Shown here one piece after another: positions 1 through 64,000 of a DNA stretch of 64,000 bases. The position numbers and the translations under genes are program-made. The notes under the pieces are model-generated. The model was not told the DNA's origin, made no database searches, and saw nothing but the letters and a program-made list of their open reading frames with translations. Within the stretch, counting starts at the first letter, position 1. Every line of letters starts with the position of its first letter. This DNA comes from Octopus vulgaris. Lineage: Eukaryota. Location of the stretch: positions 117,676,001 through 117,740,000 of the forward strand of contig OX597823.1 in NCBI GenBank assembly GCA_951406725.2. The letters are read 5' to 3'.

Positions 1-1848
1 TATGTACGTATGCACATTCATATAAAATAAAATATTTATATACCCACACCCAGTAACAGTTCATTTCTTAAACACAGTCCCTCTACACAGCACCTTGGGC
101 AACCTCTTCTCCAACAGCCCAGACTAACGTCTTTGTAAGTAGATGTGGTAAAAAAGAAACTGAAAGAAGCTGTAGTGGGGAGGGACATTTGTATGTGATG
201 CATGCATTCATATGCATACCTGTGAGTTGGTTTATGTTTGTTCTCTGAAAGTCACTGAGTTACAAGTAGAGACATTGTTGTCATTTCCTTTGTTAAGAAA
301 TCATCTACTGGCTTTGCAACATCAACGGCATGTGGTATCTATAAGATCCCTTACTTGAGAAACAGGTAAGGGTTACCATCACAAAAAGCAACCAGCTATT
401 TGCTGTTATAAGAATGAGAGTTATCAAATAATGGATTATTAGAACAATCAGTTTCGAAAGGGAGAAATAGCCACTGTTGCAAGATTAAACAAGTCTCTTC
501 ACCTTACTTTGTATCTTTTCCTTTGCAAACCACTTTATAGAGTAGACTGAGTGGAATTTATCATGGCACAAACACTAAAGAAGATACCTTGTCTGCAATT
601 TCTTCTCTAAACCAAATTCAGCTATAAAAATCACTGCTACTGACTCTCACTTTGCCCTTAAAGGACATTCATCAGAGTGACCACCAGTTAGGGATTACTG
701 AACTACAGAGTGTGGAACATTGCCAAAGGCTTACTCCAGCTCAATAAATTTTAGGTATAGGGGATCACTCTAGTTTAGTATTTCTTTTGTCTTACAAAAG
801 ACGGCCTTAGTAGTAACCCTTTCTGGCACAATGCCAAACAGCAACTTGTCTAGGCGAATTCTTTTCTTAATGTGTTGTGCTATAATACCTTCAGTAACTT
901 TCATAAGAAAGATCATTAATTTGAAACGTTTGTAGTTGCCATTCTCCCTAGAGCATTTCTTGTGAACTTGTAGCTGACAATTATATTGTTATACCAGTCA
1001 TTGCTGAAACCTTGAATGCCAACAAAATGACCCCTTTGGTTTCTTTTCACTAAAACTTAGGTAACATCACTGACTTGAACTATTGATATCCATTAATCCT
1101 CACACACACACACACAAACTTATTTTAGAAAACATGTCCCACTGCTTCACATTTCTATCTAATTTTACTTTCAAGAAAGGCAAATTAAAAGATTTCAATG
1201 AAAAAAAAAAAACTGAACAGACATGCCACCAATATTCAGAATTTGCCTTGAATGTCTCACAGCTTTGAAGATAATCAAACAATAGACTGAGCAACATGTG
1301 ATGTCAGCTTTTCAGCATGAATCTACAAGCAGGCAGCCAGTTGGTCAACACCAGACATCCATGGAGGATAATTCATTCCTGTCCAGTGGCTTTCGTGCAG
1401 ACATTGATACACAAATGTTCCTGAGAATACTGCAGACATCATCAACACTTACCCCGTCTTTTCTAATTAACTTAAGAAACGACACTAATAACTTTCCTTG
1501 TTTTTTCCTCTCTGTCTGAAGTACTCAGTCATATATTAATGCCACATACATACATACACGGACAAATACATAAAGGAAACCTCTCTCTCTCTCTACACCA
1601 CCACCACCCTCAGCTGGTTGGGTCACTTAATTGTAATTCTGTAATATTCAAGTGAAGAAATTTGTAATTTTCACTAAATATTAATGATCTTTATTTTTTT
1701 ATCACTGTCAGAACAATGACAATGGTGATGATACCAACAAGACCAATGATTACAACATCAACAACAACAGCTAAAACAAAAAGATACAACAATCAGAAAA
1801 TAAATTAGAGAAAAAAATAGGATCCTGAAAAACAAAAATGGGGGTAGC

Positions 1849-1854
1849 AAATAA

Positions 1855-1899
<45 letters not shown>

Positions 1900-2009
1900 C
1901 AATAATGACAATAATAATAATAATGATAATAATAATAATAATAATAATAATGACAATAATGACAATAATAATAATAATAATGACAATAATAATAATAATA
2001 ATAATAATG

Positions 2010-2040
<31 letters not shown>

Positions 2041-2223
2041 CAATAATGACAATAATAATAATAATAATGACAATAATAATAATAATAATAATAATGATAA
2101 TAATAATGATAATAATAATAATGATAATAATAATAACAATAATAATAATAATAATAATGATAATAATAATGATAATAATAATAATGATAATAATAATAAC
2201 AATAATAATAATAATAATAATGA
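1849..2223. repeat. Interrupted (AAT)n microsatellite
   Basis: About 375 bp of AAT with in-register GAC/GAT/AAC interruptions. It explains the poly-N/I/L/Y ORFs here. Confidence 0.97.
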
Positions 2224-2740
2224 TGGCAAGAGGCCAAGAATGCAACATTAAGAAGGAAGTAAAACATTAGACACAAAAAAAGAAAAGAAGACATTTCACA
2301 TGAAAGATTTGAAAATTTAATGAGTAACAACATAACTTTCACAGGGAAAACAACAAGGGAACCAAAACTTGGTATTTTTCTTTTGTGTCTTATTAAATTA
2401 TATTTCCCTTTACTACACACACACAAAAAAATAAAGAATACATAGAAAATACAAAAACACAAACAACTCACGAATCAAAAGACTTTATATTTGATTAAAA
2501 AAAAAATCCCAATGCAAAACAAAACAAAAAAAGAAAATCCCTCTTGAAAACAAAAGAAAAACCAAAAAAATCAGCTCTTCATTATACAGAGATAACTGAG
2601 ACACAGTTGATTGGGGGGAGAATAGCAAGACAAACCATTGTTGATAAGGGACAGAGAAAGCAATATTAAGACAAAGTTCAGAATGTTATTGGAAGGATTC
2701 AGTGTAGAGTATATTGGTTCAACTCTATTACTGTCCATGT

Positions 2741-3030
2741 ACACTATAACAAAAGGTGTACCCTCTTTTACACTATAACAAAAGGTGTACCCTCTTTTAC
2801 ACTATAACAAAAGGTGTACCCTCTTTTACACTATAACAAAAGGTGTACCCTCTTTTACACTATAACAAAAGGTGTACCCTCTTTTACACTATAACAAAAG
2901 GTGTACCCTCTTTTACACTATAACAAAAGGTGTACCCTCTTTTACACTATAACAAAAGGTGTACCCTCTTTTACACTATAACAAAAGGTGTACCCTCTTT
3001 TACACTATAACAAAAGGTGTACCCTCTTTT
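2741..3030. repeat. Perfect tandem minisatellite, 10 x 29 bp (ACACTATAACAAAAGGTGTACCCTCTTTT)
   Basis: Ten identical head-to-tail copies with no spacers, read directly. Confidence 0.97.
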
Positions 3031-3188
3031 CTTGGGTCTATTTACACATTTTAGTCATTGAGAAAAGCATCGAACACTTGATGATATGAGTGTATCTAAA
3101 CTAAGTACCAGTCCTCATAGGAGTATATCCGTCCCCTACAGAGTAGCCATACAGCTGGTCAGTTGCCTACATACTAGAGCCCATACAG

Positions 3189-4090
3189 TATGAAGTGCAT
3201 TCAAAAAGTATCTGACCTTTGGACATAGGGAAAAAGCAACTTTGTACATTTCAAGAATTTTAGTTAATCGCCTTCAAAATACTCTCCTAGAGAGTTCATA
3301 CACTTCTCGTAGTTCTGCCATGGCTGGTAACACCTCTGGACAACCTTCTCTGGAATGCTATAGAGCTCCACCCTCACTTTTCTCATAATTTCCTCTCACG
3401 ACTCAAATCACTTCCCTTTCATCATGGTTTACAGTTTGAGGAAGAGCCAGAAGTCACACGGTGCCAAGTCGGGAGAGTAGGGAGCCTGTCAAACATGTGA
3501 TGAGCTGTTCTTCACTGAGAAAGTTGGATTATGAGGTGCTTTCAAAAAGTATATGACTTCACTTTTTTGCTGACACTCTCTGCATGCACCAATCCTCAGT
3601 TAAAATGGAATGCACTGATCCTGTACTTATTGCCACTTTCCTGGATTATTACATAACATTCTTCAATAATCACGATTTGCCGAACCTTCTCAATTAGTTC
3701 CCCATTTTCACTTTTAGGAAGCTTGTCCAAGCATGCTTCACTCTCCACTGAGGTACAGTGGTTGTGCCACTCTTTGATATGAGTTTTGCCCATGGCATCA
3801 TCACCAAAGGTCTGCTGAATCTTCTGGAGGGTTTGAGTATGAGTATTACCAAACTTTTGGCAAAACTTGATGCAATATCTCTGCTCAGTGCATTCCACCA
3901 TCATGCATGAAATCAAAAATCTGGCAAGTGCATACAACATGTCTGTATTCTATAACAGCTGGAAGCTAACAAGGTCTACCAGTACGAAACTTTTCACGCA
4001 TGTGCAGAGAGGATGGTGTCACCTTTGACCCACAGGATTTTGCCCATGTGGCATTCGATTCAGCAGAATACTTTTTGAATACATCTCATA
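3189..4090 (-). mobile_element. Internally deleted Tc1/mariner DNA transposon
   Basis: Imperfect TIRs including the flanking TA: TATGAAGTGCATTCAAAAAGTAT and ATACTTTTTGAATACATCTCATA. ORF 3596-3940 resembles a mariner N-terminal HTH (EQRYCIKFCQKFG...). A degenerate catalytic-region remnant near 3430-3490 reads PYSPDLAPCDFWLFLKL. Confidence 0.9.
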
Positions 4091-4439
4091 TATAACAGAC
4101 ACCCTACAATATATCTATCCCCAACATAGTAAGCCTCATATTGTCCATCTGTTTCCTAAGAAGAAAACCACATACAATTAATTAATTTTCTTCATGGTAA
4201 TCCTCATATAGTCCATGCTACTGCAAGAGCAATAGGCCTCATGCAAGCTATCTGTCCTCTTAGATAAATGACATGCCTCATACAGTCTACCAGTCCCTTA
4301 AGTAGTATACCACATATAGTCAATATGCCTCTAAGGTATGTAACAGAACCCATACAGTCTAAGGTAAATGATAAAATTTGTGCATTCAACAACCCTTAAA
4401 AAAGTAATGGTGCTCAAATAGCCTATCAGTCCCCTTAAA

Positions 4440-5190
4440 GAAGTGGAGATGGTATGATCAAAATCAATGTCACAATTAGGTGCCCTCCAAGATTATTCAG
4501 GATTGTTCAGTCATACCACACAGACATGAAAGGTGTCATTCAGTTTTATGACACATCCTTAGAAGGCTTCAGCATCTGTAAAGTGAAACCTGGCCATATG
4601 CTTGTCCCCATTCTGTTGATGGTACTTTCTTCCATACAAGATGGGAAACCACTCCATCTGCCCTACTTGAGGGCAAAATTCAAAGTAAGCAAAGTATTCA
4701 TCAGAGATATACAAGATACAGATGATGTGCTACTTACAACACACTCAAAGAACAACTACAACACCTTATCAACTCAAAAGAGCTTGTCATGATTTTGGCT
4801 TGGCCATCAGTATGAAGAAGATGAAAGGATTAGACCAACGTATTGAACCCTCCCCTACCAATATCATCAACAATCACAAGCTGGAGGTAGCCCATGAGTT
4901 CACATACCCAGGCTCTAGCATTATAGATGACCTCTCTCTAGAGTCTGATATCAATAGACATATTGGAAAAGTGGCCTCAATATTAGTCAGGCAGACTAAA
5001 AGAGTCTGGAAGAACCGCGGCTTCACTCTACAGGGCTTGTGTTCTCAGCACACTGCTTTACAGCAGTAATATCCAAGTATCTATTCGAGACAAGAACATC
5101 ATCTCAACATCTTCCATCTCCACAACTTGAGATGGCTGCCGGACAAGAACTAGATTGAACAAGTCACCAAAATTTTTTCTTTGAAAGCAG
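4440..5190 (+). mobile_element. Degenerate RTE-clade LINE reverse transcriptase fragment
   Basis: Frameshifted ORFs 4454-4792 and 4722-5069 carry RTE-type motifs: DTDD (decayed YADD), ACHDFGLAISMKK, LEVAHEFTYPGS and DINRHIGKVAS. Confidence 0.8.
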
Positions 5191-5253
5191 ATATTAAATA
5201 TACACTATACCCAACAAGTACATATATATAAACATGTATGTAGATATGCATGC

Positions 5254-5291
<38 letters not shown>

Positions 5292-5805
5292 ACACACACA
5301 CACACACACATGTATATACATGCATGTTTTTGCATATAAACACATATTTGTCCAATATATGTACATGAAAACATAATGTACTCATAATATGCTTATACTG
5401 AGCTGTCAATAGCAATTTAGCCTACTTAACTTTTGCCATAATTCCAACAGCAGACTTCCATTTTAACAACTCACAGACTTGGAAATAATATTGATTTACA
5501 GAAATGACAACAAAGAAAGCTGACCAACGTCCATCAACTTGAACTTTCAAATCAGTGTTGGTGCTTTCATAGTTATTGACCAACACAAATGGGAAAGATA
5601 GAAAACAGAAAGCAGCAGGGCTAATTACACAGGTATGTGATGGACCTAAGAGATGTGAACTGGTCTATGCAATCCCAGTTTACACCATCTCATCGCTTTA
5701 TTTTAATTAAAACTGGTTAAGAAAGTCTGTTCATTTTTTTTTTTTTATTTTTCCTTTTTAATGGGAAAATAAAAGCAAGAAAGAAAAAAAAGTAATAAAT
5801 CTCAC

Positions 5806-5890
5806 CTATTGCTTTCAAGAAGCGAATCAAATCTCTGGCAACATCCCACTGGCTCTTCTCGAGGGCAGCATCCAGAAGGAGTGTGGCATG
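5806..5890 (-). CDS. RIC1: RIC1 (RAB6A-GEF complex partner protein 1) internal coding exon, HATLLLDAALEKSQWDVARDLIRFLKAI+G, 85 bp
   Basis: Acceptor ttcttccttctcacAG (AG at 5892-5891) and donor G|GTGAG. The peptide matches the recalled vertebrate RIC1 segment [29 protein letters not shown]. It joins in phase 0 to the exon at 23908-23994. Confidence 0.92.
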
Positions 5891-7204
5891 CTGTGAGAAG
5901 GAAGAAGAATAAGGGTATGAAAGATGGCACTGGTGATAGGGGTGCTGTTGACAATGATGGTGATGATGGTAGTAATAAGGAAGAGGATAATGGTGGTGGT
6001 AGTGATGATGATTGTGCTGCTGCTGCTGCTGCTGATGATGATGATGATGATTATGATGAAGGCAGTGATAATGTTGATGAAGGTGGTTATGATAATGATG
6101 ACAATAATAATTAAACATGGAACTTGAAAGTATACACCTTCACTCTACGAAATCACCCCCACTCCACATTCTCCTACAAAGCTACCTTTACTCCAGGAGA
6201 ATAAACCAAGATATGTATTGGAGGGAAAGGAGAAAAAGGGGAGAGAGAGAGAGATAGTGGAAGGGAGGGGGAGAGAGAGAGATAGTGGAAGGGGAGAGAG
6301 AGAGAAAGAAAGAGGTGAGAATGGATTTAAGCCAACAGCAAGAAATAGAAGACACACAGCAGACATCACGCATGCACACACACACTCACACTTACACACA
6401 TATATATATGGGTCACTTCTATTGCCATCCAACACCTCACTAACTGCCCTTAAACTTCTAGGGTGCTCTCATTGTATTCACCCATACCCCCCCCCCGTAC
6501 CAATATTTGTAATTATCCCAACACAATCTCCCCAACTTTGTCTGTAGTCACCCTCTCTTCTACCCCCACCCCCATCACTACCTCCACAGTACCCTTCAAC
6601 CTCTGTTTTCTTCACTACTCTCACAGCACTCTCCCACCACCACCACCACCACACCCACACACACCACTGCTTCCTTGTCCTCTTCCCCATTTCACTCTCC
6701 TAGCTTCTCTGCTTCTTCTTGCCTCCCCCCATAATACCCTCTCATCTCTCTACCCATGATCTCCACATCTCTCTTTCCTTCAATATTCTTTGCCACCCTC
6801 ATCAACTTCCCTTTCTTGATCTCCTTTCCCCTCACATCTCCCAACTATATTTGCTCTTATAATGTAGGATTGCCCTAGAGCCACCCTACACAACCCACAA
6901 TCATTTTTGAAATTGTATCCCTCCCCATCTCATTAACTTTTGACACTAATCCCTTATTTAACCCTTCCATAATCATCTCCTCTAATAGTGCCTGCTTTAT
7001 TACTCATTCAACCTTAAACCTGGTCCTCTCATCACCAAACTCCCTCATTACCCCACTAAAAATCACCACACTCTCTTCTGCTATAGAAGCCAGTTTAAGC
7101 CCTTAGTTTTGTACAAGTTACAAGGTGACCCCTCTAGTGCTAGTGTCACAAAAAAAACACCCAGCAAACTTTGTAATGTGGTTGGTGTTAGGAAGGGTAT
7201 TCAT

Positions 7205-7436
7205 AAGGCAGCGAGCTGGCAGAAACGTTAGCAAGCCGGGCGAAATTCTTAGTAGTATTTCATCTGCCACTACGTTCTGAGTTCAAATTTCGCCGAGGTC
7301 GACTTTGCCTTTCATCCTTTCGGGGTCAATTAAATAAGTACCAGTTACACACTGGGGTCGATATAATTGACTTAATCCGTTTGTCTGTCTTTGTTTGTCC
7401 CCTCTCTGTGTAGCCCCTTGTGGGCAGTAAAGAAAA
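7205..7436 (+). mobile_element. tRNA-derived SINE, family A (Nin/Deu-domain-like centre)
   Basis: Head GGCAGCGAGCTGGCAGAA with B-box-like GAGTTCAAAT, then GACTTTGCCTTTCATCCTTTCGGGGTC. Many copies occur in the window. Confidence 0.85.
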
Positions 7437-8875
7437 AAAGAAAAAAAAGGAAGGGTATTCATATACACAAAACATGCCAAAATTGACATTGGAATATGGC
7501 ATAATCCTCCAATTTATTGAATTCTGTTGAACAATCCAACCCCCGAAAGATAGATGGGGATAAAGTAGTGAAAAGGAGAGAGCAGAAGACAAAAAAAAAA
7601 AGCCTTTGATACGCACCAACTGGCAACTGAAAGAATATTCCAAACTAGATGCACTGGCTGCAACATAACATTTAAGTTAGTTCATATTGCCAATTATTCA
7701 AGCGTGATGAATCAAGATTGGGTGGTCTTGGAATGAAAGGACAATGCCATACATCTTAGTCTTTGAATCACTAATACAGAGGGACTTATCAATAAGATTG
7801 ATTGTAAACCAGTTTCACCTCATAATTGATCACAGAGGAAGACATTAGGGAAATTTCATGAAGTCAGAAGTGAAAACACTTTTCATGTTCAAGAACAATA
7901 AGGGTGGAACTGTTAGAATGTGGTGGAAGTGATAGACATGCTGGGGTATTAGATGAAATGTAGTGGTGGTGGTGGTGGTGGTGGTTGAAATGGGAGAAAT
8001 GTAAAAGAGAGATGGGGAAGAAAATGTGAAAAATAAGGAAATAATATAGAATAGAAAATGAGAAAAGAAAGATGGGGAGGAACAGAGATAGGAGGAAGGG
8101 ATGAGAGAATCAATAGAGTGAGCAAAGATGCGATACAAGTGGAACAGAAAAAGACAAAGAAGAGATAGGAGGGAGAGAGGTATGTGAGGGAGAAGAGGAA
8201 AGAGATGAGGAAGGAAAATAAGGGAGACAAAAAATGGATACCCTCACTGGACATAACTTTCACAGTTATTGACCTTACTAAATTACTTATTAAATAAATA
8301 TATATTTATTTGTGCAAAGAAATAGAATTGTTCAGAGATTAAATACTTCAGTGATGATAACTGTAAAAACAATAGACAAGTTAGTATTAACAGAGACAAA
8401 TACAGGTACGTATATACAAACACATGGAATATCAATGTACATATTGGCCCTATCTTGGTTATCCGGCAGGATTCACTTTTCTCAAGAATCACCAAAATAC
8501 TGAACTGCACCAATTTCACCCAATCCTAAATTTCCTGTAAACATCAGATTCAGTATGATACTGAATAGTTGTAAACATCTGTATTAAACGTAATAATAGG
8601 AGAGAAAATATTCATACAACCTTCCCAACACATTTACTTCTTTTTTGTTTCTTCTTTTTTTAATTCAGACACAACTTATACAAAACATATATTCTTATTG
8701 TGTGTATGTATTTGTCAAGTAATGATCCAAAGATGAAGCACTCAGCAGAGTACTGTAATATATTTAAGCTAGTCTAGTGGTCTGGACACATTTTCACTAA
8801 TCGAAAGAAACAGAAGATTGCTATAGAAACGCCAGAATAACAGACCTGTGAACAAGTCTACTACACACACTCACA

Positions 8876-8913
<38 letters not shown>

Positions 8914-9269
8914 AAACGATATGTTATATAATTTTTCTCACCCTCCTAGAGTCAATTTTACAGCAGATGACTGAGGCTGTTTTTATGCTGTAGGAGATCT
9001 AATTCCAAGCATGCAGTTTTGAATGCACATTGAACCTGAAAGACATCAAACTTTGATGATCTGACTTACATATTCCTCTATTATTCTCCAAATAGTTTTA
9101 AGATAACATTAAATATGTATTTTATTGTGTCTGGGGAGAGCCTGCCTACTTTGGATGTCACCAATCAAAAGGTTATGAGTAACATATAGACAAACCTAGA
9201 AACCTAGCTACACCAGCATTTAATATTTTCTTCTAAATAAATCAAATGCTCTATAGTCAAATTTGATGA

Positions 9270-9711
9270 CTGGCATCTGTACTAGTGGAGCACTAAGAGA
9301 ACCATACGAGAGACATCGAGGCCAGAGCAACAAGCTGGCCTCTGGGTCGATGGCACGTTAAAAACACCATTCCGAGCGTGATCATCACCTACTAGCACTT
9401 GTGTTGGTGGTACATGAAAAAACATTCGAGCAAGGTCGTTGCCAGTGCTGCTGGACTGGCTACTGCGCAGGTGGCACATAAAAAGCACCATTTGAGCATG
9501 GCCGTTACCAGTACCACCTGACTGGCCCTTGGGCCGGTGGCACATGAAAGCACCCACTACACTCTCGGAGTGGTTGGCATTAGGAAGGGCATCCAGCTGT
9601 AGAAACTCTGCCAGATCTGATTGGATTCTGGTTCGCCAGATCTCAGTCAAATTGTCCAACCCATGCTAGCATGGAAAGCGGACGTTAAATGACAATGATG
9701 ATGATGATGAT
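9270..9711 (+). mobile_element. Family C interspersed repeat with (GAT)n tail and internal GTGGCAC..AAAAAGCACC subrepeats
   Basis: Conserved GGAGTGGTTGGC.TTAGGAAGGGCATCCAGC...CCATGCTAGCATGGAAAGCGGACGTTAAA followed by (GAT)n. Many copies occur in the window. Confidence 0.8.
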
Positions 9712-11365
9712 ATAATGCAATAAGTGACAGAGTCAGAAGGAAAGTGGTAGACAGATGTGGTTACTTTGTTTTGCAGTCTACTTTCTCAATATATTCCAAA
9801 CTCCAGTGATGTGATAACAGCTAAGGAAGCAGGTTCACATTTACAAACAATATTTCTTCTCAGAGGCATCCACCAACCAGAAAACTTTATTTGATGGAAT
9901 TCACATTTTTAAAGACTTCCAAATACAGGTTTGAGAATAGCAAAACTAAAGTGCTGCTGAAGCTTTACACATCCTTCTTGGACTGACCCAGCAGATGGAT
10001 GCATGTGTGTGTGGCTGTATGTGTGCGTAAGAGGTAGTTTACAGGTGCATACATACACACAAAAGACAATGAGGGGAGGGGTAGCGTGCATATGAGATGG
10101 AGAGGCAAACAGACAGACAGACAGACAGACAAATGCATATACAGAAGATATTGAATCATACAAAAGCTGGCAATTTGGTCAGCATCAATCTAGTACATGG
10201 CAATCATCCTGAATACTTCCCATCAGTCTTAGTAAAAGATATGGATTATTTATGATTAGACAAGCACTTGATCAGTTTAGACAGTGGAGTAATTAATTAA
10301 AGTCCATGTGTTACTCATACTTATAGAGCTTAGCTCTAATAATAAATGGTCAATTATAATAGTGTGATGTTATCTGATCACATATCAACAAAAGTTACTG
10401 ACAACATATCAGACACCTTGTTACTGTTATAAAATGGAAAAAAATACTTTGGAAACATCAATTTTCTAAATTGTCAATGTAATCAAACAACAAACAAATG
10501 TTGTTGTGAAATGAAAATTATGAAGTTTAGATATGTTGGAAATGTTTTCTGAAGAATGAAACTTGAAAAATGCAGTTCTCTATCATGTTAAATCTTCAAA
10601 GGCAAAGTTAAATGAAAGAGACTTAAAAGGAGGGAAAAAAAATTTTTTTTTTTACAAAACAGAATTATGGATGTCTCACAGCAAAAATAAGACTCTTTGA
10701 CATTTCTGCTAGGAGACAGGTGCCTTTATGTGATTTCTGAAGTACGGTAATCAAGTATTGGAGAAGAGAAAATGAAGCATCTGAGATGTGATTCCAATAA
10801 AAAATCAAACAAAATAAAATGTGGAGAGTTATTCAATCACCATGTCCTTGTGACAGAAAAAAAAAATCCACACATGTTTTCTTTGGTTCCAGTAAATTCT
10901 TTTGATTCTAGGAATGCTTCAATTCATTGAAACCTGATATTCGATTCCTTGTAGCAATTTTCTTTTAAATTTTCATTTTCGAACCAAATTTTTATTGTTA
11001 CTATGGGTTGAATGGGTCTTCAAATTCAGAATATCCTGATTTATTGTAGTAGGTGTTTGACAACGTAGACACAGTCAAGTACAACAATATCTGATTTGTC
11101 ATTACACATCATGATGAAACCACATCAGATTTACAGAGGATATATGGAATATGTAGAGGAACAGTTTAGATGTTTTGTGTGATATGGGGTGGACCCAGGG
11201 AGCATCACAATGACAGCCATTTTAACATTAACCACTCGAAAGACTCAACATTCTGTCTTCAAACTTCTTTGTACAGACAATACATTTTATTATGACTCCA
11301 ACTGGAAGAGGAGCAGCACTCATGACCTTTGAATAACCTCTGAGACTGGAAAGGTCAATATATAT

Positions 11366-11596
11366 TTCTTTATTGCCCACAAGGGGCTAAACATAGAGGG
11401 GACAAACAAGGACAGACAAAGGGATTAAGTTGATTACATTGACCCCAGTGCGTAACTGGTACTTATTTAATTGACCCCGAAAGGATGAAAGGCAAAGTCG
11501 ACCTCGGCGGAATTTGAACTCAGAACGTAGCAGCAGACAAAATACTGCTAAGCATTTCGCCCGGCGCGCTAACATGTCTGCTAGCTTGCCGCCTTA
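11366..11596 (-). mobile_element. SINE family A
   Basis: Full-length reverse-complement match to 7205-7436. Confidence 0.85.
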
Positions 11597-11920
11597 GAAA
11601 GGTCAATATAATTGGTATTCAGATGGAACACCTATAAACTGATATCAAGAAGAAAACTAAAGTAGGATAGAATTCCAGAGGCGTGATATTCAGGGGAGAG
11701 GGGATTAAATGAAATGGTTAGTGTGGTGATTAATAGGTGAGATACAGTCGGAGTGACCCCAAGAAAAATAAATTGGGAGGAGGTGATATGCAACTAGTTC
11801 AGAGAAGCAGAGGCTGTTGCAGCAGTGGTAGAATAGGAAAGTAGAGAGGACACAACACATTTACATCAGAAACTGTAATGCGTTGATGAATGAGACTTTG
11901 TCAATCAGTCAGACAACCTA

Positions 11921-12075
11921 TTAACCCTTTAGCATTTAAACCACACACATCCAGCCCAAATATTCTACCTGCTTGTCAAACTAGTAAGATCTGGCTTCTC
12001 ACATCTACCCTAAAATATCATTCGAAAAGCATACAATCACATCACCAAAATCTCAATGCATGATTAATTCAAAAC
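11921..12075. mobile_element. Truncated TTAA-CCC (piggyBac-like) MITE
   Basis: Begins TTAACCCTTTAGCATTTAAA. A homologous copy lies at ~34600-34820. Confidence 0.55.
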
Positions 12076-12158
12076 ATGAACAAAGAGAAAACACAACAAT
12101 GCAAGGACATGGAACAAGTATAGTGTTACTGGACGCTCAGGAAAGGAAAGAAAGAAGG

Positions 12159-12193
12159 ATTTAACATTTCGAGCAGAGCTCTTCATTAGAAAC
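12159..12193 (-). ncRNA. Decayed minimal hammerhead ribozyme motif in a probable Penelope-type terminal-repeat fragment
   Basis: Minus strand reads GTTT-CTAATGA-A-GAGC TCT GCTC-GAAA-TG-TT-AAAT. The core has a G5A substitution. Confidence 0.6.
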
Positions 12194-12324
12194 ACAGAAA
12201 AAGGAAAGGTCCAACGAAGGGAAGATGGAGAAAGAAAATCACCAACGATACGCACACGGTCACATATTGAAATATATATATATATGTGTGTGTGTGTATT
12301 CATAGATATATATGCATAAATGCA

Positions 12325-12368
<44 letters not shown>

Positions 12369-12394
12369 CACACTCACATGACCAACCAGACTAT

Positions 12395-12640
12395 CAGACA
12401 TTGTTACATATCTCTGGCCACAATGTTTTTTGTATTGTTTTAGCCTTCAGATAAGACCACTCTGCTGGCAAGGCAAGCTGACCAATATCCCCCCTTGATC
12501 GAAAGGGGGACTGGAGCAATGTGAAATGAAATGTTTTTTTTTTTTTGCTCAAGAACACAATGTACCCTCCAGTCAGGGAAATGAAACCACAATCTAGCAA
12601 TCGTGAGTGCAAGAGCCTAACCACTAGGCCACACACCTTC
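12395..12640 (-). mobile_element. tRNA-derived SINE, family D-like
   Basis: Minus-strand head GGTGTGTGGCCTAGTGGTTAGG...ATTGTGTTCTTGAGCAA, similar to 56633 and 63289. Confidence 0.7.
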
Positions 12641-12685
12641 ACAATATATATATATATATATACATACACACACACACGTGGTGGT

Positions 12686-12877
12686 GAAGAAGAAGAAGAA
12701 GAAGAAGAAGAAGAAGAAGAAGAAGAAGAAGAAGAAGAAGAAGAAGAAGAAGAAGAAGAAGAAGAAGAAGAAGAAGAAGAAGAAGAAGAAGAAGAAGAAG
12801 AAGAAGAAGAAGAAGAAGAAGAAGAAGAAGAAGAAGAAGAAGAAGAAGAAGAAGAAGAAGAAGAAGAAGAAGAAGAA
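12686..12877. repeat. Pure (GAA)64 microsatellite
   Basis: Uninterrupted GAA run. It explains the poly-E/K/L ORFs. Confidence 0.97.
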
Positions 12878-14609
12878 GCAAAGGCTTGAGAACAGCAGTA
12901 ATAGTTACTGATGACACAATGGTTTCACATTTTATGTTGAAATTCAAGCAACATCAAAGTCTTTATGTCAGGATAAATCAATCTATGAAGTGCGATAGAA
13001 AGGGAAGTGATAGAATGGGTGATGGGGTAAACTAAGAGAAATCCATTTCTTCAACTTACTTTCTGAAGAAATTCTGCTCCTCTGTATTTGAGTGTGTATT
13101 TTTAGAGAAAGTTTTTATGCAAACGGTCTTAGTATATCGTGAATTTTGGTAGCATGTTAATGTATCTCAGTTGCTCTTGCTAACATAAGTAATACTAGAG
13201 TCCTGGAGATCTTTTTTCTTTTTGCAGTGGAGTATGTTTGTTGATGATCATTAATTATCTGCTTGCAAAGACACCGATGCTTTCATGCCTTTCTGTGATT
13301 CGTGTCACAGAACGGTTATACTGATAATAATATCAACAGCAGATGTGAAGTAAAGAGAAATAGAGGAGTTTCAGGAAAACACAGCTGACAATGGAATGTA
13401 AGAATGGCAAAGTAACAATGGAATGTCAAGTCATTCTAAAAGTATCCGATCTTTGTCATTTATTGATGCATTTTCACATATTCTGTACCCCACATCATTA
13501 TTAACTCACCATAGCAACAATAATGGCTAACAGACAGACAGAAAAATTAGATTTTTTTTTTATTATTTACAGTGTTTGATGCTGTAATTTTTTTTAGGTT
13601 CAACTATGCTGGGGTTAAATCTCCCTCTAAGGGTTGATAAAATATTTAACAACCAAGCAATTATCTCAACTATAACACTTCGCATAGAAAAAAAAAAAAA
13701 AAAGAGGGGTTCTTAGCTGAGCCAAAGAGAAATCAATATAAAACTGCAAGTGTATTTTTATTTTCATATATTTGTGTCTTACAAATAATTTAATGCTCAC
13801 AAAAAAGGAAAAGATAAAAAATAATGGAAGAAAAACTAAATAAGGGGAAACTAATGTTATTTTGATGTGTCAGACAAGTGTGATGTGGAAGAGATTTATG
13901 CAAACTATTTACTCTTTCGGCTACAGACCTAACGACATCAGAGTAATATCTTATGCAGCAGTGTCCTAATACCCCAACACAGCTAAAAGAAAAGCCATCC
14001 AGCCAGAAAGCTACAGAGAATAAACGAATTGAAAATGCTTTAACTTCAGTGAGTGCAGATAGAATCACCTGACTTTTCTCCCCATCATTTCCAGGCAATT
14101 TGACGTCTTAATAATTTGGCTATAAATCACATTTTCCACTATTTTTAAGCAGACAATAATTTATCAGAAAATAAAAGAATAAATCCTCACAGAAAAATAA
14201 AACTAAAAAGCAATAAATAATTTTTTTTGTTTTGTTTTATTTTTATTTATTTTGTTAATTTATTTTTTTTTTTTGTCATTTCAGGGATTTGAAGGACACA
14301 AAAATAAAAACAAAACAAAAATGAATGTACAAAAAGATTGTAAATAACTTCAACAGCTTTTCTTTAAATTCAATTTACTTTGGTTTCAACTTGCACCATT
14401 GCTAGAATTTTCCTATACTTTGCTATTATTTTCCGTTTTTCTAAGAGTTTACTGATGGTTTTAAACCAGACATACTATTTCACAGTGTGCGCAGCAAACT
14501 TATAAGGCAGCTTAAGCATATTTGAGACATTAAAACACAGTGGTTTTTTTATTTGAAGAATAGTCTACTACACCAATTCTAAACATATGAGTCAATGATA
14601 TATATATAT

Positions 14610-14902
14610 CTGTTTCTTTACTACCCCCAAGGGGCCAAACATAGAGCAGACAAACAAGGACAGACAAACAGATTAAGTCAATTACACAAGGGGCTAAACA
14701 TAGAGCGGACAAACAAGGACAGACAAACGGATTAAGTCAATTACATCGACCCCAGTGCGTAACTGGTACTTAATTTATTGACCCCGAAATGATGAAAGGC
14801 AAAGTCGACCTCGGTGGAATTTGAACTCAGAACGTAACGGCAGACAAAATACGGCTACGCATTTCGCCCGGCATGCTAACGGTTCTGCTAGCTCGCCGCC
14901 TT
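14610..14902 (-). mobile_element. SINE family A with an internal ~60 bp tandem duplication of its 3' part
   Basis: The segment AAGGGGC.AAACATAGAGC.GACAAACAAGGACAGACAAAC.GATTAAGTCAATTACA is present twice. Confidence 0.85.
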
Positions 14903-15769
14903 TTATATATATATCATCATCACCATTGTTTAACGTCCGTTTTCCGTGCTATATATATGTATACACACACACACACACACCAATATACATATATCAGTCA
15001 GTAATTACATACTCTAAAGATGTTCATAGTCACACATACTATTTATACTCCCTCTAAATATCAAGTCACATATACTATATGTCTTTTTTCCTTTTATATT
15101 TAAAGTCTGCTAACTGTGACTGGGTCCTCTAGTCTACCACATTCCTCCCAATAATGCCAGTTGGTCAAGAATTTCTTTGCTTATTATTGAAAAACAGTTT
15201 TTGTTATTGATGTAAGAATATGATGAAAAAGCTTGAAAGTGAGAAGTGTCATCCAACTTCAGCCAATGGAAATTACCTTGGACATTACTGTGTTGCAAAA
15301 CAACAATCTCTCTCAGCTTTTCCACAGATATCTATATATGATAGTTACACAAAATAGCAACAGAAAAGTAAAGGAAAGACAAGAGGCAGATAGAAGTATT
15401 CTCTGTTTGAACCAGTTGTTTAGATTTCTCATAATCTGCATTATTTAATGTTTCACCTGGTTATCAACATAGCTTGGAAGCTTTTCAGGCATACAGCATT
15501 TGTCTGTATGTCTCAAACCTCTGTCATCTCATCCTACTGCTTTAGATCCCAGTTAACTACTTCTCCCTCCGTCCCCTCATACATAAGTACTCTGACATTA
15601 CAACAATGACGACATCAGCTCCAAATAAACAGACTCATGGTAGCACCTACTAAACCCAGCTCGGTAACTTCTACATATGAGGCAGTACCAAAAAGTTCCC
15701 AGACTAGTTATGTTTAGAAAATTACTATTTTTAAATCTCACAATGAGAGATATTCAGCAACAGTACTTT

Positions 15770-16207
15770 GGAGTAAAGATTTTTGCCAACATAACATGGC
15801 AGTCCTGGTTTAGAATGAATGTTGCTGTAATTTAGCCCCAGGAGACATCGTCACCAGCTGGCTATACGACATGATCTGTGTCCTTATATTTTCAAACAAG
15901 GGAATCTAGCACCCCCACTCAGCTCAAAGCAATATCTGTGTATCACGATTTCCGGGTTATTTCCCTTTGTCAGCGCTACCTCTAGCTGATCAATTATTCT
16001 GTGCTGATGAAGAGAAATAACCTGGAAATCGCGATACACAGATATTGTTTTGAGCTGACTTGGGGTGCTAGATTCCCTTGTTCGAAAATATAAGGACACA
16101 TATTGTGTCGTATAGCCAGCTGGAGACGATGTCTCCTGGGTCTAAATTACAGCAACATTCATCCTAAATCAGGACTGCCATGTTATGTTGGCAAAAATCT
16201 TTACTCC
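15770..16207. repeat. Long inverted repeat (205 bp arms, 28 nt spacer) with hammerhead motifs
   Basis: 15770-15974 is the reverse complement of 16003-16207, with about 16 mismatches by manual comparison. Confidence 0.95.
15999..16041 (+). ncRNA. Minimal type I hammerhead ribozyme candidate
   Basis: CTGTG-CTGATGA-AGAGAAATAACCTG-GAAA-TCGCGA-TA-CACAG. Intact core, 5 bp stem I, palindromic stem III, AUA cleavage triplet, weak stem II. Confidence 0.7.
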
Positions 16208-18459
16208 TAGTTATGCTTAATACAAAGTAGCTTATTTACCAAAGTTTTAACATCATCTCCTTTGAAATAGTCACCTTGCAAAGCAATATACTGGTCCCAG
16301 CGTTCCTGCCACTTTTGGAATCCATCCTGGAAGTCATTTTCTATAAGCAAGTCAAGAACCTTCTGCAATTCACTCTGGATCCTGACAAGGGTGCTAAAAT
16401 GGTGAACTTTGAGCTGCCTTTTCATCTTGGGGAAGAGATGGAAGTTCACAGGTGCTAAATCTGGTGAATAGGGCAGGTGAAGAAGCAATACCATGTTGTT
16501 TTTGGTGAGAAATTCATGAGTGAGGCGAGCTCAGTAACAGGGTGCATTGTTGTCATGAAGAATTCGATTCTTTGCGCTCTACAGATCCAGTTGCTTTCAC
16601 CGAATGTCCTCCCTCAAACACTTCAAAATGTCACAGTAGAACTCTCAATTAACAGTCTGACCCTGGGAGATGAATTCTTGATGCACAATACCATGGATTT
16701 TGAAAAAAATGATGAGCATGCTCTCAATTGACCTGTAGCTCTGTCATGCCTTCTTCGGTCATGGAGATGAAAGGCTCTTCTATTGGGATGACTGCTTCAT
16801 CTCAGGGCTGTACCTGTAGACTCAATTCTCGTCACCAGTGATGATCATGAAGGATTGGTCATCAGTGGCACTCTGACAGAGATCTTGACAGACTTTGACA
16901 TGATATTCTTTCTGCTCAGTGGTCAGCTGGCAGGGGACAAACTTGGCAGAGACACAGTGCATGTTCAATTCAGGCGTTAGGATTGCCAGCATGGACCCAT
17001 ATGACAGACCGACAACATCAGCAATATTGTTGATTGTCCTTCGACAATCCTCATGCACAAGCTGATGAATTTTCTCCCCATTTCCACAGGTGATGCTCAT
17101 GGCAGGTCTTCCAGATTGCTCATCAACTTCCAGGGACAGTCTTCTATTTTTCAAGTGCCTATGCCACTCAAAACATTGCATACAACCTATTGCCTCATTG
17201 TCATAAGCTTGCTGAAGCATGTTCAAAGTCTCTATAGTAGACTTCCCATGTTTAACAGAAATTTCACGTTGGCTCTTTGTTCCAATTTCCCATCCATGAC
17301 AAAATTGCAGACGACAGCAAACATGTGATCACAAAGACACCAATTTCACAACTTGCCAAATAAACACAGTGATGTCACTCAGCACACTGCCTCATGAAGG
17401 TCACTGCTAGCTCTCATTGTGCATACAACTGTGTGCTGCCATTTGTTGGCACACTACAGAACAAGTCTGGGAACTTTTTGACACCACCTCATAGTTATTC
17501 ATTGATCCTGCAATAAATAACAGTCATATCTCCCTCAAACCACATTCTCCTATCTTCAGATGAGGAAATACAATATACTTGACTAAAAAACAATGATAAA
17601 GCTGGAATGCCTTTGATGATATTTATTCTGGATCAGACCCACTGGCAGCTAAATAGCATTTCCCAGCTTACCAGCAATATTAGCAATGTCTAATGTTCCA
17701 GAAGTTGTGATTGATGCATTTGTGAGAAATATAACATTTTATTGCAATCTTGCAATTTTGAGCAGAAAATCCGAATTCATTGCTGCAGACAGTTCCGTTG
17801 TTATTTATTAAAGCTTCAGTTTTCTACAGGCTAGCAGGTCTTTTCCCCGTTCATTGGATTCACAATATCCTGGAAAATTTCTTCCATTTTTTTTTTTATT
17901 TCAAATATTTTGATATATTTAATTTTTATAATATATTATTGATTTTAAGATGTCATTTTTCTGGAGCTGCTTCTCCATCACTGTCACTGCACTCTCAATT
18001 ATATATGTTGAATTGTAGTGTATTTCTGGTATTATATTGGTGGCCAATCATATATTGGCATATTTTCAAGTACTTTTTGTTGACATATGGCTCTACTTTG
18101 CTATTCTAATTTTTATTTTTCAAATAAGAAGAAGCATGAAACTCAGAGTAACAATTCAGAAAGCTGAAGCTACTCTGTATCACCATTATCTAACATCCGT
18201 TTTCCATGCTGGATGGTTTGACAGAATCTGATGAGCCACAGCGCTACCTTGTGTTCCATGTCAGCTTTGATATGGTTTCCATGGCTGGATGTCCTTCCTA
18301 ATGCCAACCTGCAGTGTGTATTGGGTGCTTTTTTTTGTGTGTGTCACCAGCACTAGTAAAGTTGGCAAGTAACTTCCAAGACTAACATATATATGTGTGT
18401 GTGTGTGTGGTGACTTTTGGGATATATATGTGTGTGTGTATGTGTATCTATATATGTAG

Positions 18460-18499
<40 letters not shown>

Positions 18500-18502
<3 letters not shown>

Positions 18503-18745
18503 CACCATCATTTAATGTCCATTTTCCATGCTGGCATGGGTTGAAGGGTTTGACTGGGGACTGGCAGGCCAGGAGGCCACACCAGGCTCCAATCTGATCT
18601 GGTAATGTTTCTACAGCTGGATGCCCTTCCTAACACCAACCACTCTGAGAGTGTAGTGGGTGCTTCTTACGTGCCACCGGCACAGGAGTCAATCAGGCGG
18701 CACTGGCATCAGCCTTTTATGTGCCACCGACACAGGAGCCAGTCA
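18500..18745 (-). mobile_element. Family C repeat
   Basis: Reverse-complement match to the 3' part of 9270-9711. Confidence 0.8.
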
Positions 18746-19787
18746 GAGTGACTCAACTATAAACATGTCAGAAAGTGACAGATACTTTCAAAGTTTGCCT
18801 TTCTTAGCCTGATGAGCAGCAGAGCTTGGACTGTTAGCTAGCTGAACACACCAAGTTGCCACTGGAGAAGGTGTTACAGCATGTAGCATCCCAGATGAGG
18901 GGCCTACAGCCACAGAACAGGAAAACTGTCATACCCTCAGGCCTTTTACCATCCACTTAGACTAGCCCTGCTGGCTCAAGCTGGAAAGGGAAGCCCGCAG
19001 AATCTAGGCTATGCTTTATGATTTAATTAAGGGCAACATGGCATGTAAAGTGGTGAGCACTATAATGGCATGACAATGGGTGGAAGCTGAAAGAATTCAC
19101 AGTGGATCTGGAGGCTGCCTCTGGAATACACCAATGCACAGATAGTCACGAATGATGACACCACATTGAGCCAAGCTCTGCTGTGAGGCTCAGAGGCTGA
19201 ACAGAAACATGACAGATGGTGCTGATCAAGTCAGTGCACGATCAACCTCATCATCATCATCATCATCAGTGCCACCAGTATAATCATCAACACCAGTATT
19301 ATTTTCATAAACACCCTTAACATCAATATCATTCTTATCATCATAATGATAATCAATTGATCATCACCATCATCATCATCATCATTATTATGCAAATTTT
19401 ATCTTACCTAAAAAAAAACTTTTTACAATGGTAATAGATTCAATTTTACAATTCTACAGCTTCCCCTACCATCACTTCCATTATCAAGCCAATTCTATAA
19501 TTTTATAATTAATATGATTTTGTAAACAAAGTGAATAGACAAAAGAACTAAAAAGAGAATATATCAAAGAATTAAAAAAATAAAAATTGATTTTTCAAAA
19601 CCTCAATGAAACAATAAAACAAAAAAAAATTATGAAATGTAATATTTATAGATATAGATTTTGTATTTTTTAGACTATATTGGATTTGATTTAAAAATAA
19701 AGCAAACTTTGAACACAGTTCTCTTGTATCAAGAAGAGAGAGAGAGGGGGGAGTGTGTGCATGTGCATACATGTGTGTGTTTGTGTA

Positions 19788-19792
<5 letters not shown>

Positions 19793-19860
<68 letters not shown>
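19793..19860. repeat. (GA)n microsatellite
   Basis: Pure dinucleotide run. Confidence 0.95.
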
Positions 19861-19864
<4 letters not shown>

Positions 19865-22004
19865 GATGTTCCATCAATAGACAGAAATGTTTGGCAAGAA
19901 ATGAAAAATAAAAGGAAAATACTGATTCTGTAGAAAGAAGTGACCAAAGTTGATTGTTTGTTGGAACGGGTGAGGATTAACTTATAGAAATGTTATCTGT
20001 GTATGTTTGGCATAAATGTAATTAAAAAAATAATAATTCACAATATTTACACATAGATATAAGCACTAACACACAGAGAAAGAAAAACATACAACGGAAT
20101 CCCATACAAGCAAACATAGATATTATACCCATCCATACAAAGATGTGTATCAGGCACAGATATGCAAATGCACATAAAACTATGTACATGTAAAAAGGTA
20201 TACACAAAAGCATACCAATGCACAATTATGCACACATTATGCATATATATGCAAACAAGACCCAAAATATTTCTAACATATATACAGTCACATATACAGA
20301 GTAAAATTCCAAAGGATACACAATTACAATTTTACATCCATATATTCAACCTTCTAAACACACTAATATGTTCAGCTGTAAAGACATACACACTACATGC
20401 AGAAATACAAACAGAGGTACTAGATGCTCAGCTAGATATCAATACACACACTACATGCCTAACTACATATAAATGCAAACATATATACACACACAATCAC
20501 AGAAATACATACATTCACAAAATTGTGTATAATCTTAAACCAGTAAAGGAACTTACACATACAATCCATTCATCCATTTTTTGATACACAGTCATCTACA
20601 CACATCCAACTACATATGTACGTACATACGTACATACATATCCAACTACACATACACAGCTATAGTAAAGGAACTTACAACATTGTTTGACCCTTTTTTA
20701 ATGTAGCAGCTAAATTCCATAAAATTCTTAAAATTGGAAGAACATGTTGCAAAGTCTGTTCTGTTATAAATGACCAGAACTAGAAATACCAGCAGACCGT
20801 TTGTTTAACTATTCCTGAAGCAATGATTTACATCGAAGTAGAAATAAAGAAAGGGAGGGCAGAGATGCACCCCCTACCAACTACTTTCATTACCACCTAC
20901 AGTAAACAGCAAGTGCTTTTGCTCAATAGGGTCATGTTAAAATATTAGTTTAACATGTTTTAATTAATGTATTTAAAGGTATCATTAATGTATGTTTCAT
21001 TTTCATGGATGAATGAATCAGAATGTTCATGCATTGATGGTTATAGGAATAGAAATGATCTTTACAACAGTCATTGCCTTTATAGACTGTGTAATTACAT
21101 TCTACTGCATGCAGTGTTAGTCACTGTACAATATCATGAGAGCAAATAGGTTTACCACTGAAACTATTCAACCTGATAAAGTCTTTATTATTCCAGCCAA
21201 CTAACCAAAGTCAGATCAAATAGAAAGGAGAGACAAATATCTGTGCTAAAAACTTGTGTCCAGCAGGATTGAGTATCTTTGTCACTCCTCATTAATTATG
21301 TAATTAATTACTAGTGTTCTGAGAATCCATTGAAGCAAACACAGATATTAACAATGTTGCTCTACTGAGTCCATTCACGATTGATCACCAGATCATACCG
21401 GATATAAATGGGGAGACTTTGAATTGAATCAACCAGAGAAAGAGAATGCAGTTAGATTCAAAGTCCCATCAGCTGACATTCAAAGTGTAAGTGGTGCAAG
21501 AGACCTTCCTTACCAACTAACTGGCCAGCCCAATAAAGAGACAGCTAGTGTCATCTTCTGAACTCTGATTATAAACTCAAAGTGTGCTCAAATGTCATAT
21601 AAAGATGCAAGCATTCTAAACACTGGCAGACTCCATTCTTCACTACGGCTGAGAGATCTGATCCCTAAAAGATGAGAACCAGCACTGTTTGCTGTTGATA
21701 ACTGATAATTGAGAAGAATATTGTGTGTTTCTTTTATTAACCAGGTGTAGATCTATAAACTCTAACGACATTGTTTCGTGAAGCCACTGTTATTTCTATC
21801 AAGAAACCAGTGTCATCACTTGTTTGATCATGCATGTCAATGTCCTCTAGAAGACATGCTTCTTCAATGCTGCAGGAAATCCAAAAGCATGCTCGAAACA
21901 GATCACACACTGATGAGAAATATATCAAGTCCTTCTTCAGTAGTATGTGGATTAGTTTTAAGTATACCTGATTTTGTGACAAAGGAAGTCGACAAATAGC
22001 TATA

Positions 22005-22375
22005 GGTGCAGGAGTGGCTGTGTGGTAAATAGCTTGCTTATCAACCACATGGTTCTGAGTTCAGTCCCACTGCGTGGCACCTTGGGCAAGTGTCTTCAAC
22101 TATAGCCTCGGGCCAACCAAAGCCCTGTGAGTGGATTTGGTAGACAGAAACTGAAAGAAGCCTGCCGTATGTGTGTGTGTGTGTGTTTGTGTGTCTGTGT
22201 TTGTCCCCCTACCATCGCTTGACAATCGATGTTGGTGTGTTCACATCCCCATAACTTAGCGGTTCGGCAAAAGGGACCGATAGAATAAGTACTAAGGTCG
22301 ATTTGTTCGACTAAAGGCGGTGCTCCAGCATGGCCACAGTCAAATGACTGAAACAAAAAAAGAATAAAAAAGAAT
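22005..22375 (+). mobile_element. tRNA-derived SINE, family B (CORE-like), with internal (GT)n linker
   Basis: Head GGAGTGGCTGTGTGGTAA...GAGTTCAGTCCC, then CORE-like GGCACCTTGGGCAAGTGTCTT. Tail GCTCCAGCATGGCCACAGTCAAATGACTGAAAC. Confidence 0.85.
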
Positions 22376-22679
22376 AGAATGCGTGATGTGGGTCCAAGAG
22401 GAAGGAAGGTGAATACCATAAGAAATACAAGGTAGATGATGAGTGACACAAGGTGCTAGAAATGTATTGCATTCTTAAACAAGAAATTGTACCAACATAT
22501 TATACTGAAAAACCTACTAATGAAGATTTCCATATGGTTTCCTTGTAAGTATATTCATGTAAAAGGGGTCATCTTTTACTCAAATGTAAATTTTAAACTG
22601 TGGGGTCATTCTTTAACTTTCTTAATGTAAATCAATCAGAATGTGCTAAGTAGTGTAACTTGCTCAAGAGCACAATATA

Positions 22680-22950
22680 ATCATCATCATCATCGTTTAA
22701 CATCCGTTTTCCATGCTAGCATGGGTTGGACGGTTCGACCGGGGTCTGGGAAGCCAGGAGGCTGCACCAGGCTCCAGTCTGATCTGGCAGAGTTTCTACA
22801 GCTGGATGCCCTTCCTAACGCCAACCACTCCATGAGTGTAGAGGGTGCTTTTTACGTGCCAGGCGAGGCTGGCAACGGCCACGATCGGTTGGTGCTTTTT
22901 ACGTGCCACTGGCATGGAAGCCAGCCAGGGCGGCACTGGCATCGGCCATC
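22680..22950 (-). mobile_element. Family C repeat
   Basis: (CAT)n followed by CGTTTAACATCCGTTTTCCATGCTAGCATGGG, the reverse orientation of family C. Confidence 0.8.
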
Positions 22951-22979
22951 TGCGGTAAAGATTGAACTCCTAACCATGT

Positions 22980-23420
22980 AAGTATTCCGACACCTTAAAC
23001 TCATTAGCTATTCAATATTGTCCAGCTGTTACATTATATCCAATAATATTACATACAATAGATCTTGTTGGAGAATCAGCACCAACTTTATTGTTTTTCA
23101 CAACTGAGAAACACAGCCTGTGGCTGTCTCCTTGTTTCCACTGATGTCGCAGATTTATTGTTCTCTCAAAATTTTCCAAGATTATTCTCAAATATTGATT
23201 GACTGATTTAACAATTTCACATGAAGTTTCAAACTGGTACAGATTTAGAATTAGGAAGACTTGTTGCTTTGATATGTTTCTCATACATCTTCTTGCATAA
23301 TGTATGTAAATGGCCTCCCAACGATGATTGGTAGAATTCAATACTATTGGTTCATGTTCAAAGGTTAATCCAACGATAGACTAGTGTTCTGTAGCGAAAG
23401 TCCATTTATATCTTATTTTG
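22980..23420 (-). mobile_element. Highly decayed LINE reverse transcriptase fragment
   Basis: ORF 23012-23341 has a KQGDS motif resembling the RT QG motif. Support is weak. Confidence 0.4.
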
Positions 23421-23907
23421 TGAAGTTTTACTGGAAGACATGAAGGTATGACTGTTGATAATCCAGTATCCTATAGAATATAACACTATAAGTAATAGCA
23501 GGTATTTGTCTTCCATCTTTTACAGGAGGTTAATTTGTTTGGTAAATATTAAAACTAGTTCATCAGTCAGAGGAAGTTAATCTGCAATAGACTAGCATCC
23601 TATCCAAGAAAGAATAAACTTCATCAAGTCTGCTTAAAAATTACAGAAAGCATAAACAACCAATAATAATAGCAGTTAAAATAAATCTTTGGGTAAAAAA
23701 AAAGGAAGGTAAAAAGGAAAACATAAAAAATAAACAGTGCAGTCAATTTAGAAAAAATTAGAGAAATAAATGTCAGGAATTTAAAGGAAATAAAATTCAA
23801 ACATGTTGCTGTTGAGTTCTATCATGGATATCATAATCATCTGCATTTCAGAGAAGAGAAGAATATAAAAGAAGAATTTAAAAAGGGAAAAGGAAAATAG
23901 AACTCAC

Positions 23908-23994
23908 CTGACGTGAGACAGATGGCTTCTCCAAGTTTTGTAAAATGATCAAATAGGATGCTGCAGTTTGTAATCTGCCACTGGCTAAACAATC
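23908..23994 (-). CDS. RIC1: RIC1 internal coding exon, DCLASGRLQTAASYLIILQNLEKPSVSRQ, 87 bp, phase 0/0
   Basis: Polypyrimidine tract plus cgccAG acceptor, and CAG|GTGAGT donor. Matches the recalled conserved RIC1 motif ECL..DLDTAASYLIILQNME.PAVSRQ. Splices in frame to the exon at 5806-5890. Confidence 0.93.
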
Positions 23995-24996
23995 CTGGCG
24001 ATAAAAAGAAAAAAGAAAAGACATTGACAAGAGAAGTAATAAAAACAACATAGATCCTAGCACAGAAGGTGGTCATCATTGCTTCACAAAAATTGACAAA
24101 AGCCTAAGGAACAGTTTAAACCAGAGAAAGACATCAATTATTTAGCTAAGTTTTGCATATTTTCAGCACTGCTGCAGGCCAAGATGTCTTATTTCCTAAG
24201 GTTTCTCACCCCTAGATATGGTGTTAAAGTGATTTCTTACATGGAAAGATTAATGTGGATTCATATAGAATACAGGTCAGTGTTACCTATCCATGTTTTA
24301 GATAAACCTCTGAACTCATTGTATACATTATCGCCAAAGGTAAAATGTTTACACTCTGCCTATAAATTTTCTTTTGAGAAGGTTCAATCACCATCTAAAG
24401 CAACAAAATTATTATTTGTGAAAACCAAAGCCTTGTGAATGGATTTGCTAGATGGAAACTGAAAATAGTCCATCACATGTGTGTGAGTGTGTACCTGCGC
24501 ACATATGCGAACATGTGTGTGAAGGTGTGAGAGAGGCATCTCCTTGTTTTGACATCATGCGATAGTTGCAAAAGAGTGCCACTGTCATATAAGCTGTGTC
24601 ATTCATTTCCAATCCTCCATGAAAACCATGTCTGGTCATGGGGCAATCTGCCTTAACAGATTCCATCTGAGCCAAGTAAGAATGGAAAAGTGGCCATTAA
24701 ATGATGATGATGATGGTGGTGATGTGAGGAAGGGGGACATAATATTTGATAGGGACAAAAAGTGGACAAGGGAAAATGTAATTTCACTTCTGGTCCCACC
24801 TTCAATGGAGATGTAAATAAAAAAAAGAATTGAAACCAAGGATTGAATCATGGCTGGGATAAATTTAGCTGACACTTAACTGCTACACAAACTATGGTAC
24901 ACACTGCAAAATATCATCTGAAACACACTTAAGAGTAAGTATATTCATTGTTAAGGCAGTGTGTGTGTGTGTGTGTGAGTCGGAAGGATATCAAGG

Positions 24997-25045
<49 letters not shown>

Positions 25046-25049
<4 letters not shown>

Positions 25050-25260
25050 CTTTATTGCCCACAAGGGGGCTAAACACAGAGGGAACAAACAAGGACAGAC
25101 AAATGGATTAAGTTGATTACATCGACCCTAGTGTGTAACTGGTACTTAATTTATCGACCCTGAAAGGATGAAAGGCAAAGTCGACCTCAGCAGAATTTGA
25201 ACTCAGAGCGTAAAGGCTACGCATTTCACCCGACATGCTAATATTTCTGCCAGCTCGCCA
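25046..25260 (-). mobile_element. SINE family A
   Basis: Reverse-complement match to 7205-7436. Confidence 0.85.
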
Positions 25261-25264
25261 CGTT

Positions 25265-25555
25265 GTATATATATATACTGTTAAGGCTGTGTATATACTA
25301 AGGCTATATATAGTCATTGTTAAGGCAGTGTAAATGTATATCTATTACTGAAACCGTCTATTTACTGCTAAGGCTGCTGCATACATTTATTACGAATGCT
25401 GCACTTATTTACTGTTAAGGTTAGAAAGATTTACTGTTAAAGCAGATCATAATCACTGTTAAGGCTGTATGCAGTTGCTGCTGAGGCTGTGTATATTTAT
25501 TATCATGGCAGAGTATATTTACTGTTAAGGTTGCATATATTTAGTGTTAAAGTTG
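25265..25555. repeat. Degenerate ~23 bp minisatellite (TATATTTACTGTTAAGGCTGTG-like)
   Basis: The core CTGTTAAGG recurs at roughly regular spacing. Confidence 0.7.
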
Positions 25556-26439
25556 AAGTTTCTTTTTTTTTTGAGGTTGTGTATATCGTTTCCTAGACTC
25601 TACATTCAATTGTATCTTCCATAGAAACAAAGTAACAAGAGAAAACAATATGGTATTAAAATAAATCTTTTTTTAAAAATAGCATATCAAAACTAATGCT
25701 ATATAAAGACAAGATTATGTATGTAATGTATGTAACCTATATTACACATAAGTACAGACACAAGTTTGCTCTCACCCATATATATATATATATATATACA
25801 TACATACATACATACATACATACATACAAACATACACACGTTTACACACATAGGCACCTACATATGCATAGTATCATCACGGTTTAAGCATCCACTTTTT
25901 TCTTGTTTGCATGAGTCAGGTAAGACTTGCTGAGACAAATATTTTCTATAGTCAAATACCATCAATACACAATGACAAAGCGAATGCATATACATACACA
26001 AACATGATGGGCTTCATCCAGTTTCCATGTACGAAATTACTTTTGAAAGACATTGGTTAACTTACAGCTATTGTGGAAGATATCATCCAACAGTGTTTAT
26101 TGAGTGGGAGCAAATCCTAGACAACAAAATGTCTGAAGCATGCATGCATGAATGTGTGTATGTGTCCTAAGAGAAGGATAACTCTTGAAGTGATCTCCCT
26201 AGTAGGGGGTTTAAATTCAATGCAGTCATAAATAGAAAATAAAAAAAAGAGAGAGACACATCGGGTGTTTCCCATGAGAGCCAGAAACAAAATAGAATAG
26301 AAGTTTTATAGACAGAGGTAAGCATTTTCTCAATAGATTTTGTATAATATTCAAAATATATTCCAACATCAGTTAACGTAAGATTAAACAACCACCTGAG
26401 TCCAAGCATGAAACTGGTAATTCTGAGCCATCATTAGCC

Positions 26440-27000
26440 AGGTGTCTCCCTTGTGCCCAGGGGTCAGCCTGCAAAGACCCCAGTTCCCTCTGTGTTGTGT
26501 TGCATGCATACAATCAGCCAGGTTCCTGTTCCCGGTCCATTCTATGGTGCTGTCAGTTCACAAACATCTCTGACAGTCTCCCATTCTCTTCCCTTCCACA
26601 CTTCCAGTCAGGATGGTCTTCAACAATGACTCATGACACATTCTATGTCTGAAATGTTCTAACTTTGTGAACTTAATTCTTAACAGTGTCTTTGAACTTC
26701 CAGCATTTCTAGTACTGTAGCATTTACCCTGTCCTTCCAGAGTATTCAGCCCAATCTGTGAAAGATCCACATTTCAAAGGCATCTATCTTCTTTTCCATT
26801 GCTCTATACATTATCCTAGTTTCTGCCTCAAAGAAAACATTTTGAAGAGCACAACAGTTTATTGGCATCAATATTTGGTGCAGTGTTGTGCTTTCTGAGG
26901 TGAAGATTACTTCCATTATTATAAATGCAGTTTTAGCCTTATTTATTCTTTGAGTAACTGCTAGACAGAGGCCTTCCAAATTTATTATTCGTCCTAAATA
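26440..27000 (-). mobile_element. RTE-clade LINE 3' fragment
   Basis: Peptides QRINKAKTAF, KKIDAFEMWIFHRL and LLKTILTGSVEGKR..G.QR. Confidence 0.8.
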
Positions 27001-27034
27001 CATGAAGTACACGTACACACACACACACACACAC

Positions 27035-27228
27035 GTGCAGGTGGCACGTAAAAAACACCCACTACACTCGTGGAGTGGTTGGCGTTAGGAAGGGCATCCA
27101 GCCATAGAAACACTGCCAGATCTGACTGGGCCTGACGAAGCCTTCCAGCTTCACAGACCCCAGTTGACCCGTCCAACCCATGCCAGCATGGAAAGCGGAC
27201 GCTAAACGATGATGATGATGATGATGAT
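27035..27228 (+). mobile_element. Family C repeat
   Basis: Matches 9530-9711 and ends in (GAT)n. Confidence 0.8.
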
Positions 27229-27334
27229 ATATATATATATATACATACATACATATATCTATATACATATATATCTATATACATACATATATCTATATAC
27301 ATATATACATATCTATATACACACATATATATAT

Positions 27335-27725
27335 ACTCTTACTCTCTTTTACTCTTTTACTTGTTTCAGTCATTTGACTGTGGGCATGCTGGAGCACCAC
27401 CTTTAGTCGAGCAAATCGACTCCAGGACTTATTCTTTGTAATCCTAGTACTTATTCTATCAGTCGTTTTTGCCAAACCACTAAGTTACGGGGACATAAAC
27501 ACACCAGCATCGATTGTCAAGCAATATTGGGGGAAGGGGACAGACACACAAACATATACACACACATACATATATATCAGTTTCCGTCCATCAAATCCAC
27601 CCACAAGGCTTTGGTTGGCCCAAGGCTATAGTAGAAGACACTTGCCCAAGATGCCATGCAGTGGTACTGAACCCGGAACCATGTGGTTCGTAAGCAAGCT
27701 ACTTACCACACAGCCGCTCCTACGC
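27335..27725 (-). mobile_element. SINE family B
   Basis: Reverse-complement match to 22005-22375. Confidence 0.85.
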
Positions 27726-28423
27726 ATATATACTTATAAATAAATATATATATACACACACACAAATATATATAGATATGTACATATACATACAATGTGT
27801 ATATATTCATATATATATATATATACACGCATGCACGCATGCACACACACACATAAGCAATTATGCAGATAAACAAATCAGACATATCAAACCTATAACA
27901 TATATTAAATACATCAAATAGAAAACATGAATCTATATATATATATACATGCAAAACACAAGAAAATAAAAGGTGAAAGCTTTCAGATGATGAATTTTTA
28001 TGTATAAATATAGAGATATTTATATTAATAGTTCCGAATTACACAGAGTCCAATGACAGAGAAAATAAAAGAGAAGGAAGAAAGGTGTTATAAACCCAAC
28101 AGCCGTTTCTGGGGGCTCAGTGATTCATAATACTGTTGGTGGATTTAGTTCATCACAATATGCAGCCATATGGATGCATTTAATATAGAATGAGACGAGC
28201 CTCTATAATCTAATCTGTTTATCTACATAATTGCCTTTATACCTGCTCAACTTGATCCCTCTTATAGCCTTTCTTTACCTTGCGGAATGATGCCCCGTAA
28301 AGACTTCGGAGTCTAAGTTTGAATCTTCTGAGCACTAACTAAGTGTCTTCTATACAGAGAATCTTGGGATCTCATCCGTGAACTATATATATCAAAATAA
28401 GCAACATGTATATCCAAGGTAGA

Positions 28424-28509
28424 GTAGTACAATTGTTTCATGCTACTTCATTTTATTAAACACTGTAAGTATTACATCAGTTTTAAAATGTCGAGCAATC
28501 TTCAGCCAC
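28424..28509 (-). ncRNA. Hammerhead ribozyme candidate with long stem II
   Basis: GTGG-CTGAAGA-[59 nt hairpin]-GAAA-CAATTG-TA-CTAC. Confidence 0.68.
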
Positions 28510-28571
28510 TTATAGAATTTTCCAATCAAACAGACAATGTGCATTGTGCGTTTGATTGGAAAATTCTATAT

Positions 28572-28657
28572 GTGGCTGAAGATTGCTCGACATTTTAAAA
28601 CTGATGTAATACTTACAGTGTTTAATAAAATGAAGTAGCATGAAACAACTGTACTAC
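28572..28657 (+). ncRNA. Hammerhead ribozyme candidate with long stem II (mirror copy)
   Basis: GTGG-CTGAAGA-[59 nt hairpin]-GAAA-CAACTG-TA-CTAC. One substitution breaks the stem III palindrome. Confidence 0.62.
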
Positions 28658-28799
28658 TCTACCTTGGATATACATGTTGCTTATTTTGATTATAATCACC
28701 CAATTTAATTTATATGGATAATACCATACAAAATTCTGGTGCCTTTAACTTAAGTACCATATTCATCTGAATCTAAATTTTGCTGAAACCACAGATCAG

Positions 28800-29490
28800 C
28801 TTCAGACCATGCAGACGGAGCTCAACATCAAAAGCTCTGCAGTGGGTCTCAAGATAAACCGCATGAAAACATTCATGTGGTCCAACAATGTACCAACAGG
28901 TCGAATGGTGGTTGGCAGTGATGAAATAGAGGAGGTAAAGGAATATGTCTACCTTGAACAGGAAGTGAATCTGTGCCAAGACATCGAAAAAGAGATCTCA
29001 CAGAGAGTAAGGGCCACATGGAAGGCATTTAATGGCATAAGGGATGTGCTCAAGGGAAGGTTGGACAGAACCACCCACGCCAACCTCTTCAATAGAACAG
29101 TTCTACCTGCAATGTTATATGGTAATGAAACATGGGCTACAAGAAAGAGAGAAGAGCAGAGACTGGTAACGGCTCAAAGAGCCATGAAGAGGTCAATGCT
29201 TGGAATCTTGCTGAGAGAGCACATCAGTAGCAAGGTCATCAGACAGAAGTCCAGTTTAGGTGGGCTGGACACGTCACTAGGCTCATCAATAATTGGTGGA
29301 CCCATTCAGTAGTCGAGTGGTACCCACGCGAGCGGAAACAACCACTCGGAAGGCCTCCACAATAGTGGAGTTACAATTTTAGGAGGGCGTTTGGGACCAC
29401 ATGGATGAGGAAGGCATGATCCAGACAGGAGTGGACAGCGTGCTGTGACCAGTGGTGTCAAATGGACGCTCGACGGACTGGTCGGTCAAG
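28800..29490 (+). mobile_element. RTE-clade LINE 3' fragment (RT C-terminal part)
   Basis: ORF 28809-29312 has VGLKINRMKT, IEEVKEYVYLEQ, EISQRVRATWKAF and LFNRTVLPAMLYGNETW. The frameshifted continuation has WYPRERKQPLGRP. Confidence 0.9.
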
Positions 29491-30663
29491 GTGATATATA
29501 TATATATATATATATTAGTTAAGAAGTTTACTTCCCAACTGCATGATTTCAGGTTCAATCTATTGCACAGCACCTGGAGCAAATATCTTCCATATAGCTC
29601 TGGAAGCTTTGTATATGGATTTGGTAGAAGGAAACTGAAAGAAGCTCAGCATGAGAGAGGAGGAGAAAGAGGAGGGATGGAGAGTGTGTGTGTTTACACT
29701 TGCACTTCCCAAAAAGTCATGAGCTACAAACAAGGATATTACTGCCATTTCTTGTTTAAATAAATAACAGTCTGGCTTTGCATTTTTGAAGATGTGTCAA
29801 ATAAGAAGTTCCTCACCTAGAAAACCAGTAAGAATTAGCGAAGGAAGGACGTCTGACTTGAAAACAATGCCATAATAATATGCTTATTTAAGCCAGGCTA
29901 GTACAGAAAATCAGATGTAAATGAATCAAATTTATATATATATGTGTGTTTATGTGTGTGTGTGTATATATATATATATTATATACACATACACACAAGA
30001 AACTAAGTGACATTTGCATATGAGTTTGACACATATACACATTACATTACATACATTTTCTTTATACAAAAGAATAAAAATAGAAGAAATACTGAGATGC
30101 CTAAAGACAATATCTTAATCTCTGAACCGAACTGATAATACAATTGGATGGAAGCAAAACTGACTAATCACTTCACTCACTTCTAATAGAAATCTTTTTT
30201 TTTTCTCATCTAATTTTTGCTAAGTGTGCATATGCATGTGTGTGGGAGCATGTGTGTGTGTATGTGCGCAAGCACTTGTGTGTGTGTGTGTGTATGTGTG
30301 TGCTCATGTGTATTGATAGATAATTCCAGTTTACGTTAGAAATAATGGGTGGGGTTGAAGAAAATGGAGCAAAAGACAAGAAAAGCAATTTCCAATAAAG
30401 TCTGATATTTGGAGACATTGCAATATTAGTAATGTCAAAAAACAGAATTTCTCTCTCTCTCTCACACACACACACACGCGCGCACACACACATGTACACA
30501 CGCATGCACACAACAAAAATATGGAAAATACTGCAGAAAATAATAAAACAAAATTAGAAATAGAACAAGTAACTACAACAAAAAATGGTTTCCTAAATTT
30601 ACAAAAAAATATTCTTAAAAGCATAGAACTGAAAATTATCAAAACTTTTCTATTGTTAAATGT

Positions 30664-30739
<76 letters not shown>

Positions 30740-32148
30740 TATGTATGTATGGTTTCTTTTGCATAATTTATCTAGTGTAACAATACTGCCAAATGCCTCC
30801 TCGTTAGAACTCATCTAATTAGGAACTGTCAAAAGCTGAAGCTAAATGACAACGCCTCAGTAACAAGGATGAATAACAGTGATACAGAAGAAGCTGCCGA
30901 CGGTAACCATGGGACGAAATAGCAACAAAAAGAAAAAGTTGAAATTAAAGGAATAACTTTGATATGACAGAATTTCCCTACCAGTCTTATTTCTGTATTT
31001 ACATTCTAAGAACAAACAATAACTAAATAAATACAATGCAAGCTAACTATTTTCTGGGTTTTTTTTTTATCTATCTATCATTATAACGACAATAAGCATG
31101 AGCATAATCACCTAAGAACCACTATCACAAGTATAATATAGTTTGTACAGTTGTGTAAAACTTAATGATCACATACTGTCTTATAGAGATAGGATCAGGT
31201 GGTTGATGAGTTTTTTTTTATTTTTGTTGGTTTTTTTTTGCTTTTTTAATTAAAAAAAAATATTTTATGAATTAATAGATGCTAGAAAGGCAGAAATAAC
31301 TCTCAGGTTTGATCTGATTACTTGCTGTAATATGCACTTTACTGCAGACACTAAAGAGACAAGTGGCAATGTTAAACCAGACTGTGGATTGGGTTTTCCA
31401 CTCAATGTTGCCGCAGTAGAAGAGGAAGTAGTTCCTGGTGGTAACAGAGAAAGACAGATTCTGCCAACAATTGTAGTCTTGCTGGGTCTTAGTTAATTTC
31501 TATCAAATCTCAACAACAAACACTTCATTAATTGAATAATTAGTTCTGAGTAAATTGCAAACAGACTTTGGTTCACCACCTCAAGTATATTTAGTTAAGT
31601 ATGCACTTAACTGCATATTTGACATGCAGAAGACATCCGTAATCATTCCTTAATATCATATTTTGGTTTGCCTAAGGAGTGAATTATTTTCACACAAAAT
31701 ATGAGGCTGTTCCAGTAACCTCCTAATGAGCAATAATGTTCAAAAGCGAAACATCTAATTTTTAAAAAATCATCTAATTGTGAAGAACTGCTGGCTAATT
31801 AGTTGGATGTTTTTTGGAGTTTTTTAAAGCAAATATTCAATTATACAATTTTTTAAAGAAATAATTGACTGAGTTGTTTCTGAAGAAATATTGATGCTTT
31901 GTTATAGTTCTTAAAGAAAAAAAAAATGGTTGACTGATTCAAGTTAATACTGGTCAGTTGACCACAAGACACTGTGGATGTTACATAACTCCAGTTCTGC
32001 AATCCTAATGATTTTTAAACTCTTCATCTATTCATATACTAGACATTCAAATGTTTTAATCTCACATCAAGTAACTTATGACACTATCATAATAAAGATT
32101 CATTAATTAAAAAGCGTATCAAAGTATTGTTATATTTCTGTGCAAATA

Positions 32149-32530
32149 AAGGCAGCAAGCTGGCAGAGTCGTTAGCATGTTGACCAAAATGCTTAGCGGC
32201 ATTTCACCCATCTATATATTCTGAGTTCAAATTCCACCAAGACTGAATTCACCTTTCGTCATTTAAGGGTCGATGAAATAAGTACCAATGCAGCATCACA
32301 CTCGAAAATTTCAGGGGCCTTGTGCCCAGAGTAGAATGAATATTTGTGTGTAAATAAAAGCGGCAGGCTAACAAAATTGTCATTGAGTAGGACAAAATAT
32401 TTAGCAGTAATTCATCAGGTTTTACATTCCAAGTTCAAATGTTGCTGAGGTTGACTTTGCCTTTCATTCTTTAATAAGTACCAACTGAGCACTGGGGTTA
32501 ATGTAATTAATTTCCCCCTCCCCTCAAAAC
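32149..32530 (+). mobile_element. Two tandem degenerate SINE family A copies
   Basis: Heads at ~32149 and ~32358, each followed by GTTCAAAT..GACT..CCTTTC..AAGTACCA. Confidence 0.75.
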
Positions 32531-34036
32531 TAATGATCTTGGGCCATGAATTTAAATATTTGTAAATATATATGTCAAAATATATTCCTCAGATTTGCAT
32601 TTTTGCATCAATTTCCTGCACTTCCAATCAATATGAGTCAAAATATACCTTAATTTATCAAATACATTTACATGCATTAAATTTATCAATATTGCCCACT
32701 TTCACTTCTGCTATTGAGAAATACATCCAGATTGCAAACACAAAATGTGCAGCTCTTTGCTATTAGGATTCATAAAATTCAAATCATTTTAAAATTTCAA
32801 TATTTAAAAAAAAAAAAAAACTTTGAATTCCTTTATCTCTACCACTTTCATTTTAGCTTTGAATTGTGGTATTTATATTAAAAATAGTTCATTACAGAAA
32901 AGCATTTTACTTTGAATTGTGTCACGTTATTTGATGCAAGTATCAGTCAACATAATGTATGGTATGTATTTTAAAACTAACTCATTAATGAAAAGCAAAA
33001 TATTTTATTAGTAGTGGTAGATTAATGACAATGTCTAGTGGAATCTTTAACCAATAGTAAGTTAAGTTGGTTATGGGTTAAACGTATGTATGATGCCTAT
33101 GAATAAAATAATATAAAGGAAGTGCTTCCAACTGGGAAATACTAATCCCAAAGAGCACAGCTTGGTAGAAAACTAGTTAATGTAGAAACATAACTAAACT
33201 TTACAAGTCTATACTATAATGTTACACAAACAGAGAACATCCATCTATCTAAACTCTCATCACGAGGTTCAAGTATAAGCTGGTTGTTCCTACTTTTAGG
33301 TAAAAGGTGGTATGAACTTACTCAATGGATATAATGTGATATGGAAGCCAATATTTGGACTCTTGATACATATAACCATACACAAATGGCTGAGCCACTG
33401 AGCTATCATTGTAAGTTCAAACAAATATTACTGATCTTGATAAAGATGTGTTTCAATGCACAGACAACACACACACACAAAGAACTCCAAATTTATGGAC
33501 AAGAACCTACTTAAAAAACCCTTTCACATACTTCAGTGACCACTAACACCTCACTTCTTGAATGTTTTGTATTCCCAACACTGGGAATATAAATACTCCA
33601 AAGAGTCGTAATTTTCTTTTGAAAACCAAAAACTACATTAGTGTAGAATCAACATTAAATCTTTACATTACACAACATCAGATCATGGAATATGTCCCAC
33701 CTATCTCTAAGAGTGTACCTATTTTGATCACCTTAATTTAAAAGGATGGCCCAGAGGATCCCTCGTCCATCTAATTCACAGGCTCTCTATCAAGCCATTA
33801 AATGAAATTACATGGTCGCTACAGTTGTGAGAAATAGTAGTCAAATCTTCCTCAAATCACATTTTACTATCTTAGGTAAAAGATACAACTGACACTGTAT
33901 TTTCTGATAATAAAAAAAAAGAAAACAGCTTGATCATGACTGGAATACCTTTGGACATACTTCTACTGAATCAGGATTAAACAACAATAAATTCTCCTTA
34001 AATTATTAACTTCCTTAACTTAACCCCCAACATGAT

Positions 34037-34089
<53 letters not shown>

Positions 34090-34599
34090 ACATAGACACA
34101 TTCATTACATTTTCTCATTACACAATGTAATAAAACCATTAAACTATTCAGTGACTTGTAGAGCCCCATTGAAAACATTGTCTTCAAATGGAATTTCAAG
34201 GAAAAATAAGTGATTTACTGCCAATTTCCTGAATTCAGCTCTACAAGAACATGCAGTCCTTTAGTCAATTGACATTTCAGCTTTGTTACCATAGTCATGT
34301 AGTGAATGTTAAGTCAGCATGTACAATTGTGATTGTACAAAGCTTGATTGCCATTCATCAACACACCACATTCTGTAATTAACAGAATGGTTATAAAGGC
34401 AGATAAACCTAACTGACAGATCATGTGATTCAACTGTAACCAGTTTGAAGAAACTAAGTGGATTTAAAACCATAGTATTCTTTAATAATATTTAATCTAA
34501 TACTATGCTAATATTTAATCTAAAACATTGACAGCATGACTAGAAACACAACAATATATCAGCTGATGTGTAGTATAACATAATTGTTGCAAAACATCC

Positions 34600-34820
34600 A
34601 ACCCTTTAGAATTTAAACAGGTGATATCCAGCCCAAATATTCTACCTGTTTTATGTTCAAATTGGCCAGATCTGGCCTCCCACATCTAACCTACAATGTC
34701 ATTCTAAAAATAAACAATCACATCATCAAAATCTCAAAGCTATGCAATCATGCTTCGTTAATTCAGAACAATTTGAATAAGAAAGCTTTACATTTGACAC
34801 AGTAACCTGAATTCTAACGA
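34600..34820. mobile_element. Decayed MITE related to 11921-12075
   Basis: Shares ACCCTTTAG.ATTTAAAC...TCCAGCCCAAATATTCTACCTG...ACAATCACATCA.CAAAATCTCAA. Confidence 0.55.
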
Positions 34821-35119
34821 GCTCCTCATTTAATATCATGTAACATCAGGTGGCTAATTCAACCAAATCAACAATGAGGAACTATTTCATTTCATTTACA
34901 TAAAACCCTTTTTTTATATACCTTTCTCTCTTATTCCCATAAAACCTGCAAGAAACAGCAGCCAAGCTACATCACATCCTACCATACTGTCTTGAAATAA
35001 GACACATTGGACAACAGAATTCTGGCTTGGGAAGTGAACTTCTTAATCACAGAGGAACACCTGTGCATATATGTGTATATATATATATATATATCATGTG
35101 TATATGCATATATATGCTG

Positions 35120-35440
35120 CTGGCACTTCGTTGGTTGTGACGATAAGGGTCCCAGTTGATTTGATTGATGGAAAAGCCTGCTTGTTCCTGAAATTAACTT
35201 GCAAGTGGCTGAGCACTCCACAGACATGCGTACCCTTAATGTAGTTCTCAGGGAGATTTAGCATGACACAGAATGCGACAAGGCTGGCCCTTTGAAACGC
35301 AGGTATTAATCGTTTTACCAGCTGAGTGGACTGAAGCAACATGAAATAAAAGCGTCTTGTTCAAGGACACAACACGCCATTGGGAATCGAACTCATAACT
35401 TTATGATCATGAGCTAAATACCCTAACCACTAAGTTACAC
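35120..35440 (-). mobile_element. tRNA-derived SINE
   Basis: Minus-strand head with TAGTGGTTAGGG (A-box) and GAGTTCGATTCC (B-box), then GTGTTGTGTCCTTGAACAAGAC. Confidence 0.75.
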
Positions 35441-36919
35441 CTCTTCATATACACACACACACATATGTATATATATATATATATATATATAAACACAGGT
35501 GTATGTGTGCGTGTGTGTATGAAATGTGTTTTCGTGTTGCATATGCATGTATGTTAGATTATGACTGATTAGTATAAAATATACAACAACAACAACAGTT
35601 ATAATAATCAGTAAAATAAACAATATTTTGGTGGGAAATAAACCCTCAAAACTGTAAAGATACTGATATAAATTGATAGATATACCTTTTAATAATTTCT
35701 GAAATTAATAAAACCTTGAAATACACAAAATCTTTGTTACAAAAAAAAGAAAAAGGTAACAAGAATCACCCTCTTTATTTTTTTTTAATCATACAATCAC
35801 CACTATTTGAATACAAATATAAACTGCGTATCAAAAGATTTTAAATGTGATTATGCACAATAGGCTTCTATCAATAGATTTCATTGATAACCAGAAAGGA
35901 GAAAGCTGTGAAAGGAAATTTTGTAACAACAGAAAAATAAAGTTGAAAAAAAAAAAAAAAATTATAAAATTTGGCATCTGAAAGAAAGTGATAATAGTTC
36001 AGAAAGTGAGAAAAGGGAGTTCATCTGGTCAATAGCACAATAACAGGGAAGTTAACATTTTGAATAATATCATATCTAACATTGCCGGCATTAAAATATT
36101 CATATTTGAATTAATATTTCCATCAAAATTTCATGAATGATAATATAAGATATGAGGAGGTAAATATCTTGTCTTTTGTTAAACTCAATATAATGTTTTG
36201 TTTTGTTTTGTTTTTTTTTTTGTTTCTTTGTATCATTTTGGAAATTTGTTGAATCTTGTAAGAAACAGGGTCACAATAGGATGAAGTTAACTAACGCAGA
36301 AGGCACAAGATTAAAATCTTTCCTGTAAGACTTTTCTTATCTACTTACACTGTTCAAGAAAAAAATTCTCAAAGTCCACAATTGAAATCTTTCACTAACA
36401 TTTGCCAGGCCCATTAAAGATGTCAAAGTTAGAAAATTAAACCTCAATCATAATAAAAAATAAGAACTGAAAGAAAAAAAATGCATCAAGCATACAGAAG
36501 AGTTTTCTTTGGTTGGATGAATCTGAAAATGTTTAGTTTGCATTTGATCAAGAAATTCAGATCTGAAACAGTCTACAACTCACAGCATAAAGAGTTCAAT
36601 ACCAACACAACACCATGTTCTACGCAAACTATGCTAAACACTCTACTGTAAACAACTGGAATATATTGCTAATAAGCTACATAACTCTATTGGATACTGT
36701 TAAACTCAATGAAAACAGATTCCACATGGAGTGATTAGGCAAAAGAAATGCCTCTAACTGGGAAAAAAGAAATTCTTCAAGCAAGGCTAAATACCCTGGT
36801 TCTTATCTATTTGCCTCACTACTTCTTACCAGATTTGTCACTCACACTATTTCTCTCCCATGCACCAAATACTGGTTTCAAATTTTGGCACAAGGACAGC
36901 GATTTCGAGGGAAGGGGTA

Positions 36920-37065
36920 CCAGTGCCCTCAACTGGTACTTATTTTATCGACCCCAAAAGGATGAAAGACAAAGTCAACCTTCATGGAATTTGAACTCAG
37001 AATGTAAAGATGGATGAAATGCCAGTAAGAATTTTGACCAGCTAATGACTCTGCCAGCTCACCAC
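36920..37065 (-). mobile_element. Partial SINE family A
   Basis: CTGGTACTTATTTTATCGACCCCAAAAGGATGAAAGACAAAGTCAACC. Confidence 0.75.
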
Positions 37066-37345
37066 CTCTGCATCAAATATTGCATGCAGTACTTCAATAA
37101 GAGAAGTACAATGGCATCTATGTAGAAACACAAATTCTTTCTAGTCTTGGCTCGAAATAATTTATCTCCTAGCTTTGAAGCTCCTTGTTAACCCATGGCT
37201 ACCTTTGCACTTTTCTAATACTAACCACTAAAATGTGAATGCAGTAGGAAAAGTAGATTAAGTTGGTTAATTCTTTCAACTATTTTTAAAAATTGATCTG
37301 TTTATGTGAAGAACATATAATGATGATGATGATGATGATCTTTAA

Positions 37346-37567
37346 CCCTTTCGTTACTGTATTTATTTTGAGATGCTCTGTGTTTTTCTCAATTATTTTA
37401 TATATAACAAAGAATTTAGTAAAATAACTTAGTTATCATTAAGCTAGTATCAGAGACCATTAATTGTGACTAAGGTTTAGTGGAAGATTTTAATTCAAAA
37501 TTTATGAAAACAAGACATTTGTACTACAGAGCCAGAGCTGGTTTCAGTCGGGTTGGTAATAAAAGGG
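37346..37567. mobile_element. piggyBac-like MITE with TTAA target-site duplication
   Basis: TTAA-CCCTTTCGTTAC ... GTAATAAAAGGG-TTAA. Confidence 0.85.
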
Positions 37568-38446
37568 TTAAACAATGATTAAATAAAAATTATAAAATTC
37601 AATATTTTTTTTCATTAATATTGTCACTACAATGCACAAATTTGGCAACTTAAACTAAGAAGAAAATTAAGATAACTTTGAAATTTTATAAGTTTAACCA
37701 AATATAAAATGGCTTTTGCTTCTTTTATAGCACACATTAATGATAATATTAATATTAGTAGCATCATCATCACTGTTATTACAACAAATTCATAACAAAA
37801 ACAACCACATTGTAAAGATGTCTTAAAGTTAAGAAGATATCACAAGGTGGCATGTATAAAACTATATAAAAATCAGCAAATATAATTTCTGGTACAGTTC
37901 AATCCTTCAAGAAATTTTTCAAGGGTAAAGACCACAAGAAATATTAGTTTCAAAACTGCCTTGAAGATTGGACAAAATTTATGAAAAGTTTCAAAAACTG
38001 CTAAGATTTTGGTGTGTATATATTAAGATCAGATATCTTGAAAACTGATAAATCTTGTAATTTGGGCAACAAACTAACTTATACTGTTATGAATGGGTTA
38101 AACCAATATGATAATTCTCCAAGAAGAGGACATCAAAACAAACTTCAAAGATTGACAACAGCATCTTCACTATCAGCAGCTTTGACATTTTCACAGATAT
38201 TTTTGCTTTTTTAACTTGTGGATTGGATGGATCTAATGTCTTCAACCTCATAAGTTATTACTATTTCTGATTTTAGTTTTTTTGGGTTTTTTTTCTCACA
38301 ATCCAAACCTATCAAAACCTTCAACTAACTCATTTATCTTTCAGAAACTTTCAAAGCTACTTCATGTCTAAAGTATTTTTATGTACAATATCTAAATTAC
38401 CTCTTGACTGAATGTTTTTTGTTACAGGAAGAAACATTTAAATGAA

Positions 38447-38485
<39 letters not shown>

Positions 38486-39453
38486 CTTTGCAATTGATAG
38501 AACATCTCAAGATATCAAACATAGGATATAAATATTCTATCTACTTCTACAAATAAATATGTATTACTAGCCATAAATCTAGTGAATATGCACAACTCAA
38601 TTCTGGCTACCTATACACAATGCAATGTGTGCGTGTGTGGATGGGTGGATATCATCATTCTCATCATCTTTTAACATCCATGTTCCATGATGGCATGGGT
38701 TAGACAGTTTGACAGAATCAAATGGATTCAAGGACTGCAAGACGTCTATTTTGGTATAGTTTGTACAGCTAGATGCCCTTCCTTATGCTAACCATTTAAC
38801 AGCATGTCCAGAATATTTTTTGTGCTACCTGCACTAGTGAGGCCTCCATGAAGTTTAGAAGACTACAAACTCCAAGGGGGCAACTTTATGTTAGGAGATG
38901 AAGTGTAAAAATATAAGAGGAACCAGAGCAGAACAGGTTTCTTGCAGTGGGAGAGTCACATGACAACTCACATTTTAGATAAGAGGGTGGGTGTTATCAA
39001 GTGGAGCTGGGAAGCAATAAAAGAAAATAATGATGATGAGGTGTCAGGATGGGCCATCAAGACACAAGATGGGTCAAAATGAGAGGGATAAAGTAGAAGA
39101 TACCTGACAGTGAGAGCAGCAAAACAATGATGATGAAACAGGAGGAGGGTGAGAGGAGGATAATTGATTTCCAATAGGTTGCAATAGATGGAGAAGAAAC
39201 AGAAGCAGACATAGTGTATGAGAAAATTGGGAGATGTGTGGTGGGAGAGAGAGGAAGGACAATTGGTGGCTCAAAGGGTGGAGGTGATCAATGAAAAAGT
39301 GAGTGGAGAGAAGAGTATCAATGAATGAAAAGCGGATAACAAGTGAAATGGTTCTGCATAGTAAAAAGAGTGGTATCAAGACAGAGCTACAGTTAGGGAG
39401 ATGATGAGTGGTAGGGGTATCTAAAGGGGGGAAGGAAATTGGGTGAAAGGCCC

Positions 39454-39484
<31 letters not shown>

Positions 39485-39643
39485 CTTTATTTAAAAGCAG
39501 CAGAAATATAACAAAAGCTGTTTAATATTAAATAAGGCATATTACTCAAACTCTGGTATTTGAGTACTCTTTTTTCCACCTTGTTTCACATTTATGAAGC
39601 TTACTCCGGTATATATGAAGCTTACTCCGGTATATATATATAT

Positions 39644-41821
39644 TTGAGACCCATAATAGCAGGTCCCGCATGCGAAACCCACCGCCTCAGTAACTTTTTA
39701 GACACCCTGTTAAAACCACTCCTCAAACATGTCAAAAGCTATATAAGGGACGACTTGGATATGCTCAATCACCTACCGAATACTATAAACAAAAACACTA
39801 TACTGGTATCCTTCGATGTAGTCAACCTCTACTCCAATATCCCCCAGAACCTAGGACTAGAGGCAATCCAATTCTGGCTAGAGAATCACGCCAACGAACT
39901 ACATCGCATCAAAAATGAATTCGTGATAGAAGGGGTTAAATTGATCCTGGAAAATAACTACTTCGCATTCAAAGACAACTTCTACCGACAAAAATCGGGG
40001 ACTGCCATGGGTATGTGAATGGCCCCCCTCCTTTGCCAACCTAGTCATAGGATATCTAGAGATCAGTCTGTATCGTAAGGTTCTAGAAAGATATGGCAGC
40101 CCTTTCTCCATCTACATAGAAAACAACTGGAAGAGATATCTAGATGACTGTTTCATTCTTTGGCATGAAAATATAGAGAAACTCAAAGAATTCCAAGCAA
40201 TTTTAAACGGACTGGACGTAAACATCCAATTCACGATGGAATATAGCCAGCAACAACTCCCCTTCCTCGATATCCTCATTAAGAAAGCTAATAATGTAAT
40301 AGAAACAGACATATATTATAAGCCTACAGATTCTAAGCAATATCTTCCATTCAATTCATGCCACCCCAGACACACCAGGATGAATATCCCCTTCAATCTA
40401 GCAAAAAGGATATGCACTATAGTTTCTAATGCAAACACCAGAGACACACGACTACAAGAACTAAAAGATACCCTTGTCACCAGGAACTACCCACCTTCAC
40501 TTAATTGACATGTGCATTCAACGTGCCCTTCAACTTAACATCAAGGAACTGAGACATCCCAAATCAAAGAAAAACTTACGACCAAAAGCCTTACCATACA
40601 TCTCCACACACAACCCTCTCAATAATGAAGCCTTCGGCACCATCCTCCACAACATACCCCTCCTAAAAAAAGACCACAGAATGAACACAATCCTCCAAAC
40701 ACACACGATCATAAAAAGCAAGAGACAGCCTAAATCTATGAAAAGTCTCCTAACACAAGCCCGAATACGCTCTTCAACACAGAAGCCGACAGTAAAAAAA
40801 TGTGGAAGACCCAATTGCGGGATATGCGATTATCTAATTGAGGGATCAGAGTTCTCCTTCAAACAGGGACAACGGTTTACAGTGAAAAGCAACTTCACAT
40901 GTGCTTCGGAGAACCTAATATACTCACTAACCTGCTCCGGGTTTCAAGAGCAGTACATAGGCCAAACAAAAAATAGTTTGCGTAAAAGAATGGCCCTGCA
41001 CAGATCCCAGATAAAAATTCCCCAAAACAGAAAAATAGCTTTCAGCCAACACATAGATACTTGCGCCAACAACAAAACACCAGGCTTCAGGATTTTCCCC
41101 CTCTACCAATTTAGGGACGATACAACCTCGAGATAACGAATAAGTAAAGAAACTCTCTTTATTACAAAATACAGGCCACTTCTTAACGGGTCTACGACAA
41201 ATGATTAATATACCTCAACTTTAGAATAAAAGAAATACACACACAAATATTACATTTCAAAGAATCCATTACAAATCAGCCCCAATCACAGCTATAATCC
41301 ATAACGTGCCAACTTCAAGTCATACAACACCTCACTACTTTCACCCATTCATATTCTCCCTTCTCTTTTTTCTTCTTCTTCATCATCATCATTATCATCA
41401 TCATCGTCGTCACCATCATCGTCATCTTCTTCTTCTTCTTCTCCACCTTCTACCTCTTAACTTTATCACTAATTCCATAAACAAACCTTTCAATAGAAAT
41501 ATTCTCCTGAATTGAACTGCAACTGCTAGCCGCCACTGACCATTCAAAATACGACCATCAAGGCACTCCCAAATTTTCTTCTACCCTACCAAGAATTCAC
41601 AACGGCCTCGAACACACAAGTGCAAACAAGGGAGACAGAGAAAGGCAGAATGCCACTTATATTTGAACACTATACAAATATTCCTTTAAAAAAACTTTTC
41701 TTTTAATTTTTCTAAATTTAATTATTTAATCGTTACAGTTGAAAAGGTCTCAAAATGACCAAAACTGGTACTGAAATGTTCTTTATAAAATTATTTTAGC
41801 ATTTTCTATTTCGACTTGTTT

Positions 41822-41822
<1 letters not shown>
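39644..41822 (+). mobile_element. 5'-truncated Penelope-like retroelement (RT plus GIY-YIG endonuclease), disrupted
   Basis: RT motifs LRPII, LVSFDVVNLYSNIP, YRQKSGTAMG, KRYLDDCF, LPFLDI and YYKPTDSKQYLPFNSCHP. Cys linker KCGRPNCGIC. Endonuclease NLIYSLTC..EQYIGQT...RMALH. A few frameshifts and stops. Flanked by (TA)n on both sides. Confidence 0.95.
41736..41773 (+). ncRNA. Decayed hammerhead motif at the 3' end of the Penelope-like element
   Basis: CAG-TTGAAAA-GGTC TCAAAAT GACC-AAAA-CTGG-TA-CTG. This is four transitions away from CAG-CTGAAGA-GGTC..GACC-GAAA-CCGG-TA-CTG. Confidence 0.55.
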
Positions 41823-41895
<73 letters not shown>

Positions 41896-41899
41896 ACAC

Positions 41900-43350
41900 A
41901 CACACATGGCACTACCAGAACTCAGCTTCTCCAAGGTGAGTAGGTCTTCATGAGAACTGCATACTACTAGTGAGTAGTCATCCTGGTTCTTTCTAATTAC
42001 CTCCATCAGGTTCAAGGTCCTGAGATCAACCTTCACCACTGTCTCATGTTTTCCTTGGTCTCCCTCTTCTCAAGTTTCACCTAAGTGATTAGCACTTCTT
42101 TAAACAGCTGTTTTCATCATCACATGTCCATACAAGTGCGGCCTTCTTTCTTGCACACTGCATCTGATTCCTCTTATACCCAGTTTTTGTCTCAGCACCA
42201 TTCTACTGTGTCTTTCATGCACACTCACATTGCACATCTGACACAGCATGTTTTTTTCATTCCTTTCTAGTCTTCTCAAAACCTCTGCACTCAAAATTCA
42301 TGTCTCAATACCAAACAGCATTGCAGTTCTAACACAAGCACCATAAAATCTGCCCTACAATCTGAAGGTAAAAGACCTTTGTTTTCAGCAGTGACAGTAG
42401 CTCCCTGAACTTTCTGCAATCCATTCTTACTCTGGCTACTATACTTTCAGAATAACCACATTCCTTGCTAACTACATCACTTAGGTAACAAAAAACTATC
42501 AAGTACTTCCAGTGAGACATCTGGGCATTTAAGGGAGTCTATTTCTGGTGCATTCACAACATGTATGTACTGCTCCAGTGTATCTATCACATATGAAGCT
42601 TACATTCCTTGATGGTCTGCGTGTGATTCCACTACATTTCTTTTGTGTCTGTAGCCAACATAGTGTACAGAATATGGTATTTATACCTACTCCTTTTCTG
42701 CATTTTCAGGCCATTTTCCTGAAGATAGTTATCACATATCTTCTACAATGGAAGCCCAAGTCTCACCACTGTGCTGTATTCCATTTGGTATATAAGCATC
42801 ATACAAACTTCCTTTAACTTGTAGAGAGAAACTTTTTTTGTTACCAGCAGAGTTAATAGCTCCCTGATCTTTTCCATCCTATTTCAACTCTGGCTAGTGT
42901 GCATTTGCTACATCCTCCTCCACTACTAAGTAAGTCATCTACAGAGCAGAAGCTATTAACTACTTCTAATGAACCAACCAAACACTTGAAGGAATTTATT
43001 TTGTCGGTATTCTTACTGCTAACTACTTTTGTGTATCTACCATATATGAAGTCTACCATTTCTGTCAAGTTGCCTATGAAATCACATCATATATCCACTG
43101 TTTACCTTGAGTACACTAAATGGAATTTCTAGCTACTCCTTTTCAGCTGTCTTCTTTTCTGCTCACTAAAACTTTAGCTTCTAATAAGATTACTTTGAGG
43201 CCTCTTGATTTTTGATTTGTCATCCATGTTGGAAATTTCTTCTCCAAGTCTACAGATCCTGCTTAAGAAACAGCTCATCTACTTACAGGAGTTCTTGGAG
43301 AGCTCTGATGCCATATAAGCTTTGGTTAAGTACACAGGCTTTTGAACACA
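41900..43350 (-). mobile_element. Decayed RTE-type LINE fragments
   Basis: Peptides LRRLERNEKNMLCQMCNVSVH, SESIVARVRM..RKFRELLSLL and LEVVNSFC..DLLSSGGGCS..LARVEIGWK. Confidence 0.75.
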
Positions 43351-43827
43351 AAGCCAAACCATTTCAGCTTCAACAACCAATGAATCTTCTACACTGGATC
43401 AAGTCATTGTAAGGTCAATTTATTATTACTCAATCTTGCACAAAACATTCCATTTGTGGTTTAATGCTTATAGTTAGATGGCCCTTCTAACATCATCCAC
43501 TTTCTGGAACATACAGGAGGAATTTTATTGGCACTAGCACTATGGAAGCTATCACGTCTTCGTGTAGGCTAAAGGGTCCTATCACCTTGATGTCTTCTTA
43601 GCTCAATCATTAATCCCTTACCAAGTATACTGGGAGGAGCATTCTATCACAGCACCAGCATTATTGGGTTGCCTTGTGCCCCAAGTTTCCACTACTCTAT
43701 GGGGTCTTTGTATATTCAAAGCAACATAATCTAGAGAGTGAAACAAAGGGAGGAAGGGGAATGAGAGAAACAGAGTGAAGGTGTTACAGGTACAATTATA
43801 TTTTTGCATTCATGTTGAGGTATACAC

Positions 43828-44041
43828 TTTACTCTCTTTACTCTTTTACTTGTTTCAGTCATTTGACTGTAGCCATGCTGGAGCACCACCTTTAGTCGAG
43901 CAAATCGACCCCAGGACTTATTCTTTGTAAGCCTAGTACTTATTCTTTTGGTCTCTTTTGCTGAACCGCTAAGTTACGGGGACGTAAACACACCAGCATC
44001 AGTTGTCAAGCGATGTTGGGGAGACAAACACAGACACACAA

Positions 44042-44077
<36 letters not shown>

Positions 44078-44242
44078 AACGGGCCTTTTTCAGTTTCCGT
44101 CTACCAAATCCACTCACAAAGCTTTAGTCAGCTAGAGGCTATAGTAGAAGAAGACACTTGCACAAGGTGCCATGCAGTGGGACTGAACCCAGAACCATGT
44201 GGTTCATAAGCAGGCTACTTCTACACAGCCAGTCCTATGCCT
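43828..44242 (-). mobile_element. SINE family B
   Basis: Reverse-complement match to 22005-22375. Confidence 0.85.
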
Positions 44243-44435
44243 ATATATACAGACTGATTGACTTTATTAACTATATCACCTTTTCATTTACATTCTATTT
44301 CAGTTGGTACAGTTTCTGGTCAATTCAGGTGACACACAATTTACTGAACAAGAAAGGTTTATCATAAATCACAAACTGTCAGCATCTGACAACAATATAA
44401 CAATACAAATTCTTCTGAAAAGTTTCCCCATCATT

Positions 44436-44730
44436 TAGTTAGTTAGTTAGTTAGTTAATTTGGCTCAAAAGCAAATAGCAAGGCCATGTAGGGGGACATG
44501 GAGTTAAGTACAGGGTGGTGTTCATGTAAAGAGTTCAGGCTACTTGAGGTCCAGGGAGGCTTTGAACAAAGCGGTCGTCGGTATCTTCACCATCTCGTCT
44601 GGCAGCTTGTTCCACGGATCCGCAACCCGGACGGAGAAAGCTCCTCTCCTTCGATTGAGATGAAATCGTCGCAGGTAGAGCTTTTCGGAATGACCCCGCA
44701 GCCGACGCTCCGGAGCAGGAGTGAAGAACA
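44436..44730 (-). mobile_element. CR1/L2-group LINE 3' end with (TAAC)n tail
   Basis: Minus strand reads FFTPAPERRLRGHSEKLYLRRFHLNRRRGAFSVRVADPWNKLPDEMVKIPTTALFKASLD, with typical RGH..KL / FS.RV..WN.LP / FK..LD motifs. A short UTR and tetranucleotide tail follow. Confidence 0.88.
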
Positions 44731-44822
44731 GATTACAACAGATGAGAATGTGTGGTCTTTCATATGCATACTGAAAAAGTTACTGCTATTCAACTAAGCA
44801 AGCTACACACAACCTATGGTTT

Positions 44823-44878
<56 letters not shown>

Positions 44879-47063
44879 TGAGTGTGTGTGTGTGTGTTTA
44901 TCTTTGTACTTGTAGGTGCATATGAGCTTAAATCTCTTCATATATTAATCTATGCACAAGTTTTTGTATTAGGTCATGTGTGTGTACATGTGTATGTGCA
45001 CATGTGTAATTGTCTGTGTGTGTATACAGATGTGAAAATGTGTGAGAGAGAGAGTCAAACTGTATGTTTATGCACAGGTAAATACCTGAGCCTGTGTATG
45101 TGGAAATGTGTGGCACAATTAGGTGTTCATTACCAATATTGATAAGAAAAATAAATAATTAATGAAAGAAATTGATTATTAATGCTGATAATAAAAATGG
45201 TAACAAAGATTATAATGATGAAAAAAAAAATGAATAGATTGAATAATAACGATAAAAGTATTTTAAAACTCTCTCTCAATTGTTTACAGACAATATCATG
45301 GAGGCAAAAAGTAGAACTGAAGAGAGAAGAAAAAAAGGATAAACCAATTAGCTAATCATAATAATCAAGTCTGTGAAAAAGATGAATCTTGTGGTTGTGT
45401 GTGTATAAACACACAAATACATGCATAGTATATGCAGATACAAACTCACAATCACATAAACATACAAGTCTATATATGTACATATTTCTCATACATATAC
45501 ACACACACTCAGAGATATTCACAATAAAAACTGATGCAAAAAATGTGTGTGTGTGTGTGTGTGTGTACACACTTAGCATATTCTAAAGTAATTTACGAAG
45601 TTCTTTTCAATAAATACATCATCTGAAAGAAACCTTATGATATACAGCTCCAAGCAGTTGAAGTAGGTCAAAGAACTACAGTTGCTCTGCAATTTACAGC
45701 TACAAACTAATTATAACAGAAGATTCTGGTGGATGATAACTTGACTGAATTCAACAAAGAAAGCAAAATGCAGGAACAAAATTTAGATAGAAACAATAAG
45801 GCAGTGCACAAAATAGCAGCACTTCATTGAGACAGACAGAGAAATAGTTTAGCGTACAACACACTGGTACACACTTACAGGCACAGCGTCACAGGTAGCA
45901 GAAGCAGAGAGTGATTAGTCATTAGCATGAGTGAAACTGAAAGTAGGTCCTTGTGTTAGCGCAAATTCGGTTCCTTTCATGTTATTCAGGAATGAGTGGG
46001 AAGGAGTAGAGAGGAATATGAATAAAACCACTTAAATCAAAAATTCTATAATAGAATTTCCTTTGGTAAATTATCTCAAAGTAGTTTTCTAGAGCAAAGG
46101 AATAATAACAACTGTAGTAGTAGCAGTAGTAGTAACAATAATAATAATAATAATAATAATATTATCCTCATCATTTAAGACCCAGCTTCCATGTTGGTAT
46201 GGATTGGATGGTTTGAGATGGTCTGACAAGAGGACTGCCTCATGCACAAATGTCTTCTTTGAAATGGTTTCTATCACTGGATGCCCTTCATAATGCCAAT
46301 CATCACAAGTACAAGGTATACTTGTGACGATTGCCTCATAATTTGAAAGGCTAAGGCCTGAAAGTGGCTCCCTATAACTGAGAGAGAAGAAAAGAGATAG
46401 TGGGGAAATTATCCTAGGCAGTAGGATGAAGGAAAGTTAATTTAAAGGGGAGACTAGGAGAGTATGGCAAGGAACAGGGCAGAAGAAAAGGATTGGTGAC
46501 ATGATTAAAAAGAAGAGAAGGTTGAAAATGTGGTAAAATGGGTTGTATTGGGATGGGAAGGTCTAGGGCCCCTACAACATTTCAAGGAGTGCATACAGAC
46601 AGAAAGTGTGAGGGAAAGGGGGATAGAAAGGAAACAATAAACTATGGTGGAAAAGAATCCTGAGTGAGTCATTGAAGGAAGTGGTGGAGGGGGTCATGCC
46701 TGTAGGTCAGAGGGGACAAGTCGAGGAAGAGTGTTAAGGAAGGAAGCAGAGATGCTGTGCAGGAGAGGGCTGTGAGAGAAAAGAGGATAGAGGAGAGGTG
46801 AGTGATATGTAGACACTGAAAGGTACCACAGAAGTAGGAAGAGGAGAAAGAGCAGAGTGCAAGAATACTGTGAAGGCATCATAGATGGGGAAGGCACTGG
46901 AGAGGAAGGATGGAATTAGGGATGTGAAAAAGATACTGGGTAGGTGCAGCAAGAGGTGTGAGAGTGAACAGTGAAGTAAAGGTGGCAATAAAGGCATCAT
47001 GGGATAGAGTGCAGTGGGAGTGAGGTGTGAGGTGACAAGTTGTAAGGTTGGCTTGGTTAGGAA

Positions 47064-47129
<66 letters not shown>

Positions 47130-47284
47130 AAAACAACCAACAACTGATGAAGGGTCATTCTTTTGTTGCTTTGTCTTGTTTCTTTGTTTGCAAAAAAAGT
47201 TTGTATTCCATGTTGTTTATGTTCTGTGACATTCTGTGCCCATATATGCATATGTATATACATGTATATGTCAGTATGTCTATC

Positions 47285-47315
<31 letters not shown>

Positions 47316-47519
47316 TATCTATATATGTATATATATATATATATATATAGATAGATAGATAGATAGATGGAATATATATGATTGAATGCCACACATCTAA
47401 TTCCAAGTAAGTTTTATCTATCTATCTATATATGTCCATCTATCCATCTATCTATCTATCTATCTATATATATATATATATATATATATATCAAAATAAG
47501 CAACAAGAATGACTCCGGT

Positions 47520-47610
47520 AATTTGGTACGATCGTTTCATACTACATCATTTTATTAAATGTTGTAAGTATTACAACAGTTTTAAAATGCTGAGCACTCA
47601 TCAGCCAATT
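47520..47610 (-). ncRNA. Hammerhead ribozyme candidate with intact core and long stem II
   Basis: AATTGG-CTGATGA-GTGCT..CATTTTA..TGTTGTAA TAC TTACAACA..TAAAATG..AGTAT-GAAA-CGATCG-TA-CCAAATT. Confidence 0.78.
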
Positions 47611-48100
47611 ATAGAGGTTTCCCATTAATACAAAAATTTTCATATCAAGTGGCAACATTATAGAGAAGGTAGATACAGACAAAGATGTGGATTTAAATTT
47701 TAAGAACATTTGAGGTAGTGGAGCCCATCAACTGACTGACTAAGATTCAGTTGTTCCAGACCACTGTAATGTTCTGAGAGGGAAGAACAAATGAAAAGAG
47801 ACAAAGATTTTCTAATTATAGAAATGGGGTAAAGAGGATGTCATAGCTCCATATAAGGAATTTATGTAGAAGACAGCATTGTCACAACTAAATGCCAATT
47901 ACTACTATTTGATGAACAGATTCAGCATTAGGAGAAACTAGGTCAAAGTCAAATGGTCACAATAACATTCACAGAGAATGCAGAGACCTTACAAACCCTA
48001 TGCATATCAACACAACAGTTGGTCTATAAGTTCCAAGTACTTTGACACGTTAGAATAAAGGAAAAATATAAATCTAAAATTTATTCAAATTTGGAGAAAG

Positions 48101-48590
48101 AGACTAGGTTAATTATATATTAAGAAATGGGAGTGAGATAATCAAGATTAGCCAAATAGTTTCCCCAGGGACATAGGATTAATGCTACTTAGTATTGGAG
48201 AACATTATAAAAAAGAAGAATTTAATTCTAAGTTTGCAATGAAGTTTTTTAATCATTTATGGGTGTTAAAATAAAACCAGTATGGTATATTTGTTCCTAT
48301 TTGGTTAAATATATTTTGTAAAGATATCTTAGACTAATTATATATTAAGAAATGGAAGTGAGATAATCAAGGTGAACTGAATAGTTTCTTTAGGGACATA
48401 GGATTCATACTATTTAGTATTCCTACTATTTGGGATTCATACTATTTAGGGTTCCAACTATTTAGATTCATACAGTTTAATTTTAGAAAAAAAGAATTTA
48501 ATTTTAAGTTTGCAGTGAAGTTATTTTAGTCATCTATAAATGTTAAATTGAAAGCTAGTGTGGTATATTCCTTCTTATTTGGTTATAAAG
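48101..48590. repeat. Diverged ~230 bp direct duplication downstream of a GIY-YIG fragment
   Basis: TAATTATATATTAAGAAATGG.AGTGAGATAATCAAG...GGGACATAGGATT...AAGAATTTAATT.TAAGTTTGCA.TGAAGTT occurs twice. Confidence 0.8.
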
Positions 48591-48629
48591 AATTAAAATT
48601 TGAAAAATATAGGAATATTCACAAAATTA

Positions 48630-48975
48630 TTATTTAAAGTATTTAAACGTTCTGGTTGTATGATGTATACAAGATACTCCCAGCTCCAAACGGTTATTCA
48701 ACAGACTTGTATTACCCTGATGTTTCAAAATTTCATAAGTTTCCATAGAACAAAGTTGACAACCATCCCTACTATTCCTATAAGGTTGCGCTCTTCTAAC
48801 TATATCCCATTTTAGGTTGAATTCTATATTATTCGTTTTTAGTTCCCAAATTTTACCAGATAATGTAGTGCAACCTGCCTTATGTTTGAGCCTAAAAGAG
48901 GAAAAATGATTGTTTAGACGTTTTTTAAAATCTACCGAACAACCGAAATAAAGATAGTTGTTATTTGAAGTCATT
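48630..48975 (-). mobile_element. Penelope-like GIY-YIG endonuclease C-terminal fragment (second family)
   Basis: YLYFGCSVDFKKRLNNHFSSFR...TTLSGKIWELK..IEFNLKWDI..AQPY..CQLCSMETYEI..LLNNRLEL..SCIH. Confidence 0.82.
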
Positions 48976-49149
48976 ATTGCGCATTTGTTCGGTCCAAAAC
49001 GTAATTTATAAATGCACAATAACAGACCATGAAACCATAGAAACCATGAAACCATAGAAACCATGCCAAAACAAACATTAGAGCTTGGCGCAGTCTTCTG
49101 GTTCACTACTTTCTGTTGAACCATTCAACTCATGCCAACATGGTAAACA

Positions 49150-49540
49150 GATGTTGGATTATGATAATTTTGGCACATTCCAATATACATATAGAGGGAA
49201 GTGAAAGCTAATTGGCCAGATATTGTTGTCATGGATCATCAGTAATGGGAGCGCCTCTTAATTAAAGTATCAGCCCCAAACATGCTATATACTGTATCTC
49301 TAAAAGAACTGGAGAAATGATCCAAATATAACGATCTGAAATTTGAGATAATGGAATGTTAGAAAGAGAAACCAGCTCTATAATAAGGTGGGTCTTGGAA
49401 ATGATTGAAAAAAACAAGCAGATAAATGCATAACCAAAATGCTAGTATTCACAAATATACACAACATAGCACCAAAAGGCAACATACAGATGTTACGTTC
49501 AGTACTTTCAATATAATAGAAACAACAAAACAAAACACTG
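49150..49540 (+). mobile_element. Decayed restriction-like endonuclease domain of an R4/Dong/R2-group non-LTR element
   Basis: Manual translation gives VKANWPDIVVMD, LLIKVSAP and KELEK*SKYNDLKFEI. These match the RPD..E..K..KY RLE pattern. Confidence 0.7.
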
Positions 49541-50357
49541 CACATACCCAAGGTACACAGAACTGAGGTCGGTAGTGAAGTGAAAGCATGCATTAAAAGT
49601 AAGACTACTTAATAATAATAATAAAGTGCAGCTTAATTATTTCATCCTGAATGCAGCGTTGTACTAGAAAGATCAAAGAGAAGTTGTCTAAGAAAGCAAA
49701 AGATTAAAGGAAGACATTACTTAGTAAGCTTCCAAAAATCCTCTGTTCTACTTTTTTTTTCACCAATTTGTGTCACAGACATTGAACTGAACATTTCGCA
49801 AATTCAATAACAGAAATGATTTTAAGACTTAAAATGAATAACAATTTAATTGAGAGTGAGTATGTGTATGTATGTGAGTGTCTCAGTACATCAGTGTACA
49901 TATGCCTGAGCATGTGTGTGAGAGAAAGAGAGAGAGAGTGAAAGACAGAGAGTGAGTATGTACGCGTATGCACACATGTTAGTACAGATAATGTTTATAT
50001 GAAGTGAGTGTATATTTTAAAAAACACAACCGTGCTCCTGATTTATCTCTATTAAGGATTGTGTATATTCCTCTTGAAGCCCTTTATATTGGCAACAATA
50101 ATGTTCAAAGCTTAATCAGCATAGCTAAACTTTTGCAATCTTGTCAAAGTAGTTAATAGATTTTCATAATAATGCTGTGAGTGCTGAACTTGAAAATATC
50201 AGATGTCAGCAAGGAGGAAATGGCAGTTGATCTTTATTACAAGGGTCTATCTTCATCATAGTGAATGGTCTAAGTTTGTTACTAGGTCTGCTCTATATTA
50301 TTAAGTCTTGCCATATATTTTGTAACAAATATAGCTTCAATGAATGATCTTTAATAT

Positions 50358-50587
50358 TTTTCATTACCCACACGGGGCTTAAACATAGAAGGGACAAACA
50401 AGGACAGACAAACGAATTAAGTCGATTACATTGACCCCAGTGCGTAACTGGTACTTGATTTATTGACCCCAAAAGGATGAAAAGCAAAGTCGACCTTGGC
50501 ACAATTTGAACTCAGAACGTAACGGCAGACAAAATACGGCTAAGCATTTCGCCCGGCATGCAAATGGTTCTGCCAGCTCGCTGCCTA
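50358..50587 (-). mobile_element. SINE family A
   Basis: Reverse-complement match to 7205-7436. Confidence 0.85.
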
Positions 50588-51132
50588 AAAGGTAGTTGTG
50601 TTACCAGTATCAGATAGAACTGAACCAGTCTGCACTAAATTTCACAAGAATATCAAAAAAAAAAACCCACCATATATAGATGGTTGAACATGTTGGAAAA
50701 AGTACCCACATGAATTTGAACAGAAAAGAAAAGCATGTTACGCCCAAACTGGTAATTGCAATATATTACAAGATTGCAAAAGTCTGAAGTCTTAATGAAA
50801 ACAAGCCACTGAATAAATTTCAGATGGGCTATTAATTCACAAACTGTTATACAAGAATAATAGTTGTAACATTTACATCTAATTGTGACAAACCTGTATC
50901 ACTTTGTCATAAGTTGATTATGCATCTACAACAAGGGGTCATTACAACACACATCAACCAATGCAATACTTGATAGAATAACATTTGTTGATAATTTCAA
51001 ACCAGGCAATAATGACATCACTGACACACACTTTCCATGGTTCCTCACCCTCTATCACCAAACAACTCTTGCTCTCCTCACACTCTCACAACTCACCATT
51101 CACAAGTCATCTCCCTTTCTTTCATCCTTCCC

Positions 51133-51402
51133 TTACTCTCTCTCTTTTACTTGTTTCAGTCATTTGACTGCGGCCATGCTGGTGCACCGCCTTTAGTCGA
51201 GCAAATCGACCCCAGGACTTATTCTTTGTAAGCCTAGTACTTATTCTATCAGTCTCATTTTGCTGAACTGCTAAGTTACGGGGACGTAAACACACTAACA
51301 TTGGTTGTCAAGCGATGTTGGGGGGACAAAAACAGATACACAAACACACATATATATATATATATCATCATCATCATTTAACGTCCGCTTTGATGATGAT
51401 GA

Positions 51403-51445
<43 letters not shown>

Positions 51446-51757
51446 TGTGACTGACCAGGCGATCAGACGTTGCTACACATTGCTGGTCACAATGCGCTTC
51501 ACATTGTTTTAGTCTTCAAATGACGCCACCCCGCTGGCTAAGCGAGCAGGCCAACAGAAGAAAGAGTGAGAGCAAGTTGTGGCGAAAGAGTACAGCAGGG
51601 ATCACCACCCCCTGCCGGAGCTTTGTGGAGCTTGAGGTGTTTTCGCTCAATAAACACTCACAACGCCCGATCTGGGAATCGAAACCGCGATCCTATGACT
51701 GCAAGTCCGCTGCCCTAACCACAGGGCCATTGCGCCTCCACACACACACACACACAC

Positions 51758-51840
<83 letters not shown>

Positions 51841-52001
51841 GGCAGGATTCTTTCAGTTTCTGTCTACCAAATCTACTCACAAGGCTTTGGTCAGCCCGAG
51901 GCTATAGTAGAAGACACTTGCCAAAGAACCACACAGTGGGACTGAACCCAGAACCATGTGGTTGGTAAGCAAGCTACTTACCACACAGCCACTCCTATGC
52001 C
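51133..52001 (-). mobile_element. SINE family B split by nested insertions in its microsatellite linker
   Basis: The 3' half lies at 51133-51345 and the 5' half at 51840-52001. Confidence 0.85.
51443..51739 (-). mobile_element. tRNA-derived SINE (distinct family) nested in the family B SINE
   Basis: Head GGAGGCGCAATGGCCCTGTGGTTAGGGCAGCGGAC...GGTTTCGATTCCC with A/B boxes. Flanked by (TA)/(CA) repeats. Confidence 0.8.
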
Positions 52002-52399
52002 TACTGAATTAATAACATTCTGCTGCTCTTCACCCTTCCACTCCTGCCAACCATGTTCCCTATTCTCTTCAACCATCCCACCACTCTTGTTCACCATTCA
52101 CTATATTCCCCCTCACTCCCACTCCATTTCTAACCATCTCTATCCCTACACTCTTCAAACCTATCATCCTTCAATCTTCTTGTTCTTGTCCCTAATCTCT
52201 TTTCTGTTCATCATCTTATACATTGAGGGCTCATCCTAACACCTTGTAATCACCACTTTTATTTCTCCAGCTCTACCCTGACAATTCACATCTACCCTTA
52301 TATAACACAAAGTAGTCATGTATTGTTTTTGCCCCTGCTTTTCGATAAACATGTAGCACAAAGCCACCCCCCTCTCTCATACAATTACACTCAGTCAAT

Positions 52400-52895
52400 G
52401 AGGATCTCAGTCTTGCAAGTTACATGACAACCTCACTAGTGCTGATGTCATGAAAAAGAAAAAAAGCACCCAGTACACACTGTAAAGTGGTTGGCATTTG
52501 GAAGGATATCTAGGTATAGAAACTACATGAAGTAGAAACTGGAGCATGGGTCCTCAACTCATCAAACCCTGTCAAACTGAAAACCATGCCAGCATAGAAG
52601 ACAGGCATTAAATGATGATGATGATGATGATGATGATGACATGGCACGTGTAAAAAGATTCGAGCGAGGTTATTGCCAGTACCGCCTGACTGGCTCCCAT
52701 GTCAGTGACATGTAAAAAGCATCCACTACACTCTCGGAGTGGTTGGCGTTAGGAAGGGCATCCAGCTGTAGAAACTCTGCCAAATCAAGATTGGAGCCTG
52801 GTGCAGCCATCAGACTCGCCAGCCCTCAGTCAAAATCGTCCAACCCATGCTAGCATGGAAAGCGAACGTTAAACAACGATGATGATGATGATGAT
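52400..52895 (+). mobile_element. Two tandem family C repeats (one old, one younger)
   Basis: Two GTGGTTGGC.TT.GGAAGG...CCATGC.AGCAT.GAA...(GAT)n units. Confidence 0.75.
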
Positions 52896-53419
52896 ATATA
52901 TATATATATACACATATATATACACACACACACAGAAGACAGACAGACAGGCAGGTAGCAAATAGACTAATAAATCTATGTTATGACTTCATGAAGATAA
53001 TATCCACGTGAAAAATCAATGATCATTAGTGAACATGAAGTAGACGTAGTGAATAAGCGTAGGCCATATAAAATTTGATGTCCATAGGGTTTGATAGCCA
53101 CTGGTGAAAGTATATTTGTGTCATTTGCTATTAATTCCATTTTTATTGGTTTAAGATAATATAAGTTGTTATGAATGATCTGTAAATCAAAACGAGTCTT
53201 TTTTTTTTTCTTTTTTTATATATAAATTTGATCATATGAAACTGATGTCTTCTTTCCTTTCTCCAAATATATTTGGAGAATGATGTTTTTAGGATCAATT
53301 TTTGAGTTAACATGTTGGTATAATATATTCTTCAATGTATTGGCATAATACGATGCACTCTGCCATGTGCTGGTACAAAGTATTTTTACTACAATACGCT
53401 AGTGTAATATGCTCCTCAC

Positions 53420-54122
53420 CTTTTATTCTTTTATTCGGTTCAGTCATTTGAATGTGGCCATGCTGGAGCACCACCTTTAGTCGAGCAAATCGACCCCAGA
53501 ACTTATTCTTTGTAAGCCTAGTACTTATTCTATCGGTCTCTTATGCCGAACCGATAAGTTACAGGGACGTAAACACACCAGCATCAGTTGTCAAGCGATG
53601 TTGGGGGAACAAACACAGACACACAAATGTATACACACACACACATATATATTGCTGCCTTGGCCGAAGCCAGTGCCGCCTCGACTGGCTTCCGTGCAGG
53701 TGGCACATAAAATGCACCAATCCGACCGTGGCCGATGCCAGCCTCGCCTGGCACCAGTGCAGGTGGCACGAAAAATGCACCCACTACACTCACGGAGTGG
53801 TTGGCGTTAGGAAGGGCATCCAGCTGTAGAAACTTTGATAGATAAGACCGGAGCCTGGTGCAGCCTTCTGGCTTCCCAGATCCCCGGTCGAACCATCCAA
53901 CCCATGCTAGCATGGAGAACGGACGTTAAACAATGATGATGATACATACATACATATATACGACTGGCTTCTTTCAATTCAGTCTACCAAATCCACTCAC
54001 AAAGCTTTGGTCGGCCCAAGGCTATAGTAGAAGACACTTGCCCAAGGTGCCACGCAGTGGGACTGAACCCAGAACCATGTGGTTGGTAAGCAAGCTACTT
54101 ACCACACAGCCACTCCTATGCC
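53420..54122 (-). mobile_element. SINE family B containing an oppositely oriented family C insertion (53655-53944)
   Basis: The B halves at 53420-53650 and 53960-54122 flank a plus-strand family C copy. Confidence 0.85.
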
Positions 54123-54776
54123 TTAACAATGTACTATTCACTGTGTTGAGATGAACTTCAATTCCTGGAAGTCCTAAAACAATAAAGAGGCACTGCAGAT
54201 AAAACTGAGAATTCTATTTTGGTATTTCATTTGTTGCCTTGTGGTTTGCCTTCTATTTCACAGAAAGCTGTATTTGATTCAACCAAACACAACTGTAATG
54301 TGTAGCCAGAGACTAAAACCTTGCATTTGCAACATTTCGGGTCTACAGATCCTGTCAAAGTTTTGACAGATTATTCCTTTATTCAGTCGATTGGTCATAC
54401 AACAGTGCTTTCCAGGTTATAATGATTGTATCTTTATAACTACAAATTACATCCAGTTTTGATGGCTAACATGAAAGATAGTTTCTGTTAGATTACAGAA
54501 AGGACAACAAGATTTTTCAGAAATATCTCAGCTCATTGAAAGGACTATAAAATATTACAAATATAAAAAAAAAAGTGATAAATTTAGACCAAGAAAAGTT
54601 GGAGAGAACTAGGTCAGAAATGGGTTCATTAATGCAGCACCACAATACATGGACAAATGTTATATTTCAGTCCTTTCAGCTTGTATCAGCCTCTAAAAAC
54701 ATATTACAATAATAAAATGAATTAAGCTGTTTTGTAATGATCTGAAATAAAACCAAAAAGTTTTCAGAAATTAGAT

Positions 54777-55142
54777 GCAATTGTGACTGTGTGGTAAGTA
54801 GCTTGCTTCCTGACCTCATGGTTCCAGGTTCAGTCCCACTGTGTGGCACCTTGGGTAAGTGTTTTCTAGTGTAGCCTAAAATCAACCAGTCTTGTGAGGG
54901 GATCTGGCAGACAGAACTGAAAGAAGCCCAGTGTGTGTGTGTGTGTGTGTGCGTCCTACCACTACTTGACAACCTGTGTTGGTGTGTTTAAATCCCTGTA
55001 ACTTAGCAGTTTGGCAAAAGAGACTGACTGAATATAAGTACTTTACAAAAGTATAGGTGCTAGGGTCGATTCCTTCAACTAAAGTTCTTCAAGATGGTGT
55101 TCCAGCATGACTACAGTCTAACGACTAAAACAACTAAAAGAA
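54777..55142 (+). mobile_element. Older SINE family B copy
   Basis: Diverged match to 22005-22375. Confidence 0.8.
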
Positions 55143-55665
55143 TTATTACCGTGCTGGACAAAATGTCGAATGGAATTTCTTGTGGCACTTTATATTCTGA
55201 GTTCAAAATTTCTCAAAAAGACAATGTTTTTTTTTTTAGTGTTTCTCATCCATAAGACAGTGAATTATCATCTATAAATCACTCTCTGTACTGTATCAAT
55301 AATTACTTTCAAACTGTTTGAATCATGCCACAACTTCTTTTATATTTTGATGTCAGTCTTGGAAGTGAATCTGTCTTGAGACAGAGTGGAGAAATGTAAG
55401 AAAAAAACTTGCACAAAATGGATCAACACCAACCACTGTTGAAGAACAGAATTACGTATCAAATGAAATTGGTGTTCCATTAAGTTTACTACTCGGTGTC
55501 TTATTTCTATCTAAGTGGATTTGAGATGAAATAAAATTAAATTTGATTCAGTGGACACAGCTTACAAGCTGAATAAACTATTCAATTATAAGTACAGGGA
55601 ACACTCGAATGCAAAATATATAATGGAACTAGTCCAAATTATTACAATCTCTCAGAACATATTTC

Positions 55666-56503
55666 AGATCTTTGTGGGTTTTTGTCACTGTTTACAATTA
55701 TCTTTAAAAAAATAATTTAATATATCATGTAGATGTGATTTGTGACACCGAACCGAATCCGAATTTGTTATTCATTTATTCCAGAAAAATTTTGCAACAA
55801 TGTTACAGATGTTCTACGTTTGATAATTTTCAGCCAATCAGAAAACAGCACGTTCGCAGTCTCTTTTATCATCATCAGGATGGCGGGGGCAGATGGCGGG
55901 GGGCAGCATGTCAAAACATTGCTATTTCCCTTGTACTTGCACACACATACTCACACAGTTGAAACGATTTTTCTTTCCAGTGTTGAATGTTCACCATCCC
56001 ACTTCCATTGCACACACACACACACACACACATTCACATGTCTCCCTTTTACATACACACATACTCACACAAAGTTGAAAAGCTCCCGCTATCAGTTTAG
56101 CATCATCCCTTCCTTTCTTGTTCATCCATCACCTCTTTCTTTTCTCATTTATCTATCACCCCTTCCTGTCTTATTCATATGTTGCGACGGAGAAAAACAC
56201 AAGAGTATTATTATAGTAATAAGATTATCTTTCTCGTATCTCCTTCTCCTCCTTGTGTACATGCACAGCATCTTTGGTTACTATGGAAACAGATTTTCGC
56301 CACAGTGATGTGTAAAATACTCGCTTCTGATTGGCTAAAATACCCAAATTTTGCAAATTTTAAAGGCTAATAACTTTTTAATTATAGATTTAAAGGAGAA
56401 AGGAATTTCATTTTCATAATTAGTATACAAAACTTAATCCATATACTAAATTTGAAAACAATTGGAACAAAATTGTAAACATTGATGAAAACCACAAAGA
56501 TCC
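55666..56503. mobile_element. Non-autonomous TIR DNA transposon with 8 bp TSD
   Basis: TIRs AGATCTTTGTGGGTTTTTGTCACTGTTTACAATT and AATTGTAAACATTGATGAAAACCACAAAGATCC. Direct repeat CATATTTC at 55658-55665 and 56504-56511. Confidence 0.88.
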
Positions 56504-56632
56504 CATATTTCTAATATTCTGAATCAACCTCAAACAGTCAAAAGGTTGAAATTCTAGAAACTGACAAAAAATTTACGAGTTGGGCCATTTACATTACTTT
56601 ATATTGCTTTACTGAATAATATATTTTGAAAA

Positions 56633-56970
56633 GGTGCATTGGTCAGTGGTTAATGTGTCAGGCTCACAGTCATGAGGTAGTGATCTGGTTCCTGGACTGG
56701 GCTGTGTATTGTGTTCTTGAGCAAGACACTTTATTTCACGTTGCTCCAGTTCACTCACCTATAGAGGTGAGTTGCAACGTCGCTGGTGCCAAGCTGTAGC
56801 AGCCTTTGCCTTTCCCTTGGATAACATCGGTGACACAGAGAGGAGAAGCTAGTATGCATGGGTGACTACTGGTCTTCCATAAACAACCTTGCCTGGAGTT
56901 GTGCCTTGGTGGGTAATTCACTTGGTGCAATCTCATGGTCAATTATGTCCAAAGAGGGTCTTTACCCTTT
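56633..56970 (+). mobile_element. tRNA-derived SINE, family D
   Basis: Head with AGTGGTTA..GTGTCAGGCTCACA, then GTGTTCTTGAGCAAGACACTT. A homologue lies at 63289. Confidence 0.8.
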
Positions 56971-58432
56971 AGATATCTACAAGACCAGGGAGGTCTGAGT
57001 TCCCCAGCAACGGAGTTTTATTTCATGGGGTGCTTTTTCTTTTCCATGTTCTTCCACATGCTTTTAATGAATGTGACATAGAAATCACACATAAATGGCT
57101 CCTTTCCCCAGAAAAGGAAAGATTTGGCTGCTATTTCTTGCATACCCTGCTACAACATATCAGGTATTTTGGGGCCTTTATTGTAAATAGCTGTTCCGTG
57201 GTGGCAGGGCGTGATAGACATAGCAGCCAAATCTTTGGAGGTGAGATACGTTGAATGCGCTTGAAAGAAACCTATGGAAAAAACTATTTCACACTGAGGT
57301 TATGAATAGGTCTTTTATGAAATATTTACCATATTTTTAAAGTAATTTTCACTTAAAAATATTTTGCCTACCATAATGTGTCTAATGGAAAGGTTAGAGT
57401 TTCTTCTTTTCAGAGTGAAGTTATTTTCCCATTATTCACAATTTTAGGTATTTTTACCCAAAACCCAACTACTGGTCCGATTTCTACAAAATTTGTTTTA
57501 TTCTATTAGTATTCACATTTTCTTTCAAAGTATTTTTCTATTATGGACCAGTTTGGCTGTGTAACATTGCAAGCAAACAAGCAAGATTGGACTTCACTTT
57601 TAATAGTATATAGATGGCATATGAGATATCTCCGCCTGGGTAAGACAAATCTAGCACAGATAACTTTCCCAAGTGATATGATACCTATTTCCCGGAACAT
57701 CAAAAGAAACCGAATAATGTAGAATAGATACTCTGCCCATTAAGCTTAATGTAATTTCTTCATTGGATTTGAACTCACAACCTACAACTTTATCCATTTC
57801 TACGCAACAAACAGAATCCAATACCTTATCTAATCAACTACCCACTTCAGCATACAATTGAATATACTTTTCAGTCTTGGAAAATATATTTTGCTAAGAA
57901 ACTATTCTGCAGTTAAATGAAAGATTTAACACTTGTTTTATGATATATTCAATAAAGTTGAGAGTAAAAACCATTTCCTTCTAATGCAAGATGTAGTTTA
58001 ATCTGTAAAGTGATGGTAATTAAGATTACACTATTTCCCAAAGACAGTATTCTCTTTATTCCACATATGGCAATTACCATTACAAGATACAGAATTGGAA
58101 ACAACTAATGTTTATTACAGAATTTCCAATAAAATATTACACAGAAGCAGAAACAGAATTATAGCAGATAAATAAATGACACAAAGTACATTTATTTACA
58201 ATATATTGTTGTTATTATCATCATCATCATCATCATCATTATTATTATTATTATTATTACAAGTGCAATTACTATCACCACCACCATCACCACTACTACT
58301 GCTGCTGCTCTTAAGTTATTTTTACTATTATTGATATTGCTATTACCATTGTTCTATATGTTGTTATGACAAGTTTGAGTCTTATTGTAATTGGTGTTAC
58401 AGTTGTATTTGCAATAATAATAATTATTACAA

Positions 58433-59359
58433 AAGGTGGCAAGCTGGCAGAATTGTTAGCACACTGAGTGAAATTCTTAGCAGTAGTTCGTCTGTTTTTA
58501 CATTCTGAGTTCAAATGCCACCAAGGTCAACTTTGCCTTTCATCCTTTTGGGATCAATAAATTAAGTACCAGTCGAGTACTGGGGTCGATGTGATCAACA
58601 TGCCCCCTCTTCACAAATTTCAGGCCTATTATTATAAAAGGCAACGAGCTGGCAGAATTGTTAACGTGCCAGAAAAAGTGCTAGGCAGCATTTCGTCCAT
58701 CTTTACATTCTGAGTTCAAATGCCACCAAGGTTGACTTTGCCTTTCACCCTTTCTGGGTCAATAAAATAAGTACCAGTTGAGTACTAGGGTCGATGTATT
58801 CAACTCATCCCCCTACCCCAAAATTGCTGACCTTGTACCAAAATTTGAAACCATTATAATTATTGTTATTATTATTGAAGGTGGTGGGCTGGTAGAATCG
58901 TTACTATACAGGGCAAAATACATACTGACATTTCTTCTGGCTTTTTACATTCTGAATACATTCTGAACTCAAATACCACAAGGTATTATCATTATTATTA
59001 TTATTCAGAGAGCTGGCAGAATTGTTAGCATAAACTCAAATACTTCAAGGCTCAATAAAATAATCAACTCACTCCAATCCTCAAAACTGCTATCCTATCA
59101 TTATTATTATTATTATTATTATTATCATTATTATTATTAAGGCAGTGAGCTGGAAGAATCGTCAGCATGCCGGGCAAAATACTTAATGGTATTTTGCCCA
59201 TCTTTACATTCTGAGTTCAAATTCCACGAAGGTTGACTTTGCCTTTCATCCTTTCAGGGTCGATAAACTAAGTACCAATGAAACACTGGGGTGGGGGGGT
59301 TGATGTAATTGACTAATTCCCTCCCCCAAAATGGCTGCCCTTGTGGTAAAATTTGAAAC

Positions 59360-59392
<33 letters not shown>

Positions 59393-59830
59393 CATTATTA
59401 TTATCTAAGGCAGTGAGCTGGCAGAATTGTTAGCATACCGTGTGAAATGCTTAGCAGTATTTCGTCTGCTGCTATGTTCTAAGTTCAAATCCCGCCAAAG
59501 CTGACTTTGCCTTTCATCCTTTCAGGGTCGATAAATTAAGTACCAGTGAAATACTGGGGTCAATGTGACTGGTTAGTCCCCTCCCACAAAATCTCAAGCC
59601 TTGTAACTATAATAGAAAGGATTATTATTATTATTATTAAGGTGGCTACCTGGCAGACTTGTTAGCATTGCAAGACAAAAAGGTAAGTGGCATTTCATCT
59701 GTATCTATGTTCTGAGTTCAAATTCTACCAAGGTCAAGTTTGCCTTTCATCCTTTCAAGGTCATTAGAATAAATACCTGTCAAACACTACTATCTCACTC
59801 CTCCAAATTTCAAGCCTATAGTAAAAAGGA
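58433..59830 (+). mobile_element. Head-to-tail cluster of about 7 family A SINEs separated by (ATT)n
   Basis: Heads AAGG..G.GAGCTGGCAGAA at ~58433, 58638, 58878, 59008, 59139, 59407 and 59639. Confidence 0.88.
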
Positions 59831-62800
59831 TTATTATTATTATTAATATTATTGTTGTTGTGGTTGCCATAGATATTAGTTATGGTAAATACCATAGTTT
59901 CGTGATAAGCTCTTAGTAAGGCTTATGAAGCTAGTTTAATTCCTGGTTGAAACCATTTTTACTATGTCACAAAGGTTTCATTCACAAACAAAACTTCATC
60001 TTTCACATCATAATCACGATTTACTACTGCTCCTAAGTGACAATTATTTCTTCATGCTACAAAACAGAGATAACTTTGAGGTGGAGCAACTGTTTTCCAG
60101 ACAGGCCCACAAACATGAAGCATAAGTGAAATCCACTGACATTCAGATAAACTGAGGCACACACATGCATACTTTCTCCAGAGGCACAATATAATAAAAG
60201 CATGGGAAAATAGATTACAAAAGAAAGAGGGAATACATGGTACATCATGGCCTCTACTCCATGATTCAGGAGCAGAGATTAATAGAGTTTTAATTATAAA
60301 TAAATATATAAAAACAATGATAACTGCAATAATGTATAGTGAGATAATAGTAATACAGATAATGGTAATTTAGATAATTGTAAAATAGAAAATAAAAAAG
60401 GAATGGGAAATCTTTTTTTAAATCATTTTTATATTCAAACTAACACCAAAACCTCTGAATATTTATGTCACAATCAGCTTCAAGAAATAATCAATATTGG
60501 ATATATTCACATATACACATGGTTGTATCTAGTAGGTGTATATATGCAAGAGTGTGTATGTTATGTGTGTGTGTGTGTGTGTATACATGCATACATACAT
60601 GTATGCATGAGTACGATGTGTGTACATATGTAAGATACTTATATTTATGTATGGTGAGTGTGTGTGTGTGTGTCTTTGTACACACGTGCATGAATATTTT
60701 CCCCCCTTAATTAAATTGAGTTTTATAATCCTTGGCTATGTGAGAGTCTAACAAGATATATGTCTACAACTCGCTCATAGAAGAATGCCACAATGAAGAT
60801 CTAAACACTATTTTTCTTTTTTTTTTATGTATTTATTGCACAATACACTCATAAATTACAATAGCAGTCCAAATGAAATTTGTTGTTGTGGTTGTTTGCT
60901 TCTAAATTTAAACCAGAAATGAAAGCTAAGTTATTCCACATTCAGTTGAAAGCTCTCCACGCTTTTATTCATTTATTCAAATTTTGTTTTCATATATTTC
61001 CCCCTCGCTGAATTGCTTGTCCTACGACCAGCCTGCCAGCCCCTCCATGCACCAACCAGCCACCAGTAACAAGTCCCCAATTATTCATTACCAATTTATC
61101 TTCTTTCTTTTTTTTCCTTCTTCTTCTTCTTCTTCTTTGCAGAGAAGATGAACAAGTGTTGGAGAAGAAAGATGAAATACATACAGGAACGAAGAAGATG
61201 ATAAAATACAGTAAAATGACATAAACTACAAGGAAGAATTAATTGTGACAACAGCTCAAGAAACGCATAAAATACCTGCAAGATATTGTCTAATTTCACT
61301 GAAATACAAATTATGGAAATTAGAAAAAAATTAAGAATTAATGAAGTTCCATCATATTTTAGAAAATTTTTCTGATGTTTTTATTTCTCTAGTTTAATGA
61401 GAGCAGCACTGGCTGATGATGACGGTGGTGGTGGCGATGGAGAAGTGTGCTAGGTGGTAGTGCAGTGGTGGTGGTGGGGACAGCAATGGTGCAAAGGAAG
61501 CTATAAATATATAATAAATTTTCTTCCATCGTTGTCATCTACGTGGGTACAATTTTTTAAAACATGATGAATACTACATTTGTCTTGTTCTCCTGAATAG
61601 CCCATAAATCACTTTACAGTTGCATTATTATATGAAAGCATGTGTCAGTGTAGAAGAATATGTGTGTGTGTGTGTGTGTATAAATGATTTAAGCTTGAAC
61701 AGAAAATATGAGAGCATATATATGAATGTGAAACTTGTATGAATTATGTGTAAGATGTCACAGATGGCTGAGATTAATTGACTATTGGCTATCTGTAGAA
61801 ATGGTCAATAGTGTCGCACTACTATACCCAAGGCCAAAACACTTAACTGTAATGGCGCTAAGCTTCCTGAGACCAGGTACTGGGACAAGTGAGCAAACCA
61901 TACACCAGACATACTGTTCTGTTGGAAACTTTCCAGTTGCAAAGATATGCCAGTCATTTCAACATGTGGAATCATTAATACCAATTTGTTTTTTCACTCT
62001 ATTTTTCTTCCTCTCATCCCTTTCCATCAGAGTAGGCTTGAAACTTCAAAGACTCTTCTATTTTACCCAAGCATCAAACTAATACACCTGCTTGTTGTTC
62101 CCTCACCTGTCCCTGCCTTTTGTTTACTGCACATTTGAACTATATATATGTATATATGTATATATATGAATCAGCCACTGATTTATAAGGTAAATACTAT
62201 ATACTGACAGTTAGGTTTTAGCCAAACCATTCAGCAATGGAGTAGTCACAACTGATGAGTTTTAATCTTAAGCAAATCTAGACTAGTATTGTAATCTTGC
62301 TTGCTGAGGAACAGTTATCTCCCTTGACAGTGCATAAACATCTGCTTCTTTGCAGCTCTCAGAGATTTTAAGTCATATTTCTAGCAATGTAGGAGCTACT
62401 CTGCACCATCAGTTACAATCAGTGACAAGGGAATTTCTCCTTTTTGGCCTTACATTGTGTAGAGCTACCTTTGTTATTATATATATATATGAGAAAAAGT
62501 AAAACAAAATTATAAAGTAAAGATGATCTCGTAGTAGGTTGGATACAGAGTTCTGGGAAGGAAGGTACAGGATAAGTAATTAGGAAGGTTACTTGAATGC
62601 CAGAATTTAAACAATATTTTGGGGAAATGTCAGGTTTGATTCATTCTTGTAAGTGTTCAGGCAGATGTTAAAACCATTTGTAGATTGCAGTATCAAAGCA
62701 TTCTCTACAATACATAAAGATCATATTTCTTGTTCGTTTTATTTAATATTGCCAAGTACTTTGATTTCAAACTGGTACCCTTCCTACTTTAATTCTCTCT

Positions 62801-62929
62801 TCAACAAACTTTAACACTACTTTCACAATAAGCTACCACTAGAAAAATCTTGAAGTTATTTCCCTTACTGGTATCCATGCACATGGCACAAAATTACAAA
62901 ATATTTTTTAAAACAGTGTAGTAAAAATG

Positions 62930-62997
62930 CATACCACATGGATAATCCATTGCATACCACATGGATAATCCATTGCATACCACATGAATAATCCATA
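62930..62997. repeat. Short tandem repeat, 3 x 23 bp (ATACCACATGGATAATCCATTGC)
   Basis: Read directly. Confidence 0.85.
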
Positions 62998-63288
62998 ATG
63001 TAAAACTGTATAGTAATGGAAATACAACTAATATATCACATTGTTTAATACATATCCACTCTACAACTATGAGGTCTGCATTTTTCTGAATTAACACTAA
63101 TAAACATTACACACACACATGTACGTATGTACATAAATAATATATGTATATTCATACATACATACCTTATATATATATATATCAGATGGTGCATTGCACT
63201 CCTGAGCAAAGTAATTCATTTCCCATCACTCCAATTCACTCAACTAAGAATGAGCACTAATGCCAATTAGGGGTTAATCATCTAATGA

Positions 63289-63546
63289 AGGCACATGGCT
63301 CAGTGGTTAGAGTGTCAGGCTCACAATCCTGAGGTAGTGAATTTGATTCCTGGACCGGGCTGTGTTGTGTCCTTGAGCAAGAGGCTTTCTTTCACATTGC
63401 TCCAGTTCACTCAGCTGTATAAACGAGTTGTGACATCACTGGTGCCAAGCTGTACTGGCACTTGCCTTTCCCTTGGATAACATTGGTGGGGTGGAGAGGG
63501 GAGGCTGGGAGGGCATGGGTGACTGCTGGTCTTCCATAAACAACCT
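63289..63546 (+). mobile_element. tRNA-derived SINE, family D
   Basis: GGCACATGGCTCAGTGGTTAGAGTGTCAGGCTCACAATCCTGAGG..TTTGATTCC head. Matches 56633-56890. Confidence 0.82.
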
Positions 63547-64000
63547 TCTTCTTGTCTTGAGACAGCATTCACCCAGGGTGGGTTGAGCTGGCTTCATTCA
63601 TCCTCAATGCTGCATCCCATTGAAGGGTAAGTTTTGTATTCTCTTGGAAATTCAGATAAATTCAGTTATCATTCATTTACACACACCATCAATAATAATC
63701 TCTTAAAAGTTCTACAACTTTAAATTAGTTTTCAAAAATATGTATTGCCCTGCCTGCACGCACCATTCTTTGGTCAACACACCTTCATATAAAGTACCCG
63801 TTATTCTTTTCGAGTAAACTGACAACTTATATAGGAAAAAGAAAAGTAGACAGAGATACGAAGATTATATGAGTGTATATGTATGTGTGTGTATATATTT
63901 GTGCATGTATTATATATATATACAATGTGTGTGTGTGTGTGTATGTGTGTGTGTGTGTATGTGTGTGCACGCAGGTGTGTACACACACACAATCACACAC

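Follow-up and report, generated by a model that had tools for sequence, protein, structure and literature searches.

A hammerhead-bearing hairpin in the Octopus vulgaris genome, probably a short, doubly primed insertion of a Penelope-like element

The near-perfect hairpin at positions 28391 to 28690 of the window (the whole 64,000-nucleotide stretch of Octopus vulgaris DNA analyzed here) is probably one short retrotransposon insertion into a TA repeat: two 5'-truncated, ribozyme-bearing ends of the element face each other head to head, each likely primed separately. The parent appears to be a Penelope-like element (PLE) with motifs of the Hydra clade, an assignment made from sequence motifs of the reverse transcriptase (RT) and endonuclease gene. 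The locus is real and is ordinary retrotransposon debris with an insertion layout that has already been published; its less ordinary points are limited to a long stem II, a long tail, and an asymmetry in arm length. The features of the locus and the related features of the window are as follows.

28384 to 28390 (no strand): short (TA)n run, a target-site remnant, read from the sequence; (TA)n also flanks other copies
28391 to 28539 (minus): tail-less 5'-truncated element end (pLTR), beginning at the pLTR end, which is putative start site 0
28424 to 28509 (minus): type I hammerhead motif with a 59-nt stem II and a palindromic stem III, ACAAUUGU; predicted cut after A28428
28536 to 28545 (no strand): junction within a small palindrome of the parent sequence, AATG-TG-CATT, at which each arm breaks off; found at this locus only
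28542 to 28690 (plus): tail-bearing 5'-truncated element end
28572 to 28657 (plus): type I hammerhead motif with the stem III palindrome disrupted by C28649; predicted cut after A28653
28691 to 28787 (plus): one-sided tail of 97 nt, in longer elements the 5' UTR downstream of the pLTR; it ends at putative start site +97
28788 to 29493 (plus): unrelated 5'-truncated LINE, fused to the tail end via a common GCTGAA and occupying the place of the right (TA)n flank
47485 to 48986 (minus): 5'-truncated copy of a sister subfamily, ~1.5 kb, with a hammerhead at 47523 to 47608 and a GIY-YIG remnant at 48633 to 48986
23908 to 23997 (minus): likely RIC1 exon, downstream of the element; E value of 0.008 for the match alone, one of four colinear profile matches
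5801 to 5905 (minus): likely RIC1 exon, from a RIC1 profile match

The sequence-only reading had described an almost loopless 300-bp foldback with about four mismatches, starting after a short (TA)n run, and this description is borne out. The arms (28391 to 28539 and 28542 to 28690) are 149 nt long, 97% complementary, and 2 nt apart, with 4 mismatches plus a central T.G, and the TA run lies at 28384 to 28390. The extent given for the element holds for the palindrome itself (28391 to 28690) and falls short on the right, where the element continues for another 97 nt (28691 to 28787). The full element is thus ~400 bp (397 nt) and consists of two arms and a one-sided tail to the right of the right arm; its predicted folding energy is -245.5 kcal/mol, and none of 100 shuffles folded to an energy as low. 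A right TA run is absent because the truncated LINE, which we take to be RTE-like, joins the tail end by microhomology through the shared GCTGAA. This LINE itself terminates in (TA)n and has no Pfam match.

Mirror-image hammerheads with a long stem II, one on each strand of the hairpin, had also been proposed, and our motif check agrees with their positions. The motif in each arm comprises a 4-bp stem I, CUGAAGA, a 59-nt stem II, GAA, an 8-nt stem III, and the cleavage-site A, and the type I core (CUGANGA, GAAA, UH, and stems I to III) is present in both. A third motif is found on the minus strand from 47608 to 47523, and a strict motif scan counted four motifs in the window, whereas 100 block shuffles averaged 0.03 and never exceeded 1. 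The stem III palindrome is kept in the left arm and lost in the right arm through C28649, a variant carried by a single one of the 66 motif matches collected from 97 loci. In 57 of these 66 matches, U.U replaces the G10.1-C11.1 pair. The idea that U10.1.U11.1 marks a dead family is weakened by the supplement of PMC8557442, in which many Hydra hammerheads listed as canonical have U.U at 10.1/11.1. Rfam returned no hammerhead match at the gathering score or at an E value of ≤10, a failure that the long stem II probably explains, and its miRNA-model matches are generic hairpin matches below the gathering scores. In a pairing test, the named pairs formed in 94.4% of cells and 8 of 18 pairs had changed on both sides (0 of 500 shuffles), figures that are inflated both by the relatedness of the 10 motifs, hand-picked from the family itself and its sisters, and by the drawing of the structure from those same motifs. 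Folded in isolation, the hammerheads as a whole are no more stable than shuffles (z scores of -0.45 and -0.51); stem II alone folds better than shuffles (z score of -3.09).

Like the hammerheads described for the Hydra clade in the available part of PMC8557442, these are type I with a CUGANGA-U/U-GAA core. The stem II is different: it is 51 to 60 nt long across the motif-bearing families versus about 25 nt at most in the Hydra hammerheads listed there, and the hammerhead listed for Hydra-1_Obim, an octopus member of the clade, is a different sequence. The motifs resemble the minimal hammerheads of PLEs, as presented in the accessible text of PMC4209133, in having a short stem I and a palindromic stem III that implies action as a dimer, and they differ from them in the much longer stem II. 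The same source ascribes pairs of motifs on opposite strands, 100 to 700 bp apart, to truncated PLEs, and opposite-strand pairing is likewise what we observed here. A literature search, with most subscription journals outside its reach, found no direct description of the combination of hammerhead, Penelope, and octopus or of the long stem II.

The suggestion that the hairpin is an inverted Penelope-type pLTR is supported by longer copies. Walking upstream from tail-bearing copies led to decayed elements (L095 to L097) in which arm and tail are colinear with RT and GIY-YIG remnants, and these, with the sister copy at 47.5 kb, supply the link to a Penelope-like open reading frame (ORF) that had been put forward as a check. 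The sister copy had been read as a solo homolog of the left arm; the homology stands (78% over 47490 to 47628), and the copy is not solo, since it is the 3' end of a truncated element of ~1.5 kb. Pfam matched GIY-YIG in the decayed copies with an E value of 1.5e-4, just short of its cut-off, and recognized neither their RT pieces nor two whole ORFs. Intact ORFs were found in sister families only, with none for the window's own subfamily among the 150 scored of 8773 candidates. Uninterrupted ORFs of 842 to 1091 aa with Asn-rich inserts, together with near-identical pLTR pairs, occur in families L111, L112, L113, L114, L116, and L117, which were probably active recently and overlooked by Pfam; a PDB search with L111 gave 0 matches. 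The sister-family pLTRs hold hammerheads of the same long-stem-II type and have inverted partners. The best match to a named protein is from Octopus.

The parent shows the features of endonuclease-containing (EN+) PLEs, namely, a single ORF in which an RT is followed by a C-terminal GIY-YIG, and a pLTR with a hammerhead, 5' truncation, an inverted partner, and a one-sided tail. The Hydra clade, according to the portion of PMC8557442 available to us, has a C-terminal GIY-YIG without CCHH, DKT, a CxCX5C linker, CxxC, CxH, and (TA)n targets, and its members are generally <3 kb. The octopus elements share these motifs. DKT replaces DKG (PADKT in L097, L122, and five intact sisters); in L095, L097, L122, and the sisters, the CxCX5C linker is present, CCHH is absent, CxxC and CxH lie near the C terminus, and the GIY-YIG core has a single Cys; and copies are inserted in (TA)n. 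The N-terminal RWK, another motif of the clade, is present in L111, L112, and L117, with RWR, RWA, and RWI in L113, L116, and L122, and was not recovered in the window's own subfamily, whose copies are decayed. Unlike the Hydra elements covered there, the octopus elements have Asn-rich inserts, a 97-nt tail instead of 30 to 40 nt, and a length above the 3 kb that is a tendency of the clade and not diagnostic of it (~4.6 kb between hammerheads in L111, L112, and L114). The Neptune clade was rejected, as its expected CX2-5CxxC linker and CCHH are replaced here by CxCX5C and the two Cys residues between GIY and YIG are missing. The window also holds a broken PLE at 39945 to 41133 (plus), with an RT fragment and two Cys residues in the GIY-YIG core, whose clade differs from that of the hairpin's family.

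A genome search with the element, in which the best 40 of 1985 candidates were scored, returned dispersed near-full matches, and in their flanks homology continues for 97 nt beyond the right arm and is then followed by (TA)n. We describe a tail-anchored set, the best-scoring 40 of 900 candidates and not a random sample, in which an inverted arm is present in 24 copies and was not detected in 16. (Twenty-five copies were flagged automatically; L152 was dropped as a false match, and an ~20-nt stub in L128 was left uncounted.) The arm without a tail reaches to the pLTR end and its partner 97 nt beyond it, whereas the truncation points vary among copies. In all 24 copies the tail-less arm has its outer end no more than 6 nt from the pLTR end, which points to two fixed ends, 0 and +97. 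The pentanucleotide TTATA follows both ends in L122, whose tail continues into the 5' UTR, and ACTTATAT follows the tail in 25 of the 40 tail-anchored copies; in L113, TTTGTA and not TTATA follows the pLTR end (site 0). Folds revealed no clear pair of twin hairpins upstream of the two start sites, and only a short TTGCT precedes both ends.

We propose that the enzyme of the element would nick both DNA strands and start one cDNA at each of the two fixed RNA sites, with each nicked (TA)n end pairing with the TTATA that follows its start site. Both cDNAs would stop early and would then be joined via a short complementary stretch (here AATG/CATT), and the hammerheads would travel as passengers of the pLTR. 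We infer all of these steps from the structure of the insertions. The full account (double target priming by a dimeric enzyme at the pLTR end and the tail end, with the TATA of each RNA pairing with nicked (TA)n, sometimes on two RNAs, in elements with a long-stem-II variant unlisted for the clade) is tentative, and our confidence in it falls slightly under one-half. If true, it would account at once for the inverted arms, the one-sided tails, and the TA targeting. Another PLE, Poseidon of Anolis, offers an in vitro parallel in the part of PMC11167929 available to us: two internal RT start sites bound its tail, its target is AT rich, and both strands are cut and extended, as proposed here. A difference is that Poseidon lacks homology between its start site and the cut DNA, whereas TTATA could here pair with a (TA)n primer. 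Our literature search, with most subscription journals outside its reach, found no direct description of twin priming in Penelope.

The main rival starts from the same parent and forms the inverted arm by single-strand fold-back, or self-priming, at a small palindrome, with endonuclease trimming at the internal TTATA leaving the tail. Template switching of this kind had been one of two origins offered by the sequence-only reading; we judge it unlikely, although it keeps appreciable weight, and less likely than two separately primed cDNAs in view of arm lengths and mixed alleles. The self-priming model is the one favored in the accessible text of PMC3846280, with endonuclease-mediated resolution discussed in that of PMC8557442, and the centre of the window copy is indeed a small palindrome of the parent. 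The arm lengths are harder to accommodate: the tail-less arm exceeds its partner in 18 copies and falls short of it in 3, with 3 ties (sign test, P = 0.0015), a comparison that later deletions at the centre could alter. Fold-back of a tail-primed cDNA predicts a longer tail-bearing arm and fold-back of a site-0 cDNA predicts no tail, so two cDNAs of opposite strands fit the 18 of 21 unequal cases better. In the sister elements L111, L112, L114, and L117, the ORF is on the tail-less arm and the tail is on the inverted arm. Many junctions, moreover, have no overlap or have short inserted bases. At 15 of 177 diagnostic positions outside CpG, spread over 13 of 57 loci, the arms have different family alleles versus 1.5 expected by mutation, as two RNAs would sometimes give, although the sites were picked for variability, hypermutability of these sites is possible, and gene conversion could yield the same excess. 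Overall, arm alleles are discordant in 52 of 345 cases versus 158 if random, which means that a single template or lineage accounts for most pairs, as fold-back also predicts. The origin of the window copy itself is ambiguous because it has both one discordant-allele site (28510/28571) and a rare variant common to both arms (28406/28674), the latter agreeing with fold-back. The stubs and their intact sisters in the same genome provide counts and reagents for comparing double priming with fold-back as routes to inverted, tailed PLE insertions.

Other explanations fare worse. A nonautonomous, ribozyme-bearing foldback retroelement, or MITE-like unit, moving as a 300- to 400-bp palindrome had been offered as the second possible origin, and the 37 palindromes of similar size among the best 40 loci of the genome search seem to favor it; that size is imposed by the query, however. 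The tail-anchored copies range from 96 nt to about 1 kb, with 16 of 40 lacking a detected inverted arm, and do not have the fixed length and common centre of such units. The hairpin centres, whose comparison across copies had been suggested as the deciding check, vary as expected for independent events, and the junction pattern of the window matches the genome once (itself). The hairpin is therefore not mobile as a foldback unit, an idea that is already largely refuted and very improbable. An assembly or library fold-back artefact is the least credible explanation of all: a spanning contig is absent from four DNA runs, which is uninformative for a repeat, while against it stand the 4 differences between the arms, the presence of a tail on one side only, and the recurrence of this design, with other centres, on many contigs. 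Retention of this copy as a host regulatory hairpin in a RIC1 intron, as an editing substrate or ribozyme switch, is also highly doubtful. A likely intronic position and a predicted duplex of ~145 bp speak for it, whereas the divergence of the arms (4 of 144) is within the family range (background of 4.1%), one stem III is broken, and the layout repeats at many loci.

The layout of the locus agrees with published EN+ PLE insertions, which, in the available text of PMC3846280 and the legend of Fig. 2 of PMC8557442, include a head-to-head 5'-truncated copy, a one-sided tail, and a palindrome or short overlap at the junction. For Penelope-13_HM, PMC8557442 lists hammerheads on both strands and a 5'-truncated copy in inverted orientation. 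Unlike the insertions presented in these sources, both arms are here so short that the pLTR end alone remains, and the target duplication is unreadable within (TA)n. Non-LTR retrozymes, as outlined in the accessible part of bioRxiv 10.64898/2026.07.22.740005, share the type I hammerhead and PLE origin, but they are head-to-tail tandem units of fixed length, in contrast to the variable truncation seen here; we rejected this class for the locus, since its arms are head to head.

The sequence-only reading also placed the hairpin in a pre-mRNA, where it would sequester the ribozyme and might offer double-stranded RNA to ADAR or Dicer. The minus strand has four RIC1 profile matches in colinear order, of which the two in the window are weak alone, and these suggest that a RIC1 gene with very large introns likely spans the window; the likely upstream exon is 12.6 kb past the window end, and the element would thus lie within an intron of ~52.6 kb. 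The intron is therefore likely, and burial of the ribozymes is predicted by the fold: whichever strand is transcribed, the RNA has the antisense arm ahead of the ribozyme, so both hammerheads would be zipped into the duplex and silent, and cleavage is unlikely. Contigs of four presumed-RNA runs match the family, are not assignable to the locus, and contain no A>G cluster, an absence that is uninformative about editing. Octopuses are noted for heavy A-to-I editing, and any such duplex is likely to be edited incidentally, which would not demonstrate function. The importance of the family is modest, although intronic double-stranded RNA in octopus may come in part from such hairpins, of which there may be hundreds or more.

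Several further repeats occur in the window. A second, unrelated hammerhead foldback at 15718 to 16207 has 205-nt arms, a short-stem motif at 16000 to 16040 (plus), and a one-sided tail of ~50 nt on the left; it has 3493 genome candidates, varying centres, and flanks that are not TA. The sequence at 28100 to 28380, left of the hairpin, is repeated (raised contig depth) and does not match the 39.9-kb element. A Mos1-type transposase helix-turn-helix (HTH) fragment lies at 3599 to 3949 (minus), and a tandem array of 29-nt units, several of them identical, occupies 2682 to 3087.
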